IMG/VR virus record: IMGVR_UViG_3300048913_000302
Span: 1 to 64,000 of that record
Direction: 5' to 3' (one strand)
Origin: an uncultured virus (IMG/VR IMGVR_UViG_3300048913_000302)
Taxonomy: Duplodnaviria > Heunggongvirae > Uroviricota > Caudoviricetes
Length of the DNA stretch: 64,000 nt
The notes beneath the pieces are model-generated. The model was not told the origin of the DNA and did no database searches. It saw nothing but the letters and a program-made list of their open reading frames with translations. Made by a program: the position numbers and the translations under genes. Below, one piece after another: positions 1 through 64,000 of this stretch; position 1 is the first letter of the stretch, and every line of letters starts with the position of its first letter.

Positions 1-90
1 CAAGCCCTCGATACCCTGGAAGTCGATCTCGCATGGAGGGCCTACTGCAAGGCCGTTCCGGGCGGTTGTCCCGAAGGAGCAAAACCATGA
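1..90 (+). CDS. 3' end of probable i-spanin (Rz-like), truncated by window start
   Basis: Frame 1 reads ...DLAWRAYCKAVPGGCPEGAKP*; Cys-containing C-terminus; ATGA overlap with a downstream lipoprotein gene. Confidence 0.5.
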   Translation, partial: QALDTLEVDLAWRAYCKAVPGGCPEGAKP

Positions 91-413
91 TCCGTACAGT
101 CGCCGTCCTTGTGATGGCGTTGGTGTGGGCTGGGTGTACGCGTACGGTGACGGTGTATGTGGATCGCAACACGATTCGCTATTCCGGGGTGGATGATCAA
201 TGGCTGACTTCGTGCACGCTGGTTCCTCCACCGAATCGTTTCGTGTACGACACGGCGACTCCACGACAGAAGTTGGACATGTGGGCACAAACCTACATCG
301 ATCAGGCTAACGGACTTGAGAAAGACAATCTCAGGTTGCAGAAGGCTTACGACTACAACCGCAAGAAGAAAGCCGAAGTGAAAATCATGTGCGACGGCGC
401 TCCGTGTGAGTAA
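87..413 (+). CDS. Lipoprotein, probable o-spanin (Rz1-like)
   Basis: AAGGAG at 74-79; signal peptide with lipobox WAGC; CTLVPPP proline motif; C-terminal Cys. Confidence 0.65.
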   Translation: MIRTVAVLVMALVWAGCTRTVTVYVDRNTIRYSGVDDQWLTSCTLVPPPNRFVYDTATPRQKLDMWAQTYIDQANGLEKDNLRLQKAYDYNRKKKAEVKIMCDGAPCE

Positions 414-417
414 ACGA

Positions 418-457
418 CATACAGCCGGTGGGTCTCCCCACCGGCTGTATGCTGTAA
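418..457. terminator. Hairpin + TATGC element
   Basis: catacagccggtggg-tctc-cccaccggctgtatg, 15-bp stem, no adjacent U-tract; 3' arm continues as TATGCTGTAA. Confidence 0.7.
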
Positions 458-474
458 TTAACTTTTTTATGATG

Positions 475-483
475 ATACATTGT
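475..483 (+). promoter_or_regulatory. Candidate early promoter motif ATACATTGT
   Basis: Exact copies at 475, 7062 and 9258, each 30-55 nt upstream of a + strand accessory operon. Confidence 0.45.
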
Positions 484-493
484 CATCACGAAC

Positions 494-534
494 CCGATCC
501 ATCCCGGATCAACACACCGACCTAGGAGGTCAAC
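494..534 (+). repeat. Duplicated structured 5' leader (copy 1)
   Basis: 22-nt cacaccgacctaggaggtcaac identical to 27409-27430; both preceded by a gatcc...ggatc hairpin. Confidence 0.8.
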
Positions 535-852
535 ATGAGCTTAATGAACATCGTCAAACTGGGTGCTTCTCTCGCTGTTGTCGGCGGTACCTTCTACTAC
601 GTCCACCGTCGCGGTCAAGCTCGCAAGGCTGCAGTAGAAGCCCAACAATCCATCAACAAAATCAGCGACCTCATCGCTGAGCTGATGGAAGTGCTCAAGA
701 CCACCGAGCAGGAGATGGAAGAAGAAGACCGTACCGACGTGCGGGCTTTCGCAGCACTGACTGTCGCAGCAACGCCGGAAGGTCTGACTAGCGCCATCAA
801 TATCCTGCAAACCAAAATCCAACGTTTCAAAGACCAATCCAAAGCAGCTTAA
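535..852 (+). CDS. Small protein with N-terminal membrane anchor and coiled coil (paralog 1)
   Basis: AGGAGG SD; hydrophobic N-terminus MSLMNIVKLGASLAVVGG; helical body. Confidence 0.8.
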   Translation: MSLMNIVKLGASLAVVGGTFYYVHRRGQARKAAVEAQQSINKISDLIAELMEVLKTTEQEMEEEDRTDVRAFAALTVAATPEGLTSAINILQTKIQRFKDQSKAA

Positions 853-863
853 GGGGAAAGACC

Positions 864-1184
864 ATGAGCATCGCAAACGTTCTGAAACTCGCCGGTGCTG
901 TGGTCGGCCTGGCTGTTGTAGGTTGTATCGTCAACAAAGCCATCTCCGATAAAAAGGAGAAGGAAAAGCGTAACGCACTGTGTGGTGAGTTGATCTGCAC
1001 TGCCGCCAGCGTCCGCGCTAATGCGGCGTTGGCAAACTACACGTTGAATGAGGAAGAGCAAATCATCCTCGAACGTGCTGGTCGTGTAGCACTCGCTCAA
1101 GAAGAAAGTTCTGCTGCGGTCAATGAACTCCTGGACGAAGTCCGGGCAATCGGCCGTCGTTTCAAAAGCTACGTCACCCTGTAA
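864..1184 (+). CDS. Small membrane-anchored protein (paralog 2)
   Basis: N-terminus MSIANVLKLAGAVVGLAVVG similar to neighbours; same length class. Confidence 0.8.
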   Translation: MSIANVLKLAGAVVGLAVVGCIVNKAISDKKEKEKRNALCGELICTAASVRANAALANYTLNEEEQIILERAGRVALAQEESSAAVNELLDEVRAIGRRFKSYVTL

Positions 1185-1198
1185 CCAAGGAGAGTCAA

Positions 1199-1534
1199 AT
1201 GTCTGTCGCAAATGTCGTTAAAGGTGTTGTGTACGTTGGCGTCGCCGTCGGTGGCGCCTGGTGGTTGGGTACCCGTCTGACGCGTTCCTACGAGCGCTTC
1301 AAACATGATACCCAAGTGGCGACCAAACGTGTCGAAGAGCGTATCACCACGCTCAAGACTGTATCGACCCGCCTGAAGCACGAGCTCACCGAAGGCGAGC
1401 TCAAGACCATCTCCGAAGCTGAGAAGGCACTGCTCAAGCCCTTCCTTCCGGAGCTGGAACTGGTTCTCAGCCAACTCGACAACGCCATCGCTGCTGTGAT
1501 CGGCGTGCAAGCTGAGCCAGAAACAGACGCCTGA
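1199..1534 (+). CDS. Small membrane-anchored protein (paralog 3)
   Basis: AGGAG SD; N-terminus MSVANVVKGVVYVGVAVGG. Confidence 0.8.
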   Translation: MSVANVVKGVVYVGVAVGGAWWLGTRLTRSYERFKHDTQVATKRVEERITTLKTVSTRLKHELTEGELKTISEAEKALLKPFLPELELVLSQLDNAIAAVIGVQAEPETDA

Positions 1535-1545
1535 TTGGGCGTCTC

Positions 1546-1576
1546 GGTAGGTGGGGTTTCCCACCTACCTTTCTTT
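1546..1576 (+). terminator. Intrinsic terminator-like hairpin
   Basis: ggtaggtgg...ccacctacc followed by tttcttt. Confidence 0.6.
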
Positions 1577-1605
1577 GCCACTCACCGTCCTAGGAGGACA
1601 TCTAC

Positions 1606-2190
1606 ATGGCAGCCCGCAATGTGATCGTTAACCCCACCATAATCACGCACGACCGTCTGGCTGTATACAGCGAAACGTGGTCTCGGATGGAATCGTTCGT
1701 GGGTATTCGCGAGTTCGGCCCTACCTACTACCTGCTGGACAACCAACCTGATCTGAAAAAGGTCTACGTTAACACAGGCTTCATCGCAGGTAACGAACCG
1801 GAAGAGCTTGACGCCGTACTCGGTGTTCTCGGTTACAGTTTCTCGAACCACCTCGCCGACAAACCAGGTGAGTTTGAGAAGATTCTCAACGAGATCGAGA
1901 ACAGTAAGCGGCAAGCGAAAGCTTATCTGGGTGTGTTGAACGGCATTGGTCGGATCACACTTGACGATTGGGTAACGAGAGTTAGTGACGAAGCTGACGA
2001 AGTCCACCGCCATGCCATGTTTTTGGCATGCGATTTGGACAGCGATGCGCAAGTCACCCAGACGACACGCGACCTCATCCACCGTTGGGCCACTGAAGGC
2101 AGCAGTGAGCTCCCGCCCGTCGGCCCAGAGCTGTTTGAAAACCCTCACGTCATCGCTGCTATCCTGCGTATTTACGCACACAAACACTGA
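1606..2190 (+). CDS. Hypothetical protein
   Basis: 194-aa ORF with AGGAGG SD. Confidence 0.75.
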   Translation: MAARNVIVNPTIITHDRLAVYSETWSRMESFVGIREFGPTYYLLDNQPDLKKVYVNTGFIAGNEPEELDAVLGVLGYSFSNHLADKPGEFEKILNEIENSKRQAKAYLGVLNGIGRITLDDWVTRVSDEADEVHRHAMFLACDLDSDAQVTQTTRDLIHRWATEGSSELPPVGPELFENPHVIAAILRIYAHKH

Positions 2191-2205
2191 AAAGGAATTC
2201 GTTAA

Positions 2206-2481
2206 ATGAACTTGGCTTTCGATTACAATCAAGAATTCGCTTCCGCCTCCGTTGCTATGAGCAAGGAACTCAAACATCTGCGGATGTGGCGTGAAGGTCT
2301 GCGTCAACAACTGAGCGCCCTGTTCGTTCGTCGGATGGAACTTCAGCTGACTCGCCGTAGTCTGGTGGTCGTCAACCACCAGATCGCTCAGGTAACCGAA
2401 GAACGTGAAGAGGTCATCCGTCAGATCGACGAAATCCTCGCTCGTTACTCCTCCCACGTTCGCAGCGCCTTTACGGCGTAA
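2206..2481 (+). CDS. Hypothetical coiled-coil protein
   Basis: 91-aa ORF, AAGGA SD, operon packing. Confidence 0.7.
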   Translation: MNLAFDYNQEFASASVAMSKELKHLRMWREGLRQQLSALFVRRMELQLTRRSLVVVNHQIAQVTEEREEVIRQIDEILARYSSHVRSAFTA

Positions 2482-2491
2482 GGAAATCGAC

Positions 2492-3103
2492 ATGCGTTTC
2501 TCTATCTTCGTAAATGAGCGCGGTGGTCCTAAAGACATCTTCCCACTCACCGAGCTCGATGGCTATCAGCTAACCGCCGAACATATCGAAACCTACCTCA
2601 AGACCAACGGTCTGGAGGCGTCTCAACTCTCCACTTCGGTGTGGGCTGAATTGGAAAATGCCTACGTGGCGTTTCCTGTGGCTGGGATCTTCCGCCTGCG
2701 TGATCTCCGTCTCATGGAAGAAGGGGGTGAAGAACTCAAACCGTTCTCCAGCGATGTCCGTCGTATCGTCCTACGCACAATGATTCAAGCGCAGAACGAC
2801 CTAGGCTTCGGTGGTCAACAATGGACAGCCTTCAACCGAGTCATCGATAAAGGATTAGGCATTCGTAATAACGGGCGCGACGATGGTCCTGACGACGTCA
2901 CTGCCGAAGAGTTTGAGTTCGATCTGGTACGGGCCATTCAGTGCATCGGTGAAGCTGTGCGCGACATCGTGATCCAACTCAACGACCGCAACGAGCGCGG
3001 TGACGTGGTTAAGGAACTGGACGGCGTGCTCGGCAAGCTCGAGCAACGTGCACGGTATCTCAAGACCAGTAACTCGTCGCCATTGCGGCGGCGTCCGCGG
3101 TAA
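2492..3103 (+). CDS. Hypothetical protein
   Basis: Start moved to ATG 2492 (AAGGA SD, follows previous stop). Confidence 0.75.
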   Translation: MRFSIFVNERGGPKDIFPLTELDGYQLTAEHIETYLKTNGLEASQLSTSVWAELENAYVAFPVAGIFRLRDLRLMEEGGEELKPFSSDVRRIVLRTMIQAQNDLGFGGQQWTAFNRVIDKGLGIRNNGRDDGPDDVTAEEFEFDLVRAIQCIGEAVRDIVIQLNDRNERGDVVKELDGVLGKLEQRARYLKTSNSSPLRRRPR

Positions 3104-3109
3104 CGCGTG

Positions 3110-3144
3110 AGAGCAGGTGGATTCGTCCCCTGCTCTTTTTTTTT
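3110..3144 (+). terminator. Hairpin + U-tract terminator
   Basis: agagcagg...cctgctct followed by a T-run. Confidence 0.7.
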
Positions 3145-3188
3145 GTTACCGGGCGACTTAACGGTATAGATGGTTAGGGGAATTACCG

Positions 3189-3488
3189 GTGAATGTCGAA
3201 AACACATTGAAGAAAACAGACCTCAACAAACGAGGGATGTTTGTTCTGATTCATGAGGACACTGGACGCATCTACGCAACTACCGCGGTCGACATCCACA
3301 AAGAGCTGGGTGAACTCATCGCACAACTCGATGCAGGCAAATGTCCCAACGTGTTGTTGCAAAGACTCTACAAGGCTGGACCTAAGTTTGAAGTATTGAC
3401 TAAGGTCTCGGCCGATGGAATGCGTGGGGCTAAGAAAGACCTGATTGGATTCCGTGGTGTTACGTCCAGTTACCTATTTGTCAATTGA
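3189..3488 (+). CDS. Degenerate GIY-YIG-fold protein
   Basis: GMFVLIHEDTGRIYATT...L..GKCPNVLLQRLY parallels the GIY...YVG...R...H...L..G.H....LQ pattern of I-TevI-type domains. Confidence 0.55.
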   Translation: MNVENTLKKTDLNKRGMFVLIHEDTGRIYATTAVDIHKELGELIAQLDAGKCPNVLLQRLYKAGPKFEVLTKVSADGMRGAKKDLIGFRGVTSSYLFVN

Positions 3489-3537
3489 CGGCATACAGCA
3501 CGGGCATCGCGCCCGTGCTGTAGCTTTCTTTTTTTTT
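3488..3537. terminator. Bidirectional terminator between convergent genes
   Basis: 12-bp stem tacagcacgggc/gcccgtgctgta; T-run on +, TATGCCG on -. Confidence 0.75.
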
Positions 3538-3541
3538 GCTG

Positions 3542-6500
3542 TTAGTCGGTATCGCCCTTGATGGAACGGTCCATCCAGTGCAGCAACGCAATACTGACTT
3601 CCTCGGCCACTTCTGCCGGGTATGGTAAGCTGGACGTGAACACTTGATCACCGGTCTGGTAATCCCAGAGATCGATGAAGTCCATGTACAGAGGCTCGTT
3701 GTACTCGTGCAGCTTGCTGATGAAGTCATCGCCGCCAGAGAAGTCCAACCAACCCTGCCAGTACCACTTCCCATCGGCCCAAGTGAGCAAGTCCTCAACG
3801 ATCTTGACTGCCTGCAAGATCTCAGCCGACGTCAGCGCTTTGATCTTCTCAGGAGCTCGAGCTGGAATGATCTTGCGACCCAACCAGATCTCGTGAGAGC
3901 GGGCATCCACCTTCTCAGTCGTGATGACGTGACCACACAGACTGGCTCGACCTTTAAGACCAAAGACAGTCGGTTTAACGGCAGCGAATTCCTTCTCTGC
4001 AGCTTCAACCAACTTCTGTACTTCGTCGTGATTGTCCTTGTCGATCTCAGGACTGATCTTGGCTTCGTACTTGTCTCGGATCGATTCGACCTGATGTTCC
4101 ATTCCGGACAGCAAGCCGTCAGCCTCTTTGACCAGCGATTTGGTCTGCTCAACGGCGTGAGTCACTTCACTCAAGGTCGGCAGGAACTTCCCGTTGACCG
4201 AAAGAGCTGGAGACATGCCGCCGGTAGAGACTTCTTCGTTGAAGGTCTGTTTGGCCAGCCAGGATTGGTTACCGAAGTACTTGCTCAGATACTCCTTCAC
4301 CGCCGCTGCGTTACGACGCATGTCGTTCTGCATGACCTGGTTGTGTTCGAACTTACGCTTCTCAGCGGGAGTCTTGATGCCGAATGCTTTCTTGATGCCG
4401 GCGACGATGGTGGAGAGACTTTCCATCGACGCTTCCTGCACGACGATCTGCACATGCCAGCCACGCAACGCGTCAGCAATCCGCACATCCTCACACCGCA
4501 GGATGTTGGACGTGATGGTGCGCTGAGTTTTGTACTCGCCTTTGATTCCATTCGCAGGGTTGTGGTTGGCCATCCAGCCGTCCGCTGCATCCGCCTTGAT
4601 CGAGTACACCACGACATGTAGATTGTGGATGTCTTTGATCGACAATGGTTCGGCGACGTGGATGATCATCTTCTTGGTTTTGTTATCGCACTGATAACGA
4701 TTGAGCTGGAACTTCTTCTCAATCGCCGAGGAGATTCCCAACATCACCGCACTGTCTTTGTCGTCAGACGCGTACAGCCAAGTGTTGTCTTCGGTGTTAT
4801 CCCACTGGACCAGCTCGCCAGTGTGTTGGAAGCCAGGCTTCAGTTCCGTCTGGCGGAATGCCGAGCCGTGATACAGGTAGTTCGGCAGGTCGATGTGTTC
4901 CATTTCAGTCTCTGCAGATTCAAGGGCCAGGTCCTCTTCATCACGAATGTCGATGAAGTTCTTCTTAAAGCTTTCGGCTTCCATGCTGAGGCATTCCCAC
5001 ATCCCGTCCTCACCCATTTTCGCTTCCAGCGTCAGGGTTTCGAGGTCGACGTTATTCACGCCAACGATCGAGGACACCATCGCAGCCGACCATTCAAGGA
5101 TGTCGTTACTGCGAGTGGAGATGTTTGGCTTATCACCAGTGTCGAGCAGGAAGTCCCACACGTTGACAGTGCAGTCCTGACCCAGTCGCGCAGCTCGTGC
5201 GATTGTCTGAGTACGGATAGCTTCACGGAACGGCTGGTTCAACATCAGCAAGTCCGTCGCCACGGTGAGCGGTACAGCGGTAGACAACGACTGGTAGGTC
5301 GCAGCCAGAGGGTTCAGATCAGGATCGTCGTAGAACTTCTTGACGATACCGGCCAGATCCTTGTTGGTTGCCCCGTAGACCTTGGCAGGCGAGTAGCCTT
5401 TGTGGAACAGCAGATCTGCTGTTGCTTCCAGCACCTCGACGTAGGAGGTGAAGATCAACGTCTTCTTCTCAGCCCGGTCGATGTAGTGTTCGAAGTCGAT
5501 GTGCGCAATCATGTCCAGATGGCACTTCGAACGCATACCGCCAACGATACGACCCAAGGCTTCGCCCATGACCTTAAGTTTGACGTACTTGACCACACTG
5601 CGAGCCGATTTGAATTCCGGCTTCATGTGGTTAGGCAGAAGCGGGATAATCGTCTTCAGCTCGTACTTGTTGCAAAGCATCGCCTCAGCTTTCATCAACT
5701 TCGGATCGAAGCCCGAAGAGATCACTTTGATCGCAGCCTGGTACTCTTTGTACTGGCGACGGTCGACATCTGTCCTCAAGTGTCCTTCGAACAGCTTCAG
5801 AGCCGAGAGGTATTGTCCCTCGTAGTGCTTGAAGTTCTTATCGTAGTACGCCAAGCGCTCATCGATGAACTTACGAAGGATGTTACCGATGTTCTCCAGC
5901 GTGTACTTCTCACCGTCCGGCATCTTCACCTTGATCTGGTGAGTCTTCACGGGAATGTCGACCACGTCCTGTTTCGGTACGTGGAACTTCAAGTGACCGA
6001 TACGGTTACGCAGGATGTCGTTAGCACGCTTGGCGTCGCGACCGTAGATCTTGCGGAAGCGTTCTTCTGCTTCTGGAGTGAAGAGGGTGTCGACACAACG
6101 CATGAACGGGATACACTCGATACCCAGCGCCAGAATCGGAGTCCCCGATGCCCAGAGGCAGTAATCCACGCACGGCATCTGGCAGAGCTCGATCAGGGTC
6201 TGAGTCCGATCGGCAGCCAAACGGTTGAAGTTGTGAGACTCGTCCAGAATAACGAACGTGTTCTTGAAGTCCTTCCAATTCGCCTTGATGAAGTCGACCA
6301 GCGTCGAGAGGGCTTCGTAGTGCACCACGTAGTAGTGCGAGTCGGTGGTGAGGGGCGCGTTCTGCGCACTGGTCCAGTACGGACGCTTGTGCGTAACGAT
6401 ATCCTTGAGAGTGTCTTCCCACACACGCTCCACGGCGTTCTTCGGCGAGATGATCACTACCTTGCCAGCATGTAGACCAGCAGCCACCACAAGGTCGGTA

Positions 6501-6976
6501 ACGGTCTTGCCAGTACCAGGGCCTGCGTCGAGCATGTAGCCACGCAGACGATAGGTCGGCACCATCACACCGAAGTGTTGGGCAAACGCTTTCTGGAACG
6601 GCTTGAGCGGGAAGGAGACGACGTGATCCACCACGCTCATGTCGACGATGGACTTCACGTCCTTATCGATGTCACCCAGCCAGGTGTTGGCCTTGAGTTC
6701 GTCGATGACCTTACGCAGGACACGTTTGGGGAGACGGGTCTGGGTGTCGGCGTAGAGTGTTTCCATGATGTACAGAAAGTCCAGTGCGAAGAAGTGCAAG
6801 AACTTCACTTCACCACTGCGGATCAAACTGAACATGTTGTTGGCTAGCGCCTTCGAACCCCAGACGCGTTGCATGTCACGCAGCAGTTGGTGGGATGCGA
6901 TCCCTTCCACGCTGACGTACTTTGGACTGGTGCTGACTCGCACCATTCCTAACTTTGATCGAAGGCCACTGAACAT
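3542..6976 (-). CDS. SF2 (SNF2-like) helicase fused to an ADP-ribosyltransferase-like domain and a C-terminal domain; probable virion head protein
   Basis: Motifs GPGTGKT, ILDESH, SGTP, QTIARAARLGQ in the N-terminal ~640 aa; LYHGS...LKPG...LYAS domain; LSME, LALE and ASME protease-type sites. Confidence 0.8.
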   Translation of the reverse strand: MFSGLRSKLGMVRVSTSPKYVSVEGIASHQLLRDMQRVWGSKALANNMFSLIRSGEVKFLHFFALDFLYIMETLYADTQTRLPKRVLRKVIDELKANTWLGDIDKDVKSIVDMSVVDHVVSFPLKPFQKAFAQHFGVMVPTYRLRGYMLDAGPGTGKTVTDLVVAAGLHAGKVVIISPKNAVERVWEDTLKDIVTHKRPYWTSAQNAPLTTDSHYYVVHYEALSTLVDFIKANWKDFKNTFVILDESHNFNRLAADRTQTLIELCQMPCVDYCLWASGTPILALGIECIPFMRCVDTLFTPEAEERFRKIYGRDAKRANDILRNRIGHLKFHVPKQDVVDIPVKTHQIKVKMPDGEKYTLENIGNILRKFIDERLAYYDKNFKHYEGQYLSALKLFEGHLRTDVDRRQYKEYQAAIKVISSGFDPKLMKAEAMLCNKYELKTIIPLLPNHMKPEFKSARSVVKYVKLKVMGEALGRIVGGMRSKCHLDMIAHIDFEHYIDRAEKKTLIFTSYVEVLEATADLLFHKGYSPAKVYGATNKDLAGIVKKFYDDPDLNPLAATYQSLSTAVPLTVATDLLMLNQPFREAIRTQTIARAARLGQDCTVNVWDFLLDTGDKPNISTRSNDILEWSAAMVSSIVGVNNVDLETLTLEAKMGEDGMWECLSMEAESFKKNFIDIRDEEDLALESAETEMEHIDLPNYLYHGSAFRQTELKPGFQHTGELVQWDNTEDNTWLYASDDKDSAVMLGISSAIEKKFQLNRYQCDNKTKKMIIHVAEPLSIKDIHNLHVVVYSIKADAADGWMANHNPANGIKGEYKTQRTITSNILRCEDVRIADALRGWHVQIVVQEASMESLSTIVAGIKKAFGIKTPAEKRKFEHNQVMQNDMRRNAAAVKEYLSKYFGNQSWLAKQTFNEEVSTGGMSPALSVNGKFLPTLSEVTHAVEQTKSLVKEADGLLSGMEHQVESIRDKYEAKISPEIDKDNHDEVQKLVEAAEKEFAAVKPTVFGLKGRASLCGHVITTEKVDARSHEIWLGRKIIPARAPEKIKALTSAEILQAVKIVEDLLTWADGKWYWQGWLDFSGGDDFISKLHEYNEPLYMDFIDLWDYQTGDQVFTSSLPYPAEVAEEVSIALLHWMDRSIKGDTD

Positions 6977-7029
6977 GGCTCACTCCCCGGTATCGTGTTG
7001 GCATGTAGCGCCGATAAAGGCACGGTAAT

Positions 7030-7038
7030 CATAGAATT
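7030..7038 (-). promoter_or_regulatory. Candidate late promoter AATTCTATG
   Basis: Same 9-mer also at 26188 and 26762, always upstream of - strand virion-type genes; contains the phiKZ late consensus TATG. Confidence 0.5.
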
Positions 7039-7102
7039 ACGCACTGAAACAAATTCCATTGATACATTGTCCACATGTATTCAATCCATTGGAGATGTCC
7101 GC

Positions 7103-8428
7103 ATGAAACTTACCGCTAACGTACAGTTCAACGCTATCCAACCAATGCCTCCTCAGGTGGCTTATCCGGTCGTCGATGGCAGTATCCCACCCATCAGTCC
7201 AGATGTCGGTTTACTCAACGCCTTGCGTAATACCCGCACTCGCGATTCGGCAACGCTGATCGAAGTAGCGAGCGGTTGGGACAAGCAGCGGTTCTCGTTC
7301 AAGATCGCCGTCACGTTTCCGAATAATGCGATGCGAGGTGGCGATCACTGCGTTGTCTACGGCCACAGCGAGGCTACCGAAGAACTCACCCCAGAAACGA
7401 AGCTTTATATCGACCGAGTAGTTGGACTACGTTCGGCGATGTATCGCATGCCGCTTAGCGAGGCTACTGAGATCTTGTCGAGTCGCTACGACACCCTCAT
7501 GTTACCGAAGGGTGGTCGAGGAGACATCCCTGGATTCCGTCAAGACCCGTCTTCGGTAGTGCGCCGCATCAACTCAGTCTTGACGTTCGGCAGCCTCGTG
7601 CCGGATGACCACGATGTCCGCAACTTGACCGGGGTCATCAACAACCGCGCGGTATCGGCGAACATAGCTGATATCGATACCGAACTCTATTGTGACAGGC
7701 TTGAGAAAGCGATCGACAACGTGATCTCCACCGGCGGGGGGCCGACTATCTTCCGAGAAGAAGCCGAGATTTATTCGGAAGTCGAGGACCGACTCGAGCC
7801 AGTCAGGTTCGAACACACTCGGGTGTATGACGTACTGTCAGCCAGAACCAACTGGGTGTACGACGGCTTCTTCACCTACGAGGAACTCAACGACATGCTC
7901 GCCGAAGACTCCAAGATTTCTGTGGAGCGCAAGTACCTCAAAGTAGTCGAAGAAACCGGACACTCGTCTGCAGCCCGTCGTATCTTCCACGACCATCTGA
8001 AGAAGCTGGTTCCAGAAGCCGCATCCCTCGGGATGGAACACATATGGGCCGAATGGTTCAACGACAATGGGGAAGTGGTCAAGGTCAACGGCACTGTCCG
8101 CGCGATCTATCCTGAGTTGTCGTGGCATAGCTCGGACTTTGAAGACTTCCTGACTCCAGAAGAAGCAGAACTGGAAGTCCGTGCCAAGAAACCAACTTCG
8201 GCGGATCTGCGAGAGTACTACGGTGTGAGCAAGTACCGTGTCAAGATCGATATGGACTTGGCCGGTAGAATCGTGGGTATGGTGCAACTCAACGAACATC
8301 CAGTCGAAGTGTTCGTCATGCCTGCGTATGCTCTACCAGTGTGCTCTGGTTTGATTGGTGATGAACGCAGTCTGGACAACATCTGCCAAACGGTCAAATG
8401 GATGGTTTCCTCGAAGTACGGTCTCTAA
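7103..8428 (+). CDS. Possible phiKZ gp68-like (nvRNAP promoter-specificity subunit) homolog, divergent
   Basis: GW...RFSFKIAV...VYGHSE...PETKLYIDRV and C-terminal DLAGRI...FVMPAYA resemble my recollection of the gp68 family; GGAG SD at 7091. Confidence 0.45.
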   Translation: MKLTANVQFNAIQPMPPQVAYPVVDGSIPPISPDVGLLNALRNTRTRDSATLIEVASGWDKQRFSFKIAVTFPNNAMRGGDHCVVYGHSEATEELTPETKLYIDRVVGLRSAMYRMPLSEATEILSSRYDTLMLPKGGRGDIPGFRQDPSSVVRRINSVLTFGSLVPDDHDVRNLTGVINNRAVSANIADIDTELYCDRLEKAIDNVISTGGGPTIFREEAEIYSEVEDRLEPVRFEHTRVYDVLSARTNWVYDGFFTYEELNDMLAEDSKISVERKYLKVVEETGHSSAARRIFHDHLKKLVPEAASLGMEHIWAEWFNDNGEVVKVNGTVRAIYPELSWHSSDFEDFLTPEEAELEVRAKKPTSADLREYYGVSKYRVKIDMDLAGRIVGMVQLNEHPVEVFVMPAYALPVCSGLIGDERSLDNICQTVKWMVSSKYGL

Positions 8429-8434
8429 GCAATC

Positions 8435-8477
8435 GCCCAGTATAGCCGCAAGGTTATACTGGGCTTTCTTTTTTTTT
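8435..8477 (+). terminator. Hairpin (GCAA loop) + U-tract
   Basis: gcccagtatagcc-gcaa-ggttatactgggc then tttctttttttt. Confidence 0.8.
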
Positions 8478-8517
8478 GTCTTGACTGCTATGTCACCACC
8501 TCCCCGGTTCTCCAATC

Positions 8518-8925
8518 ATGAACAAAGAAACAGTAGAAGGCGCCAAACAGAGACTCTTTGATCTGGCCATGAAAGACCCGTTCCTTGGACCAGAATCTCT
8601 CAAGGCTGGACTTGACGGCATGGAACTCATCTTCCTCCCGACTGGAGAGACGATCGGGTTCATCATGCCGATGAAAGGCGATGGCGGATATTATCGCGTA
8701 GGGTCTATCTACATCGATCCAAAACACCGCGGTAAGCGATACGCGGCACAGTTCATCCGTCAATACTTTTCAAACAAGGCAGGGCAGGCATGGATCAGAC
8801 CTGAGAACAAACCGAGTCAAACTGCCTTTCTGACCAGTGGGTTCTACAAGAGCGGACGTAAGACCACCGCTAACGGAAAGGTCTACGAAGAGTGGCTCAA
8901 TCGCCCAAGAACCATGGGCTGGTAG
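8518..8925 (+). CDS. GNAT-family acetyltransferase
   Basis: Motif A IYIDPKHRGKRYA and motif B EN.PS...F..SGF. Confidence 0.8.
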   Translation: MNKETVEGAKQRLFDLAMKDPFLGPESLKAGLDGMELIFLPTGETIGFIMPMKGDGGYYRVGSIYIDPKHRGKRYAAQFIRQYFSNKAGQAWIRPENKPSQTAFLTSGFYKSGRKTTANGKVYEEWLNRPRTMGW

Positions 8926-8961
8926 TCGCAGTAAACTTTTACTGAGCGTTTACTATTATAT

Positions 8962-9180
8962 GCGTGGATGCTTCGGACGGTTCTGGGCAAACCGTACGAT
9001 TCAAGCTCTCCCAGGGTCCCGACTCTCCCGGGGTAGAGCCGCCGCAGGTCGTTCCCCCGGACGACCTTCAGTCACGTCGCTTATAAGGGGAGCGGCGGGG
9101 CTAGCTGGAGACTGAGCGCTCAGCCGTTAGCATATTCTCTCGTGGCCGGGGCGGGAATGTGCTAACGGATGAAGTATCGG
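8962..9180 (+). ncRNA. Candidate structured ncRNA (~215 nt, closed multi-helix fold)
   Basis: Intergenic; starts at TATG 8959-8962; ends pair (gatgcttc/gaagtatc); five internal helices; followed by a UUCG hairpin. Confidence 0.6.
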
Positions 9181-9193
9181 TCAGAAAAGGTGT

Positions 9194-9238
9194 GTAGACC
9201 TCCTAGGGCTTCGGTCCTAGGAGGTCTGTATGCTGTAA
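9194..9238 (+). terminator. Hairpin (cUUCGg) + TATGCTGTAA
   Basis: agacctcctaggg-cttcgg-tcctaggaggtct. Confidence 0.75.
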
Positions 9239-9303
9239 CTTTAAAAATATGCTGGTAATACATTGTAGTCTTGATTAACCATCATCCATTAGGAGCAAGA
9301 CAA

Positions 9304-10125
9304 ATGAACTATCTGTCCCCTGAAGAACGCCGTGTCGTTAACGCCGTAAGTAACTGGCCGCGCCGTCCTCTCAACGCTGTAGAAACAGCGGTGCGCAACA
9401 TCAGCAACTTAGTGATCGGTTACCGTGGTATCGGTACCATTGCCGTAGGTCGTGCGGAAGCTATCAAGCAAGTCATCGCCGACCTGGACGCTGCGACCAG
9501 CAACTACCAGGTACGTGAGCTGGCACGGGCGGCGATCGACGATGATGGCAAGTTGAAGGAGTTGATCGGTAAATACCCTCACGTCGAATTCCATGACGTG
9601 CTCAACAACCCTCCTGTTGACGGGATCATGGGCCTGGCGCTGAGTGGCGTGAAGGAAACTTCCATCGTCAGTGCTCTGGAGTGGTTGCGAGACTTCCGGA
9701 AGGTGGTCTTCCAACTCCCGGATTACGGCCATGCCTACCACGTCCACACCCCGAACACCCCGCACAACGTCCTGCGTAATGCAGCAATCAATGACGGGTT
9801 CGAAGCAGGTTTCGGAATCGCACTGCGTAAAGATCTGCAAGACGAAATCAATCGTCTCTTCCACGTTAAGCATCAGAACGACCTGTATCTGATCGAACAA
9901 CACCAGTTGTATCTATTGTCGGTAGATGAAGTGCTACATCGTTTCGGAATTGGGCTGCCGATCAAGGTAACCCCATGCCGTGAAAAGACCTTCACCGTAA
10001 CTATGACCTTCTCGCGCTCCGCATACGTCGGGCGGGCTAACGTTCCGGTCCTCTCGGTATCAGCTACCTCGTACCCGCTCCTCGACGTCGGTGACGTAGG
10101 ACAGCTCTACCACTTCGCCCTGTAA
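9304..10125 (+). CDS. Hypothetical protein
   Basis: ATG 9304 with AGGAG SD; 273 aa. Confidence 0.75.
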   Translation: MNYLSPEERRVVNAVSNWPRRPLNAVETAVRNISNLVIGYRGIGTIAVGRAEAIKQVIADLDAATSNYQVRELARAAIDDDGKLKELIGKYPHVEFHDVLNNPPVDGIMGLALSGVKETSIVSALEWLRDFRKVVFQLPDYGHAYHVHTPNTPHNVLRNAAINDGFEAGFGIALRKDLQDEINRLFHVKHQNDLYLIEQHQLYLLSVDEVLHRFGIGLPIKVTPCREKTFTVTMTFSRSAYVGRANVPVLSVSATSYPLLDVGDVGQLYHFAL

Positions 10126-10137
10126 GAGGTATTCAAA

Positions 10138-10290
10138 ATGTCTCGCCTTCCTGATGACCCCAAACCGCTCGACCCGGCAGACGTTGCTGAAGAGTTGTTC
10201 GTGAATTACAACACGCGTCAGGAAGACGACAGCAACAATGAAGGAGTTGAAGATGACGATGGAGAAGAGTCCAGCGATGAAGAAGAATGA
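10138..10290 (+). CDS. Small highly acidic protein (50 aa, absent from ORF track)
   Basis: GAGG SD; MSRLPDDPKPLDPADVAEELFVNYNTRQEDDSNNEGVEDDDGEESSDEEE*. Confidence 0.65.
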   Translation: MSRLPDDPKPLDPADVAEELFVNYNTRQEDDSNNEGVEDDDGEESSDEEE

Positions 10291-10588
10291 TGTCTTCTCT
10301 AAGCTGGGTAAACACAATTGTCGCATCGTCGATCATGTACAGTCCCTGCACGCTTCCGGAGGCGATCTGGAAGCAGTTGCAGTTGTTTTGGACTCGTACT
10401 ACGAGGTAGCGAATCCGCTTATCTACAGCGCACTGCAGAGCTTTGCAGATGTACGCTTAAAGAACGCGGAGTCCGTTTTGACAGAGGGTAAAATCCATCT
10501 GCTACACACGGAGGAATCCGTACCTCAGGTGGACATGGATCGAGTGCTCGAAAGAGTCTGTTCGATCACGAGGACTGGTGGGGCGTGA
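10277..10588 (+). CDS. Hypothetical protein
   Basis: In-frame ATG overlapping the end of the acidic ORF; start uncertain. Confidence 0.6.
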   Translation: MKKNDVFSKLGKHNCRIVDHVQSLHASGGDLEAVAVVLDSYYEVANPLIYSALQSFADVRLKNAESVLTEGKIHLLHTEESVPQVDMDRVLERVCSITRTGGA

Positions 10589-10614
10589 GCCTCACCGCCT
10601 CTTTCTTTTTTTTT
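10577..10614 (+). terminator. Hairpin (GTGA loop) + U-tract
   Basis: ggtggggc-gtga-gcctcacc then T-run. Confidence 0.65.
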
Positions 10615-10626
10615 GTTATATCCTAT

Positions 10627-10820
10627 GTAGAGAATGTTGTTCCGCAGCTCATTCACAATTTGAAGATCGCAAGAATCACAGTAAGGGCAGAGTGCGCTCG
10701 TCCAGCTCCCTGATTTGAGCAACGCGCGGTAAGACCGCCTTAGATACGCTTTCCTGGAAGTTTAGCGTAGACCTTAGTATCGACTCATCACCGGTGCTTT
10801 GGTATTGATAAAAGAGTCAA
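10627..10820 (+). ncRNA. Second candidate structured ncRNA
   Basis: No plausible ORF; begins at atccTATGtag; several short helices; ends at hairpin 10823-10844 + TATGCTGTAA. Confidence 0.35.
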
Positions 10821-10909
10821 TAGCCGAGGGAGACGTCCCTCGGCGTTCTATGCTGTAACTTGTTAAATCCGACCTGTATTTGATGTCCAATACTCAATGC
10901 AGGTGAGTC

Positions 10910-11503
10910 ATGAATAACAACCTCCGTGTGGCTGTCATCGGTCCTGTCGGACGTGGTAAGAGTCACGTCATGCACACGATCGAGAAAGCACTGGTCGAAG
11001 AATACGGCGAGTTGATCCAGATCGAATCCGAGGACCTCGCTCAAGAGCGACATCATGTCGGTGAGGATATCAACGGTTGGCAACGGCCCAACTGTGAGAC
11101 GATCACGCTTCATGAAATGACTGAAGGTCAGCTCCAGAAGCAGCGCTACAAGTTCGCGCTCGTCGAACCTGAGGGAGCTTCTCGTTCTTATCGCCTGTTG
11201 ATCGAAACCATCGAAGAGACGATTGTCTCCGCTACGGTCAACAAACACGGCAGTGAACCTGCAGTTATCTTGTGTCTGCATGGCGATGAGTTCAAGTTAC
11301 AAGAAATCATTCATCTGTTGTGCGCGCCAAAAGCAGGTTTCTACGAGCCGCAATTTGTTCTGGAAGACGTTGGTCTATCAGGCACGTTGTTCGCTACCAG
11401 CATTACCGGTACGATTAAGTCGCTTGAACTGATCGGCCAAGCCAAGGTTCGAGGCACTGGGCTCGAAGGTCCGACTGCCCTCAATCTGATCCTGACGTAC
11501 TAA
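10910..11503 (+). CDS. Hypothetical protein with N-terminal P-loop
   Basis: LRVAVIGPVGRGKS Walker A-like motif; no clear complete NTPase domain. Confidence 0.7.
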   Translation: MNNNLRVAVIGPVGRGKSHVMHTIEKALVEEYGELIQIESEDLAQERHHVGEDINGWQRPNCETITLHEMTEGQLQKQRYKFALVEPEGASRSYRLLIETIEETIVSATVNKHGSEPAVILCLHGDEFKLQEIIHLLCAPKAGFYEPQFVLEDVGLSGTLFATSITGTIKSLELIGQAKVRGTGLEGPTALNLILTY

Positions 11504-11533
11504 CCCTCACATCCACCAAAGGAAATCGTTCCC

Positions 11534-12547
11534 ATGGAACAAGCCCAACCGCAAGAACAAACCCAGGAACCACAAGCTCCTGTGAAGCTCAGCAAGTACT
11601 CGCGCGGCGACAAGGTTCGTCATCGCAAGACTGGCGTCGAGTACTTCATCCAGATCACCCCGGATGAATTCGTCAGACTGGAAGCTACCGGTGAACTGGC
11701 CTACGGTTACGCTGCTGCTGGCACTGCCGTAAGCGTTGATAGTCCGATCTGGTTCCGCAGTCAAGCGGAGATCGAAGACACCGAGCGCTACGACCACATC
11801 CCGGCACCGGCCGATCCACGCCTGGACCCTGAGTTCGTAGAGCGTGAGAAAGCGCAAGAGAAAGAATTCTTCGCTGCGTTTCAAACCGAAGTGACTCGTC
11901 TGGTTACCGAAGCTGACCTGAAGGCCGACTTCGATCGTCCTGCGCTGCTGGAAACGCTCAAGGCCGGTCTGGTGAAGTTCGCCACCGACACCTACGGCGA
12001 CAAGTTCGAAATCCTGATCGATAACGTCTGGATGGTCGAACACGCAGGTAAGGGCGGTGTGCCGGTTTATATCGCTGACCACACCAACGGCTTCCAGCAT
12101 GAGCTGTCGACTCTGTTCGACTTCCCGGCTGAAGGTAAGCCTGCACCGAAGTTCTCGGAAGATGCGCCGATCACGACCCACAAGGTCGAGGGTATCGATA
12201 CCAGCATCCAGGTCCGTCGGATGGTTCCTACCGACTTCCCTGACTCGTACGACTTCTACCTGATCAACGGTTTCGCCACTGAAGGCGTTGGCGGTATCCG
12301 TCCTCAGACCGGCAACCTGATTCAATTCCAGTCCGGTCCAGTTGACCAGATCGGCCACACCGGCGTGACCTTCGAAAGTCTGCTGGCTGTACAGATCCAT
12401 CGCCTGGAGCACTTCAACCAAGGCGAGATGCACTGCGAAGAGAATGACGTTGCTCTGGCCGGTATGTATCAGGCCATGGAAGCGCTCAAGTCTCGCGCTC
12501 TGCGTCGCCAGCAGGCTGGTCTGCTGGGCGTTAAGCAAGAAGAGTAA
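11534..12547 (+). CDS. Multidomain protein: N-terminal DUF1653-like/SH3-like domain + C-terminal Tad1-family anti-defence sponge domain
   Basis: IQFQSGP...GVTFESLLAVQIHRLEHFNQG...EN..AL....A...L..R..RR...GLLG matches the Tad1 pattern IKFQKG...GV...DLL.IV.DRL.SFQ.G...REN..AL...EEA.MW...R...R..R.VLG. Confidence 0.75.
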   Translation: MEQAQPQEQTQEPQAPVKLSKYSRGDKVRHRKTGVEYFIQITPDEFVRLEATGELAYGYAAAGTAVSVDSPIWFRSQAEIEDTERYDHIPAPADPRLDPEFVEREKAQEKEFFAAFQTEVTRLVTEADLKADFDRPALLETLKAGLVKFATDTYGDKFEILIDNVWMVEHAGKGGVPVYIADHTNGFQHELSTLFDFPAEGKPAPKFSEDAPITTHKVEGIDTSIQVRRMVPTDFPDSYDFYLINGFATEGVGGIRPQTGNLIQFQSGPVDQIGHTGVTFESLLAVQIHRLEHFNQGEMHCEENDVALAGMYQAMEALKSRALRRQQAGLLGVKQEE

Positions 12548-12553
12548 TCTTCA

Positions 12554-12592
12554 CCACCTGAGGGTTTGCGCCCTCAGGTGGGCTCTATGCCG
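12554..12592 (+). terminator. Hairpin + TATGCCG
   Basis: ccacctgagggt-ttgc-gccctcaggtgg. Confidence 0.7.
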
Positions 12593-12641
12593 TGAATCCT
12601 ATGTAGCGAAATCCCTCGCTACTTTTCGAGAGATCGATACC

Positions 12642-13166
12642 ATGGCAAAGATCAACCCGTCCATCACGGCTCAGGAGAACGTCCTGGCACTGGTCAACAG
12701 TGCGAACGCCGGTCTGAACGCCACTCTGGCCAAAGTTACCGTCGGTGCGCCTTCGGCCGCTGCCGGTACTGGCGGTCGTAACACCTCGGTGACCTTCACC
12801 GCAATCGCCAACCAGGGTTTCTCTGGTTCGCAGACTTTCTCCTACACCCGTCTGGCTCTGGCTTCCGGCCAGGCAATCGCTGCCGCCAAAGATATTCCGG
12901 TGGTGATCGCAGCTTCCGACACCGACCCACAGGTCAAGACCAAGATCGCTACCGCTCTGGGTCTGCTGGAATCCGAATTCACTCTGTCGAACATCGTTCG
13001 CCCAGTGAACGAAGATACCCCGGGTTCGGCCGACGTGGTCGCCAACGTGTCCAGCTTGCTGTACACCGGCACCTACGCCGCCGTCCTGGACATCCCGGAC
13101 GCTGACGTCCCTTTGGATGAAGCGGCGACTACCACTGACCTGAGTGGTTTCGACGCCGAGGCTTAA
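12642..13166 (+). CDS. Virion tail/fibre module, family A
   Basis: NTSV..TA...GF.G...FSYTRL.L motif; C-terminal TTDLSGF; preceded by atccTATGtag. Confidence 0.7.
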   Translation: MAKINPSITAQENVLALVNSANAGLNATLAKVTVGAPSAAAGTGGRNTSVTFTAIANQGFSGSQTFSYTRLALASGQAIAAAKDIPVVIAASDTDPQVKTKIATALGLLESEFTLSNIVRPVNEDTPGSADVVANVSSLLYTGTYAAVLDIPDADVPLDEAATTTDLSGFDAEA

Positions 13167-13178
13167 TCCTTACGGCAA

Positions 13179-13217
13179 CGACATACAGCCGGGGCATTGC
13201 GCCCCGGCTGTATGCTG
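13179..13217. terminator. Bidirectional hairpin with TATG flanks
   Basis: catacagccggggc-attgc-gccccggctgtatg between convergent genes. Confidence 0.75.
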
Positions 13218-13219
13218 CT

Positions 13220-14422
13220 TTATGCTGGATCGAATCCAGAGAGATCGGTGTTCGGTGCAGCTTGCGCAAGCGTTGGAGCAGACTTGAACGGTTTCGGCGT
13301 GTAGTCGATCGGATACCGAGCGAACTTACTGAGACGAACATGACTGATGTTTTGCGCCAGAAGTCCCAGGGTAATCCGGTCACACGCTGCAACACCGGCG
13401 CCTGCGGAAAACGATTTACTGTTGTAGGTCGAACCGGTACCATTGGCCATGTTGGTAGCTTTACCGTCCACAAACATGGTGATGAGACCATTCTTCTTCT
13501 GAGCGGCGTAACGAGTCAGCACGCCGTTCTTCGCAACGCTGCCGAACGGGAAGTTCCATGCACCGGCTTGTGTCGAGAAGTCGATACCTTGCTGTATCCT
13601 CAGACCGAAACCAGAATCGGAAGTCCGTTGCACCAGCTGGTACGCCGTCGCACTGCCAAGACGGAGCAGGTTAGCGTAGCCTGTGGTGGTCGTGTTCAAA
13701 CGACTCGACCATTCCAGCGTCCATTCAGGAATACTCGAATCAAACAACTGACCGAGGTTGATCGTCAGGGAACCCGTACCGGTGATCTTCAGGGTAGGTT
13801 CCCCATCAATCAAGTACGTGTTGTCCTGCGCTGCACTTGCCAGCGTACCCGTCGAACCTGTGGTCTTGACGTCAGTCAACGAGTTCACGTCGAACAACAT
13901 CCACGGCTCACCTGCGATCTCACCTGCGTAAACCTTGAAGGTCGACCCAGGCAGGAAGAAGTAACTCGTGGAAGCAGCTTTCAGATCGACCGAGTTTGTC
14001 CCAACCGGAATGGCCTCATTCACGATGTCTCCAGTAACCAACGTCAAGCCCGTGGCTGTGTTGATCAGAGGGATAAGGTCGTGAGTGGTACCTACCGTGA
14101 AAGCTCCATCACCGGGAATGGTGAGGTTGTTCAACACCGCTGACAGACTGCCACTGACTCGGTTGTATCGAGCCGTGAACGTCCCTTTAAACCCCTTGTT
14201 AGGGATTGATGTCAGTGTCACCGAGGTATTGAACAACGTGTCGCCTGTCGTTGCTACAGGCGCACCAACCGTGACCTGTGCTGAGGTGAGTGTGATGCCC
14301 TGCTCCTTGTTGATCGCTGTAAGAATCGCAGCAGGACCAGGGGTACCAAACGGCGGAAGATTATTCACGCCGTACATCGCAAACACGTCAAGCGATCGAA
14401 GTACGAATTTAGGGTTAGCCAT
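13220..14422 (-). CDS. Tail fibre: family A module + LamG/concanavalin-like domain
   Basis: ARYNRV motif; WTLEW...ISHVRLSKFARY; C-terminal NTDLSGF. Confidence 0.65.
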   Translation of the reverse strand: MANPKFVLRSLDVFAMYGVNNLPPFGTPGPAAILTAINKEQGITLTSAQVTVGAPVATTGDTLFNTSVTLTSIPNKGFKGTFTARYNRVSGSLSAVLNNLTIPGDGAFTVGTTHDLIPLINTATGLTLVTGDIVNEAIPVGTNSVDLKAASTSYFFLPGSTFKVYAGEIAGEPWMLFDVNSLTDVKTTGSTGTLASAAQDNTYLIDGEPTLKITGTGSLTINLGQLFDSSIPEWTLEWSSRLNTTTTGYANLLRLGSATAYQLVQRTSDSGFGLRIQQGIDFSTQAGAWNFPFGSVAKNGVLTRYAAQKKNGLITMFVDGKATNMANGTGSTYNSKSFSAGAGVAACDRITLGLLAQNISHVRLSKFARYPIDYTPKPFKSAPTLAQAAPNTDLSGFDPA

Positions 14423-14425
14423 GGA

Positions 14426-15517
14426 TTACACCTTCGGTTTGGCTTTGACGGTAAGGCCCGCCAACGCTGGCTGAGTCCATGGTAGCCCGCCTGGGGTTTT
14501 AGTGAGGAACAACATCCGGTCGTAGAACGTCTGCGCAGCTACCATCGCTACGTTGGCATCCGAAGACTCCACCCCACCGACCGTAGCGGAGACGCCCAAG
14601 TTGCCCGTGGCATTTACACTCACTGCTGAGCGTCCCTTCACGAGGATACCGTTGAGAACGGCATTCACTGGAATGTTGGTGGGGTTGTAGGTGATACTAC
14701 CCGGCGTCATCGCATCGTCGGTGGTGAGGGTTGGAGCGCCGATGGCAGTGGATGGGTTACTGTACCCCGTCTTCAAGACCGAAGTCGCAGTGCCAGTACT
14801 AGCAGTCCAGGCAGTAGCCGCCACTGTATCGACAGGTACCTTTTCCACCACCTGAGGACCCAGAAACTGAGCGAGTTCCCCAGCCTCCCACTCGACGCAG
14901 TAGAAATCACGCCACCAGAAGTAGTGGGTTTGGCCCTGACTGATACTGTACGAGAAGCTGGCACCGATACCCACATAAACGCTGGTACCGCCAGGCGACG
15001 CAGATACTGCGGTGGCCATCCAAGCAGGCATGGCCATCTGCGCCAGTGGTTTACCATCGACACGGCGATCGATAGTGTTGTTCGCAAAGTTCAAGTTAAA
15101 CTCTACGTAGTACGACTTATCGATCACGTAACCGGGCAGATCCGTGATCTGGAACAGGTTGACCAGGTTATTGATGTCTACCGCGGAAGACAACGTCACC
15201 ACAGTACTGCCGGTGTATCCGGTACCGGCCTTTACCCGAACGCCAAAGTACAAGTTCGAGGTTGGTGTAACGACTGGGATCATTTCCTTGATGTCAGCTA
15301 CGGCGCGGAATCGATAGTTGCCAAAGTTCGGAGCTCCGGCACCGATCCCCATTCTCAGCCATCCATCCGTCCAAACCTGGATACTGAAATTGGTTTCGCT
15401 GTTTGTCGACATCGACTGCCACGGCCCGTTTGGCAGCCGAGTGATAAGTACGTTACTGCCGTTGCCTGTCGCGTTCGTGGTCGGCAGGTCCAAACCGTAC
15501 ATCGCATGAATCTTCAT
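14426..15517 (-). CDS. Tail/fibre protein, family B (beta-sandwich, putative receptor-binding)
   Basis: AMYGLD...YVEF...RDFY...LGPQ...PGG.PWT. Confidence 0.65.
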   Translation of the reverse strand: MKIHAMYGLDLPTTNATGNGSNVLITRLPNGPWQSMSTNSETNFSIQVWTDGWLRMGIGAGAPNFGNYRFRAVADIKEMIPVVTPTSNLYFGVRVKAGTGYTGSTVVTLSSAVDINNLVNLFQITDLPGYVIDKSYYVEFNLNFANNTIDRRVDGKPLAQMAMPAWMATAVSASPGGTSVYVGIGASFSYSISQGQTHYFWWRDFYCVEWEAGELAQFLGPQVVEKVPVDTVAATAWTASTGTATSVLKTGYSNPSTAIGAPTLTTDDAMTPGSITYNPTNIPVNAVLNGILVKGRSAVSVNATGNLGVSATVGGVESSDANVAMVAAQTFYDRMLFLTKTPGGLPWTQPALAGLTVKAKPKV

Positions 15518-15530
15518 GGTTTGTTTTTCC

Positions 15531-16202
15531 TTACGACCAGAGGATCGTGTCAGTTTTGAACTGAGCTGCCAGCGACGGTGTGTTACCCACTTGGCACTGA
15601 GTCCCTGGAATGAACAGATAACTGGTAGCCGCTGCAGTCAGAGTGACTTCCACGTACCCTGCTGGAATGTCCTCATTCACGATGTCGTTCGTGGTGAGTT
15701 GCATGCCGGTGAGAGTGTTGATCGCTGGAATCAGGGCGTGGGTGTTAGCCGCGCTCCCGATCACGATCGAACTCAGACTCGGCATCCGTGACAGATAAAT
15801 CCGGTTGTAGTGGAAGTACATCTCCCCTGACAATAAGGCTACCGCATTCGGTGTCAACTTCACCTTGGCGTTGTAGTCGGTCTCGGTACCGAGCTCCACA
15901 GCACCCAAATTGAAGTGCGAGGCTGGACGGGCACTCTTCAACCGAACGAGGATCATGTCCATCAATGCCACTGCTGCCGTCTTACCTTTCGGCAAGTCCT
16001 GGAACGGGACCATGGCGTAGCCATTGATGGTCCGCAACTGAACGGGCGCTGGCGCAGTCACCATCACGTAACCACGGATGTCTCGCAGTTGGACGGGCGC
16101 AGGTGGGTTAGCCAGCACGTAACCCTGAATGTTGGCGATGTTCACCGGCGAGGCTAGGCGCGTCAATGCGTAGCCTTGGATGTTTGCAATATTGACTGGC
16201 AT
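15531..16202 (-). CDS. Family A module with four N-terminal 17-aa repeats
   Basis: PV.(I/L)..I.GY(A/V)(L/M) x4; FHYNRIYL. Confidence 0.7.
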   Translation of the reverse strand: MPVNIANIQGYALTRLASPVNIANIQGYVLANPPAPVQLRDIRGYVMVTAPAPVQLRTINGYAMVPFQDLPKGKTAAVALMDMILVRLKSARPASHFNLGAVELGTETDYNAKVKLTPNAVALLSGEMYFHYNRIYLSRMPSLSSIVIGSAANTHALIPAINTLTGMQLTTNDIVNEDIPAGYVEVTLTAAATSYLFIPGTQCQVGNTPSLAAQFKTDTILWS

Positions 16203-16213
16203 GGAGAATCCCC

Positions 16214-17182
16214 TTAAACATCAGGCGTCAGGACAAGATCCGTAGCGTCGATGTTGGTATTGGTCCACGGGGTGCCATTCGGAGCCTTGTGGAACACACC
16301 GAACCCAAGACTGTACGCATAGTTGGTGATCGGCGCAACGGGCGTCAGACCTGCAACATCCGTACCGCCCGTCGAGATCTTCGCCGCGACTTTCGCCGTA
16401 CTGGTCGTGGTCGAACGACCACCGCCCATGAGTTCGATGGCATTGACCACGACACCCGCAGGCATTGAGGACTTGAGACTCACCGTCAGAGGAGCGTTGG
16501 AAGCCGACGTTGCGATTTTAGCCGTAGGGACCGCACCAGGCTCGTTCAACGCTTCGAGCAGGGTGGCACCACTCGGAGTGGTGGTCCAGTCCGAAGCCGA
16601 AGCCGCATCCAAAGTGATGGGGTAAGTCACCTGAGCGCCAAGAGGACCTACCGGCAAACCTTGTGCAGCTCCCTGATCATCGACGACGTAGATATCACGC
16701 CAGTCGTATCGACCGTTGAGACTACCCTTGGCTTCCAAGCCGAACGTGAGGTTACGCAGACCTGCACCAGGACTGGTACCGTTAGCCTGTTTGACGCCAT
16801 TGATCCAACGTTCTACAGCACCACTGGCAACGTCGTAGGAGAACTCAAGGTACGTGGTAGTACCCGTGACGCCGATCAACGTATCCAACAACACGTAGGT
16901 GCCGTTCAGGTAGATGATGCCTGCACCGCCACGCGCGTTGAGAGTAGAACGGCAGCGGATACCGAACCAGATCTTGGCTACCGGAGCGACCAGGTATTTG
17001 TCGAGAGGAATACTTACTCGCTCAGCGCCCGATGCAGTAGCGTTACTGACCAGCCATCCGTTGACGATGGTGTTTTGGGCCGACAAGTCTGCGGCGCGCG
17101 TCATGTCGTGACTGGCGTAGTTAATCCAGCTCGTGTCATTCTGCGGCAGGTGGTCGAACCCGATAATTGCTCTAACTGCCAT
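16214..17182 (-). CDS. Tail/fibre protein, family B
   Basis: RAIIGFDH...YLEF...RDIYVVD...GPLGAQ...APNGTPWT. Confidence 0.7.
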   Translation of the reverse strand: MAVRAIIGFDHLPQNDTSWINYASHDMTRAADLSAQNTIVNGWLVSNATASGAERVSIPLDKYLVAPVAKIWFGIRCRSTLNARGGAGIIYLNGTYVLLDTLIGVTGTTTYLEFSYDVASGAVERWINGVKQANGTSPGAGLRNLTFGLEAKGSLNGRYDWRDIYVVDDQGAAQGLPVGPLGAQVTYPITLDAASASDWTTTPSGATLLEALNEPGAVPTAKIATSASNAPLTVSLKSSMPAGVVVNAIELMGGGRSTTTSTAKVAAKISTGGTDVAGLTPVAPITNYAYSLGFGVFHKAPNGTPWTNTNIDATDLVLTPDV

Positions 17183-17199
17183 GATGATAAATCCTCGAA

Positions 17200-18234
17200 T
17201 CAGGCGGCGGTGTCAGGGGTCAGCTTGAGGGTGGTTGCATCGATCTTTGCCAGATCCCACGAGGTGCCATCAGGCGCTTTCGGGAAGATCCCGATCGGCG
17301 CGCCGTAGGTGGTAGTTTTCGCCACCGCGGGAAACTTCGGTGAGAAGCTCTGACTGTTTTGGGTGATCTCAACCTTACTGGTCGATGCCCCGTCACCACT
17401 ACTGGTCCCCGACAATGACAGACTCACCGCAGTAACACGACTACCTTCAGGAGCACTGGTCTTGAGGCTGGTGACCAATGGAGTCTTATCGCTTGGCGAA
17501 GTGGCAGTTGGGTTAGCTGGCAAGGCAGCGTTCAACACATCCAACAGCGTACCAGACGAAGGTGTCCAGCCAGCCCCTACTGCGGCGTCCAAGGTGATTG
17601 GAAACAGCTTCTGAGGACCGAGCGGACCTACCATGCCGTCACCCGCCACCGCATCGACGATGTAGATGTCGCGGTAGGCATAACGGGCGTTCACGGTGTT
17701 GGCGAGCGTGAAGTTGATCGTCCAGGCACCCGACACGAACGCAGCCTTCTGAGCGGTGTTAGGAGCGCTACCGATCGTAGCAGTCACAGGGACGCCGTTG
17801 ACTGTGAGGGTAGGCGTGAACGTCACGAAGTCGTAAGTCAGCTCGACGTAGACCTCGTTACCTACCGTTGGTAGCCACGGAGCGCTGGCTGCTGCCATCT
17901 GGATGATGTACGCAGTCGTATCGTTAGGCGTACCTGGGACCGAGAACGAGATCATCGCGTGAGCAGCACCGTAGACTTGGAGAGTCTTTACCCGCCAACC
18001 GAACGTGACCTTGGTCGGGTTAGGTGGAATCAGACCCGTCATGTCGAACGCCAGGTTGACGTTCTGAGCTGAGGAGTAACCACCAAGAAAACCGTTACTG
18101 TCCACCGCCATGAGGGTAGGGTTCAGCAGTGTGGCATTGGCGTAACCGAAACCTACCGAAGGGTTGTTCACAGCACCAACGGCAGGTGCTGGAGTTCTGA
18201 CACAGTGATCAAAACCGTACATTGCACGAAGCAT
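17200..18234 (-). CDS. Tail/fibre protein, family B
   Basis: MLRAMYGFDH...RDIYIVD...GPLGPQ...APDGTSW. Confidence 0.7.
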   Translation of the reverse strand: MLRAMYGFDHCVRTPAPAVGAVNNPSVGFGYANATLLNPTLMAVDSNGFLGGYSSAQNVNLAFDMTGLIPPNPTKVTFGWRVKTLQVYGAAHAMISFSVPGTPNDTTAYIIQMAAASAPWLPTVGNEVYVELTYDFVTFTPTLTVNGVPVTATIGSAPNTAQKAAFVSGAWTINFTLANTVNARYAYRDIYIVDAVAGDGMVGPLGPQKLFPITLDAAVGAGWTPSSGTLLDVLNAALPANPTATSPSDKTPLVTSLKTSAPEGSRVTAVSLSLSGTSSGDGASTSKVEITQNSQSFSPKFPAVAKTTTYGAPIGIFPKAPDGTSWDLAKIDATTLKLTPDTAA

Positions 18235-18238
18235 GAGA

Positions 18239-18616
18239 TCACTCCTCACTCACAGGTGGTGTTTCAGCAACTGGCTCTTCCTCCACCGGCTCATGCCAGC
18301 ACAGGAAGATAGTACCTACTGGTGCCGTAGAACGTTCTGGGAAGCGCAACCCGAGGGCGTACTTGTACGTGCTGAAGGTTGGCAGGTCGCGATGGTTGAG
18401 ACCGTTGTAGATGACCTCAGCGCCATTCAGGCTATATTCCGTGCCGTGCTCGTCCATGTTCCACTTGTCTTTATCGACTTGTGGTGCATGCTCAGATAGC
18501 ACTTGGGTCATCAGTCGCTGATCCGCCTCGTTGAGTAGACCCAGCGGGATCACACTCAGCACCTCACCTGGTTCGGTGAAGTCCTGACGGATCAGGTAGT
18601 TCGGCCAATCATTCAT
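18239..18616 (-). CDS. Stand-alone C-terminal domain of the family A long form
   Basis: NGLN...LPT...YKYALGLR...G.IFL matches the C-terminus of 21238-22110. Confidence 0.65.
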   Translation of the reverse strand: MNDWPNYLIRQDFTEPGEVLSVIPLGLLNEADQRLMTQVLSEHAPQVDKDKWNMDEHGTEYSLNGAEVIYNGLNHRDLPTFSTYKYALGLRFPERSTAPVGTIFLCWHEPVEEEPVAETPPVSEE

Positions 18617-18631
18617 GATCGATTCCTCGGC

Positions 18632-19126
18632 TTAGAAGCCTGTCAATTTGTTGTCAGTGAAGGCTGTCGAGATATCTGGATAACCACCGAACACCAACGT
18701 CCCTGTGCCGAACCAACCCAGGCTATCGGTCGTGGCTTCCAGTTGGACATTCACTTTACCGTTCACCGTAGTCGAGCTGTGTTCCACCAGATGTGTCGGC
18801 GTGAACGGGACGTTGAGGTAACCGATGACGGTACCCAACCACGCGTCTTTGGCCAGTCCGTCTGCACAGAAGCATGTGGTCAAGTCAAAGAGCTCGAGCG
18901 TCTTCAGATCCAGTCGGTCGTAGAAGAAGGTCGTGAATCCGGCCACCAACGTCGTGGTATCGGAGGCCCGCACAGCGACAGCGCTGTTCTTTCCGAACTG
19001 AGTGATCTCAGCGGAGGTAGCGGCTCTTGGTTTGCCGAAGACCAAGTCGGAAGCGGTGAAGTTGACACCGCTCGCAACGTTGATCATCGCAATCAAGTCC
19101 GCCTGGCTTGATACGAAAATACCCAT
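18632..19126 (-). CDS. Virion module, family A (short form)
   Basis: FFYDRLDL; SLGWFG; C-terminal AFTDNKLTGF. Confidence 0.7.
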   Translation of the reverse strand: MGIFVSSQADLIAMINVASGVNFTASDLVFGKPRAATSAEITQFGKNSAVAVRASDTTTLVAGFTTFFYDRLDLKTLELFDLTTCFCADGLAKDAWLGTVIGYLNVPFTPTHLVEHSSTTVNGKVNVQLEATTDSLGWFGTGTLVFGGYPDISTAFTDNKLTGF

Positions 19127-19134
19127 GACGGACC

Positions 19135-20151
19135 CTACACGTTGTAGTGGATGATGATCTTGCCAGCGAACCAACTACCGGCCACGCTTTGCAAGACGAC
19201 ACAACGGTTGTACTTGGCGGAGTTGGCATCTGGGATAGCGGCATTGGGCAGCGTGTACCGATACCAGGTCAGTCCGGTTACACCACCTGATCCAGAGGAG
19301 GAATCACCGACGTTCCAATCCGTGCGCTTCGTGTTAGCCAGCAGCCAGTTAACCAAGTTGATAACTGTGCTGTGGGACGAGGCGAGAACAGAAGCGCTAG
19401 TGAACGCTTCCAGGAACGACGAGATAACACTGGCGTCCTGACAGTAGACCAACATCTCACCCTGCGGTTTACGGCCGGGGGTGGTGAAGTCGTTGTTATT
19501 GCCTGGGTAAAACCGCCCAACCAGCGCACGGTTTGCATCCGTGACGATGGAGGTGAAAGGACGAGGTCCTACCGTCCACGTCAACTGCACAGTACCTTTA
19601 TAGCACCAGCTGGTGGCGATCACGTTGATGTTGGTCAACACACCGCTAGTCAGCGCTGTCGTGTTGGCAATGTCTGCAGCAGGAATCTTGATCCCAAACT
19701 TCGAGGCAAACGAAGCTTTCCACGTCGCCGCTGGCAACGTACCTGAAGCGACGTAATCGTTCAGGGTCAGCGTCATGTGCTTGAAGATGGTACCGAAATC
19801 GATACGGCGATAACGAACCGTCTGACGACCCAGTGCCGAACTACCAGGTGCCGGAGACACCAAGATCGACGTATCGGTCTTGTACCCATCCCCAGGTACC
19901 GTGGGAACCGCCGTCACCGCACTGAACTGCACGGTACCTTTCGGATATTGCGCTTTGAAACCCGGGTTACTCTTCTCGATCAGATCGTACAAGATGTCGA
20001 TCTGATCGGCCTTGTAATCAGTAGGCGCCGGTGGACCAGGAACCACCGGGTTCGTATCAACCAGCGCATAAGCGGTGATCGACCGAACCGTGGAAGCTGC
20101 CAGTGGTTTACCGAGCGCGTAAGCTTGCACTGCCCGTACGGTTAATGACAT
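19135..20151 (-). CDS. Family A long form with two N-terminal repeats
   Basis: VRAVQAYAL / VRSITAYAL; VRYRRIDF; GKIIIHYN. Confidence 0.7.
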   Translation of the reverse strand: MSLTVRAVQAYALGKPLAASTVRSITAYALVDTNPVVPGPPAPTDYKADQIDILYDLIEKSNPGFKAQYPKGTVQFSAVTAVPTVPGDGYKTDTSILVSPAPGSSALGRQTVRYRRIDFGTIFKHMTLTLNDYVASGTLPAATWKASFASKFGIKIPAADIANTTALTSGVLTNINVIATSWCYKGTVQLTWTVGPRPFTSIVTDANRALVGRFYPGNNNDFTTPGRKPQGEMLVYCQDASVISSFLEAFTSASVLASSHSTVINLVNWLLANTKRTDWNVGDSSSGSGGVTGLTWYRYTLPNAAIPDANSAKYNRCVVLQSVAGSWFAGKIIIHYNV

Positions 20152-20154
20152 GGC

Positions 20155-21180
20155 TTAACTCGCTACGTCTGGAGTCAATGAGAGCGTGGTCGCGTCGATG
20201 GAAGCAGCAGTCCAGCGACTGCCATTAGGGGCGCGGGTGAACACACCGAATGGGTTGCCGTACTTGAACGCCGTGCCGATCGCCTTCGACTGAGCGAGAA
20301 TGGTCTTCCCGCCGTTGGTTGCCGAGAGACCTGTCAGTGCGCCGGCCTGATCTACCTTACCGGCCATCATGACGAATACGCCATCGACGTTGGCGTTCGC
20401 TGGTAGAGACCCTGGGTTCAATCCCACCACCAGTGGTGCCTTGCTGACGCCGGAGGTCATGGTAGCAGCTCCAGCCGTCTCGATAGGGACGTTTAGAGCA
20501 GTCAGAAGCCCAGACCCATCGCTGGTGGTCCAATCAGTTCCTGAGGCGCTGTCAAGCGTAACAGGGAATATCTTGCGAGGACCCAGACGACCCACGTAAC
20601 CATCACCTGGATAGTTGTCGGTCAGGTAGATGTCACGCACTGCCGTGATACCCGCCACGTTGGCCGGGTAGCTCAGCGTGTAGACCACCTGGACGATGCC
20701 GGCTCTTAGGTTAGCCAACGAGATCGTGTTGATGGAGATGCTGGTAAAGAACACGTCGTCGATGTAGTAGGTGGCGGTAGCTGCTATCAGATCGAATGTG
20801 ATCTCAATATAGTTCTCGCCACCCACAACGCCGATATTCGTCAATTGCTGAAAGTTCAACAGCAACATGAACGAGGTAGGGACTGCCTCAGCGGCTAGGT
20901 ATAGGAAACCACCACTATTGCCTAACGCCAACTGTTTAGCGCGGATACCGATGGTGAATGTGCTAACAGGCGCAACCAGGTGTTTGGACAGATCGTGGAA
21001 CACCTGAACGTACGGCGTGTTGCCGGTAGAGGGTGTCGCAGCCAACGATCCGTCAGGTGTAATGATGACCCCACGGTTGGTGCCTGAGGCGGTCTTGCTA
21101 AAAACATAACCGCAGTTTGGCAGCCACGTGTCGCTCACGTTCTTTGCGATGTGGTCGAAACCGAAGATGGCGCGAAGCAT
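20155..21180 (-). CDS. Tail/fibre protein, family B
   Basis: MLRAIFGFDH...RDIYLTD...GRLGPR...APNGSRWT. Confidence 0.7.
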   Translation of the reverse strand: MLRAIFGFDHIAKNVSDTWLPNCGYVFSKTASGTNRGVIITPDGSLAATPSTGNTPYVQVFHDLSKHLVAPVSTFTIGIRAKQLALGNSGGFLYLAAEAVPTSFMLLLNFQQLTNIGVVGGENYIEITFDLIAATATYYIDDVFFTSISINTISLANLRAGIVQVVYTLSYPANVAGITAVRDIYLTDNYPGDGYVGRLGPRKIFPVTLDSASGTDWTTSDGSGLLTALNVPIETAGAATMTSGVSKAPLVVGLNPGSLPANANVDGVFVMMAGKVDQAGALTGLSATNGGKTILAQSKAIGTAFKYGNPFGVFTRAPNGSRWTAASIDATTLSLTPDVAS

Positions 21181-21237
21181 GGATAATCTCCCAATTGGTT
21201 AGTAGACGAGCGCCCACCGGCGCTCGTCTATGACCCC

Positions 21238-22110
21238 TTACGACGCGTCGAATGGATCGTTGTAGTGGAGGTACATCAGACCCGCAGGAGTCAACACAGC
21301 CGGATCGAGGCGCAGACCCATCACGTATTTGTACGATGGGTTGGTTGGCAGGGTCGGGTTGTTGAGACCGTTGCTGACCACCGTTGCGTTCGCCAGGTTC
21401 CACGCCGTCGCACCAGGGTTGTTCGCCCACAGCGCCTTGCCGGCGCCGATGTCGGTAGCCAGGAGCATGGCCACGAGGGCATCTGCTTGCGTGCTGGTGA
21501 GGGTACCTGGTGCGATTGGGGACAGCGTGCTGAAGTAGTTGGTGTAATCGTACGGGTACAGGTACATCGCACCGTAAGTGTCCTGATCACTGGCGGTTGG
21601 GTAGTTCAAACCGTTCAGCGAGGTCACTGTGATCAACGCATCCAGCGGGGCAGCGCCCTTGGTGATGGTCAGTGGCGCGGTACCGATCCAGCCCAGGCTG
21701 GTGGTCTTGGCCGTCAGTGTGACAGAATGGGTATCGTCACCATTATCTACCAGGGGGGCGTCTTCCAGATCGTCGGTGGTGAACTGGATGCCCGTCCAGT
21801 ACTGCAACATCGGCAGCAGCGTGTAGACGGTGGTGACGTTGTACGCCGAACACTTGAACCCCGGGAGGTTAGTTGCGTTCAGCGAGCTCAGGTTCAGTCG
21901 ATCGTAGGTCAGATCGCGTTTGCCCTGATACGGACTGCCGGCTTTGGCGGTGATGCGGATACCGGTGTTGCGGGATGTTGCTTGTCCCTTCCAAGTACCC
22001 GACAACGCTTGAGGTGCGCCGAAGTCGATTTCGGTGACCTTGTACGTCGTCGAGTTGGCGGCGTTGATAGCCGCCAGGACGTCGGGGAGTGACTGAGTCA
22101 TGTACGCCAT
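21238..22110 (-). CDS. Virion structural protein, family A long form
   Basis: LTYDRLNL; SLGWIG; GLMYLHYN. Confidence 0.75.
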   Translation of the reverse strand: MAYMTQSLPDVLAAINAANSTTYKVTEIDFGAPQALSGTWKGQATSRNTGIRITAKAGSPYQGKRDLTYDRLNLSSLNATNLPGFKCSAYNVTTVYTLLPMLQYWTGIQFTTDDLEDAPLVDNGDDTHSVTLTAKTTSLGWIGTAPLTITKGAAPLDALITVTSLNGLNYPTASDQDTYGAMYLYPYDYTNYFSTLSPIAPGTLTSTQADALVAMLLATDIGAGKALWANNPGATAWNLANATVVSNGLNNPTLPTNPSYKYVMGLRLDPAVLTPAGLMYLHYNDPFDAS

Positions 22111-22121
22111 GGAGTCTATCC

Positions 22122-23069
22122 TCAGACGTTGAAGTGGATGAAGTGTTGGCCGATACCCGAACCACGCGCGGTGTCGTAATCTGGGATAGTCCAGACCAGC
22201 ACACGGTTGTAGTACTTGGAGTTAGCCAGAGGGCAGGCATCTCGACCGGCTTGAGTGCTGAGGTCGTATACGACACCGCCCCAATCCATGTAAGCGTATG
22301 CAGGCGCGTTGTTGACCGAACCCACCAGACCCTTACCGTACAGGCGGTTGAGTTCTGCGATGAACCGGTTACCGAATGCTGGGGTATCGTTACCAGCCAC
22401 TGGGTTACCTGGGAAGTTACCCCACGGTGCAGTAGCGATGAACGACGTCCAATCGATGTTGTACGCCATGTTGTTGACAACGACTGGGTGAGCGCCATCA
22501 AAGGTGTTGCCGCCTGGGAACAGACGAGCAGCCAGGTCGGTCACGGTGATCATCGACTCGAGGTCTTGTGGAGCGCCGCGCCATTTCAGTGCGAACGAAC
22601 CGATGTAACCCAGCGAGGTTGCCTTGGCATTCACGGTCACGGTCGAGGTGTAGAATCCGTTCTCTTGCACCGTACCCCGCGTGATGTTGACGTTGGTCAC
22701 GTCGTCTTCAGTGAGGTTCATGCCGTACAGTGTGTTGATAATCGGCAGGAGTTGGTACAGGGTGAACACGATAGCACCCGACGAGCCAGAGTTCTGGTTG
22801 GCCGAATACTTGTTGATCTGTACCACCATCCCACGGAACAGGCTGTTGAGCGAGAGACGTTGGTAGTTGAGCGGTTTACGACCAATGTAGTCGGTACCGA
22901 TAGCTGAGCCGGTTACGACCGTGTTCAGCTCAGGCCGGCCAGGCACCGTACCAGCGGCTGGGGCACCTAACTTAAAGTTAGCTGGCGAGAGCACGATCGG
23001 AAGGTCCGGGTTCGCCTCATTGATGAGGTCATAAACCAAGGCTTGAGACGGCTTGGTGAATAGTGGCAT
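22122..23069 (-). CDS. Virion structural protein, family A long form
   Basis: LNYQRLSL; SLGYIG; GQHFIHFN. Confidence 0.75.
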   Translation of the reverse strand: MPLFTKPSQALVYDLINEANPDLPIVLSPANFKLGAPAAGTVPGRPELNTVVTGSAIGTDYIGRKPLNYQRLSLNSLFRGMVVQINKYSANQNSGSSGAIVFTLYQLLPIINTLYGMNLTEDDVTNVNITRGTVQENGFYTSTVTVNAKATSLGYIGSFALKWRGAPQDLESMITVTDLAARLFPGGNTFDGAHPVVVNNMAYNIDWTSFIATAPWGNFPGNPVAGNDTPAFGNRFIAELNRLYGKGLVGSVNNAPAYAYMDWGGVVYDLSTQAGRDACPLANSKYYNRVLVWTIPDYDTARGSGIGQHFIHFNV

Positions 23070-23071
23070 GG

Positions 23072-23854
23072 TTAAACCTCTTCCAGGTTGTTGTAGTGCA
23101 GGTAGACCTTGCCATCCATTCCTTCACTGGATACGCTTGCCTGAATCACTACACGGTCAAACAGTTGGTTACTGTCAGGCACCGCTGACGTCGGTTGGTC
23201 GGTGATCTTATTCTTCGTCCAGGTTGGGATATTCAACTCCACGCAAGCGGCTTGGAGAGCGTCCCAGTTGGAGTAATCGCCTTTACTGTCAGGCCGAATG
23301 GCGTCGCGCAGTGAAGTGAAGTCCATACCCCACGTCAACATCCTTGTAGACATCCGATGCAATACCACGATCGGATGCTTCAGCACGGGCAGTACGCGAA
23401 CGGAAACGACCGTATCCAACCAAGCCTTACCGTACTCCAACAGGATCGTCGCAGTACCAGTGAAGCCCATCGACAATGGAACTGCTACGATGTCGACTTG
23501 TCCCGAATCACCGTCCTCCAATTGAGGAGGCGTGAAGGGTTCGACATCTTCCAGTGTGATGTACAGACCGGTAGCGCCGTTGAACAGGTCCAGGACGAGC
23601 TGTGGCGTCAGTGGAGCGATCGAACGCAGCGGAGTGGAACGTTCTACCAATTCGAGTGGGATGCGCTTGTAGTAGATCTCCTCGGTACCGTAGTAACCAC
23701 GGCCTGGGATACCTTCTACTTCCATCTTGGTGTTCCAGCCATCACCCGCATCGGGGACTGGAACATCGAGACGAAGGTTACGCGTTGTGAATAACTTCGG
23801 AGGGTCGTTGGCGAGGTTGATAAGCTCGCGGATCTTGTCACCGCTATCCATCAC
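23072..23854 (-). CDS. Virion structural protein, family A long form
   Basis: IYYKRIPL; SMGFTG; GKVYLHYN. Confidence 0.75.
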   Translation of the reverse strand: MMDSGDKIRELINLANDPPKLFTTRNLRLDVPVPDAGDGWNTKMEVEGIPGRGYYGTEEIYYKRIPLELVERSTPLRSIAPLTPQLVLDLFNGATGLYITLEDVEPFTPPQLEDGDSGQVDIVAVPLSMGFTGTATILLEYGKAWLDTVVSVRVLPVLKHPIVVLHRMSTRMLTWGMDFTSLRDAIRPDSKGDYSNWDALQAACVELNIPTWTKNKITDQPTSAVPDSNQLFDRVVIQASVSSEGMDGKVYLHYNNLEEV

Positions 23855-23862
23855 CTATCTCC

Positions 23863-24696
23863 TTAGAGGACTTCTGGTAGATTGTAGTGCAGGAAAAGAC
23901 GACCGGAATAACCCAGACACGCCGCACTCAATTTAACCACGACACCTTTCTCGTAGTTCTGATTGAACTCCGGATAACCTGAGGTATCGCCGACGTAAAG
24001 GATCTCCGCACCCTCGAGAGAGTAACGGCTAGAGCCGGTAGTGACCCAGGCATCGCCTGTGGTGTTGACCATGGCGTCTTTGACCGCTTCGAGGTCTCCT
24101 TGTGCACCTGTCTGGAGAACGTCCAGGATAGCGTACTGTAGGGAGTAATCGCGCCAGTAGGTATACGCAATACCGAAAGGCTTGGCCTCGTACGGATCTG
24201 GATAGTTGAGTCCAGGCAGACGCGTCACGGTAATCACGTCAGTGAGAGGAATCCGTCCCTTCGTCACATGGAACGTTACCTGGCCGATCCAACCGCGCGA
24301 AGTGGGCTTCGCTACCAGGGTAACATCACCAGCACCATCCACCAACCCAGCATCGCTGGTCACGATATCTGCAGTGGTAAAGTTGGTGCCGTAGAACTTG
24401 TTGATCGCCAACGCCAGATCGAAGGTGGTGGTGATGTTACTCACCGCGATCTCCGACGGAATCAGTGTGGTCAGATCGGAAAGCTTGAGGCGGATGTGTT
24501 TGATGTCCACAGCGCCGGCGTATGGAGTGGATGCACCTTTGGCCGAGATGTGGATCTGGGTGTTGACACCCGAAGCCTCTTCCGGAATCGCCGTCGAAGG
24601 ATCGAAATTGTATTCGTTTACGGCCAGCTGTACGCCAGGGTTGAGAGTCTCGATGGACTCTACCACGGCTTCTAGCGGATCAGGGTACAAGCTCAT
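23863..24696 (-). CDS. Virion structural protein, family A long form
   Basis: IKHIRLKL; SRGWIG; GRLFLHYN. Confidence 0.75.
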   Translation of the reverse strand: MSLYPDPLEAVVESIETLNPGVQLAVNEYNFDPSTAIPEEASGVNTQIHISAKGASTPYAGAVDIKHIRLKLSDLTTLIPSEIAVSNITTTFDLALAINKFYGTNFTTADIVTSDAGLVDGAGDVTLVAKPTSRGWIGQVTFHVTKGRIPLTDVITVTRLPGLNYPDPYEAKPFGIAYTYWRDYSLQYAILDVLQTGAQGDLEAVKDAMVNTTGDAWVTTGSSRYSLEGAEILYVGDTSGYPEFNQNYEKGVVVKLSAACLGYSGRLFLHYNLPEVL

Positions 24697-24708
24697 ATCG
24701 AGCCCTCT

Positions 24709-25506
24709 TTATGACCGGTTATAGTGGAAGTAAGCGTCGCCAATGTGGTTAGGGTACGACACGTTCGGTTGAATGATAACGTGCGTGTATTCCTTGTTGG
24801 CAGTGGGGATATCCGACGTAGCCGAAACGATCAGGGAGTACCAAGGTGCTTGAGGCCAGTTGAAGAACCCATGACCTTCCATCACCTTGCGTACTTGATC
24901 GGGATAACGCCAAGCACCTGCGTTGGTCAGCAGGGATGCTTGATCGTCAGTGAAGTCGATCCCCCAGGTGTTCATCGACATCGAACGTTGTCCCAACTTC
25001 GGGTCCAACGGATGTTTCAACACATCGAGGATTCGGTTGGCAATCGAAGCCAACTCTGGACGCACCCGCGTGTATTCGACGAGGAACTGTCCCTCGTAAC
25101 CCAGCGAGTCAGGTTTGGAGACGATAGGGATGTTCACCTGCTCGTTCTCGCCCAACCAAGTAATGGCCACGTCGACCACGTCACGCTCAGTCAGCGACAG
25201 CCCCAGCGTTTCGTTGATGATAGGCAACAGTCGATAGAGTGTAGGATAACCCACACGCTTGACTTGAGGTTTGATCCCCTGGTACGCACGTCCCAGATCG
25301 AGACGGTCGTATTTGAAGCGGATGTAACCTTCGAAGTCGCTGTTGTACATCGCCACTACAGGTACTTCTACAGCACCCGACTGGTCAGCCGATTTGGTGA
25401 TCAGGCCGAAGTACAGGTCATCGACATGCACGTCACCGGCGAGCGGGTTGGCTGCGTGAATGGCATCAGTCAGAGCTTTCTCCGCTCCGCCAGGTAGTAG
25501 AAACAT
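24709..25506 (-). CDS. Virion structural protein, family A long form
   Basis: FKYDRLDL; SLGYEG; GDAYFHYN. Confidence 0.75.
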   Translation of the reverse strand: MFLLPGGAEKALTDAIHAANPLAGDVHVDDLYFGLITKSADQSGAVEVPVVAMYNSDFEGYIRFKYDRLDLGRAYQGIKPQVKRVGYPTLYRLLPIINETLGLSLTERDVVDVAITWLGENEQVNIPIVSKPDSLGYEGQFLVEYTRVRPELASIANRILDVLKHPLDPKLGQRSMSMNTWGIDFTDDQASLLTNAGAWRYPDQVRKVMEGHGFFNWPQAPWYSLIVSATSDIPTANKEYTHVIIQPNVSYPNHIGDAYFHYNRS

Positions 25507-25532
25507 GTTGCGTCTCCTAGATCGGGCAGAAT

Positions 25533-25566
25533 AGACGAGGGGTGGGGTTAACCCACCCCTCGTCTG
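25533..25566. terminator. Intergenic hairpin
   Basis: agacgaggggtggg...cccacccctcgtct 14-bp stem. Confidence 0.6.
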
Positions 25567-25593
25567 TGTGCTTTATGTCTGATCGGGGTGAAA

Positions 25594-26139
25594 TCAAGCA
25601 GGAGGCTGGTAGGTCAGGCCATCCATCACTTTGTTCACGATGACGGTCGACAGCAGGATATCTTCGGCCTTCAGTTGGAAGGTCAAGCTGCCGCGGTAGC
25701 AGAGCGAGTCAGCCTTTACCAACAGCTGGACGTCCAGGATCTCGTTCGGCGTCCCGGTGAACTCTGGCAGATCGCCGTCGGTGAAGTCAGCCGCTTGCAG
25801 GTTGATGGCCAGACGAGCGTTGATGGCCGGAACGATGTCTGCGATCTTGAGCGCTTCACCGATCGGGAAGATCAGGTTACGACCAACCGCCGAGGCCACG
25901 TACGGGTTACCGATTTCGGTGGTCAGGTGCAGACGGTTGTAGTTGATGACTTCCTGACCGGTGTAGCCGGAGCCGGATTTTGCAATAACGGTGATGTCGG
26001 TATTCTTCGCGTCATTCGACTGAGAGGGGATACCGAAATCCACCAGCTCAGGCGTCAACGAGGAGCCGGACTCCACGTTGTTGCGGTTGATCATGTCGCA
26101 AAGAACCTTTTTCGATTCTAAGGTAAGATTGTCAGCCAT
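25594..26139 (-). CDS. Virion module, family A short form
   Basis: INYNRLHL; ends DGLTYQPPA. Confidence 0.75.
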   Translation of the reverse strand: MADNLTLESKKVLCDMINRNNVESGSSLTPELVDFGIPSQSNDAKNTDITVIAKSGSGYTGQEVINYNRLHLTTEIGNPYVASAVGRNLIFPIGEALKIADIVPAINARLAINLQAADFTDGDLPEFTGTPNEILDVQLLVKADSLCYRGSLTFQLKAEDILLSTVIVNKVMDGLTYQPPA

Positions 26140-26196
26140 GGGGACCGTTCTCTTGTCGAAGTTGAGGTAAGTGAGTCACAGACGTCACATAGAATT

Positions 26197-26733
26197 TCAG
26201 GCGGGAGGCTGGTAAGTAAGGCCATCGAAGTGGCGATTCTTGATCACAGCCGATAGTGGGATCAGCTCAGGAACAAGCTTGATCACCATTGCGTCCTTGT
26301 ACACTTTCGAGTTCGGGGCGATTTCTAACTCCACCTCAAACTCTGCAATTCCCTGATCCTGGAAATTGGGGATTGAATGGTTGATGATCTTGTCAGCGGT
26401 CAGACGGATGTCGTACCGCTCATTGATCACAGGCAACAGGTCCGCCAGCGTACGTTCATTAGCGATAACGAACGTGGTCTGGTTGGGGAGTCGGGGGTCG
26501 ACGAACTCAGCAATCGGCACCCGGTTGTAGTTGAAAGACTGACTCCCTGAATATCGGCGTCCAGGTATTGCCGTCGCAACAATCAGCGTATCGTGAGGGA
26601 ACTGCTGACTTGGGACGTTTACGTTGGGAAAGCCGAACGTCACCAGGCTGGACGTGAGGACCTGGCCAGGGTTCTGCGTGCGGATCAAATCGATGACGAC
26701 ACTGTCTTCGTCAAGGGTGTAATCAGTGGCCAT
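26197..26733 (-). CDS. Virion module, family A short form
   Basis: FNYNRVPI; ends DGLTYQPPA, identical to its neighbour. Confidence 0.75.
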   Translation of the reverse strand: MATDYTLDEDSVVIDLIRTQNPGQVLTSSLVTFGFPNVNVPSQQFPHDTLIVATAIPGRRYSGSQSFNYNRVPIAEFVDPRLPNQTTFVIANERTLADLLPVINERYDIRLTADKIINHSIPNFQDQGIAEFEVELEIAPNSKVYKDAMVIKLVPELIPLSAVIKNRHFDGLTYQPPA

Positions 26734-26769
26734 AACCTGGTTCTCTGCTTGATAAAAGGGACATAGAAT

Positions 26770-27282
26770 TTACCCCACGAACTCTGGCGGTATGAATCCA
26801 TCCAGAACGTTGTTGGGAAACGCCACATCGAGAGGGATTCCGTACCCTTCTACGATCTTCACGGTGAGCGTGCCGATCCAGAGCAAACACTTAGAACTTA
26901 CACCAAACGAGAACTGGTCATCGACTTGTTGAACATCGAGGACGTGGTTCGGGTCGAACTGGAAGTTGTAGTGCCTGGCAAGCTCTGAGAGGACCTTACC
27001 GACGTCTGGAGTACCTTCGATAGCGCACGGTACCTCTTCATAGCCAATCGCCGCAAAAGCGGCTTGCATGTCGTTCCTGGAGTAGTAATAGATATTGCTA
27101 CCCGTCACCTTCCTCGAGGGGCGCATGGTGGCGATGATTCGAGTGTTGTCACCGCTCTCCCAGTTGCCTGCTTCTGGATCACTGAAGTCAAGGTCGGAAG
27201 TACGCAGCGTGACTTTATATTGGTCGAGTACAGCTTTGTTCTTCAAAACCAAGTGGTCGAGCAGAATCTGCTTCTCGGTCAT
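26770..27282 (-). CDS. Virion module, family A short form
   Basis: YYYSRNDM; AFPNNVLDG shared with 45243-45821. Confidence 0.7.
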   Translation of the reverse strand: MTEKQILLDHLVLKNKAVLDQYKVTLRTSDLDFSDPEAGNWESGDNTRIIATMRPSRKVTGSNIYYYSRNDMQAAFAAIGYEEVPCAIEGTPDVGKVLSELARHYNFQFDPNHVLDVQQVDDQFSFGVSSKCLLWIGTLTVKIVEGYGIPLDVAFPNNVLDGFIPPEFVG

Positions 27283-27391
27283 ATCTGACCTCTTGTCCGG
27301 GTTAATGGATTCTAATGGGTCGAATACGACCTCTTCAGATTAGTTCATTTAACTTATTTATAATCGTACATACTCAGACCGAACCATTAAA

Positions 27392-27430
27392 CCGATCCTT
27401 ACGGATCTCACACCGACCTAGGAGGTCAAC
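27392..27430 (+). repeat. Duplicated structured 5' leader (copy 2)
   Basis: Matches 494-534. Confidence 0.8.
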
Positions 27431-27937
27431 GTGGATAAATTTGCTCAGCAGTTGCAGCAAGCGAACGAAGTGCTCAACAACGTAGGTGTGCGCAGCGCGA
27501 TGATCGCTGCCATGAAGAGTCCTGGAGAATGGGGACCGTCGTTCCGGGCTGCGTTCGTTATCGCCAAGTCGTACTTCTTCCTCGGCGATAACTTGACGAT
27601 GGTGCAGTACGTCACCAACGGCGTTAAAGTCTTTGTGCAGGATCGGGAAGATCGTCTCGGAGCGAAGATGGCTTTCATCGACGACCGAGGTCTTCAAGGC
27701 CTATTCATCGTCGGCGGACATGGGGCGATCGTGATCTTCAACAATGGTGAGATACACCTGCGTGGTGGGTACTATCATGTCCCACCCGATATCGCTGACA
27801 CCATCAGCGTTATCCTCACCAAGCTCATTACGCTTGGCGCACCGATCGTTGGGTTGTGCGAAACAATTGACCGCAACCTCGATAGCAGTGAGCTCGAAGA
27901 ATCCCTGACGAAATTCGGGAAGCTGCTCGTTAATTGA
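27431..27937 (+). CDS. Hypothetical protein
   Basis: GTG start after AGGAGG. Confidence 0.75.
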   Translation: MDKFAQQLQQANEVLNNVGVRSAMIAAMKSPGEWGPSFRAAFVIAKSYFFLGDNLTMVQYVTNGVKVFVQDREDRLGAKMAFIDDRGLQGLFIVGGHGAIVIFNNGEIHLRGGYYHVPPDIADTISVILTKLITLGAPIVGLCETIDRNLDSSELEESLTKFGKLLVN

Positions 27938-27974
27938 TTTAATTTCTGCGAACATCGTCCGGGAGGACAACGCA

Positions 27975-28439
27975 ATGAACATTTCTGCTGCTATTCGTAT
28001 TACGGCTTGTGTAGGTCTTTCCGTTGCTGGGCTCTACACCGCATTCCGCGCCGCTAAGAGCTTTCAGGCTCTGCGTGAAGCAAAGGCTAAGACCAAGGAA
28101 CTTCAAACTGAAAACAGCGATCTGATCGTCACCACCGCTCAGGAAATGTCTGCATCGGCTGAAGCGCATGACGTTCGGATGGCTGCTGCTGAAGAGCGTA
28201 TTGCTGAGGTGCGTGTGAAGGTAGAACAGAACTCTACCGACATGACCGATCAAGTCGCTGAGTTTGAAGAAGAACTGCAACGTATTCGTGATGTGCTCGA
28301 TGAACCACATACCGACCCGGATGAGTTCGAGCAAATACAAGCCAATTTGGAAAGAGGTGATAAACATGGTCGTCAACGTAAGGGTACTCGGCGCTCCACT
28401 GACTCTCGGCGCGATCGACGAGGTGCTGCCGGAGAATAG
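27975..28439 (+). CDS. Membrane-anchored coiled-coil protein
   Basis: GGAGG SD; hydrophobic N-terminus; E/Q-rich heptads. Confidence 0.75.
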   Translation: MNISAAIRITACVGLSVAGLYTAFRAAKSFQALREAKAKTKELQTENSDLIVTTAQEMSASAEAHDVRMAAAEERIAEVRVKVEQNSTDMTDQVAEFEEELQRIRDVLDEPHTDPDEFEQIQANLERGDKHGRQRKGTRRSTDSRRDRRGAAGE

Positions 28440-28674
28440 TCACCGGGCTGGTACCGTGCCCATCATCTTTGAAGATGGGTCTCGGACCAAGATCCGTGTC
28501 TTCGGCTACCTGCCGTACAAACCGGCTCCTGGCTTCTGTCAGGAGTTCGAGCAGTGCATTCGCCGTCTGTGCGAAGATGAAGAGATCTACACGCAACTGT
28601 TCGGCCCTCACGTAGCGGTCACGCAGGCGCGGCGTTTCAACCCAGCTCTGGCACAACGCCACCGCGGCTGGTAA
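28366..28674 (+). CDS. Hypothetical protein
   Basis: GAGGTG SD before ATG 28366; overlaps the upstream ORF by 74 nt. Confidence 0.6.
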   Translation: MVVNVRVLGAPLTLGAIDEVLPENSHRAGTVPIIFEDGSRTKIRVFGYLPYKPAPGFCQEFEQCIRRLCEDEEIYTQLFGPHVAVTQARRFNPALAQRHRGW

Positions 28675-28719
28675 TCCTCGTTAGCTGTATTTGGTTCACT
28701 TATCGTCCGGGAGGACAAC

Positions 28720-29229
28720 ATGGCTCAGATTTGGAAATTGCAAACCGGTAAAGTCGTCGCTGTTGAAGGTGGCGTAACTCGTGTACTCACCCCACCTACT
28801 GGCGTGCATTACGACTTCCCTCGTCGCCGTTGGGTTGCCACTGTGGTCGACAGCAAGGGAGAGTGGGCGCAAGCTTACTTCCCAATCAAGACTGTCGGTG
28901 CACAAACCGCGCTGGAGCAAGCGAGTCTGGCTCGTGAGCTGTCGCTGAACTTCCTGCTCCACCGTCGTCTGCTGCCGCGGGTGCGTAAAGGTTACACTCC
29001 TCGGGTCGTCAACGACCTGTACGTGGTGTGGGACCCTGTCTCGCATACTCGTCGGTTCTTCACTGACGAGAAGCACGCCAAGGCGTTCAACGACGGCTGC
29101 GTTAAAGAATGGCTGGACCTGTACAAATACGACCGTGACACCATGGTCGAGATACGTACCCAGCTCAAACTCGATTTCGCCGAAGTGAAAGCTGGGGTAC
29201 TTGAACCTCTTCTGGGAGCTCGTGCATGA
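28720..29229 (+). CDS. AP2-like DNA-binding domain protein
   Basis: TGVHYD..RRRWVA.......AYF.....G...A...A..AR. Confidence 0.6.
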   Translation: MAQIWKLQTGKVVAVEGGVTRVLTPPTGVHYDFPRRRWVATVVDSKGEWAQAYFPIKTVGAQTALEQASLARELSLNFLLHRRLLPRVRKGYTPRVVNDLYVVWDPVSHTRRFFTDEKHAKAFNDGCVKEWLDLYKYDRDTMVEIRTQLKLDFAEVKAGVLEPLLGARA

Positions 29230-29387
29230 GTGCAGATCTTGAGAAACAGCTTGACGAGATAGAACAGAAGCGTAAGCGCCAAGAGTTCTATCTGACCGTG
29301 CGGGATATCAGCATTGCGATCATCCTCGTATCGGCCATTGTCGGCATGCTCTACTACATTGCTACGAGGGGTGGGTATGTCTCGTAA
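29226..29387 (+). CDS. Small membrane protein (53 aa, absent from ORF track)
   Basis: ATGA overlap, GGAG SD; ISIAIILVSAIVGMLYYIA transmembrane-like segment. Confidence 0.65.
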   Translation: MSADLEKQLDEIEQKRKRQEFYLTVRDISIAIILVSAIVGMLYYIATRGGYVS

Positions 29388-29571
29388 GGAAATCGACGGG
29401 CAGGAAGCCGCGATCTGGGCCCTGTCCGCACTGTTCTCGGTGGGGTTGTTAGTCACGCTCATCGCTCAAGATCAATCTGCCAAATCCCCGGGTTGTATTC
29501 AGGCGACCGAACTCAAACGCGGGGCTATCGTCATCAATGTCGAAGTCCCATACACAGTCTGTAAAGACTAA
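29377..29571 (+). CDS. Small membrane protein
   Basis: ATG 29377; one hydrophobic segment. Confidence 0.6.
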   Translation: MSRKEIDGQEAAIWALSALFSVGLLVTLIAQDQSAKSPGCIQATELKRGAIVINVEVPYTVCKD

Positions 29572-29581
29572 GGAACGAATC

Positions 29582-30424
29582 ATGAAGAAACGCGCCATTC
29601 GCGTAATGCCGGAACAAGTCGAACGTCTGGCCAAATTGGTCAACAGTACGCTCATCCATCGGCGCGCAGGTCTTTATCTCGACCTAGCGGCGGAACGCGG
29701 TCTCGATCCAGAACGAATCGTTTCCGGATTAGAGTATGCCAAAGCAACGTCTGCCGAAATCGAGCAGGTCATGTCCAGCGCCATCGCCAGCGCCGAACCA
29801 GTGAGACCTCGTTTCCATACCGGTTTGATCCGCCGTCAGCTGTTGGGCGATCCAGACAGCCTCGAACGCCTAACCGGCAGAAAGCTCGAACGTCAATTGC
29901 CCTGGGACAAGGTAGCGACTCTGTCGGAGTACACTACCAGACCTGTCGATGAGACGTTGCGGTTCTGGAACTTCATCTATCGAGAGTTGGGTGAGTTGGT
30001 GCGCATCCGCCGCACGCTGGGAACCATGGCCCACACCAACCCTGACGAATACCGCGCAATCGGTCAGTCAGCCAAGGTGGTGGACGCAAAGATCTCGGAC
30101 TTCCAGACATTCATCGCCAAGTTCGATGTTCCTGAAAATTACCTCCCGGCTTCTGGGTTACCTGAAGAGCGTGAAGCGTTCTTCTACGCTCTGGTGGTTG
30201 AGGCGCAAGAGTTATTCACCAAGGCCGTCGATCTGCGTCTGAGTCACTTCGGCCAGATGACGCCTGAGGTGATTCAAACCTGCGTCAGGCTGACGGATCT
30301 CCACGAGTTCATCCGTCGGTCCGGATTCGAATTCTCGTATCAGATCGCTCCGTTCGCATGTCGCTTGTTCGAGATCCTCGACATCGATGTGATCAACCCT
30401 CTTCTCTGGCCGAAAGCGGCGTAA
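29582..30424 (+). CDS. Hypothetical protein
   Basis: AAGGA SD; 280 aa. Confidence 0.75.
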   Translation: MKKRAIRVMPEQVERLAKLVNSTLIHRRAGLYLDLAAERGLDPERIVSGLEYAKATSAEIEQVMSSAIASAEPVRPRFHTGLIRRQLLGDPDSLERLTGRKLERQLPWDKVATLSEYTTRPVDETLRFWNFIYRELGELVRIRRTLGTMAHTNPDEYRAIGQSAKVVDAKISDFQTFIAKFDVPENYLPASGLPEEREAFFYALVVEAQELFTKAVDLRLSHFGQMTPEVIQTCVRLTDLHEFIRRSGFEFSYQIAPFACRLFEILDIDVINPLLWPKAA

Positions 30425-30434
30425 GGATATCAGC

Positions 30435-31226
30435 ATGACTCGTAACGCAAACGACACAATGAGTTTGATTCTACATGCCCAGAAAGAACAGCTGGTCGAA
30501 GGTCCTCCAGAACTGTTCTTCGCCCTCCTAGAGGATCACGCCAGACATCTCCTGAAAGCAACGCTGGAGATTACTCTAATTGCGCGTGATCTGAAGCAGG
30601 ACATGCGAGACCAGGCCAAACAGACTCGCGCGACTGCGGTGAGGATGGTTCGGGACATCCTGCTCTTCATCGCCCGTAGTCGTGGTTTGAATCAGGACTG
30701 TGAACAAGGTTACGTCGACATGACGCTGGATCGCAGTTTCCACAACGGTGCGATATATCTCGGCATGGGGCGTTATAAGCTCGATCCGATTCTGGCGCTT
30801 CCTGAAGATCTTCGCCTGTGTCAACTTCGTGGTCAGTCCTTCGACATAGATCCGAAGCCAATCACGGAACCTTATCTGGGCACTCATCTCACCGAGCTCG
30901 TCAGCGATATCGACATTACCGATACCTATCCGAAAACCCAAGAGGTTCCTCTCGAGGTAGCGCTCGAGTTGGGATACGGATACGACATGACTACCGGTAA
31001 ACTCATCGAACCAGAAGAAGCCGCACGTCTGGCTAGCGGGTTGAAGGCAGTTATAGTGGAGGGATCTAACGGACACCAGGCTGCTACCACGACCGCAGAA
31101 CGGTATTGCCAACAAGTCTTCGAAGAACGACGTAAGTCGCTCGGCGACGAGTCCGGACATCCCGGGAACAACCTGGAACCTGGATTGATATCGAAAGCTA
31201 TGTCTCGCTCTGACTCGAACGAGTGA
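30435..31226 (+). CDS. Hypothetical protein
   Basis: AAGGA SD; 263 aa. Confidence 0.75.
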   Translation: MTRNANDTMSLILHAQKEQLVEGPPELFFALLEDHARHLLKATLEITLIARDLKQDMRDQAKQTRATAVRMVRDILLFIARSRGLNQDCEQGYVDMTLDRSFHNGAIYLGMGRYKLDPILALPEDLRLCQLRGQSFDIDPKPITEPYLGTHLTELVSDIDITDTYPKTQEVPLEVALELGYGYDMTTGKLIEPEEAARLASGLKAVIVEGSNGHQAATTTAERYCQQVFEERRKSLGDESGHPGNNLEPGLISKAMSRSDSNE

Positions 31227-31276
31227 CGGCATAGAGGAGTGGGCGCAAGCCCACTCCTCTCGCTTTCTTTTTTTTT
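31227..31276. terminator. Bidirectional terminator
   Basis: agaggagtgggc-gcaa-gcccactcctct; T-run on +, TATGCCG on -. Confidence 0.8.
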
Positions 31277-31291
31277 GTTTACTTCTGCCGA

Positions 31292-32836
31292 TCAGTCGTC
31301 ATCAAAGTTTGCGAAGTCATACCCGCCCTGACTCACGTTGTTTCGACCACCGACTTTGGAGTAGGACAGATCCACTTCCAAGTCTTGGTCGTACTTCAAG
31401 CCGAGCATTGGGTACTCCTGGAACTTCATTGCGAAGTACTTATCTTGCTCGAGCGTGGTACCTACCTTACGGTGTTTGCACCAGTTGAACTCTTGCCACC
31501 ACTCGCCACCGTGTTTGGTCTTGGCAACCATGTACTCGTAGTCGAACTCAGTGTCCAACTTCTTACAGCCTTCGTAGTAACCTTTACCTTGAAGACGTTT
31601 GAGGTAATCGTCAGGGAACTGACGAGCCAGCGTCTTGGCATCGGTCGAAAGCTGGTGGGCTGAGTAGGTATAGATGTCGTTAGGCGAAGTCCAGCTACGG
31701 ACCTTACGGACCAACAGCTGAGTCTCGTCACCCGCTACCTGTGCAGGAATACCCTGCTTACCGATCAGGTTGGTGTAGTCAAGGCCAATCGAAATGATCT
31801 CAAAGCCTTGGTCCTGGAACGCACGCATCTCGTCAAGGAATGCGTCAGACGAAGTACCGCCCGGCAGTTCCATGATTCGAACGTGGTGACCGTTCTTGGA
31901 CAGACGACGGTGGACGTACTCGGCCATCTCTGCTGGAGAGACTGCGTTGACCACAACCGGCAAACCAAACTCGTGCTGCATCAGAAGAACGTACAGCTTC
32001 TCCATGACGAGTTCGAGCTTGTCTTCGATGGTGACGTAGATGTTGAGCGGCTTCTTCGTTTCATCGAACAGGACGGGTTCGTTGAAGATGTTCATCGCTA
32101 CAAACGTGTCGAGCAGGTTACCGGTCTTGTTCTGACCAGGTAGTGCCGATACGTTGGAATACTCACCACGACGAGCACCGCCCTGAGAGCCGGTCATCCG
32201 GTTCAGTGCTTTATAAGCCAGCTTGAGGATAGCCCGTGGGTCTACAGCCAACTGCGCCTTGTGGAAGACGTCAGCCACGCTCTCAAGGTTGGTAATGTCC
32301 AGACAACGGAAGGCACTACCAGCACCAGCGCGGTTCTCGAACGGCAATGCTTGAAGTTTGAGGATCAGCTCTTCACGGAAGGAGCGGACATCCTCGATCT
32401 TCTCACGGTCAAACCCGAGCTGGCGTGAAGCACGACGCAGCAGGTTTTCGAATTCTTCAACTGCGATGAACTCATGCATTTCCGAAGAGATGTCACGAAC
32501 TTTATCGCGTGCCGCATCCGGGTCATCGACCAGCAGGAGGCTGCGGCTAAATAGATCATATAGGCGATCATCCTCACCCGAGGCCGCCCGGAGTCTGGTC
32601 ATCAGGTCGTTCAGATCGAACGGCTGTTCGAAGCCGCGCGACTTCATCCAGACAACAATGCTGCGTGCTTTAATTAGTGACGAGCGTTCTCGCTCTGTTC
32701 CTTTATCCTCGGGGAGTTTGAGGTGGTTCAGGATCTTTTCGATCAGATTGGCTGTCGAATCATGCGGGCCGTTCTGACTATGGCTAGCGTAGTATGCAAG
32801 ACCAATCGCTTTAGCTAAACGAAGCTTTACTTCCAT
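31292..32836 (-). CDS. DnaB-like replicative helicase (phiKZ gp118-like)
   Basis: GG.RRGE...ALPGQNKT, LDY, AHQLS, KHR motifs; divergent from the capsid gene as in phiKZ. Confidence 0.8.
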   Translation of the reverse strand: MEVKLRLAKAIGLAYYASHSQNGPHDSTANLIEKILNHLKLPEDKGTERERSSLIKARSIVVWMKSRGFEQPFDLNDLMTRLRAASGEDDRLYDLFSRSLLLVDDPDAARDKVRDISSEMHEFIAVEEFENLLRRASRQLGFDREKIEDVRSFREELILKLQALPFENRAGAGSAFRCLDITNLESVADVFHKAQLAVDPRAILKLAYKALNRMTGSQGGARRGEYSNVSALPGQNKTGNLLDTFVAMNIFNEPVLFDETKKPLNIYVTIEDKLELVMEKLYVLLMQHEFGLPVVVNAVSPAEMAEYVHRRLSKNGHHVRIMELPGGTSSDAFLDEMRAFQDQGFEIISIGLDYTNLIGKQGIPAQVAGDETQLLVRKVRSWTSPNDIYTYSAHQLSTDAKTLARQFPDDYLKRLQGKGYYEGCKKLDTEFDYEYMVAKTKHGGEWWQEFNWCKHRKVGTTLEQDKYFAMKFQEYPMLGLKYDQDLEVDLSYSKVGGRNNVSQGGYDFANFDDD

Positions 32837-32885
32837 TTCTTCACTGCCTCACGTCAGGCAATCATTAATTTGTGGGGAATCTGTG

Positions 32886-33458
32886 ATGAACAACCCGCTG
32901 GAAATCAGGTTCGTTCCAAAGTGGCTGGGTTCTGTTATCAGCCACTATAATTCGAGTCTCGCCAATCTCGAGAGCATAGTATCGAAACAAGATGTGAAGC
33001 TCTACAAGTTGGCCAACAATCTCCTTCGTACCAAGTTCGAATTGATGCGGGTAAAGGACTTTACCTTCCCTGCTGCGGACATCGAAGGACAATATTCTGA
33101 GGAAGATGCGGTATTCGCACTCTTCGGACAAAACCCTGAGAACAAAGCTGTACCACACTTCCACCTGGCGCACTTCGAAGTGCATGACGATGGTCGTGGT
33201 GGGATCTTCATCCTCGAGAAGGGTGGGGATGCCGAAGCGAAGGATCTGACCAAAGAACTTTTGGTAGCGCTCGATACCTATCGGGGTCGGGCTCAGGCGT
33301 TCGATTCGGACTCGTTCAAACGATATCTACTTTCTGTAAATAATGACCACATCAACACGGCTGACGAAAACCTGCATCGTCTGGTACAGCCACCGGTCAT
33401 TACTCCAGATGGTGGTGGCGAACCTTCGGACGGTAACAATAATTCGAAGGATGTGTGA
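32886..33458 (+). CDS. Hypothetical protein upstream of major capsid gene
   Basis: 190-aa ORF; syntenic position. Confidence 0.7.
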   Translation: MNNPLEIRFVPKWLGSVISHYNSSLANLESIVSKQDVKLYKLANNLLRTKFELMRVKDFTFPAADIEGQYSEEDAVFALFGQNPENKAVPHFHLAHFEVHDDGRGGIFILEKGGDAEAKDLTKELLVALDTYRGRAQAFDSDSFKRYLLSVNNDHINTADENLHRLVQPPVITPDGGGEPSDGNNNSKDV

Positions 33459-33622
33459 TTCGCCGATATGATGTTATGGCGAATACCGTAATTTTTTACG
33501 GTGATCGAATTAACGCTCAGAGGGACGCGGGGTTGCCGGTGCTAGTCGACTAATACCGGGTGGGCGTCAATCCCAAAATCAAAGCTTTGATAATTCTACC
33601 AAATAGCTATTTGGAGCAACAC

Positions 33623-35890
33623 ATGAGCGTATTGAAACTCAAGTCCGCGTTTCGCGAATCCGCCGGCATTGCCAGCGCTGCGACGCTGAAAGACCACCTG
33701 TTCAACGGCAGCGGTTATTCGACCGAGAGCAAACAGGTTATCGAAGGCGTTGGCGGCGGTTCGGTCAAGTGGGCCGACATCGATCTCAACCAGATCGCTG
33801 GCAACCTGAAGAAGGTCCTCGAGCCTTCGATGGAAAACAAAGAAGGGTACCTGAACCCTGTCGGCATGACCGCCGCTTCTCTGATCGCCGCATTTGCCGC
33901 CGATCCGAAAGCCTACCTGCACGCTCAAAAGGGTGAAGGTATCGGCAAGCTGGGCGACGGCATCGGCATGGCCTCGCTGGAAGGTCGCGAGTACGACTCC
34001 GTCTACTCCACCGAATCCTTCGACAACCAGAACCTGAACGAGTTCCTGAACGTCTCGATCGGCCTGAACTACAAGATCGCCCGTCAAGGCGCGGCCATGG
34101 AAATGTTCTTCCGTACCGTGGCTCTGTCTCCGGACCAGGGCGGTGTGGACATCATGGTTCCGAACCTGTTCGTTGAGAACCTGGTGCGTCACGCTACCGA
34201 TGGTACTCCTTCGGACTTCGGTTTCCGCCGTGTGATCGACTCCTCGATCGACTACACCGTGCTGAACGACAACAGCACCGCGATCCTGCCGACCTACAAC
34301 GACGCCACCAAGGCGATGTTCGTTCCGACCAGCCTGGTGACTCCGTTCCCGCACACTGTCGGCAAGCGTACCGTTACCACTTCGGCGCTGCTGGTGCAGA
34401 AAGAGATCAACCTCTTCGGCCTGGGCAACCTGGACACCGTGAGCCGTGCCGGTCAGGCCGACTACACCGAAGCTCTGGACCGCAACATCGGTGTGGCCTG
34501 GATCATCCTGTCGCTGGGCGGCGCTGCGCTGCGTTTCGACACCCTGGGTCTGCCATACAGCCGCTGGCTGAAAACCGCTGAACAAGGCGGCCGTGCGCTG
34601 AAGCTGAACTTCGACCTGACCTCCCTGTTCGTGGACAAGGACACCAAGGACGCCAACGGTAACGCGCTGACTGGCGGTGTCTGGGACATCATCACTGCAG
34701 GCAAGTACACCGTTCGTCTGAAGACCACCCTGAACGGTAAGGTCGACGTTGAACGTGGCGGTATCTCGGTGAACCCAGGTATCGTTGAAGTGATGTCGAT
34801 CGTCAACGAAGCAGGCGACGTGATTCCTCTGGCCGGCACCGTTGGTCAGTCGATCGTTACCGGTTTCGAAGATATCGCCGTGGCCGGCTGGTGGCCAGAC
34901 GCTCGTCTGACCAACACCAACCACCGTCACCTGGGTCTGATGCTCAACGTCCGTCCGGTCGGCGAGCGCCTGATGACCCGTACCCGCGCACCGTTCTTCG
35001 TACCGTACCCAGTCGGCGAAGAGCGTGACCAGACCATCATGGATCACCTGGTCTTCGCGGTCGGCAACTACATCAACAACGAAGCGGTCGGCGTGCTGCA
35101 AGCCTACCACGAACGTCTGATGCGTCTGTCGAACGGCGGCCTGCGTGGCGACCTGACCAAGGGCGACTTCGAAATCAACGCTCTGGCAATCGAAGGTATC
35201 GGCCGTCACCTGGTCAACGCCTACTGCCAGGAACTGAATATCAACCTGAAGGACGATACTCAGTCGCAAGAAACCGTTGCCAACGTGGAAAACGGTATCG
35301 AGGTTCTGACCAACGCCATGCGTTCGGTTGCCTTCGACATCCTGCAGCGCACCAACTACGAAAACGCCTGCCGGTTCCTGGACGGTGGTGAGATCACCAA
35401 CAAGTGGAAGTTCATCTGCGCAACCTCGCAGAAGATCAAACGCTTCCTCACCATCACCGGCGACAGCCGTACCCTGGGTGCGGACCTGCCGTACCAGCTG
35501 GAAGCCGACGTCGATGCGCGTCTGGCCGACACGCTGTACATGTCGCTGTCCCGTGACGTCGACGGTATCGACATCCTGTCTTCGGGCGTGATGCTCCTGA
35601 CTCCGTCGCTGGTTTCCAGCATGACTGTTACCCGTGACAACACCCCGCGTGTTGAAGCGGTCGTACAGCCACGCTTCCAACACTACTTCCTGCTGCCGAT
35701 CATCGTGAAGTTCAACGTGCTCGGCGTGGACGAACTGCTGGAAGAAACCATGCCTTTTCGTGTCGCGGCAACCGTCACCGAAGCTGACGGAAGTGGCACC
35801 GGTGGTGGCACTGGGGGCACTGGCGGCGGGACTGGCGGCACCGGTGGTAACGGTGTAGACGACGGTACTGGTACCGGCGGTCAGCCTTAA
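33623..35890 (+). CDS. Major capsid protein (phiKZ gp120-like)
   Basis: ~755 aa; strong codon bias; propeptide with S-x-E sites (STE, SME, SLE, STE-SF); VQPRF.H...LPII motif; synteny between DnaB and RNAP. Confidence 0.85.
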   Translation: MSVLKLKSAFRESAGIASAATLKDHLFNGSGYSTESKQVIEGVGGGSVKWADIDLNQIAGNLKKVLEPSMENKEGYLNPVGMTAASLIAAFAADPKAYLHAQKGEGIGKLGDGIGMASLEGREYDSVYSTESFDNQNLNEFLNVSIGLNYKIARQGAAMEMFFRTVALSPDQGGVDIMVPNLFVENLVRHATDGTPSDFGFRRVIDSSIDYTVLNDNSTAILPTYNDATKAMFVPTSLVTPFPHTVGKRTVTTSALLVQKEINLFGLGNLDTVSRAGQADYTEALDRNIGVAWIILSLGGAALRFDTLGLPYSRWLKTAEQGGRALKLNFDLTSLFVDKDTKDANGNALTGGVWDIITAGKYTVRLKTTLNGKVDVERGGISVNPGIVEVMSIVNEAGDVIPLAGTVGQSIVTGFEDIAVAGWWPDARLTNTNHRHLGLMLNVRPVGERLMTRTRAPFFVPYPVGEERDQTIMDHLVFAVGNYINNEAVGVLQAYHERLMRLSNGGLRGDLTKGDFEINALAIEGIGRHLVNAYCQELNINLKDDTQSQETVANVENGIEVLTNAMRSVAFDILQRTNYENACRFLDGGEITNKWKFICATSQKIKRFLTITGDSRTLGADLPYQLEADVDARLADTLYMSLSRDVDGIDILSSGVMLLTPSLVSSMTVTRDNTPRVEAVVQPRFQHYFLLPIIVKFNVLGVDELLEETMPFRVAATVTEADGSGTGGGTGGTGGGTGGTGGNGVDDGTGTGGQP

Positions 35891-35930
35891 CTCGCAAGGG
35901 TTGAGGAGTCATCTAGCAATTAGGTGATAG

Positions 35931-35966
35931 TAGAGCAGGTGGGCGCAAGCCCACCTGCTCTATGCC
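35931..35966 (+). terminator. Hairpin (GCAA) + TATGC
   Basis: tagagcaggtgggc-gcaa-gcccacctgctcta. Confidence 0.75.
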
Positions 35967-36079
35967 CTTTATGCTCTTTTTAGAACAAACGATTTACAGT
36001 AGTACATTACTAAATCGGTAAGTGGGAAATAAGAATGGAGCGATTCGATCGGTAAATTCCTACAGGGGAGTTCTAAACT

Positions 36080-37186
36080 ATGGAGTCGAAAGGTCGCCAA
36101 GTTTCCGTGCTCGACGTATGCAGTGTTGAGACGCTGAAATGTAGCAGAGTGATCGACGACACAATCGCCTCTACGGATTTCCGTATGAGGTGTTTTAATC
36201 GTACGACAACGGGGATTTGGCATAAGACTCGTCTAGGTGTCAATACGTACTTGCCGGGCCAGCCGGTGAGTCACGGAAGTAGCGAGCGATTCGACGTAGA
36301 ACTGGAATGGCGGGTTCCGATCAAGGATCTTCGCACAATCACAGATGAGATACGGGATAATATCCTGAGCAACAGTAAGGTCGTTCGTGAGATCATGTTG
36401 GCTTTCGACGATCAGGTAAAGATGTTCTCGAACGGTAGTAAGCTCGGGCACGTCACCGTTACTGTGCTGGTATCTCTGAAGTGGGGAGCACTGGAGGCAC
36501 TGGGTGGTATCGTTTATCTGGAGGAGTTGGACTTACAGTTAGTTCCGGATGGCAATCGGGACAAGCGCGTAGAACATCCCTTCGGTCCAACGGAAGCGGT
36601 CAAGCGATCTTTCCGTGGAGCGGTGCCGCACATCAGCAACAAAACGCTTGTGTTTTCTCTCAAGGCTGTAGACAACAGTCCTGTCCAACATCGATCTGAC
36701 CGGTATCTGTTCCTCGGGGGCGAGGTTTATCCCGTTCCGATAGAACGGGACCCGACTATGCCGTCGGGTGTGCACCTGGTGTGCCGTAACCCAGTAAGCG
36801 CCATCAATGCGCGGACTGATACCAAAGACATGTGTCACAAACATTACGACTTCGAAACAGCGGATACTCTTTTCCGTCTGTGTAAGACAGCTGAGGACGC
36901 TGTGATCGAAGGTGATCGTGAGACACTGCTGAAACGAGAGCTGGCGGAGACAGTTCATCGGCAGAAGATCGATGAGTTGCAAATGCGGGAAACTGTAACT
37001 CGGGAGGAGCACGTCCGGGAGAAAGAATTCCGCGAGTACAAAGAAGAGGTGACTCGAAGACGGTTCCAAGAGGAGCAGGTCAAAGAGAATACCCGAAACT
37101 TGGCCGACTGGATAAAACTGGTGGGCGGAATGATGGCTGCCGTCGTTGGGGTCATCGGGTTCATTAACAAACTGAAACCAACATAG
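36080..37186 (+). CDS. Jumbo-phage hypothetical protein with C-terminal coiled coil and hydrophobic tail
   Basis: 368 aa, GGGGAG SD, position between capsid and RNAP genes. Confidence 0.75.
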   Translation: MESKGRQVSVLDVCSVETLKCSRVIDDTIASTDFRMRCFNRTTTGIWHKTRLGVNTYLPGQPVSHGSSERFDVELEWRVPIKDLRTITDEIRDNILSNSKVVREIMLAFDDQVKMFSNGSKLGHVTVTVLVSLKWGALEALGGIVYLEELDLQLVPDGNRDKRVEHPFGPTEAVKRSFRGAVPHISNKTLVFSLKAVDNSPVQHRSDRYLFLGGEVYPVPIERDPTMPSGVHLVCRNPVSAINARTDTKDMCHKHYDFETADTLFRLCKTAEDAVIEGDRETLLKRELAETVHRQKIDELQMRETVTREEHVREKEFREYKEEVTRRRFQEEQVKENTRNLADWIKLVGGMMAAVVGVIGFINKLKPT

Positions 37187-37193
37187 GTTCGTC

Positions 37194-38882
37194 ATGCCAG
37201 ACATTGAGTTAGATCTCGAGATGCAGGAAGACATGCCCAAGTTCAACATGGACATCGTCGATGGGCTGGCTTGTAAAAGCTTGCTCAATGCAAAAGAGCT
37301 GGTCGACCAACGCATTCGCTGTGCCGAGAAGAGTTACCCGGAAGGCTTCGAGTTTATTGGGTCGTATCGCTGCCATCCATTGGAGGCAGTCCGGGTAATG
37401 GCTACAGTGATGTCGAGGGGCGACCGCAGCGTCCCGACCAGTGATCTAGCCGTCAGTGACGTATACCTGGTGAAATACCAGTTCGCGTTCAATGGGAAAA
37501 TGTTGTACCCGAGATACTTCTACCTCCCCGCTCCACGGCGGGGAAACCTCTTCAGGATTCTGGGGAAGGAGTTCTCAATGAGCCCGGTTGCTACAGACCC
37601 GTGCTTCTCCATTGGACCGGACTCGGTGTTCATCAGGACAAACCGAGCTCCTATCACTTTCCGGTACGAGATCGGTACCGTCACGATGGACCGCGACTAT
37701 GGGGCTGAAAAGCCTTTTGAAACCGGGGAGCAGCTGTCTACGGACATCGCCTATACCTGGGTTCATAACCGCGGGGGTATCAACAACCGGACCGGTAAGA
37801 GCGACACCATCGCTCTGGGTCGCGTCGTGACGACGCTGCCGCACTACCTGTTCGCGAAGTACGGAATGAAGGAAACCTTCAAGCGCTTCGGTCGCTGTGA
37901 TGTCACTATCACAACGGTCGATGAACTCAAGGCCAACCCTCCAGACCTCAAGAAGTATTGCGTCTTCGAGTCTGATGGCGTCAAGCCGTCTACGCTCAAG
38001 ACGAAAGTCGCGTACTCCACCATCCGCTCGCCAATTGCTTTGGTGATCCCACGTGCGCAGTTCACGCCGCTGGTGCAAACCTTCGTGGCGTCGTTCTTCT
38101 ACATCGTGGACCACTTCCCAGAGCGTACCGACATCGAAGAACTCGGTGGTACTTGGCTGTGGCTGCTGTGGTTGGGTTATGTTCTGGCTGGTGATCAGCT
38201 CGGTCCTGCCAAGCTGGTTGAGAACATGGAAACCCACCTGTCGAACCTCGATGATTATATCGACATGGAAGCACAACGCATGCTGTTCGAGGAAGAAGCG
38301 TTGGTTATTGAAGATCTCTACGAACTCTTCGTCTACGTTCTGCAACACATGAGCGAGATGCTTGAGAACGGGAGTCGCGACATCGGATCGATGTATGGGA
38401 AACGGCTCGTGACCGCCCCTTATGTCCTGCGGGATATCTTTGAGCAGATCTTCTTGTGTCTGTTCGAGATCATCAACAACCGTAAGCGTAAGCACGGAGT
38501 CGATGACTTCAACAAGATCCTCGGCAAATACTTCATGCCGACCAAGATATTCGATTTGAGGAAAACGTCTATCAAGCCGTTCATGTCCAGCGTGTCCACG
38601 CCGGGCGATAACCTCATTCCGAAGATCGTCAGTCGGTTGGTGATGCAATCGCAGACCTCCGGTCAGCGTAAGCCGCAAAACATCAACGTGAACGATCCCC
38701 AGTCTCACCTTCACTCGTCGTCTATGGAAACCGGTAACCACACGCTGCTGCCGAAGAACGGCCCGCTGGCGAAGAATACCGCAAACATGACGATGGATCT
38801 GGATGCGAATTTTACAATCCGGAAGAAGGAATCGATGGCTGCGGTGGTTGAGCACATCGATGAGGCGATACGGCGTCACTAA
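37194..38882 (+). CDS. Non-virion RNA polymerase beta-subunit N-terminal piece (phiKZ gp123-like)
   Basis: MPKFN...DGLA, HYLFAKYG..ETFKRF, SMYGKRL, PGDN..PKI motifs; synteny. Confidence 0.8.
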   Translation: MPDIELDLEMQEDMPKFNMDIVDGLACKSLLNAKELVDQRIRCAEKSYPEGFEFIGSYRCHPLEAVRVMATVMSRGDRSVPTSDLAVSDVYLVKYQFAFNGKMLYPRYFYLPAPRRGNLFRILGKEFSMSPVATDPCFSIGPDSVFIRTNRAPITFRYEIGTVTMDRDYGAEKPFETGEQLSTDIAYTWVHNRGGINNRTGKSDTIALGRVVTTLPHYLFAKYGMKETFKRFGRCDVTITTVDELKANPPDLKKYCVFESDGVKPSTLKTKVAYSTIRSPIALVIPRAQFTPLVQTFVASFFYIVDHFPERTDIEELGGTWLWLLWLGYVLAGDQLGPAKLVENMETHLSNLDDYIDMEAQRMLFEEEALVIEDLYELFVYVLQHMSEMLENGSRDIGSMYGKRLVTAPYVLRDIFEQIFLCLFEIINNRKRKHGVDDFNKILGKYFMPTKIFDLRKTSIKPFMSSVSTPGDNLIPKIVSRLVMQSQTSGQRKPQNINVNDPQSHLHSSSMETGNHTLLPKNGPLAKNTANMTMDLDANFTIRKKESMAAVVEHIDEAIRRH

Positions 38883-38907
38883 ACATCCCTTGTGGTTGGA
38901 GCAATAA

Positions 38908-40872
38908 ATGAGTCGAGAAAACAAATTCTGGGATGCCGCGTATGACGAGGCTACCAGGTATATCAAGGACAAAGCGCGAGACTCGGATCTTCGAGACGCG
39001 TACTACAAGATGATGTCCGACCGTGGTTGGCGATGCGCTGCTTTCAATGAGCTCATCGATGTGATCGCAGACTCTGAGCGTGAGATCTTCCGCAAGTACG
39101 CTGACGACCGCAAGTCTGATGCCGAAGCCCTGGAAGATGCGATTGCAGACATCGTCGATGGTCACTTTGCGTCGGTCATTCTGGCCGACCGTAAACTGGC
39201 TGATGAACTGTCCAACCGTACCTACGATCAGATGAAAGATGCCGAGGAGCGTTTCCTCGAAGTCTGCCGTCCGTCTCGTGGGAATCGCCGTCGTCGTGAT
39301 GAAGACGACCGCGATGACGATCGTCGTGACGATTACGGTGGTGGCAGCCGTCGTGGTAGCCGTGACCGCGGTGATCGCCGTGGTGACCGTAGCAGTGATG
39401 ACTACGGCAGCGGTAGCCGTGGCGAGCGCAAGAGCCGTGATTCCAAACGTCGCACTTCCGATGCGGATGATTCCGATCCGTGGTCGCTGATCACTCAGCT
39501 GGAAGATGGCTTCAACGGTGACTCTGACGATAACCGCAAACCAGAACGCGAAGAGCGTCCTGTTGAGCGGGAACGTGAGCGTGACCGCGATCGTAGTTCT
39601 GATGAACGCCCTCATCCGGACTCGGTCGAAAGCTTGGTGCATCAGAAGAAGCACCGGGTAGAAGGACCTGACTTCACCAAGGCCGACCCATTCGGGGAGT
39701 TCTGGGTGGCAGGCGAACACTGGGTAGTGGCTCACCGCAGCAAGTGGGAGATCACCAGTACCCATGCATCGGACGATGACGATAATGCCGGCTTTATTCC
39801 GTCCTGGCATGATCTTAACCTTTATGTGAAGTACTACGTGAAGGACGCAGATGGAAATGTACGAGAGGAGTTGGAAGACGTGACCAAAGAAAACAGCTAT
39901 CTGAACCAAGAAGTCCGCGATGCTCGTGGCGAAGAAAACCCAGAACGCCGCTCCGCCGCAGTCAGCCTGAAAGCTGCCCGCAGCACTGGCGACACGCTGG
40001 ACCACGTCGACGCACCGTCGGCTGCTCCTGCCAAGTCCGTCAACCTGGTTGACAAGCTGGATGAAATCGTCGCGGTAATCCCACAGCTGACCGAAGGTCG
40101 TCCTGTCGACAGTATCGTCACTGCAACCTTCGCCGGTCGTGCTCGCATGCTGGCCGACAAGAAAGAAGTCGACGTCTTCCTGGGTTACATGCGTACGCCG
40201 ATGAACGCCAGTGACTGGTCGCAGATGGACCTGATTGATCAGGTAGCTGCAGCGCCTTCTCTGGTTGCAGCGGCAAAGCTCATGAACGACCTGCGTCCTC
40301 AGTTCAACGAATCCATCTGGAACAAGCTGAACGAGCGTTTCACCGAAATGGTTCTGCGCTCGCTGAAGTACCAGTTCCAGTTCGCGTCCGTCAAGCAGAT
40401 GAACTTCGCCAAGAACTTCGAGCAGCTGCTGGGCGTAATTGCCCAACGCCGTAGTGCGGAATTCGCCTCTCTTCTCGGCGATCGCAGCCGCTACATCACC
40501 AGCATGGCCTGCGCCTATGCTTCCAAGGAAGACGTTGCTGACACCGTGGGTGATCTGCACGAAGGCGCTGCCGACCTGCCGTCGGTTGTGTTCCTGGACT
40601 TCCTGGAAGTGATCTCGGTCGATGGTTCTCTGGACGAGCTGGGTCTCTCCAACGTGCTCTCCGCCAACGTGCAAGACACGGGTCTCTCCGTGACCATGGC
40701 GCAGCAGCGCAACCTGTCGCAATCCATCCGCAAGATCTTCGAAGCGCTCAGCCGCAGCCTCCCCGGTTCGGTGAACGCGCGCGTGCTCCTGTCGACTTCG
40801 GACAACTACCTGATCGAGGTTACGCCTTTCTCGAACCGCATTGAGAACTTTGTCCTCAGTGTGATCAAGTAA
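38908..40872 (+). CDS. Hypothetical protein with R/D-rich low-complexity region
   Basis: 654 aa, GGAG SD. Confidence 0.8.
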   Translation: MSRENKFWDAAYDEATRYIKDKARDSDLRDAYYKMMSDRGWRCAAFNELIDVIADSEREIFRKYADDRKSDAEALEDAIADIVDGHFASVILADRKLADELSNRTYDQMKDAEERFLEVCRPSRGNRRRRDEDDRDDDRRDDYGGGSRRGSRDRGDRRGDRSSDDYGSGSRGERKSRDSKRRTSDADDSDPWSLITQLEDGFNGDSDDNRKPEREERPVERERERDRDRSSDERPHPDSVESLVHQKKHRVEGPDFTKADPFGEFWVAGEHWVVAHRSKWEITSTHASDDDDNAGFIPSWHDLNLYVKYYVKDADGNVREELEDVTKENSYLNQEVRDARGEENPERRSAAVSLKAARSTGDTLDHVDAPSAAPAKSVNLVDKLDEIVAVIPQLTEGRPVDSIVTATFAGRARMLADKKEVDVFLGYMRTPMNASDWSQMDLIDQVAAAPSLVAAAKLMNDLRPQFNESIWNKLNERFTEMVLRSLKYQFQFASVKQMNFAKNFEQLLGVIAQRRSAEFASLLGDRSRYITSMACAYASKEDVADTVGDLHEGAADLPSVVFLDFLEVISVDGSLDELGLSNVLSANVQDTGLSVTMAQQRNLSQSIRKIFEALSRSLPGSVNARVLLSTSDNYLIEVTPFSNRIENFVLSVIK

Positions 40873-40983
40873 GGGCGTCTCGTCAGGGAGTCCCACTTAC
40901 CAAACCGATATCGATGGGAGTAATCCCAGTAACCAACTTGGAATAGATGGACGACCCGTGGGCTCTCTTCTGAGAGTCTGCGG

Positions 40984-41015
40984 CGTCACCCTAATAAGGT
41001 GACGTATTTTTTTTT
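40984..41015 (+). terminator. Hairpin + U-tract
   Basis: cgtcacc...ggtgacg then T9. Confidence 0.7.
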
Positions 41016-41036
41016 GTCGTCCTGAGGACTTTACCC

Positions 41037-41681
41037 ATGTTCAAACCGTGTCTGATTGACCAGCTGGCGTTCAACGAACCGACTGCAGAATTCGAAAGTA
41101 AGAATCTCGAGTACGAACTCGAAGTCTACTTGAAGGGTTTTGATGTCGAGCAGATCAAGTCCATGGCCGTCTCCCACGAGGGTCAGGAGCAATGGGGTAT
41201 CTACGTACCCAAGACTCCTAAAAACGCCTCAGACGGCTCCCTGCGCGTTCGTAAGACCATCCATCCAGATGACCGCGTCGAGTACGAGTTCTGTACCAAG
41301 ACCAATGCCGGTGATAAGGGCAAAGTCGAGGTACCGGACCCTTCTCGCGAGGAACAGCTGGAGCAGTTCAAGTTGATGGCCGATCAAGGCCTGATCAAGA
41401 CTCGGTTCATCATTCCAGGTTCGTTCGAGAATGGTATCGAGTTCAAGTGGGAAGTCGACCTGTTCCTGAACAAGGAAGGCAAGATCGTTCCATGGGCTAA
41501 GGTCGATATCGAACTGAATCCTGACGATCCACGTCCTGACGTCAAGAACTTCCCGGTTCCGTTCACTCACGATGAGGTGATTATCATCTCGCCGGAAATG
41601 AAGGCGGACGGTACCGGTCCTAAGGAAAAGATCGCGGAGCTGTACGAGAAGTACTTCCGCACGGAGAACGTCTATGTTTAA
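41037..41681 (+). CDS. CYTH / triphosphate tunnel metalloenzyme-like protein
   Basis: EYELE (ExE), LRVRK, TK, K.RF, WEVDLF, DIE pattern. Confidence 0.7.
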   Translation: MFKPCLIDQLAFNEPTAEFESKNLEYELEVYLKGFDVEQIKSMAVSHEGQEQWGIYVPKTPKNASDGSLRVRKTIHPDDRVEYEFCTKTNAGDKGKVEVPDPSREEQLEQFKLMADQGLIKTRFIIPGSFENGIEFKWEVDLFLNKEGKIVPWAKVDIELNPDDPRPDVKNFPVPFTHDEVIIISPEMKADGTGPKEKIAELYEKYFRTENVYV

Positions 41682-41856
41682 TCTCAAGGCGCCCATCCTG
41701 CAGCTGACCATCCACCAACTGGCTGGTAATCGAATCCCGATGGTTCACGGTGGTCGTAACTGTGGGAAGTCCCGATCTACGCTCCAGATCCTCAAGTACT
41801 GGCTGGTGAAACAGCGCGCTGCCAACGACCCGATTCGTCCTCTGCGCTATGTTTAG
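41674..41856 (+). CDS. 60-aa protein with isolated terminase-like Walker A segment
   Basis: GGAG SD, 8-nt overlap with CYTH gene; MVHGGRNCGKS. Confidence 0.55.
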   Translation: MFNLKAPILQLTIHQLAGNRIPMVHGGRNCGKSRSTLQILKYWLVKQRAANDPIRPLRYV

Positions 41857-42139
41857 GGGAAGTCTCACCACCGCTCTTCGGATGCTGCATGGCAACATGT
41901 CGCGAAATGAGGTGGTCAAGCCCATCTACAAGGAAACGTGGTGGGCTGAGCAGCAAGCGAAGATCAAGGAAGAGAAGATCCTGTTCTACGTCGGTAAACC
42001 TTACTTCAATGTGGGGACTATCGGACACATGGACTGGGGTGATAGTTCTTGGTTTTACGATGCGATGAAATGTCGAGACGCTCAGGATGTTCTTCAGCGA
42101 GAGTTCTTCGGATCTTTCTACGCAGACCCTGCAACATAA
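41849..42139 (+). CDS. 96-aa protein with EF-Tu N-terminal-like segment
   Basis: KPYFNVGTIGHMDWG; 8-nt overlap; stop followed directly by terminator hairpin. Confidence 0.6.
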   Translation: MFRGSLTTALRMLHGNMSRNEVVKPIYKETWWAEQQAKIKEEKILFYVGKPYFNVGTIGHMDWGDSSWFYDAMKCRDAQDVLQREFFGSFYADPAT

Positions 42140-42146
42140 AGAGACA

Positions 42147-42182
42147 GCATACAGCCGGTGGCTTGCGCCACCGGCTGTATGC
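42147..42182. terminator. Bidirectional hairpin with TATGC flanks
   Basis: gcatacagccggtggc-ttgc-gccaccggctgtatgc, 16-bp stem. Confidence 0.8.
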
Positions 42183-42190
42183 CTTTCAGG

Positions 42191-42622
42191 TCAAGTCGCA
42201 GGCTGGTCAGTAACGACACTCAGAATCAGCTTCAGAATCTCAACTACATCGGCTCCGGTCGCTCCGTCACCTACCTTCCACACCATCATCAGTGCGCAAG
42301 CGCACAATGTGAAGGCAAACAACAGCAGGAGGTTAGAACGGCTATTTTTAATCACAGCGACTGGTGCTGGCACAGGATCGATTACATTGACCGAATCCAA
42401 GTTAGAATTATAGACCATCTCCTGCAGCGAGGCGTCCATCGAGCCGATAGCTTCCTGAACTTCCTTCGCCTCTGCGGTGAGTGGGTCCAACTGACGATCC
42501 GCGGGAACAAAACCATTGATCAGATTGATCAGGGCCGGCTGCCACGGAAAGTCCACCGCCGGGTTCCTCGCCATCAGACCGATAGCAGATTTCACGTTCA
42601 TAGAACCCCCGGATTCTTCCAT
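42191..42622 (-). CDS. Membrane protein
   Basis: C-terminal hydrophobic segment LLLLFAFTLCACALMMVW. Confidence 0.7.
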   Translation of the reverse strand: MEESGGSMNVKSAIGLMARNPAVDFPWQPALINLINGFVPADRQLDPLTAEAKEVQEAIGSMDASLQEMVYNSNLDSVNVIDPVPAPVAVIKNSRSNLLLLFAFTLCACALMMVWKVGDGATGADVVEILKLILSVVTDQPAT

Positions 42623-43261
42623 TCATTTACGTGAACGCTTTTTGGCGCTCATGTTATTTGCGGCAACAGACATACGCATGACGGTAAGCGTCCGCATGAA
42701 AAGATACCACGCTACAGCGATGGCGTCTATCTCGTGTTCAGACAGCGATTCCAGATCGATGCCTTCGCCGGCTACGATGTTTGGGTTCGCTAGAATGAAC
42801 TTACGAATGTCTTCCTTTTTGTTCGAGTACTGTCCTTCCGGGCAGACGGCTCTCTTGGCACGACCGGGTGGTACCTTTTCAAACGGCAGCCCTGGTCGGT
42901 AACGCCACACCGCATCATCCAACACATTCATCGAAGTCGTCAGTGACGCAAACGAATGTGCATGAAGATGCGAGAATGGAGATTCGGCGCCAACTTCGTC
43001 AGGGTCTTCATCATCGATGTACTCGTAAGTGAAGTCCTTGATAACGCGCATCCTGGCAGCGGGTTGTCCACGGTTATTGGCAAGGCCCTCGTACCGATCG
43101 TACGCTGTCTTCTCTGCGACCAAACACTCCGCTCGAGAAACAGTACCTACGCCAGTACGAAGATCCCCATCCAACGTCACGTATCCCACGGTGTTGGTAC
43201 CGTTGTCGATACCCACGTACCGCATGGTCCAGTCTTCGTCGCTTAACTCTCGCATCTTCAT
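42623..43261 (-). CDS. RuvC-like Holliday junction resolvase
   Basis: YVGIDNG, AESPF, P...K.AV, HEIDAIAVA catalytic pattern. Confidence 0.8.
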   Translation of the reverse strand: MKMRELSDEDWTMRYVGIDNGTNTVGYVTLDGDLRTGVGTVSRAECLVAEKTAYDRYEGLANNRGQPAARMRVIKDFTYEYIDDEDPDEVGAESPFSHLHAHSFASLTTSMNVLDDAVWRYRPGLPFEKVPPGRAKRAVCPEGQYSNKKEDIRKFILANPNIVAGEGIDLESLSEHEIDAIAVAWYLFMRTLTVMRMSVAANNMSAKKRSRK

Positions 43262-43273
43262 TCCCCTTGGCTA

Positions 43274-44164
43274 TTAGGGGACAGTCACACCGATCGTTTG
43301 CATGGTCGGGATGGACTGAGTACCCAGCAGCGGGATCTGGTTACCGATGTCGAAATCGATAGTCAGTTCCTGAGTGTTGTAGTAGACGGCCTTGTGGTCC
43401 ATCGCGAAGTTGTAGATCTGGGTGCCGATCGATTCCAGGAAGTTGGCTTGACCGCTGGTGGTATTGATCGACACGGTGCGTTGTGCGCTCAGGCAGAGTG
43501 CAAACTCAGACAGTACGGCGTAACGTTCGTCACCGTTGTACTTCAGCTTCGCAGAGTTGATGAACTCTTCGAGGATGTTCTCCGGCATGGTAACCGTCAA
43601 CACCGCACTGCAACTGATGGAGACGTCGGTGGTAGTCACCGCACCAGTGGTTGGAAGAGCGATCGGCGTTGGGTACAGGTCTTCGGTATCCGGATGGAAG
43701 ATCTCGATGACTGGCGGCTGGTTAGGCTCGCGGGTGATCTTGCGCATGATCACGTTGACGTCTTCAGGATCGATGTCGACCCACATGCCGTAATACTCAT
43801 ACACCGGCAGGCCGTTGAGCGTGTTTTCTTTACGCAGGCAGTACTTGTCGCGCATCTCTTTGGACAAGTCGTCGTCCACAGAGCGTACGCAGAGAGGCAT
43901 CGGACCGTAGAGCGATGCGTTGGTCGCCGTGTGGTCCTGGATGGAGGTCAGCGCAATACCTTCCTCGCCTGGGACGTAGCGGTGGCCTTTGTTACCTGCG
44001 ATCAGTACGCCCAAGCGTACCTTCTCGTTGTTGGTCGGCCGTGCGGTGCCTAGGATGTCCAGACGTTCGTTGACGGTGGACTTTGGGTCGGCATCGGGCG
44101 TGTGACCGAGCAGCAGACGGATGATGGCTTTGAGGCCGTAGGCCGTTACCTGAATCGGGTTCAT
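43274..44164 (-). CDS. Putative virion structural protein
   Basis: STVNE.LDI...GN.GH motif recalled from phiKZ-like structural proteins; position in structural operon. Confidence 0.6.
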   Translation of the reverse strand: MNPIQVTAYGLKAIIRLLLGHTPDADPKSTVNERLDILGTARPTNNEKVRLGVLIAGNKGHRYVPGEEGIALTSIQDHTATNASLYGPMPLCVRSVDDDLSKEMRDKYCLRKENTLNGLPVYEYYGMWVDIDPEDVNVIMRKITREPNQPPVIEIFHPDTEDLYPTPIALPTTGAVTTTDVSISCSAVLTVTMPENILEEFINSAKLKYNGDERYAVLSEFALCLSAQRTVSINTTSGQANFLESIGTQIYNFAMDHKAVYYNTQELTIDFDIGNQIPLLGTQSIPTMQTIGVTVP

Positions 44165-44176
44165 GGGACTGAATCC

Positions 44177-45220
44177 TTACCTTGGGAAGAGAGGGAGAAC
44201 GGAAGCCTGGTTCTGGTAGATGTTCCCAGGAACCTTGCTGCTCGAGAACTGATAACCGATCTTGACGACGCCGGTGAGGTTCGCACACTTGGCGCCCAGC
44301 TCGACGGCAAGTACATAGTTGTAGGAACCACGCTCCAGACCGTAGTCGACTTTGACAAACCCGTTGTAGAGCACTTTGCTGCCGAACAGGTTGAAGTCCA
44401 GACCCTTCTCATCTTTCGAGACCCAAGCATCGCCGGTGAGGCGTTGCAAGATCAAATGAAGGACATCCTGGTCAAGGATGAAGGAGTCGGCCTTGAGCTC
44501 GTACAGGTACGCGTTGGTCGCTTTGCGGTCCTCGTAATCAGGGTACGCAGTCTCGTCGACATAGAGCTCACCTCTTGGGAACACCAGATCGACTTTCGGC
44601 AGATCGAACTTCCCGTCGGAGTAATACTCACGCAGGTCCAGGAGTGAATCGATCGTACCGCCCAGACCTTGGATTGACCGGCGAGTCTGCACGCTCAGTC
44701 CACCAAGGAAGATCAAGTGATCGTCCTTGAAGGTCAAGCGGTAGTTGCGGTTATCCAGGTAAGGAGGAACTTCGGGCTCCGTGGGTTCTTCTTCCGCGTC
44801 CTCTCCTTCGAAACCACTCAGTTGGTCCTGAGGAGTGCTGTCTGGCAAACTCCTGGTAACGAGCTGGATGGTAACCAACTCTTTCTCCAAGAGCAGACCG
44901 TACTGTTCGTGGATGGCTTTGAGGAGCGCATCGTCACCGTCTTCCAAGACGTGCACTGTCAGCGGTTGATTGCCGATGAGCACTTCAAGGTTGATCCGAT
45001 AATACCCGAGAGGCCGCTTTTGATCGTGTGGCCATCCCGTGGACTCATCGAAGCTTACATCGACTTCGGAGAGTCCGTCGCCTGACACCAACTTTGGTTT
45101 GCCGAAGACCAATTGGTCCGACGTCAACCCTCGGTTGTTTTTGGCGTTGATGAAGTCGACCAGCAACTCCTTCGATTTCTTGTTGAAGCGATCAAGCTTC
45201 GCCACATTGCTTTGGTGCAT
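44177..45220 (-). CDS. Virion structural protein, family A-related
   Basis: FIN.KN.....LVFG.P, YYRINL, FNLFGSKVLYNG; start uncertain. Confidence 0.65.
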   Translation of the reverse strand: MHQSNVAKLDRFNKKSKELLVDFINAKNNRGLTSDQLVFGKPKLVSGDGLSEVDVSFDESTGWPHDQKRPLGYYRINLEVLIGNQPLTVHVLEDGDDALLKAIHEQYGLLLEKELVTIQLVTRSLPDSTPQDQLSGFEGEDAEEEPTEPEVPPYLDNRNYRLTFKDDHLIFLGGLSVQTRRSIQGLGGTIDSLLDLREYYSDGKFDLPKVDLVFPRGELYVDETAYPDYEDRKATNAYLYELKADSFILDQDVLHLILQRLTGDAWVSKDEKGLDFNLFGSKVLYNGFVKVDYGLERGSYNYVLAVELGAKCANLTGVVKIGYQFSSSKVPGNIYQNQASVLPLFPR

Positions 45221-45242
45221 CGCGCATCCCTCTGCCTCGCAC

Positions 45243-45821
45243 TTACCCTTCTGCGCTGAATCCGGCAAGTTTGGTAAAGACAGACGCCTTCTTCAAACTC
45301 AACGGTCCTTCGAATACGGGTGGTACGAGACCATCCAGAACGTTGTTGGGGAATGCCTCGGCCAGTTGTATCGATACGCCTGGCTCGTTCAGCATTACTG
45401 TCGTTTCACCAAACCACCGCAGTGATTCGGATTTGGCCTTGAGGACAAAGCTACTGCCCTCAACCAACGCGTTCTCGAAGTCATCTGGGGATATCACAAG
45501 ACCAGTCGCAAGCGACATGTTTCTCAAGACCCCATTGACCGTGATTGGCGGCGTGAGGTCGAGTACCAGATTCGAGAAGATGTCAGCGACGTGAATGCGC
45601 TTGAAGACATATTGGATCGAACCTGTGTAGTCTCGTCGAATACCCTCGTCAATCGATTCCCGTGTGGCAATCGTGACTTCGGTCAGGCCGTTATCGTCCT
45701 TGACGATGGGCGAACCCACCGTCGCAAACTCTGAACGCAACCTGATGTTGAGGTGGTTGTTGGCCATGATCAGCAATGCCACGGCAGGGTCGAACTTCAA
45801 TAACCGTAGCGTGTCAGACAT
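45243..45821 (-). CDS. Virion module, family A short form
   Basis: YVFKRIHV; SLRWFG; AFPNNVLDG. Confidence 0.7.
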   Translation of the reverse strand: MSDTLRLLKFDPAVALLIMANNHLNIRLRSEFATVGSPIVKDDNGLTEVTIATRESIDEGIRRDYTGSIQYVFKRIHVADIFSNLVLDLTPPITVNGVLRNMSLATGLVISPDDFENALVEGSSFVLKAKSESLRWFGETTVMLNEPGVSIQLAEAFPNNVLDGLVPPVFEGPLSLKKASVFTKLAGFSAEG

Positions 45822-45842
45822 GGTTGTTTATCCGTAACGAAC

Positions 45843-46799
45843 TCAAGAAGTTCTTCGGTACTTGACCAGAACAGTGCCGACATAAGCCAGCGAACTGTCG
45901 TCAAACGTGACGGGGATGTCCTGTACGGACCCCACAGATTGGGCAGGGAATACCTCATTGCGGATGTCCGCAGCGAGGATCTCACATCCCATTTGGACGG
46001 AAAGCTTGGTGGCAAGCTGCTGTTTATTAGACAGTTGTGTGCCAGAAAGCTGGACCGGCTTGCGGAACGTATTGCCAAACGAACGACGTTGGTAAGTGAC
46101 GCTGACCGTGCCTGAGTAGGGCAGACCGTTGAAGGTCAGATCTACCTTGGTGTTATCCTCGGACGTGGTCGATCCATTTACCACTGGGGCAGACAGGGCA
46201 AACATCGCCGCAGTGATCGGTACATCCAGCGCCGTAGCGTTCGCCATACTCAATTGCAAGGCGATACTGTCTTTGACGGTGGACGACTTGTAGTTCCTGT
46301 CGAACGGTACGATCAGACGAGCAACCTTAAGCAGCGTAGAAAGCTCGATGACGCGCGCAATCAACGTAGCTGTGGTGTCGCCTACCCAACGATACGAATC
46401 GTCGTTAGCATTGATGTCAGCTTGTCCCAGCGTGAGGAAGACGGCAGGTACAACGTCCTGCTCATCCACTGGGATAGCAAACGGCGACAGGATAGCCGTC
46501 AGGATATTCACCACATCCACAGGCAGCGCCGTTTTGAGGGTTCTGTTAGTGCTTTGAAGGAACTGACCGATGTCGGTACGATCGTATTCGAAGAAGTACG
46601 ACCCTTCCCGATCCCACAACTCCACCGGTGCTCTACTGCGGTCCAACGTCACTTCCACCGAGGTACGAAGACCACCCAAGGACTTGGGTTTGCCAAGCCT
46701 CAGGTAGTCAGCCTTCATGGGACGCTTTACCTTCTCACCAATCATGGCTCTGACGGCATCTTCAGGATGCATCCTGAATAAGATCTCTGGTGCAATCAT
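45843..46799 (-). CDS. Virion protein with two family A modules
   Basis: FEYDRTDI...SYRWVG and VTYQRRSF...SLAYVG. Confidence 0.7.
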   Translation of the reverse strand: MIAPEILFRMHPEDAVRAMIGEKVKRPMKADYLRLGKPKSLGGLRTSVEVTLDRSRAPVELWDREGSYFFEYDRTDIGQFLQSTNRTLKTALPVDVVNILTAILSPFAIPVDEQDVVPAVFLTLGQADINANDDSYRWVGDTTATLIARVIELSTLLKVARLIVPFDRNYKSSTVKDSIALQLSMANATALDVPITAAMFALSAPVVNGSTTSEDNTKVDLTFNGLPYSGTVSVTYQRRSFGNTFRKPVQLSGTQLSNKQQLATKLSVQMGCEILAADIRNEVFPAQSVGSVQDIPVTFDDSSLAYVGTVLVKYRRTS

Positions 46800-46810
46800 C
46801 GTTCTTGTCC

Positions 46811-49039
46811 TCAGGCCCTCAGCAACGATTGTCGGCGAGATTCCGTCAGTTGTTCATACCCACTCAGTTGATTGTCGGTAAACATCTCCGACAGATCTTT
46901 CGGTGGAATGGCTTCGTACCCAACCACACCGTCCCATTCGAGCGTGGAGATGTCCACAACCTCAGGGTCTCGCAGAAACACCTTAGGTGCTGCGATTTCG
47001 GTAGGCATGTATTTGGTGGTGGTAGCCTTGACCTTGATCAACGCTTCGACCGGCACGAACATCCGAGCTTTCTCTTCGGTGATTCGCACACCCATCAGAG
47101 GCACCGGAACCGGTACGTGGTGGTACGTGTGCTCACGAGCATTCATGTCCTGAATGACCGGAATCACCAACTCGACGTCAATGTGCGAGTAGCTCTTCAT
47201 GTGCGGGATCGTGAGCGTCGGGAACTTCCCGTCGATGATCTTGATCGGACTGTCGTTGATCTGTGCGATAAACTGCACGGAGTAAGGGGACAGCGTGCGC
47301 ATGATGCGAATCATGGCAGCGTGCACTTGACGAGTAGTGGTCTGGTTACCCAAATCACCGCCGGTGGCTGTCTTGAAGATCTCAGCGGCGATCAGGCTGT
47401 ATTCCAGCCGTCCCATTGCCGAGGTGTCAATCCCCTTCTCATCCAACCAGTCTTGGTAGTACGCGTTCTCACCCAGATCGATGCGGATGTCCATGTAGCA
47501 ACGATCGATGATCGTGTGCAACTGACCTTCAGCGATGTAGTCGCCGTTGTAGAAGCGCATCTCACGATGGGCCAACATGATCTTGTGGATGTCCACACAC
47601 GCTTCACGGAAAGCCTCCGTGGAGATGTAGGGAATGATCGGTACCTGATCGTCGATGATCTTGTCGACGTAGTAGTCCGGCACCTTCTTCTTGTCTGCCA
47701 TACCCCGCAGCTCGTTCCAGGTCGCAGGAGGAATCCGGCGGACACGGTTAGCGCTGATGGTCGGGACCTTCTTCAGCTTGATAGCGTTAGAAGCGTTGTA
47801 GGCGTACAGATAGAAGATGAAGGCATCCTTCACCGACAGGTTGTACTTATCACCGTTCGCAGGGTTGGTGAACGTGATGACGGACTTGAAGTAGTTGAAG
47901 TGCGACAGGTAGATCCAGTGGTTAAGGAGCACCTCCGTCAACGTAAACGGTTCTGCGTCAGTCAGGTCAACGACGTTCGACTCAAGCACCTTGGTTGGCA
48001 ACTTGTTCCACAAGGAGTTGGTCATCTTCCAAGTGGTGTCTGCCAGTGCTTCTTCCCAGTGCAGTGGGTTGTCCCTAGCCAGCGGCAGTTCCATGTCGAG
48101 CATTTCAGCCACGGTCTTGGAGTTACTGCCGAACGCAGGCTCGATACCGTTGACGGTAATGCGATTCAACCGGATCTCAGGATCAAGAGCATCAATCGGC
48201 ATCTTGCCGTAGTTGTGCTCGATCATGTACTTAGCCAGCGAGAAACCGCGATCGGTCAGGATCTTCTGCGTCAGTTCATCCAGAATCTCCTGACGTCCGA
48301 TGTTCAGATTCAGGTAACGGATGTTCCGATACAGATACAGCTTCTGCTTCTGAGTCAGGAAGTCGAACTCACGACCCACTGGACTGAAGCTCATCAGGTA
48401 TTGCCTGATGTGATAGCTATGCGCCTGATCGGTCTTGGTAGCCAGCTTACGCAGGTTGAGTATCTCAGGAACCAGCTGACCTGCAAGACCCGCCAACATC
48501 ATTGTGTAGTAGAACGGTTCGAACAGGTTGTAGTCGGCGTTGTGCCAACGTACGAACATCAGGTCGATGTAGCGCTGGATACTGGGGATCAACTGCTGTT
48601 CGTTCGATTCGACCAACGCCGTGTCGTAAGACAAGATGTTATGATCTTTCGACGCAATAGCCGTCGCGGTGTCGATTGGGCCGATGATGCCCCCGATCAG
48701 GATTGACTGATCTGGGTAGCGTTTGAGCAAGGCCTTGTAGTAGTCCGACCCGAACTTGTACTCCCGGCGAGTAGCCCGGTGTACCTTCAGATTCTCGATG
48801 GTGAAGTCGATGATCTCGCGAGTGTCCAGCGAGGTTACGGTCATCATCGTGTCGGCCGTGTGGTACAGGCCGGCAAGGTTACGGTAGTACTTCCAACTGG
48901 CAGGATCGTCAGGGTTCACATCGAACCCAAGAGTTTTCAACCGACTGTTCATTCGGTCGGCTGTAATCGAGCTCTTGAGAACTAGCGATGTTGCCAGTCT
49001 GAAGACGCTGTCCAAATAAAGCTTATAGTACGCATTCAT
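46811..49039 (-). CDS. Virion structural protein (phiKZ gp128-like)
   Basis: DP.SWKYY.NLAG.YH..D..M.VTSLDT motif; divergent from portal; start moved to ATG 49039. Confidence 0.7.
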   Translation of the reverse strand: MNAYYKLYLDSVFRLATSLVLKSSITADRMNSRLKTLGFDVNPDDPASWKYYRNLAGLYHTADTMMTVTSLDTREIIDFTIENLKVHRATRREYKFGSDYYKALLKRYPDQSILIGGIIGPIDTATAIASKDHNILSYDTALVESNEQQLIPSIQRYIDLMFVRWHNADYNLFEPFYYTMMLAGLAGQLVPEILNLRKLATKTDQAHSYHIRQYLMSFSPVGREFDFLTQKQKLYLYRNIRYLNLNIGRQEILDELTQKILTDRGFSLAKYMIEHNYGKMPIDALDPEIRLNRITVNGIEPAFGSNSKTVAEMLDMELPLARDNPLHWEEALADTTWKMTNSLWNKLPTKVLESNVVDLTDAEPFTLTEVLLNHWIYLSHFNYFKSVITFTNPANGDKYNLSVKDAFIFYLYAYNASNAIKLKKVPTISANRVRRIPPATWNELRGMADKKKVPDYYVDKIIDDQVPIIPYISTEAFREACVDIHKIMLAHREMRFYNGDYIAEGQLHTIIDRCYMDIRIDLGENAYYQDWLDEKGIDTSAMGRLEYSLIAAEIFKTATGGDLGNQTTTRQVHAAMIRIMRTLSPYSVQFIAQINDSPIKIIDGKFPTLTIPHMKSYSHIDVELVIPVIQDMNAREHTYHHVPVPVPLMGVRITEEKARMFVPVEALIKVKATTTKYMPTEIAAPKVFLRDPEVVDISTLEWDGVVGYEAIPPKDLSEMFTDNQLSGYEQLTESRRQSLLRA

Positions 49040-49070
49040 AGCGACCCCGATCTGTACAGGAGAGGTGTAG

Positions 49071-52001
49071 ATGGCCGATAATGATTCGAGGCTCCCAAGT
49101 CGGGCCGAGCCATTCAAGAAAGGTAGTGAGGCCGACAATCGTCTCGTGCAGCGTCTGGTCATGGACCGCACCGGGCCGGCTGCCAGGACGAACAATAACA
49201 ACGGTAGCGGTCGATCGATTGACGTTCAGGCTCTAGCCGACGTCTTCCGTCGCAACCTGCGGGACGTGTCTGACATCGCCAACATCTTCAAGGTGATGCC
49301 GGACCTTAACCTGCCGCGAGACATCCTCGTCAGTGCAATCTGCGCACCGGGTGACTTGGTCACCACCACGCTCATCTTTGATGGCAAGGTAACGGGCACG
49401 GATAGTCAACTGACGGGTTTGATGACCGATCGTCTCAAAGAGCACTTCATTGACGAAGAGCAGACCCCCAACAAGCTACACGAGTGGATCGACGAAGCGT
49501 TGATTCTGCACGGCGCTCACCCAATCCTCATCATCCCCGAAGCTGCACTCGACCGTATGGTTAACGGTTCGAACAACGACGCCAGTATGGAGTCGGTGGC
49601 AAACTACGACGGGGAATGGTGGAATGGCTGGTTCCGGCCTAAGGGCGTGCTCGGCCTGCGAGTCGCCACGGCGGGTGGTACCGATTACGCGAGTTTCGAG
49701 TCGGCCAAAACCCGGATCAGTTTCCAGGACATGGCCGATTACCATACCATCAAGGCTGAAATCAGCACTGAAGGTAAGGTCAAGAAGACCGTACCATTGC
49801 CGTTCCGCGTAACAGATAACTTGGCTTCCCTACGCGCTCCTGCCGTACAGGAACTCAAGCGTGAGCGGATGATGCAGACCGCTTACGGCGAACTGACGCT
49901 CGAATCCCGCCGTCGTGACCGGTTGCGTCGTGAAGCGGAGTCTTCGCAGGATGACGACAAGAACAACAAGGACGATAAGAATCCTCAGTTGGAAACGTCG
50001 CCTGGCTACTCGAAGAAGCAGAAGAAAGGTCTCACCGACAACCAGATCTACAGTCGGTTCTTCCGCAAACCTCAGCAGCCGAAGCGCTCCCGCATGGAAG
50101 TGCTCCCAACGCTCAAACAGTCCGGCGGCCACACCGTAGGTCACCCACTGAAGTATCACTTGCCGACTCAAGCGGTTATCCCTGTTTGTATCCCAGGTGA
50201 CCGTAAGAACCACATCGGCTACTGGGTGATTCAAGACGGTAACGGCTTCCCAGTCGCGTCGGTCAAAACCCTCGACTACTACGACGACGTACGTCGTGGG
50301 ATGTTGGGTGGTGGCGAGCAGGTAGGTTCTGGTAACCAGATCGCTGGTGAGTTGCTGAACATGGCAGCTGGTGCGATCAACGGTGGTATTGCCAACGCCT
50401 CTGACATCGCGATTGACCGGATGGCTCAGCTGTGCGGTGACGTGATCGAGCGTGACCTCATGTCGCGTCTGAAGTCTGGTGCAATGGGTGGGCAGTTTGA
50501 GTTGGGTCGTACTGAGCATATCGACAAGCTGATGCTTGCCCGTACGCTCAAGAACCAACAAACCACTCTGCTGTATGTACCGGCCGAGATGATGGTTTAC
50601 ATGGCGTACGACTTCAACGAGTACGGCGTGGGTAAATCCATCCTCGAAGACGCCAAAGGCCTGTGCGCTATGCGTGCAAACCTGATGGTGGCACACGTCA
50701 TGGGTTCGATCAACAACGCGATTCCTGGGAAGGACATCGTGATCGAGCTGGACCCTAGCGACAAGAACCCTACCGAGACCGTGGGCTACCTGGTCAACGA
50801 GGCAATGGCGCTGGCGTTCAACCAACTGCCGATGGCGATCAACAGTCCTCAGGGTATTGCTGAAGCGCTGCAAATGACGTCCTACTCCGTGTCGGTGTCG
50901 GGTAACCCTCGCTTCCCGGAAATCAAGACGTCTATCCAGCCGCGTGAATCGCAGCAAGTGGCAATCGATACCGACACCCTCAATCAGGCTCGCGATGACG
51001 TATGTCGCGTGTTCAGCGTGACGCCAGAGATGGTGGACAACATGAACCAGCCTGAGTTTGCGACTACGGCCGTGAACAACAACCTGCTGCTGCTTAAGCG
51101 GGTGATGATGGTTCAGCGTCAGACCAACCCGATGCTCACCGACTACGTTCGGATCTCGACCATGAACGACGGTATCCTCATCGATGACCTGTTGGCTATC
51201 ATTGAGGAGAACAAGAAGTGGTTGCCAGAAGACTTCGAAGGTGACCATGAGGTCTACCTGCAGGAGTTCATCAACAACCTCACCGTAACACTCCCTGCGC
51301 CTGATATCGACAACCTCGAGAAGCACATGGAGATTTACGACAAGTACGATCAGTTCCTCGACAAGATCATCGCGGCCTTTGTCAAGGACGAATACCTCGA
51401 TGGTTACGCTACCCAGATCCAGCGGGAAGCATTGCCGTCGATGATCGCTGCTTGGAAAGGCGTCAAGTTGCGTGAGTTCTTGCGTACTCGCGGTCTGTTC
51501 CGTGAGATGGACGTGTTCGGTAGTGGCGAAGATGGTAAGCCGCTGATGGAACTGAACGAAGAGATGGCAGCTCACGTAGAGGGTCTGAACGCTGCATTCG
51601 CTGAATACAGTAAGCGGGCTGCTAAAGACGCCATCCGTCGTAAGACTCGCAACGAGTCGGTTGCAAATATGGATGAGAAGGCTCGGGCGATTGCTGAAGC
51701 CCAGCCTCTGGACAGTGACGAAACCTTCGGTCAGGAAGCTCCGGCAGATGCTCAGCCTGGAGATAACGACCAACCAGACGACAATGTTCAGCAAGACGAC
51801 GATGTCATTCTGGATACCACTGATCAAGATGGTCCTCAGGAAGAGGATACTCAAGCTCAGAAGGAAGACGATGACAGCACGGCTAACGCCGATCAAGATC
51901 AGCAGCAGGAGCAAGCTGACGAAGGTACTCAGAAGGAAGATGACGATACCGGGGTTCCTGACCTCGATCTTGGTATCGACACCACACCTCCTAAAGTGTG
52001 A
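49071..52001 (+). CDS. Probable portal protein (phiKZ gp129-like) with acidic C-terminal tail
   Basis: GAGG SD; 976 aa; Y.AYDFN..GVGKS.LE, PE.VD....PEFATT motifs; ASME site; synteny. Confidence 0.7.
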   Translation: MADNDSRLPSRAEPFKKGSEADNRLVQRLVMDRTGPAARTNNNNGSGRSIDVQALADVFRRNLRDVSDIANIFKVMPDLNLPRDILVSAICAPGDLVTTTLIFDGKVTGTDSQLTGLMTDRLKEHFIDEEQTPNKLHEWIDEALILHGAHPILIIPEAALDRMVNGSNNDASMESVANYDGEWWNGWFRPKGVLGLRVATAGGTDYASFESAKTRISFQDMADYHTIKAEISTEGKVKKTVPLPFRVTDNLASLRAPAVQELKRERMMQTAYGELTLESRRRDRLRREAESSQDDDKNNKDDKNPQLETSPGYSKKQKKGLTDNQIYSRFFRKPQQPKRSRMEVLPTLKQSGGHTVGHPLKYHLPTQAVIPVCIPGDRKNHIGYWVIQDGNGFPVASVKTLDYYDDVRRGMLGGGEQVGSGNQIAGELLNMAAGAINGGIANASDIAIDRMAQLCGDVIERDLMSRLKSGAMGGQFELGRTEHIDKLMLARTLKNQQTTLLYVPAEMMVYMAYDFNEYGVGKSILEDAKGLCAMRANLMVAHVMGSINNAIPGKDIVIELDPSDKNPTETVGYLVNEAMALAFNQLPMAINSPQGIAEALQMTSYSVSVSGNPRFPEIKTSIQPRESQQVAIDTDTLNQARDDVCRVFSVTPEMVDNMNQPEFATTAVNNNLLLLKRVMMVQRQTNPMLTDYVRISTMNDGILIDDLLAIIEENKKWLPEDFEGDHEVYLQEFINNLTVTLPAPDIDNLEKHMEIYDKYDQFLDKIIAAFVKDEYLDGYATQIQREALPSMIAAWKGVKLREFLRTRGLFREMDVFGSGEDGKPLMELNEEMAAHVEGLNAAFAEYSKRAAKDAIRRKTRNESVANMDEKARAIAEAQPLDSDETFGQEAPADAQPGDNDQPDDNVQQDDDVILDTTDQDGPQEEDTQAQKEDDDSTANADQDQQQEQADEGTQKEDDDTGVPDLDLGIDTTPPKV

Positions 52002-52013
52002 CGTGATTACCTC

Positions 52014-52056
52014 GACTACCTGGTTTCGGCCAGGTAGTCTTGGTTTCTTTATGCCG
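52014..52056 (+). terminator. Hairpin (TTCG) + TATGCCG
   Basis: gactacctggt-ttcg-gccaggtagtc. Confidence 0.7.
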
Positions 52057-52300
52057 TAAACAGTTAACAAGTAATCGAATCTTTTGTAACAAGCCTTCTT
52101 CCTTATTCTTTAGGAAACGTAGCGAAGCGAAGTTGACGTTCAGAAACGTGAGCGAGTGAAACGATGCGAACATCTCCAGTGCTTTACTCCGCCAGGGGTA
52201 GGGGAGGGTCTTTATGCTGTAAATTGATTAAAGGTAATTACTTAATTAAAATACCTCTTTCATGCAAGTAAACAATCATTCTCTACAAGGTGATTTACGC

Positions 52301-53023
52301 ATGTACGAAACTCGTCCTAACGCTATCCTCTCTTTTGGGGATAAACAAGTAGAAGTATCCAAGGAACGCGTTGAGGAAATCCTCAAACACGCACTCGCTA
52401 CTACTGGTTACAACTTCGACCACTACGATTACGTCAAAGGGTTGAACGATCTCAAACAAGCCATGGCCGACTGGAAGCCGGCCGAGATACCGGTGAACAC
52501 TCGGTTCGAAACCATCGCTCTGGATCTCGATGCGCTGTGTATTTCTGGAGAGGTTCAGGATGAACGAAAGTTTGGCGTCAATCTGTTTGCCCTCCTTTCC
52601 CCACCCGCTGATGGCGAGATTGCTTTCGGCGAATACGTGCGTAACACAACACTCAAGAACGTCAAGATAGCATCGAACAGTGGCGTTATGCTGACTACCA
52701 ACTCCTCTCTGGAATTCGTCGAATCGACGGCGTGTCAGCGGGCAATGCGCTGTTCGGTACAGCTGGGTATCGACAACGAGGAGGTCGCTCTTCACCTGGA
52801 CGTTGACAAAGAACGCGGTTGGATGAACATCAACCGCAGTGTCAACGTCAAGATCGTCGAGATCGAAGTGGCTATTACTTCCTATCGTCGCGACATTCAG
52901 ATCGGCGCATTGCGCCTGGATCATGTCGAACTCGACTATCTGGCCAAGACCCCTGAAGTCATGGCTGAGTTGGTGCGGAAGGTTGCCGTACTCGGCGAAG
53001 GGAAGCGTGACACCACGGTCTAA
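52301..53023 (+). CDS. Hypothetical protein
   Basis: AGGTG SD before ATG 52301. Confidence 0.75.
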   Translation: MYETRPNAILSFGDKQVEVSKERVEEILKHALATTGYNFDHYDYVKGLNDLKQAMADWKPAEIPVNTRFETIALDLDALCISGEVQDERKFGVNLFALLSPPADGEIAFGEYVRNTTLKNVKIASNSGVMLTTNSSLEFVESTACQRAMRCSVQLGIDNEEVALHLDVDKERGWMNINRSVNVKIVEIEVAITSYRRDIQIGALRLDHVELDYLAKTPEVMAELVRKVAVLGEGKRDTTV

Positions 53024-53044
53024 AATCTCAACGAGTGACGAACA

Positions 53045-53092
53045 GCATACAGCCCGGGCATTGTGCCCGGGCTGTATGTCTTCTTTTTTTTT
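53045..53092. terminator. Bidirectional terminator
   Basis: gcatacagcccgggca-ttg-tgcccgggctgtatgt followed by a T-run on +. Confidence 0.8.
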
Positions 53093-53094
53093 GC

Positions 53095-53781
53095 TTAGCA
53101 GACCAGAACGTTGTTCGGCAGGAAGCCTTCGACGATCAGGTTACGCACCTTGTGCATGCACTCAGTACGGGTGATCAGACCATCGTCGTTCAGATCCAGA
53201 CCTTTGTTCTGCGAGAACGCGGTTGGGTAGTTCGACTTGTCCCACAGCACGTAGTCGTCAGCTTTACCGACGGCACGAGGCAGGAGGATGGTCATGTAAA
53301 CGTCACCATCGTTCTTCAGTTTACCGGCGAACGGCTTGAAGTGCAGGTAGACGTATTCCAGTTGTTCGAGCACGCTCATCTTCGCGAGCGCAGCTTGACT
53401 GGTACCCAGGCCTTTGGCGGTAGGTTCCATGAACTGGATCAGACCTGTAGCTCCGGAGATCTTGTTCTTCTCCGCAGGGCTGAGGCTACGACCGGTCTCC
53501 CACGCCATGCAGCCCATGAAGGTACTGATAGACACTGGCTCGCAACGCAGGTCTTTGACCATTTGCGCCAGACGAGTCAGTGCAGGTGCGGAGAACTTCT
53601 GACCCCAACCGACACGCCGCACACCAAGAGGTTTGGACGGATCGATTGTGGCGTTGAGGAGGGACGTGTACGCACCGAGGGACTTGGGTCCCCACAGCCC
53701 ATCAGGCGTACCGCAGTTGAAGCCCAGGCTGTTCAACATCTCCTGGGTCTTTTTAACGCTTGCATCAGGCTTGGTAGCCAT
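53095..53781 (-). CDS. Modular endolysin: peptidoglycan-binding domain + lysozyme/transglycosylase-like domain
   Basis: Q..L..LGF..G.PDG.WGPKS; catalytic WETG...GATGLIQFM..TA. Confidence 0.85.
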   Translation of the reverse strand: MATKPDASVKKTQEMLNSLGFNCGTPDGLWGPKSLGAYTSLLNATIDPSKPLGVRRVGWGQKFSAPALTRLAQMVKDLRCEPVSISTFMGCMAWETGRSLSPAEKNKISGATGLIQFMEPTAKGLGTSQAALAKMSVLEQLEYVYLHFKPFAGKLKNDGDVYMTILLPRAVGKADDYVLWDKSNYPTAFSQNKGLDLNDDGLITRTECMHKVRNLIVEGFLPNNVLVC

Positions 53782-53784
53782 GAC

Positions 53785-54417
53785 TTACTCCCGTTGATTC
53801 CTGATTGTCAAACCAGCAAAGCGCACAGGGTCGAAGTCCACTGTTGGGAAATCGCCGATATCCATGTGCTCGGCTGCGCCATTGAGTTCATAGTCGATCC
53901 CAAGTGCCATGCTGATGCGAGAGATCGGTTGACCCCCAACAGCTTGGAACGACACTTGGAAATCGATGGCCTTCAGATCGTAAGGTTTACCCATGGTAGC
54001 GGTAAACACAGCGGCCTGTGTGTTGGCGTTGTCGATCTCTTCCTGAGAAAGCTTCTCCGCGTCTACGTTGATGTAGTGAGCGTAGAAGATGTTGATGGCC
54101 CAATACTCGGCCATGATCGGTTTGGTGACCAGTCCTCGGGTAAGGCAGTCGAACCACTTGGTACCGTCTGGCGCATCCAGCAGAACGCCGTTTGCGTATT
54201 CCTCTGCAGTCGTAGGCTGAGCGGTATAACCCATCAGCTGGAACTGCAGATGACCGATACCAGCAGCCGGTCCTTTGGTCACCCAGGTAGCGGCATGCAC
54301 TCGAGCGAGTTTGATCGACGACTCTGGGTTGCGGATAACGAACAGTCCGCGACTGATGTCGTTGTACGGGTTGGAGTGCTGGACGTTAGTGGGTGCTTCT
54401 GGGACAGGCTGTTTCAT
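53785..54417 (-). CDS. Hypothetical protein in tail operon
   Basis: 210 aa, tight operon packing. Confidence 0.7.
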   Translation of the reverse strand: MKQPVPEAPTNVQHSNPYNDISRGLFVIRNPESSIKLARVHAATWVTKGPAAGIGHLQFQLMGYTAQPTTAEEYANGVLLDAPDGTKWFDCLTRGLVTKPIMAEYWAINIFYAHYINVDAEKLSQEEIDNANTQAAVFTATMGKPYDLKAIDFQVSFQAVGGQPISRISMALGIDYELNGAAEHMDIGDFPTVDFDPVRFAGLTIRNQRE

Positions 54418-54429
54418 CGTAAGGCTTCC

Positions 54430-55173
54430 TTAAAGGGGATTCCAGCTAGCAGGGAACTTGGCTGGAGCATCGATAGGTCCGCTCGCCACAGGGATGGCAG
54501 AACCGACCGGTTGCAGGCTGAGGCGGAATGTGTCGAGCCTGTAGACGGTCGAGAACGACTTACTGACGATACCCGCTCCGTTAGTCGTGATCGAACCCAA
54601 GAACATAATCGACACCGATTCGGGTGGTGTATCTGCCCGGCACTCATACCGGATCAACCCGAACTGCGCTCTTAAGTAAATGTTGAACGTTTTGTTCGCA
54701 GGGTTTGCATCGACCGTGTAGAGGTTTATGGTAGCAGCCGGCAGGACGTAAGGCGTACCTGAAAGGATAGCCCTCATCGACCGGTTGCAGGTCAGCGTGA
54801 ACCCTGACGGTACCCATGCCGCTGCGACTTCAGCGTCGGTCATGAAATCCAACACCCCGTACGAGGAGACCGGGACAATGGAGTTCGGGACCTTCTTCGA
54901 CAACTTAGCGACGATGTCAGCGTCGGTATACGAGCCGATCGAGCGCATCGTTTCCTGGTGAGGGTTGTCTCGCCTGGCGATGTGTGCTGCCAGAGCCGCT
55001 CTAGCGACCTTCAGCAACTCAAAGACACTCCAGTTGGGTAAGAGGAGGGTCGTATCACCAGACCTCGTAGCGAGTTTCCTGACGCGTTCTTTCAAGACAC
55101 GCTTGATTTGGAAGTGGTACGCTGCAAACGTCACCTTCCGAAATAGCGCTAACGCTGTTTTTGGACCAGCCAT
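54430..55173 (-). CDS. Putative tail/baseplate protein
   Basis: AH.ARRDNPH motif; C-terminal GS.IP...G shared with the next two genes. Confidence 0.65.
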   Translation of the reverse strand: MAGPKTALALFRKVTFAAYHFQIKRVLKERVRKLATRSGDTTLLLPNWSVFELLKVARAALAAHIARRDNPHQETMRSIGSYTDADIVAKLSKKVPNSIVPVSSYGVLDFMTDAEVAAAWVPSGFTLTCNRSMRAILSGTPYVLPAATINLYTVDANPANKTFNIYLRAQFGLIRYECRADTPPESVSIMFLGSITTNGAGIVSKSFSTVYRLDTFRLSLQPVGSAIPVASGPIDAPAKFPASWNPL

Positions 55174-55183
55174 GTGACCCTCC

Positions 55184-55870
55184 TTACGAATACCAGCCAG
55201 GGTTGGTCGAACTAGGCGCAGCTTGCGAACCAGCCGAGGTCGGGATACCCAAGCCGCGAGGCGTGGTGCTGATCACTGCATAACCGATCCTTGTCGATCC
55301 GAAGAACGTCGGGACGTACGATCCGTTGGAATAGTCAACCCACCCAACAATCATGTTGCGGATATCCTCGCCTGGGTTGGTACTCAGCGTGTACTGAATC
55401 CCGTAGGCCGGAGGTTGTCCGGACATTGTGATCTTGATGTACTGTCGCACCGTTCCGCTCAAAGCCAACGCCTGAGCAGGTACTGCGACCTTACGACCAC
55501 AATACACAATGTTCGAGGCGTTGACCGTGATGGATGACCCACTGATCGGCAAGGCCGTTGGGGCAGGTAGCTTGCTGATCGGCACTCCGTCCTTAGGGAA
55601 GTAGTTAGCCGCCCTTTGGTCGAATGTAGCTTTCGTGATCCCGCCCAATTGAGCGAGTGTTTCCCCGTGGGGGAGGTTGTGGTTGTTTTCGTGCGTATTG
55701 ACTTCGCCACGCATAATGGCGATGAGGTCTGCCAAACTCAACCCTTCGAGCTTGTCGGAGTCCCCCGCATGGAGGACTCGACCTGCTTTCGATTTGATGA
55801 GTCGGAAGATCTGGGCTTTGTATTCCCCAAAGCGCACCTTGTAATACAAGAGCAGGTCTTCGATCGTCAT
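55184..55870 (-). CDS. Putative tail/baseplate protein
   Basis: DSDKLEG.S, PHGET..QLG; C-terminal G.GIP.S.G. Confidence 0.65.
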   Translation of the reverse strand: MTIEDLLLYYKVRFGEYKAQIFRLIKSKAGRVLHAGDSDKLEGLSLADLIAIMRGEVNTHENNHNLPHGETLAQLGGITKATFDQRAANYFPKDGVPISKLPAPTALPISGSSITVNASNIVYCGRKVAVPAQALALSGTVRQYIKITMSGQPPAYGIQYTLSTNPGEDIRNMIVGWVDYSNGSYVPTFFGSTRIGYAVISTTPRGLGIPTSAGSQAAPSSTNPGWYS

Positions 55871-55872
55871 GG

Positions 55873-58806
55873 TTATTTCCAGTTGAGGCGCCCGTAAGCG
55901 TTCGGAGTACCGGAGGTGAGCGGAATGCCGGAACCTTGAGAAGCACGAGCCAGAACGTTACCGCCGACAGCTACACGTTTCTCAGCCACCACCTTCTGGA
56001 TACCGTCAGCAGTGGTCGTCAAGTAACCGAGATACAAAGAAGCTTGTACACCGGTTGGAGCAGCCGCGCTCTGAGCAACCACGCGGTACGACAGCACGCC
56101 ATTCACTTTAACGATCCACATGTAGAACGTCTTGTTCGCATCGACCGCGGGGTTCAACTCGTAAGTTGTATTCGCGATGACTTGATAAGTACCGTCCAAC
56201 ATGGCTGGTGTCGGGTCAGAGAAGTAGATCGTCCAGGCCGATACCGTTTTCTGAGACACGAGAACGATACAGTTGTTGCCGTCCTGGAACAACGGGTAAC
56301 CGTTATCCATCGTCCTGGTGTTCATGTCGGTAGTTGCCATCAACACGCCGAGTAGTTTACTCCCGCAGTCGATTTCTCCACGAATGAACTCCGAGCACAA
56401 TCCCCAATACAGCCCACGGGAAGGGAAGTTAATCCAACCCATCGGAGCAACCTGCCAGTGGTTCCAGACCGGTGTCCCTCGAAACGCCCATGTGCCGTTA
56501 TACGTCAACAGGTTGATAGACGTTTCAGCGTCACCGACCACGGTGATAATACTTGCCGGAACCACACCAACCACAAAACCACCATTAACACGACGGATCG
56601 CATTTTGCCCGCAGTTTTCCATAGGCGTTACGGAAAGCCCTGTGCCCTGCCATCCGATCGCCCTTGCCAGAGTCGATGGCTGAATAGCCACAGCACTGAT
56701 CGATTGACGATTACCTACGGTGATTGCACAACTGTAGACAAAGTTGGTGATTGACTGGTCTGCCGAGATATACGTACCGAAGACAAACGGAGGCATATCG
56801 GTGTACATCTGAGGAACGTTCAGCTCAAAGCACATCGATGTGTTGCGATCACCGTAGAACGTAACGCCTTTGGAGACCAGATCGTTGTAGATCTGTTGGT
56901 TGATCGACTCCATGCAGTCGCCAGTGGTGATGATCGCCCCAGAGACAGTCAGATCGGGATTGATCTTTCCTGCCTTGATCCACTGACCGGTGTTCTTCGT
57001 GAAACGCCCGTGACTTTGCCATTCCGCACCAGAATGTCCTTCGTTCAACATCACGATTGCCGTGATGTCACTAGCGCCGAGCTCTTCGAAGGTATAACGC
57101 TGGATAGTTGGAGCAAAACCTCGGTACGCGTACTTGCCAGATACCGACGAGTACTGATAAGTCGGTTCACCTGTGATCAACGCTCGAACCGCGTAGTCAC
57201 CGTATGGTTTCCCAAGCGGTTTGATGTAGTTCTTCGCAGTCAGCTGGAAATCACCGATGTTGCCGATGCAGTGGAAGGCAACGGTCAAGGCCGATCCGTG
57301 ACGCCCGGAGATGTTGACGCCCTGTACTCCAGGACCAACCCCTGTCCGCATCTGGAAATAATCCAGCGGGTCCTGATTGATATCAGGGCCGGGGAGACGA
57401 TAGAGGACTCGACTCGAGTAGTAAGTTGTCGTCCCCCACATCCACATCTGATTGAACTTGGTCGTGTACCAAGAACCGCAAGCCTGACCACCGGCATACC
57501 GCATCCACGCATTGTAGGAATCCCCAACCCATGCAGGGCAGACGCCGATGGAGAAACCGACACCGCTGACATACGTGCTGACGACTTTCTGGTTGTGGTA
57601 CTTGGCACAGTCGATGACTTTGTTATCGGGGATCTCAATAGTCCACGAACCCACGAACCCCTGCTGCTGAGCACGCTGATCGGTTGGGATGTATTGCCAG
57701 TATTTCTGTTGCATCACGATGACCCGACCATCTTCACGGACCATCGGGAATACACCTGGCGATGCCGCCGCAGGGAGCTGATTGATGTGCGCACTACCAA
57801 TCTGAGCAAACGCGTCCTGAACGTTGTCGAACAGGACAAGGTCGCTTCTCGAAACCACACCGGCGCCCCCACGGTTGATCGTCCAGCCAGTAACCTGCTC
57901 GACACCACCCCAAACACCGGCGATCAGATTGGCTACCGGGATTCTCCACACACGCCAGCCGAACTGATTGACTACATCGAGGTTGCAGAGGAAGTAGCAC
58001 CATCCGTTCTTGATGTACCCGGTAACGCCACCTACCATCGACGAGGTGTACGTCGGATGGAAATGAACGTCGAAGATCGAACCGTTGGGAACGAACACAC
58101 CGGTGTGCTTGGTGTGGTCCATCGTGTTGTTCGTGACGGAGACGAAGTAACCCGTGCGCGCCAGCGTCACCTTGTCTACCACGATACCCACGATAATGTC
58201 CTGACTACCATGGACGATCGCAAAGCACTTCATGCCGGCTGGAATGAAAGCTGGTTCGTACTGGACGTTGGACATGATGATGTTGCCGATGTCCGTCTCG
58301 GTCTGAGCATTGCGCAGATACGAGTAGAACAAGCCAGCCGTGTCACCGTCCGTACCGGTACGCAACACCATCAGCGTACCGTTGTCTTCCAACATCATCG
58401 CCACCATACCCCAAGGGGTGGTGTTACTGCCGGATTCGAAGGAACCGGTAATCGACGGCGGAAGGAACTCGCGGTCACCGTAGAAGTCCAGCGGAACGCC
58501 GGACTCGGTATCCATCAACATGTCCAACCGGTCTTCGAACTCTTGGCCGGTATAACTACCGACCTGATTGCCGTTGATACCGTGGACGTTCACACCGAGT
58601 TTACTGGTGTGTTTGGTGACTTCATCCAGCAACAGCTGCTGAATCTGTGCAGGGGTCTTGCCCTCCAGCGTGTCAGCCGAGAAAGCATAGTCCGCAAAGT
58701 CGGTGGGTTTGTCGAGGGCAAGGATCAGCTCTTCTTTGAAGTGCCTCATCTCACCGCCGAGTTCCGCAAGAGCCTCTGCGATAATCGTACTGGAGGGTTT
58801 CGACAT
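55873..58806 (-). CDS. Large tail/baseplate fibre protein (phiKZ gp145/146-like)
   Basis: 977 aa, beta-rich; PL.FYG...FLPP.I.GSFE; C-terminal GSGIP.TSG.P. Confidence 0.65.
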   Translation of the reverse strand: MSKPSSTIIAEALAELGGEMRHFKEELILALDKPTDFADYAFSADTLEGKTPAQIQQLLLDEVTKHTSKLGVNVHGINGNQVGSYTGQEFEDRLDMLMDTESGVPLDFYGDREFLPPSITGSFESGSNTTPWGMVAMMLEDNGTLMVLRTGTDGDTAGLFYSYLRNAQTETDIGNIIMSNVQYEPAFIPAGMKCFAIVHGSQDIIVGIVVDKVTLARTGYFVSVTNNTMDHTKHTGVFVPNGSIFDVHFHPTYTSSMVGGVTGYIKNGWCYFLCNLDVVNQFGWRVWRIPVANLIAGVWGGVEQVTGWTINRGGAGVVSRSDLVLFDNVQDAFAQIGSAHINQLPAAASPGVFPMVREDGRVIVMQQKYWQYIPTDQRAQQQGFVGSWTIEIPDNKVIDCAKYHNQKVVSTYVSGVGFSIGVCPAWVGDSYNAWMRYAGGQACGSWYTTKFNQMWMWGTTTYYSSRVLYRLPGPDINQDPLDYFQMRTGVGPGVQGVNISGRHGSALTVAFHCIGNIGDFQLTAKNYIKPLGKPYGDYAVRALITGEPTYQYSSVSGKYAYRGFAPTIQRYTFEELGASDITAIVMLNEGHSGAEWQSHGRFTKNTGQWIKAGKINPDLTVSGAIITTGDCMESINQQIYNDLVSKGVTFYGDRNTSMCFELNVPQMYTDMPPFVFGTYISADQSITNFVYSCAITVGNRQSISAVAIQPSTLARAIGWQGTGLSVTPMENCGQNAIRRVNGGFVVGVVPASIITVVGDAETSINLLTYNGTWAFRGTPVWNHWQVAPMGWINFPSRGLYWGLCSEFIRGEIDCGSKLLGVLMATTDMNTRTMDNGYPLFQDGNNCIVLVSQKTVSAWTIYFSDPTPAMLDGTYQVIANTTYELNPAVDANKTFYMWIVKVNGVLSYRVVAQSAAAPTGVQASLYLGYLTTTADGIQKVVAEKRVAVGGNVLARASQGSGIPLTSGTPNAYGRLNWK

Positions 58807-58828
58807 GACGGATATTTTCCTTTAAAGG

Positions 58829-59476
58829 TTACAACAGAGCCAGTTCATTCGCGGCGATTCGGAACTGATCCGAGATACCCATGCAGAACTGATCGATCGC
58901 ATCGAACTTACTGCCGACCTGCTGTAGGAGTAGTTGACGAGAAGCCAGGTCACCTTCGCGGACCGCCGCTGCCACATCGTAGGTCGCTTCTACAATCGCC
59001 TTCATGCCGTAAAGGTCATAGGCGCTGTGCAGGTGCGGAGCCGGAACGAACTGCGATGGGATACCGACCAGATCGCCGTAATAGATAGGGCGGTCGTCAG
59101 CCAGCAGTTCAATGATCGCTTGCTTGATGGCGTAGGTGGAGAAGGAGAACTCACCACCGACCATCTGCGCCGTGAAGAGGATCTTCGGCCCCACGTCAGC
59201 GTTGAGGATTTGTACGGCAGCGTAGACAGCCTGACCAGTACGTTCCCGCGCTTCACGGTACGGATGCAGGAGACGGTAATCTCCGTCTTTGAGCTCGTAA
59301 CCCGTGACGGCATCGCGCATCGCCACCGTAGTGCCGTAGAACGGTCCGTAGTCAGCGGCGAACAGTCGCGCACGAGTGTTGCCGATGGTGTGCTCTTCAT
59401 CCTTGACCTTGTTGTTGGGATTGTAGATCCCATCCAAGGCCAGGTCGAGCGGGTACTTGAAGATAATGTCAGACAT
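58829..59476 (-). CDS. Virion structural protein
   Basis: YP.D...N.V..E.H, GPFY, Q.VGG.F, P..F.P..H.H; paralogous to next gene. Confidence 0.7.
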   Translation of the reverse strand: MSDIIFKYPLDLALDGIYNPNNKVKDEEHTIGNTRARLFAADYGPFYGTTVAMRDAVTGYELKDGDYRLLHPYREARERTGQAVYAAVQILNADVGPKILFTAQMVGGEFSFSTYAIKQAIIELLADDRPIYYGDLVGIPSQFVPAPHLHSAYDLYGMKAIVEATYDVAAAVREGDLASRQLLLQQVGSKFDAIDQFCMGISDQFRIAANELALL

Positions 59477-59491
59477 TTCGACTCGCCTTTA

Positions 59492-60874
59492 TTAGCCGCG
59501 GAAGGTAGCGGTGATAGTGCCAGTTGGACTCGATGGCGGCTGCTGCCAGTTGGTCGAGACACCCACCGTCACGGAATAACGATCGCCTACAACAGTCCGA
59601 CCGTAGTTAGCGCCACCATCGACCAGCACCGTTGAGTTGTTCTGAATGACCACCGCGTAGATGCTGTGATCGTTGTACTTACGACCCCAGTTCAGTGCGA
59701 AGGTTGCGCTATAGGTAGCCGCGTTGGCCCCATCGACAGTAGCCGCACCAGTCGCTGTGACGGCCGTCAGCAGGTCCTTGGCGTTAGCGAGGTTGGTCAC
59801 AACTGGAACGCTACCCACGGCGCCAGTAACGACCTTGGCCAGCAGCATGTCGAGCTGAGTACTGTCGAAACCGCCACCGGTTTGTGCGTTCGGAGTGCCT
59901 TTCAGGGTACTCGGGATCGGGTTGTTGTCTGCACCCTTCTGGGTGTAGAGCAGCAGACTGCCGATATCGCTGACCGTGGCCCGGAGATAGTACGTCGAGT
60001 TGGTCTCGAGGCTCTGGCTGTTCCACAACGTCGTGGTGAACTGTCGAGTACGGCAACGAGCCAAACCGTTGATCTGTTGACCAACACTGATGTTCAGCCC
60101 CGCAGCGACGCGCAGCGTACCGCCAGTACCTGTTTCAGCCAGACCGAGGGAAGTCGCTACGTGACTGCCACCGCTGGTGTTGGTTTCTGGGAAAGGCAAA
60201 GCCAGTGCCGGCATGTCGGTGTACTGGTACGCCGTTTCTCGAGACTCCATCTCACGGACAGTGATTTCGTCCTTGGTGAAGTATTGCGACATCAGGATCG
60301 GTGGGTTAGCCAACCAGTCTTCAGTGCGCTGACGGATTGCAGCGGCGATGTCGTAGGTGGCTTCCACTTGCTCACGCATCCCGGTGAGGTCATCTGCCGG
60401 GTGGTTGTGTTCGATCGGCGGGAAGACTTCCGGCTTGCCATTGACTTCCTCGTAGGTAACGAAACGAGGGTCGATAGCCTTGGCGTCGAGCATCTCCAGG
60501 ATCTTGGTTTCGTTGAGCGTCCAGTTACCGCCGAGGGTCTGGTATTCGCGCAACTCGACTTGACCACCACGGGTCTTGTCGTAGAACAAGATGGAGCCGT
60601 ACACGCCACCTTTGATACCTTGGAGTTCGTACGAAGCGGAGTTGAACTTGTGACCTGGTGCCCAATCCGTACCGCGGATCAGCTCGCGACCGGTCGCGAC
60701 GTCGAACAGCTTCATGGTGTCGCGGAAGAACGGAGTTGCCTTCGGAATGATCCAGTGGAAATCCAGCTCTTCTTCAGGCGGGTTCAGCGTTTGTTTTTCC
60801 GGCCCTACCTTGTTGGTTGTGGCCGCACCCGTGATGTCCTCCGGGTACAGGTATTCGAGGATTGGGTCAGTCAT
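59492..60874 (-). CDS. Virion structural protein with fibre-like C-terminus
   Basis: YP.D.TG....N.V..E, PFF, YQTLGG.W, P..FPP..H.H. Confidence 0.7.
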   Translation of the reverse strand: MTDPILEYLYPEDITGAATTNKVGPEKQTLNPPEEELDFHWIIPKATPFFRDTMKLFDVATGRELIRGTDWAPGHKFNSASYELQGIKGGVYGSILFYDKTRGGQVELREYQTLGGNWTLNETKILEMLDAKAIDPRFVTYEEVNGKPEVFPPIEHNHPADDLTGMREQVEATYDIAAAIRQRTEDWLANPPILMSQYFTKDEITVREMESRETAYQYTDMPALALPFPETNTSGGSHVATSLGLAETGTGGTLRVAAGLNISVGQQINGLARCRTRQFTTTLWNSQSLETNSTYYLRATVSDIGSLLLYTQKGADNNPIPSTLKGTPNAQTGGGFDSTQLDMLLAKVVTGAVGSVPVVTNLANAKDLLTAVTATGAATVDGANAATYSATFALNWGRKYNDHSIYAVVIQNNSTVLVDGGANYGRTVVGDRYSVTVGVSTNWQQPPSSPTGTITATFRG

Positions 60875-60948
60875 TACAAGACTCCACTAAAAATATGAGA
60901 CTGGGCGTCTAGGACGCCGAGCATATCATTTTCCAACGAGGTGCTGGG

Positions 60949-62223
60949 ATGTATACGTGCGAACGAGCGTTAGTGCGCCGCTATGGCGTGAATCAGCGGC
61001 TGATCGAGACGCAAGTCAACCACGCCCCAGTGCGTGAATTGCTTACCGACTACGCTGTGGTGTACCTGATCCTGTCGAACCCCGTGTTCGCCACCGAGGT
61101 CAGTCTGAACCTGGCTGATGTCAGCGACATCATCTTTAAACTCAATCCATCGACGACTGTCGATACATGGTTGGAAGCCAACGGCAACAAGACACTGCCG
61201 ATCTCTGAGACCATCGTCAAAGCCAGCGCTGGTGTGGTGAAGTACCGCGACCTGCTGGTTGCCAAGTACGATGTGCAGAAAGTCCACCCATGGTCCGGTG
61301 ACGGTAACCTGCTACTCGATGCAGAACTCACCGACCTGCGCGTTACCCGTGAAGGTTGTGACTACAAGGAGTTGTACGAACACGGTCTGTTCACCGTAAA
61401 TGGCCTTTGCCATATCACAGACTATTCGTCGAGAGGTGTGGTCATCAAAGGCGGTGGACGCAGTATCCATTACGCCAACCGCAATCAGCTGGGTCTGCAC
61501 AGCTTCCTTTCTGTCGGCAAGATGAGCTTCCATCCGATCACTGACGAGATGATTCGTCCGATCGGTAAAGACAGCATGAACAACGATTACCCGTTGCGTC
61601 GTGGTGTCCTGCTCAGCATGCCTGACATCGACCTGACTGATAAAGTCGTGCTGATCTCGATGATGGGCATCCTGCACTTCAACAACGAGAAGTATTCGGT
61701 GCGAGGCGATCACGACATCATGCTCGAGTGGTGGAAGCTACCACTGATGGACATGTTCTACAACGTCAAGCCGTTCATCGACATGTCGTCTGTGGAAGAG
61801 CATCTGGATACGCCGAGCATCCATGGTGACGCAATGGACATGAACCGTGTCAACTCCGATGCTGCGGTACGTGCGATCCTCAAGCTCCCTCAGTCGTTCA
61901 TCATCCTCCTTGAGGCCGAGAACTTCTTCTGCGATCGTATTGGCTTGGAGCAAACTGGCCTGGCTGGGCGTTACACCTACCACGCTCAACCGAAGTACCC
62001 ACTTCAGCTGGAGAACGGTTTCCTGCCGGAGTACGTGTCGTACGATGACCATGGTGAGTTCGTGATCTCGATCGACAAGAACCTGGTTAACCGTTGGGCG
62101 CACGACACTCGACCTTACGCAAAGGAAGACAACTACGTCAACTCATCGAGAGAGTCGAGCTTCCCGACCTTCTACGCCAGTGCGTATCTGTTGGAGATGG
62201 GGACTGAGTACATCGAGCAATGA
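60949..62223 (+). CDS. Putative virion protein
   Basis: GAGG SD; TATG at 60894; LFTVNG..H and LPQSFII motifs. Confidence 0.65.
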   Translation: MYTCERALVRRYGVNQRLIETQVNHAPVRELLTDYAVVYLILSNPVFATEVSLNLADVSDIIFKLNPSTTVDTWLEANGNKTLPISETIVKASAGVVKYRDLLVAKYDVQKVHPWSGDGNLLLDAELTDLRVTREGCDYKELYEHGLFTVNGLCHITDYSSRGVVIKGGGRSIHYANRNQLGLHSFLSVGKMSFHPITDEMIRPIGKDSMNNDYPLRRGVLLSMPDIDLTDKVVLISMMGILHFNNEKYSVRGDHDIMLEWWKLPLMDMFYNVKPFIDMSSVEEHLDTPSIHGDAMDMNRVNSDAAVRAILKLPQSFIILLEAENFFCDRIGLEQTGLAGRYTYHAQPKYPLQLENGFLPEYVSYDDHGEFVISIDKNLVNRWAHDTRPYAKEDNYVNSSRESSFPTFYASAYLLEMGTEYIEQ

Positions 62224-62225
62224 CA

Positions 62226-62261
62226 GCATACAGCCGGGGCCAGTGCCCCGGCTGTATGTCG
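62226..62261. terminator. Bidirectional hairpin with TATG flanks
   Basis: gcatacagccggggc-cagt-gccccggctgtatgt. Confidence 0.8.
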
Positions 62262-62262
62262 T

Positions 62263-62532
62263 TTACATGGCGATGTTCATCCATGGGTTACCGTTTGCAA
62301 CGTGATCACACGAAGCACGGTTACCTGTTCTAACTACCGGCACTCCACCAAGACGCATCCAGGTCGATCCCTCAACCATGACTGGCGCCATGTGTTGTCC
62401 AGGACCGTGAGGTGACACAACGTCTCCCAACAGAGAGATCGGTTTGCCCATCACTCTCCATGTAGGTTTGCCTGGACCAATGATCGTACCGCCTGCTTGA
62501 GACTCACCTACCAAAGAAACTGGAAGCATCAT
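62263..62532 (-). CDS. PAAR-family spike tip protein
   Basis: GKPISLLGD...PH...H, GVPVVRTG...SC.H. Confidence 0.8.
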   Translation of the reverse strand: MMLPVSLVGESQAGGTIIGPGKPTWRVMGKPISLLGDVVSPHGPGQHMAPVMVEGSTWMRLGGVPVVRTGNRASCDHVANGNPWMNIAM

Positions 62533-63422
62533 GGACCCCCGTCGAACTGTGGTGATTTGAGAACGGTGCCACCGGCTGTCAGCGTCAAGATGCTGCCGCC
62601 ACCATCGATAGATGCAAGCACACCGCCCTTAGCGCGACAGTTCTGCTTGGCATCGAGGTCGATGTTCTGCCCAGCTGTCAGACTGATGTTCTGCCCAGCA
62701 TCGAGTTTGATGTCTTTATCAGCCCTGCCTTCGATGTTCTGTGGTGCGTAAGCTTTGATGTCCTTACGGTCCAGCTTGACGAAAGTACCGTCCTGGTTCT
62801 GAAGATGAATCAGGTGGTTCTTACTGTTCAGGAGCATCCAGTTGCCGAGGTCGTCGTTCACACTGAACTCACCGCCCGCCAGATCGAAGAACATTTCGTA
62901 CGAACAGAACTCACCATTGACCTTCGATGTCTGCAGCGCAACCTTCTTCGAATGGCTGGACATCTCGAACCAATACATGCTTTTGGGATCGAGCGGCATC
63001 TTCTCACCAGGCTTCTGCTCGGTGGTGTTAGCCGAGATACCGAAGATGATGGTTTCAAGTTTCATCAAGTGATCGTCGAGACCCAGGTAACGCCAGTAGT
63101 ACTTTGCCTCGTCCGCCGTCTGGAATAACTCCACCCGCATACCGCGTCGCACCGTTGGAGGTGTCAAACGGTTAGCGCCGGCAGGTAACCACTCACATGG
63201 GATCGTGTTGTTGGTGATGAACCCACCCTGAGTCTCCACACCCTGCGCATCCTGCGACTTGTAGGTCATGGGGGTAGGGTTGTTAGCCAACTCACCGTCG
63301 CGCATCGACAACCACTCTGTGGGCGTCACACGCACGGTGTTGTTGATGGCAGTCCCCGACTTCACCTCGATGTTTTCAGCAACAACCCCGATAGCCACTT
63401 TCTTGAACACCGATGCGTCCAT
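62529..63422 (-). CDS. Baseplate central spike protein (gp5/gpV-like)
   Basis: NR.TPP.VRRG.RV; C-terminal beta-helix repeats AGQNI.L.A; adjacent to PAAR. Confidence 0.7.
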   Translation of the reverse strand: MDASVFKKVAIGVVAENIEVKSGTAINNTVRVTPTEWLSMRDGELANNPTPMTYKSQDAQGVETQGGFITNNTIPCEWLPAGANRLTPPTVRRGMRVELFQTADEAKYYWRYLGLDDHLMKLETIIFGISANTTEQKPGEKMPLDPKSMYWFEMSSHSKKVALQTSKVNGEFCSYEMFFDLAGGEFSVNDDLGNWMLLNSKNHLIHLQNQDGTFVKLDRKDIKAYAPQNIEGRADKDIKLDAGQNISLTAGQNIDLDAKQNCRAKGGVLASIDGGGSILTLTAGGTVLKSPQFDGGP

Positions 63423-63488
63423 CAGGATCTCCCTCGGTTATTTGTTAATGAAACTTCATATAGTACAGGGCTCTCACGGAGAAGCATC

Positions 63489-64000
63489 GTGTTTTACGAA
63501 GAAATTATTCTTGAGCGTTGTAACCGTACAGCGCTTAACGGTAAGGAACGAGTTGTTATTCGTCCTACCTCTCGGGTTCAAATGGTGCTGGGCACTAACA
63601 GTAGCGGTAAGAGCAGTTTGCTGGAGTTGGGTTTCTCTCCCATCCCACCAGATCCTCACAACTTTGATAAGCCGGGTTTCTGGTCAGTCAAGTTCCACCA
63701 CAAAGGCCGTCACTATCATGAGACTGCTGAGTACGGTGACAAGAACCGCTACACCTTCAGCGTCGATGGTGGGGAGAACCTTAACCGCGGTGGTACCATC
63801 ACCGTTCAGCTGGAGCTGATCAAACAGTATCTTGGTGGTTACGATCGTGATCTGCACGCGTTCTTGACCGGTCAGGAGAAGTCGCGGTTCACTGCGATGG
63901 AAGCCAAACGTCGTCAGCACTGGATCGCCAAGTTCAGCGAGCAAGACTTCACCTACGCTTTCGATCGCTACAACCACTACAAGCGTCAGGCTAACGCCAC
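63489..64000 (+). CDS. SbcC/Rad50-like ATPase, N-terminal part (runs off window)
   Basis: GGAG SD, GTG 63489; MFYEEIIL...QMVLGTNSSGKSSLL Walker A; open to window end. Confidence 0.75.
   Translation, partial: MFYEEIILERCNRTALNGKERVVIRPTSRVQMVLGTNSSGKSSLLELGFSPIPPDPHNFDKPGFWSVKFHHKGRHYHETAEYGDKNRYTFSVDGGENLNRGGTITVQLELIKQYLGGYDRDLHAFLTGQEKSRFTAMEAKRRQHWIAKFSEQDFTYAFDRYNHYKRQANA

Follow-up and report, generated by a model that had tools for sequence, protein, structure and literature searches.

A predicted non-coding RNA gene of a phiKZ-like jumbo phage with a covarying loop-loop helix and candidate longer relatives

We identified what comparative sequence analysis predicts to be a real, and apparently undescribed, gene for a plus-strand non-coding RNA in a 378-nt intergenic gap (8926-9303) between a GNAT-like ORF (8518-8925) and an ORF at 9304-10125. 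The window analyzed here is the first 64 kb (64,000 nt) of a 116-kb virus contig, and the complete phage is represented by a 243-kb IMG/VR genome, G001. A first-pass annotation had proposed a novel, stand-alone, plus-strand late phage RNA at this site. As a prediction this is borne out by the lack of any matching Rfam family, by promoter and terminator motifs that are kept among relatives, and by strong covariation that includes a pseudoknot.

The locus and the extent of the RNA gene

Sequence comparison places the window phage among the phiKZ-like jumbo phages, and because of this kinship it is presumably nucleus-forming. Its helicase shows up to 43% identity to those of phiKZ-like phages (206 records), closer helicase relatives at 70-84% identity also being on record, and an RNA polymerase beta-type match (RNA_pol_Rpb2_6) was found in all three genomes tested, that in G001 being below the cut-off. 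The RNA gene lies 2 kb upstream of the helicase gene in divergent orientation, and model searches found no second copy in G001.

3542..6976, minus strand: SNF2/DEAD-like helicase, homologue of phiKZ gp203 (Pfam/PHROG and protein searches), the landmark of the locus
8518..8925, plus strand: GNAT-like ORF directly upstream of the RNA gene (Pfam Acetyltransf_7, E=2e-4, below the curated cut-off)
8959..8962, plus strand: TATG late-promoter motif; the phiKZ rule puts +1 at G8962, the predicted start
8962..9233, plus strand: predicted non-coding RNA transcript of ~270 nt including the terminator hairpin (gap, covariance-model family and purifying selection; putative ends)
9189..9197, plus strand: GGUGUGUAG tail (alignment A2), GUGUG-like in most relatives
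9195..9233, plus strand: terminator-type hairpin followed by UAUGC (stem 9195-9209/9214-9228, UUCG loop)
9304..10125: 273-aa ORF downstream of the RNA gene, without a Pfam or PHROG family

The neighboring protein genes have features of their own. The helicase carries a ~480-aa C-terminal extension, partly phrog_13483, that is absent from most cultured relatives, and Hint or homing-endonuclease Pfam domains are present in several of its relatives. The GNAT-like gene is 32-46% conserved in the clade, is tandemly duplicated in three loci (L147, L152, and L200) and also occurs in phage FLC9; protein searches with it and with a 440-aa ORF returned nothing beyond the phage's own cluster. Homologues of the 273-aa ORF, 25-33% identical, are found in several relatives at shifting positions, and one locus (L002) carries a 26%-identical copy with no RNA before it. 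Further long ORF-free gaps are present on the same contig (G000 C1 65928-66362, 68384-68748, 100195-100656, and 104510-105980).

The phiKZ late promoter consensus is given in the available part of PMC7598289 as T-3ATG+1, with G as +1. A TATG lies 14-53 nt 5' of the RNA core in all 21 full-length matches to our family model R1 (see below), the TATG frequency on the contig being 0.0012 per nt. A terminator hairpin follows the RNA in the same 21 matches, at a distance of 55-78 nt in 16 and of 253-271 nt in five, so that the promoter and the terminator claimed for the RNA are both retained as conserved motifs. In four loci (L148, L149, L154, and L205) the 250 nt 3' of the RNA core hold another TATG and a further stretch of conserved non-coding sequence, both of which precede the terminator (in L148 at ~6930-7180, minus strand).

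The hairpin at 9195..9233 resembles the phiKZ terminator motif, a hairpin plus TTAT according to the part of PMC10914365 available to us, and occurs in three variants among relatives, with pairing kept in all. The UUCG hairpin followed by TATGC was thus correctly seen, but it is not special to this RNA, since it is a repeat type with many copies on the 116-kb contig. Near-identical CATACAGCC...GGCTGTATG hairpins, often readable on both strands, stand between genes (window positions 421-452, 3495, 10849, 12586, 13185-13215, 42151-42182, 53049-53079, and 62230-62259, and others), and are probably bidirectional terminators.

We found no sign of a small ORF in the RNA: the longest stop-free runs are 19-62 codons, 13 sequences share no frame, and indels are off-frame. 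Rfam at the gathering score gave no match in the window or in six further loci, and none at E≤10; accordingly no known family takes away the novelty claimed for the RNA, and neither known self-cleaving ribozymes nor SRP, 6S, RNase P, or riboswitch RNAs were matched in the window. ARAGORN and Rfam detected no tRNA or tmRNA in the window, in agreement with the earlier remark that the RNA does not look like a tRNA. Two classes associated with known defense or toxin systems were considered and set aside. For a retron or DRT non-coding RNA, no PF00078 (RVT_1) match at E≤1 was found in G001, where the control matched 4/14 genomes and very divergent reverse transcriptases could escape, and the candidate terminal inverted repeats have a helix probability of 0.02 and are not lineage-matched. 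Type III toxin-antitoxin RNAs are repeat arrays tied to a toxin gene, and the present RNA is single copy in G001 and uncoupled from the GNAT gene in G003, G005, and FLC9.

In the literature we found no description of this RNA, including by term look-ups in the available parts of PMC10914614 and bioRxiv 10.64898/2026.09.22.753630. Intergenic regions of IMG/VR have been mined before, with 10,000 candidates (PMC10690425, available in part); three motifs of our families are absent from six supplementary files, a part of its supplement, and one of those candidates may correspond, unnamed, to the short family or to the related 400-nt RNA. The sequence evidence describes a real new RNA family outside every Rfam family tested.

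Homologues, covariation, and folding of the short RNA

Searched by blastn against 50,697 phage records, the region gave four chance matches of ~30 nt, and blastn plus nhmmer against 85 helicase loci gave the genome itself as the sole significant match; the family is therefore invisible to sequence search. Homologues were reached through a helicase alignment, from which 56 viral and 16 metagenome loci were fetched. The GNAT gene is syntenic in 20 of these loci, and in all 16 examined (four duplicate contigs were left out) the gap behind it holds the RNA: TATG, then the same series of hairpins, then a terminator. Covariance model R1 found a full-length match in 21/75 sources, plus one partial paralogue. 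Five of these matches (L148, L149, L154, L205, and L210; 66-77 bits) belong neither to the training set nor to near-copies of it and have no adjoining GNAT gene. The flanking genes vary among lineages, and in the loci compared the RNA has no protein gene as a constant companion.

All 21 sources come from phages with helicase identity of at least 56%, and L211, the one such source that gave no match, is a fragment in which the upstream DNA is missing. In whole-genome mode R1 matched 2/50 genomes, both of them training genomes. The 14 carriers placed in a helicase tree of 50 tips group as a single clade (support 0.99). A pattern scan for the short family returned 17 loci, seven on contigs already in the set; of the 10 tested by model, one matched (L224, 137 bits, the same score as L146). 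In some genomes a second, diverged RNA copy with the same 3' module lies at a distance of 3-4 kb from the first (L151 5239-5460, minus strand; L253; L198 4227-4520, minus strand).

The predicted elements of the fold are as follows.

8973..8999, plus strand: H1, 5' hairpin with core 8977-82/8990-95 (ensemble), variable and missing in some lineages
9005..9039, plus strand: H2, hairpin with conserved RCUCC loop motif (ACUCUCC, 9022-9028) (covariation)
9046..9067, plus strand: H3, hairpin whose loop CCCCGG (9055-9060) is the 5' kissing strand (covariation, kissing test)
9070..9102, plus strand: H4, hairpin with core 9075-81/9091-97; loop UAUAAGGGG in the window, GCGGGU-like in relatives
9104..9124, plus strand: H4b, short hairpin competing with lower H5, weak in the window copy
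9110..9182, plus strand: H5, long 3' helix with lower stem 9110-15/9177-82 and upper 14-bp stem 9124-37/9155-68
9122-24, plus strand: AGC of H5, with a G9123·A9169 mismatch
9146-51, plus strand: H5 loop CCGGGG, the 3' kissing strand

In an alignment of 19 distinct rows, 91% of 985 cells are paired and 46/55 pairs show change on both sides, counts that are not probabilities because the alignment was fitted to the structure and its rows are related. None of 500 shuffles scored as high, and slid registers pair at 33-41%. RNAalifold, run without a given structure on 13 sequences, recovered H2-H5 with 37/47 pairs compensated. Change on both sides is seen in 9/9 pairs of H2 (92.5% of cells paired), 6/6 of the H3 stem, and 11/11 of H4. 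The homologue search and covariation check suggested at the outset thus yielded a family with compensated pairs and a covarying pseudoknot.

Stronger evidence than these counts comes from a lineage-matching test that depends little on alignment, in which 11 lineages served to compare cognate with non-cognate pairing for 21 combinations of single-stranded regions. Pairing between the H3 and H5 loops reached -11.75 kcal/mol for cognate versus -7.5 kcal/mol for non-cognate partners (P=5e-5), and it was the only region pair with P<0.05; the other 20 showed no lineage matching, the test being blind to invariant contacts. The kiss comprises 6-9 bp in 11/11 lineages with differing letters (GCUCUC/GAGAGC, GUCCUC/GAGGAC, GUUCCC/GGGAAC, and AUCCUC/GAGGAU; CCCCGG/CCGGGG in the window), and in the alignment 95% of its cells are paired, with both-side change at 4/6 pairs. 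Since the two loops are lineage-matched in every lineage, the loop-loop pseudoknot that had been proposed between ccccgg (9055-60) and ccgggg (9146-51) is right.

All strings quoted in the first-pass annotation are present where it placed them, and five of its seven helices are well populated: acggtt/aaccgt of H1 (pair probability 0.5-0.9), gctct/agagc of H2 (0.75-0.85), aggtcgt/acgacct of H3 (0.7-0.99), cgtcgct/agcggcg of H4 (0.85), and the 14-bp stem of H5 (0.96-1.0). Homologues back the last four, whereas H1 draws its support from the ensemble and is variable in relatives: it is absent in L207 and L147 (alignment A2), and RNAalifold predicts no consensus helix there. The two remaining helices failed. 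The closing helix 8967-74/9171-78 has a probability of 0.02 (5'-versus-tail lineage test, P=0.44) and tcagtc/gactga (9068-73/9110-15) one of 0.0, GACUGA 9110-15 pairing instead with UCGGUC 9177-82 (probability 0.95); forcing both costs 7 kcal/mol. The closed multi-branched architecture therefore gives way to a string of hairpins that ends in a long 3' helix, with no closed multiloop.

Two pairings are conserved for the strand that precedes H5: it can form H4b, or it can lengthen H5 by pairing with the 3' flank. In the cognate versus non-cognate test both gave signals (H4b, P=0.0035; extended H5, P=0.034), and the H5 extension is more stable than H4b in most lineages. Only 71% of H4b cells are paired, in a model built with the H4b helix and hence biased toward it. 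This competition could possibly reflect a folding intermediate or a switch.

Folding energy alone gives weak support to a structured RNA: the z-score of -4.7 for 8959-9238 derives largely from the terminator hairpin, and the body (8959-9185) has z=-1.8 on the plus strand (9/200 shuffles as good) and z=-1.3 on the minus strand. Stems of 18 distinct homologues contain 82 G·U versus 6 A·C cells, and the RNA is therefore assigned to the plus strand, as G-U mismatches had earlier been taken to indicate.

Constraint was assessed with relatives from sequencing runs compared over 8500-9700, for which 4 of 18 listed runs were examined; no RNA run was among those listed as holding the sequence, which has no bearing on expression. 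The relative in run X11 has 43 differences in 797 nt. Of these, 37 are listed: the GNAT gene has 27, of which 25 are at third positions, the stretch 8962-9194 has four, and 8929-9132 is free of them. Thus, among listed differences, 4/233 RNA sites versus 25/136 GNAT third codon positions differ (Fisher p=2e-8, or p=0.006 against all coding sites); if all six unlisted differences fell in the RNA, p would be 2e-5. As to the four, G9179A turns U·G into U-A and improves the lower H5 stem, A9188C lies in a linker, and T9133C with G9159A makes a C·A mismatch at pair 9133:9159, which counts against the stem. T9133C alone, in run X8, gives a C-G pair. In both X8 and X11 the downstream 273-aa ORF diverges sharply and continues unlike the window's, with the adjoining RNA kept. 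These comparisons point to stronger constraint on the RNA gene than on the neighboring protein gene.

The position of the RNA, fixed near the helicase gene and behind the GNAT gene in all 16 such loci, could also be read as that of a cis element, i.e., a GNAT 3' UTR, a leader or attenuator of the next gene, a GNAT antitoxin RNA, or a DNA site such as an origin or packaging site, and the H4b versus H5 alternative looks switch-like. However, in G003, G005, and FLC9 the GNAT gene stands at another place and no RNA follows it, the downstream genes differ, and a terminator stands 3' in every case; besides, the G·U bias and the covarying kiss indicate a single-stranded RNA. We regard a cis element as improbable, and the uncoupling also led us to reject a GNAT-antitoxin link. 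GNAT is, by these comparisons, a neighbor of the RNA and not an obligatory partner.

Longer RNAs and a shared 3' module

At the equivalent position, phage DT01 and 14 IMG/VR loci carry a different, unannotated RNA of ~400 nt, in which 41/65 pairs covary and for which no Rfam match was found. Its invariant motifs are AACUCGUCGUGAUA, GUAAACGA, and CUCCU and CCGGCU loops, the CCGGCU loop shifting to another hairpin in L169 and L172. This RNA ends in an H5-type module (helix, YAG facing RWG, CC/GG, helix). Long structured regions in other clades, together spanning ~400-700 nt as against a lower size of ~230 nt in the short family, appear to end in the same, homologous 3' helix.

Pseudomonas phage DT01 (L013) 2765-3200, minus strand: ~400-nt RNA (covariation, no Rfam match)
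IMG/VR loci L162, L163, L167, L169, L170, L172, L173, L175, L176, L178-L180, L183, and L192: ~400-nt RNA
RTH11, OQ790161.1 98422-99269: long structured region, unannotated, with the putative shared 3' module
LucasX, MW825358.1 ~174250-174915: long structured region, unannotated, with the putative module
FLC9, LC667451.1 ~127700-128050: long structured region, unannotated, with the putative module
L160 2980-4150, L181 4860-5660, L251, L252, and L277: long structured regions with the putative module

Model R2, built from the 3' end of the 400-nt family, matched the short family at H5 (L146, E=0.008; L203, E=0.08) and two further RNAs, within an E range of 0.008-0.08. These scores are modest because 14 of the 33 matches are reverse-strand hairpins, which also score 20-38 bits. 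Genome-wide, R2 matched 5/41, including Xanthomonas phage RTH11 within 850 unannotated bases that LucasX shares. A joint alignment holds 27 modules, seven of which were found via the motif or R2 and are thus partly selected; 20/23 pairs are compensated, and AGC stands at the base of the 3' helix in 27/27. Opposite the G of AGC there is always a purine (A or G) and never a pyrimidine, a non-standard pair in all 27. AGC was already invariant in the first alignment of each family, before motif-based selection. Tails similar to GGUGUGUAG follow the module in RTH11, G016, and G021. The full short-family model R1 gives no match on the long RNAs, and the homology rests on one 70-90-nt hairpin; the kissing helix is confined to the short family.

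The joint model R3 matched 4/16 cultured phages, DT01 and RTH11 from the training set and FLC9 (E=9e-10) and LucasX (1e-6) as new matches, and 16/36 IMG/VR records, with G007 (9e-6) also untrained. Because it was undetected in 12/16 cultured phages (phiKZ, 201phi2-1, PhiPA3, Noxifer, D6, Goslar, PCH45, RAY, SA002, Eowyn, RP31, and SNUABM_54) and in 20/36 IMG/VR records (10/23 near-complete ones), the module is not a detectable core gene. Carriers are spread over several clades, with poor support for the deep branches, and include lineages with helicases only ~40% identical; in non-carriers the module may have been lost or may be undetected. In 19/20 genomes with a match, the match lies at most 13 kb upstream of the helicase gene and divergent from it, most of them having been found via that anchor. 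Five of the six carriers found outside helicase-anchored loci also fit this position, three of them being one clade, and FLC9 is the exception. As weak negatives, the module model gave no match in E. coli K-12 at E≤1, and a long-module pattern none in prokaryotic genomes. A second partial match in G016 (E=2e-4) lacked the flanking context and was treated as spurious.

Upstream of the gp203-type helicase of phiKZ itself (L255) lies a different closed hairpin of ~150 nt (~7850-7990, plus strand), with equivalents in D6 (L019) and Noxifer (L016) at ~4200-4420, minus strand, and in PhiPA3 (L020) at 4230-4505. These hairpins carry a (A/G)GG(A/G)GGUGAUCCAG stretch, presumably complementary to the 16S rRNA 3' end, and gave no match with the R models where these were run.

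RCUCC(U) loops are conserved in both families (as CRCUCCU in the 400-nt RNAs), and we take them to resemble the 16S 3' end. Such a loop, anti-Shine-Dalgarno-like, could pair with mRNAs or compete at ribosome-binding sites and so tune late translation, the more so as no lineage-matched internal partner for it was found. The permutation test is, however, blind to a conserved internal partner, the complementarity covers only 4-5 nt, and conserved 8-mers match E. coli rRNA no more than chance, which makes this role improbable. Outright rRNA mimicry was rejected (in E. coli 16S or 23S, 0/3 conserved 8-mers of the short family; 3 and 5 of 48 in the 400-nt family, P=0.15 and 0.10).

Group II intron domain 5 and the U6 ISL have AGC at the base of the 3' helix with CC/GG above, a G·U wobble, and a 2-nt bulge. 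The present module shares the AGC and the CC/GG, and its invariance together with a compact pseudoknotted fold and two alternative conserved conformers might suggest, by analogy, a new ribozyme in which the AGC helix binds a catalytic metal. In contrast to domain 5, the module has the G·purine mismatch in 27/27, no bulge in the window stem, a longer stem, and no other intron domains. Moreover, the RNA interrupts no gene, no Rfam ribozyme or intron was matched, and RVT_1 was not found in the complete genome. A ribozyme is in our judgment very improbable.

GOLLD and ROOL are phage-encoded, highly structured RNAs of unknown function whose covarying kissing loops are partly intermolecular; both are often found by tRNA islands, and GOLLD, often >800 nt, is conserved in its 3' region and variable in its 5' region (PMC12286853, available in part). 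The window RNA, being phage-encoded and structured with covarying kissing loops, resembles them in lifestyle, and the family likewise has a conserved 3' part and a variable 5' part; two long relatives, in FLC9 and G021, follow tRNA clusters. By sequence, however, it is no member of either: it has no Rfam match, a length of ~270 nt (~400-700 in relatives), a different conserved core, and a phiKZ-type late promoter motif. Rfam at E≤1 on seven loci of long relatives gave only tRNA-type matches and one weak miRNA match, and in five of these seven, as in the window, no tRNA was found.

The main rival to the reading that we favor below builds on this likeness: an intermolecular H3-H5 kiss would chain copies into a ring or cage of RNA alone. 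Phage phi29 pRNA, a small packaging RNA with complementary loops and a three-way junction, is a precedent for an RNA ring. The covarying loops and the nearly fixed length of H5 (43 nt from CC to GG in 8/11 lineages) would suit such an assembly, as would the GOLLD-like layout and the tRNA neighbors of two relatives. Yet covariation is blind to intra- versus intermolecular pairing, one kissing pair alone was detected, the kiss occurs only in the short family, and the window has no tRNA. Besides, in contrast to pRNA, the window RNA shows no Rfam match, a hairpin series, and no link to packaging genes. We therefore hold a homo-oligomer to be unlikely.

Nucleus-forming jumbo phages have a conserved small RNA, sRNA005 of 201phi2-1 or the phiKZ sRNA upstream of the tail gene gp182, which the available part of PMC11512511 describes as 5'UTR-derived; it belongs to a tail-gene locus, and the window RNA lies elsewhere. 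None of our three models matched PhiPA3, and the module model matched neither phiKZ nor 201phi2-1.

A tentative function and its implications

We tentatively favor, with slightly less than even confidence, a late, trans-acting scaffold or decoy that binds protein and belongs to a clade of phiKZ-like jumbo phages. It is favored because freely varying stems beside invariant non-canonical and loop bases resemble a recognition surface; action in trans, late transcription by the phage polymerase, and protein binding are what we infer from this pattern and the motifs. As this scaffold or decoy would work, the phage's own RNA polymerase would start the RNA at TATG and the hairpin terminator would end it. 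The RNA folds, as covariation shows, into a hairpin series locked by the H3-H5 kissing helix. Its most ancient part is the long 3' helix with the invariant AGC and G·purine mismatch, conserved across RNAs of 230-700 nt. The invariant non-canonical patch, together with the conserved RCUCC and GCGGGU loops, may form the recognition surfaces; for the stems only shape would matter, and the variable 5' domains would give each lineage an architecture of its own. Candidate partners are RNA-binding or virion proteins of the phage and RNA-binding or immune proteins of the host.

A bolder view, which we consider rather unlikely, takes the RNA for the compact member of an ancient, hitherto unrecognized superfamily (~230-700 nt) in nucleus-forming jumbo phages. 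The AGC/G·purine helix would then be a dedicated core, serving either as a new catalytic center or as a docking site through which the RNA becomes part of the structure of the nucleus or virion, and kissing loops would oligomerize copies.

Nucleus-forming jumbo phages are under intense study, and the available part of a 2026 review (PMC13282480) gives their non-coding RNAs one sentence and no function. The RNA gene described here suggests that these phages have an RNA-based function yet to be explored, and the grounds for considering it important are its constraint, stronger than that on the neighboring protein gene, a covariation-supported tertiary contact, and a 3' module found across distant lineages. 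Because four cultured phages (Pseudomonas DT01, Xanthomonas RTH11 and LucasX, and Burkholderia FLC9) carry long relatives in unannotated DNA, expression and function are now testable, and the small size of the 270-nt form lends itself to structural studies. The ~400-nt RNA family of DT01 merits separate study. The family would extend the small set of orphan phage RNAs, such as GOLLD and ROOL, to phages that separate transcription from translation.
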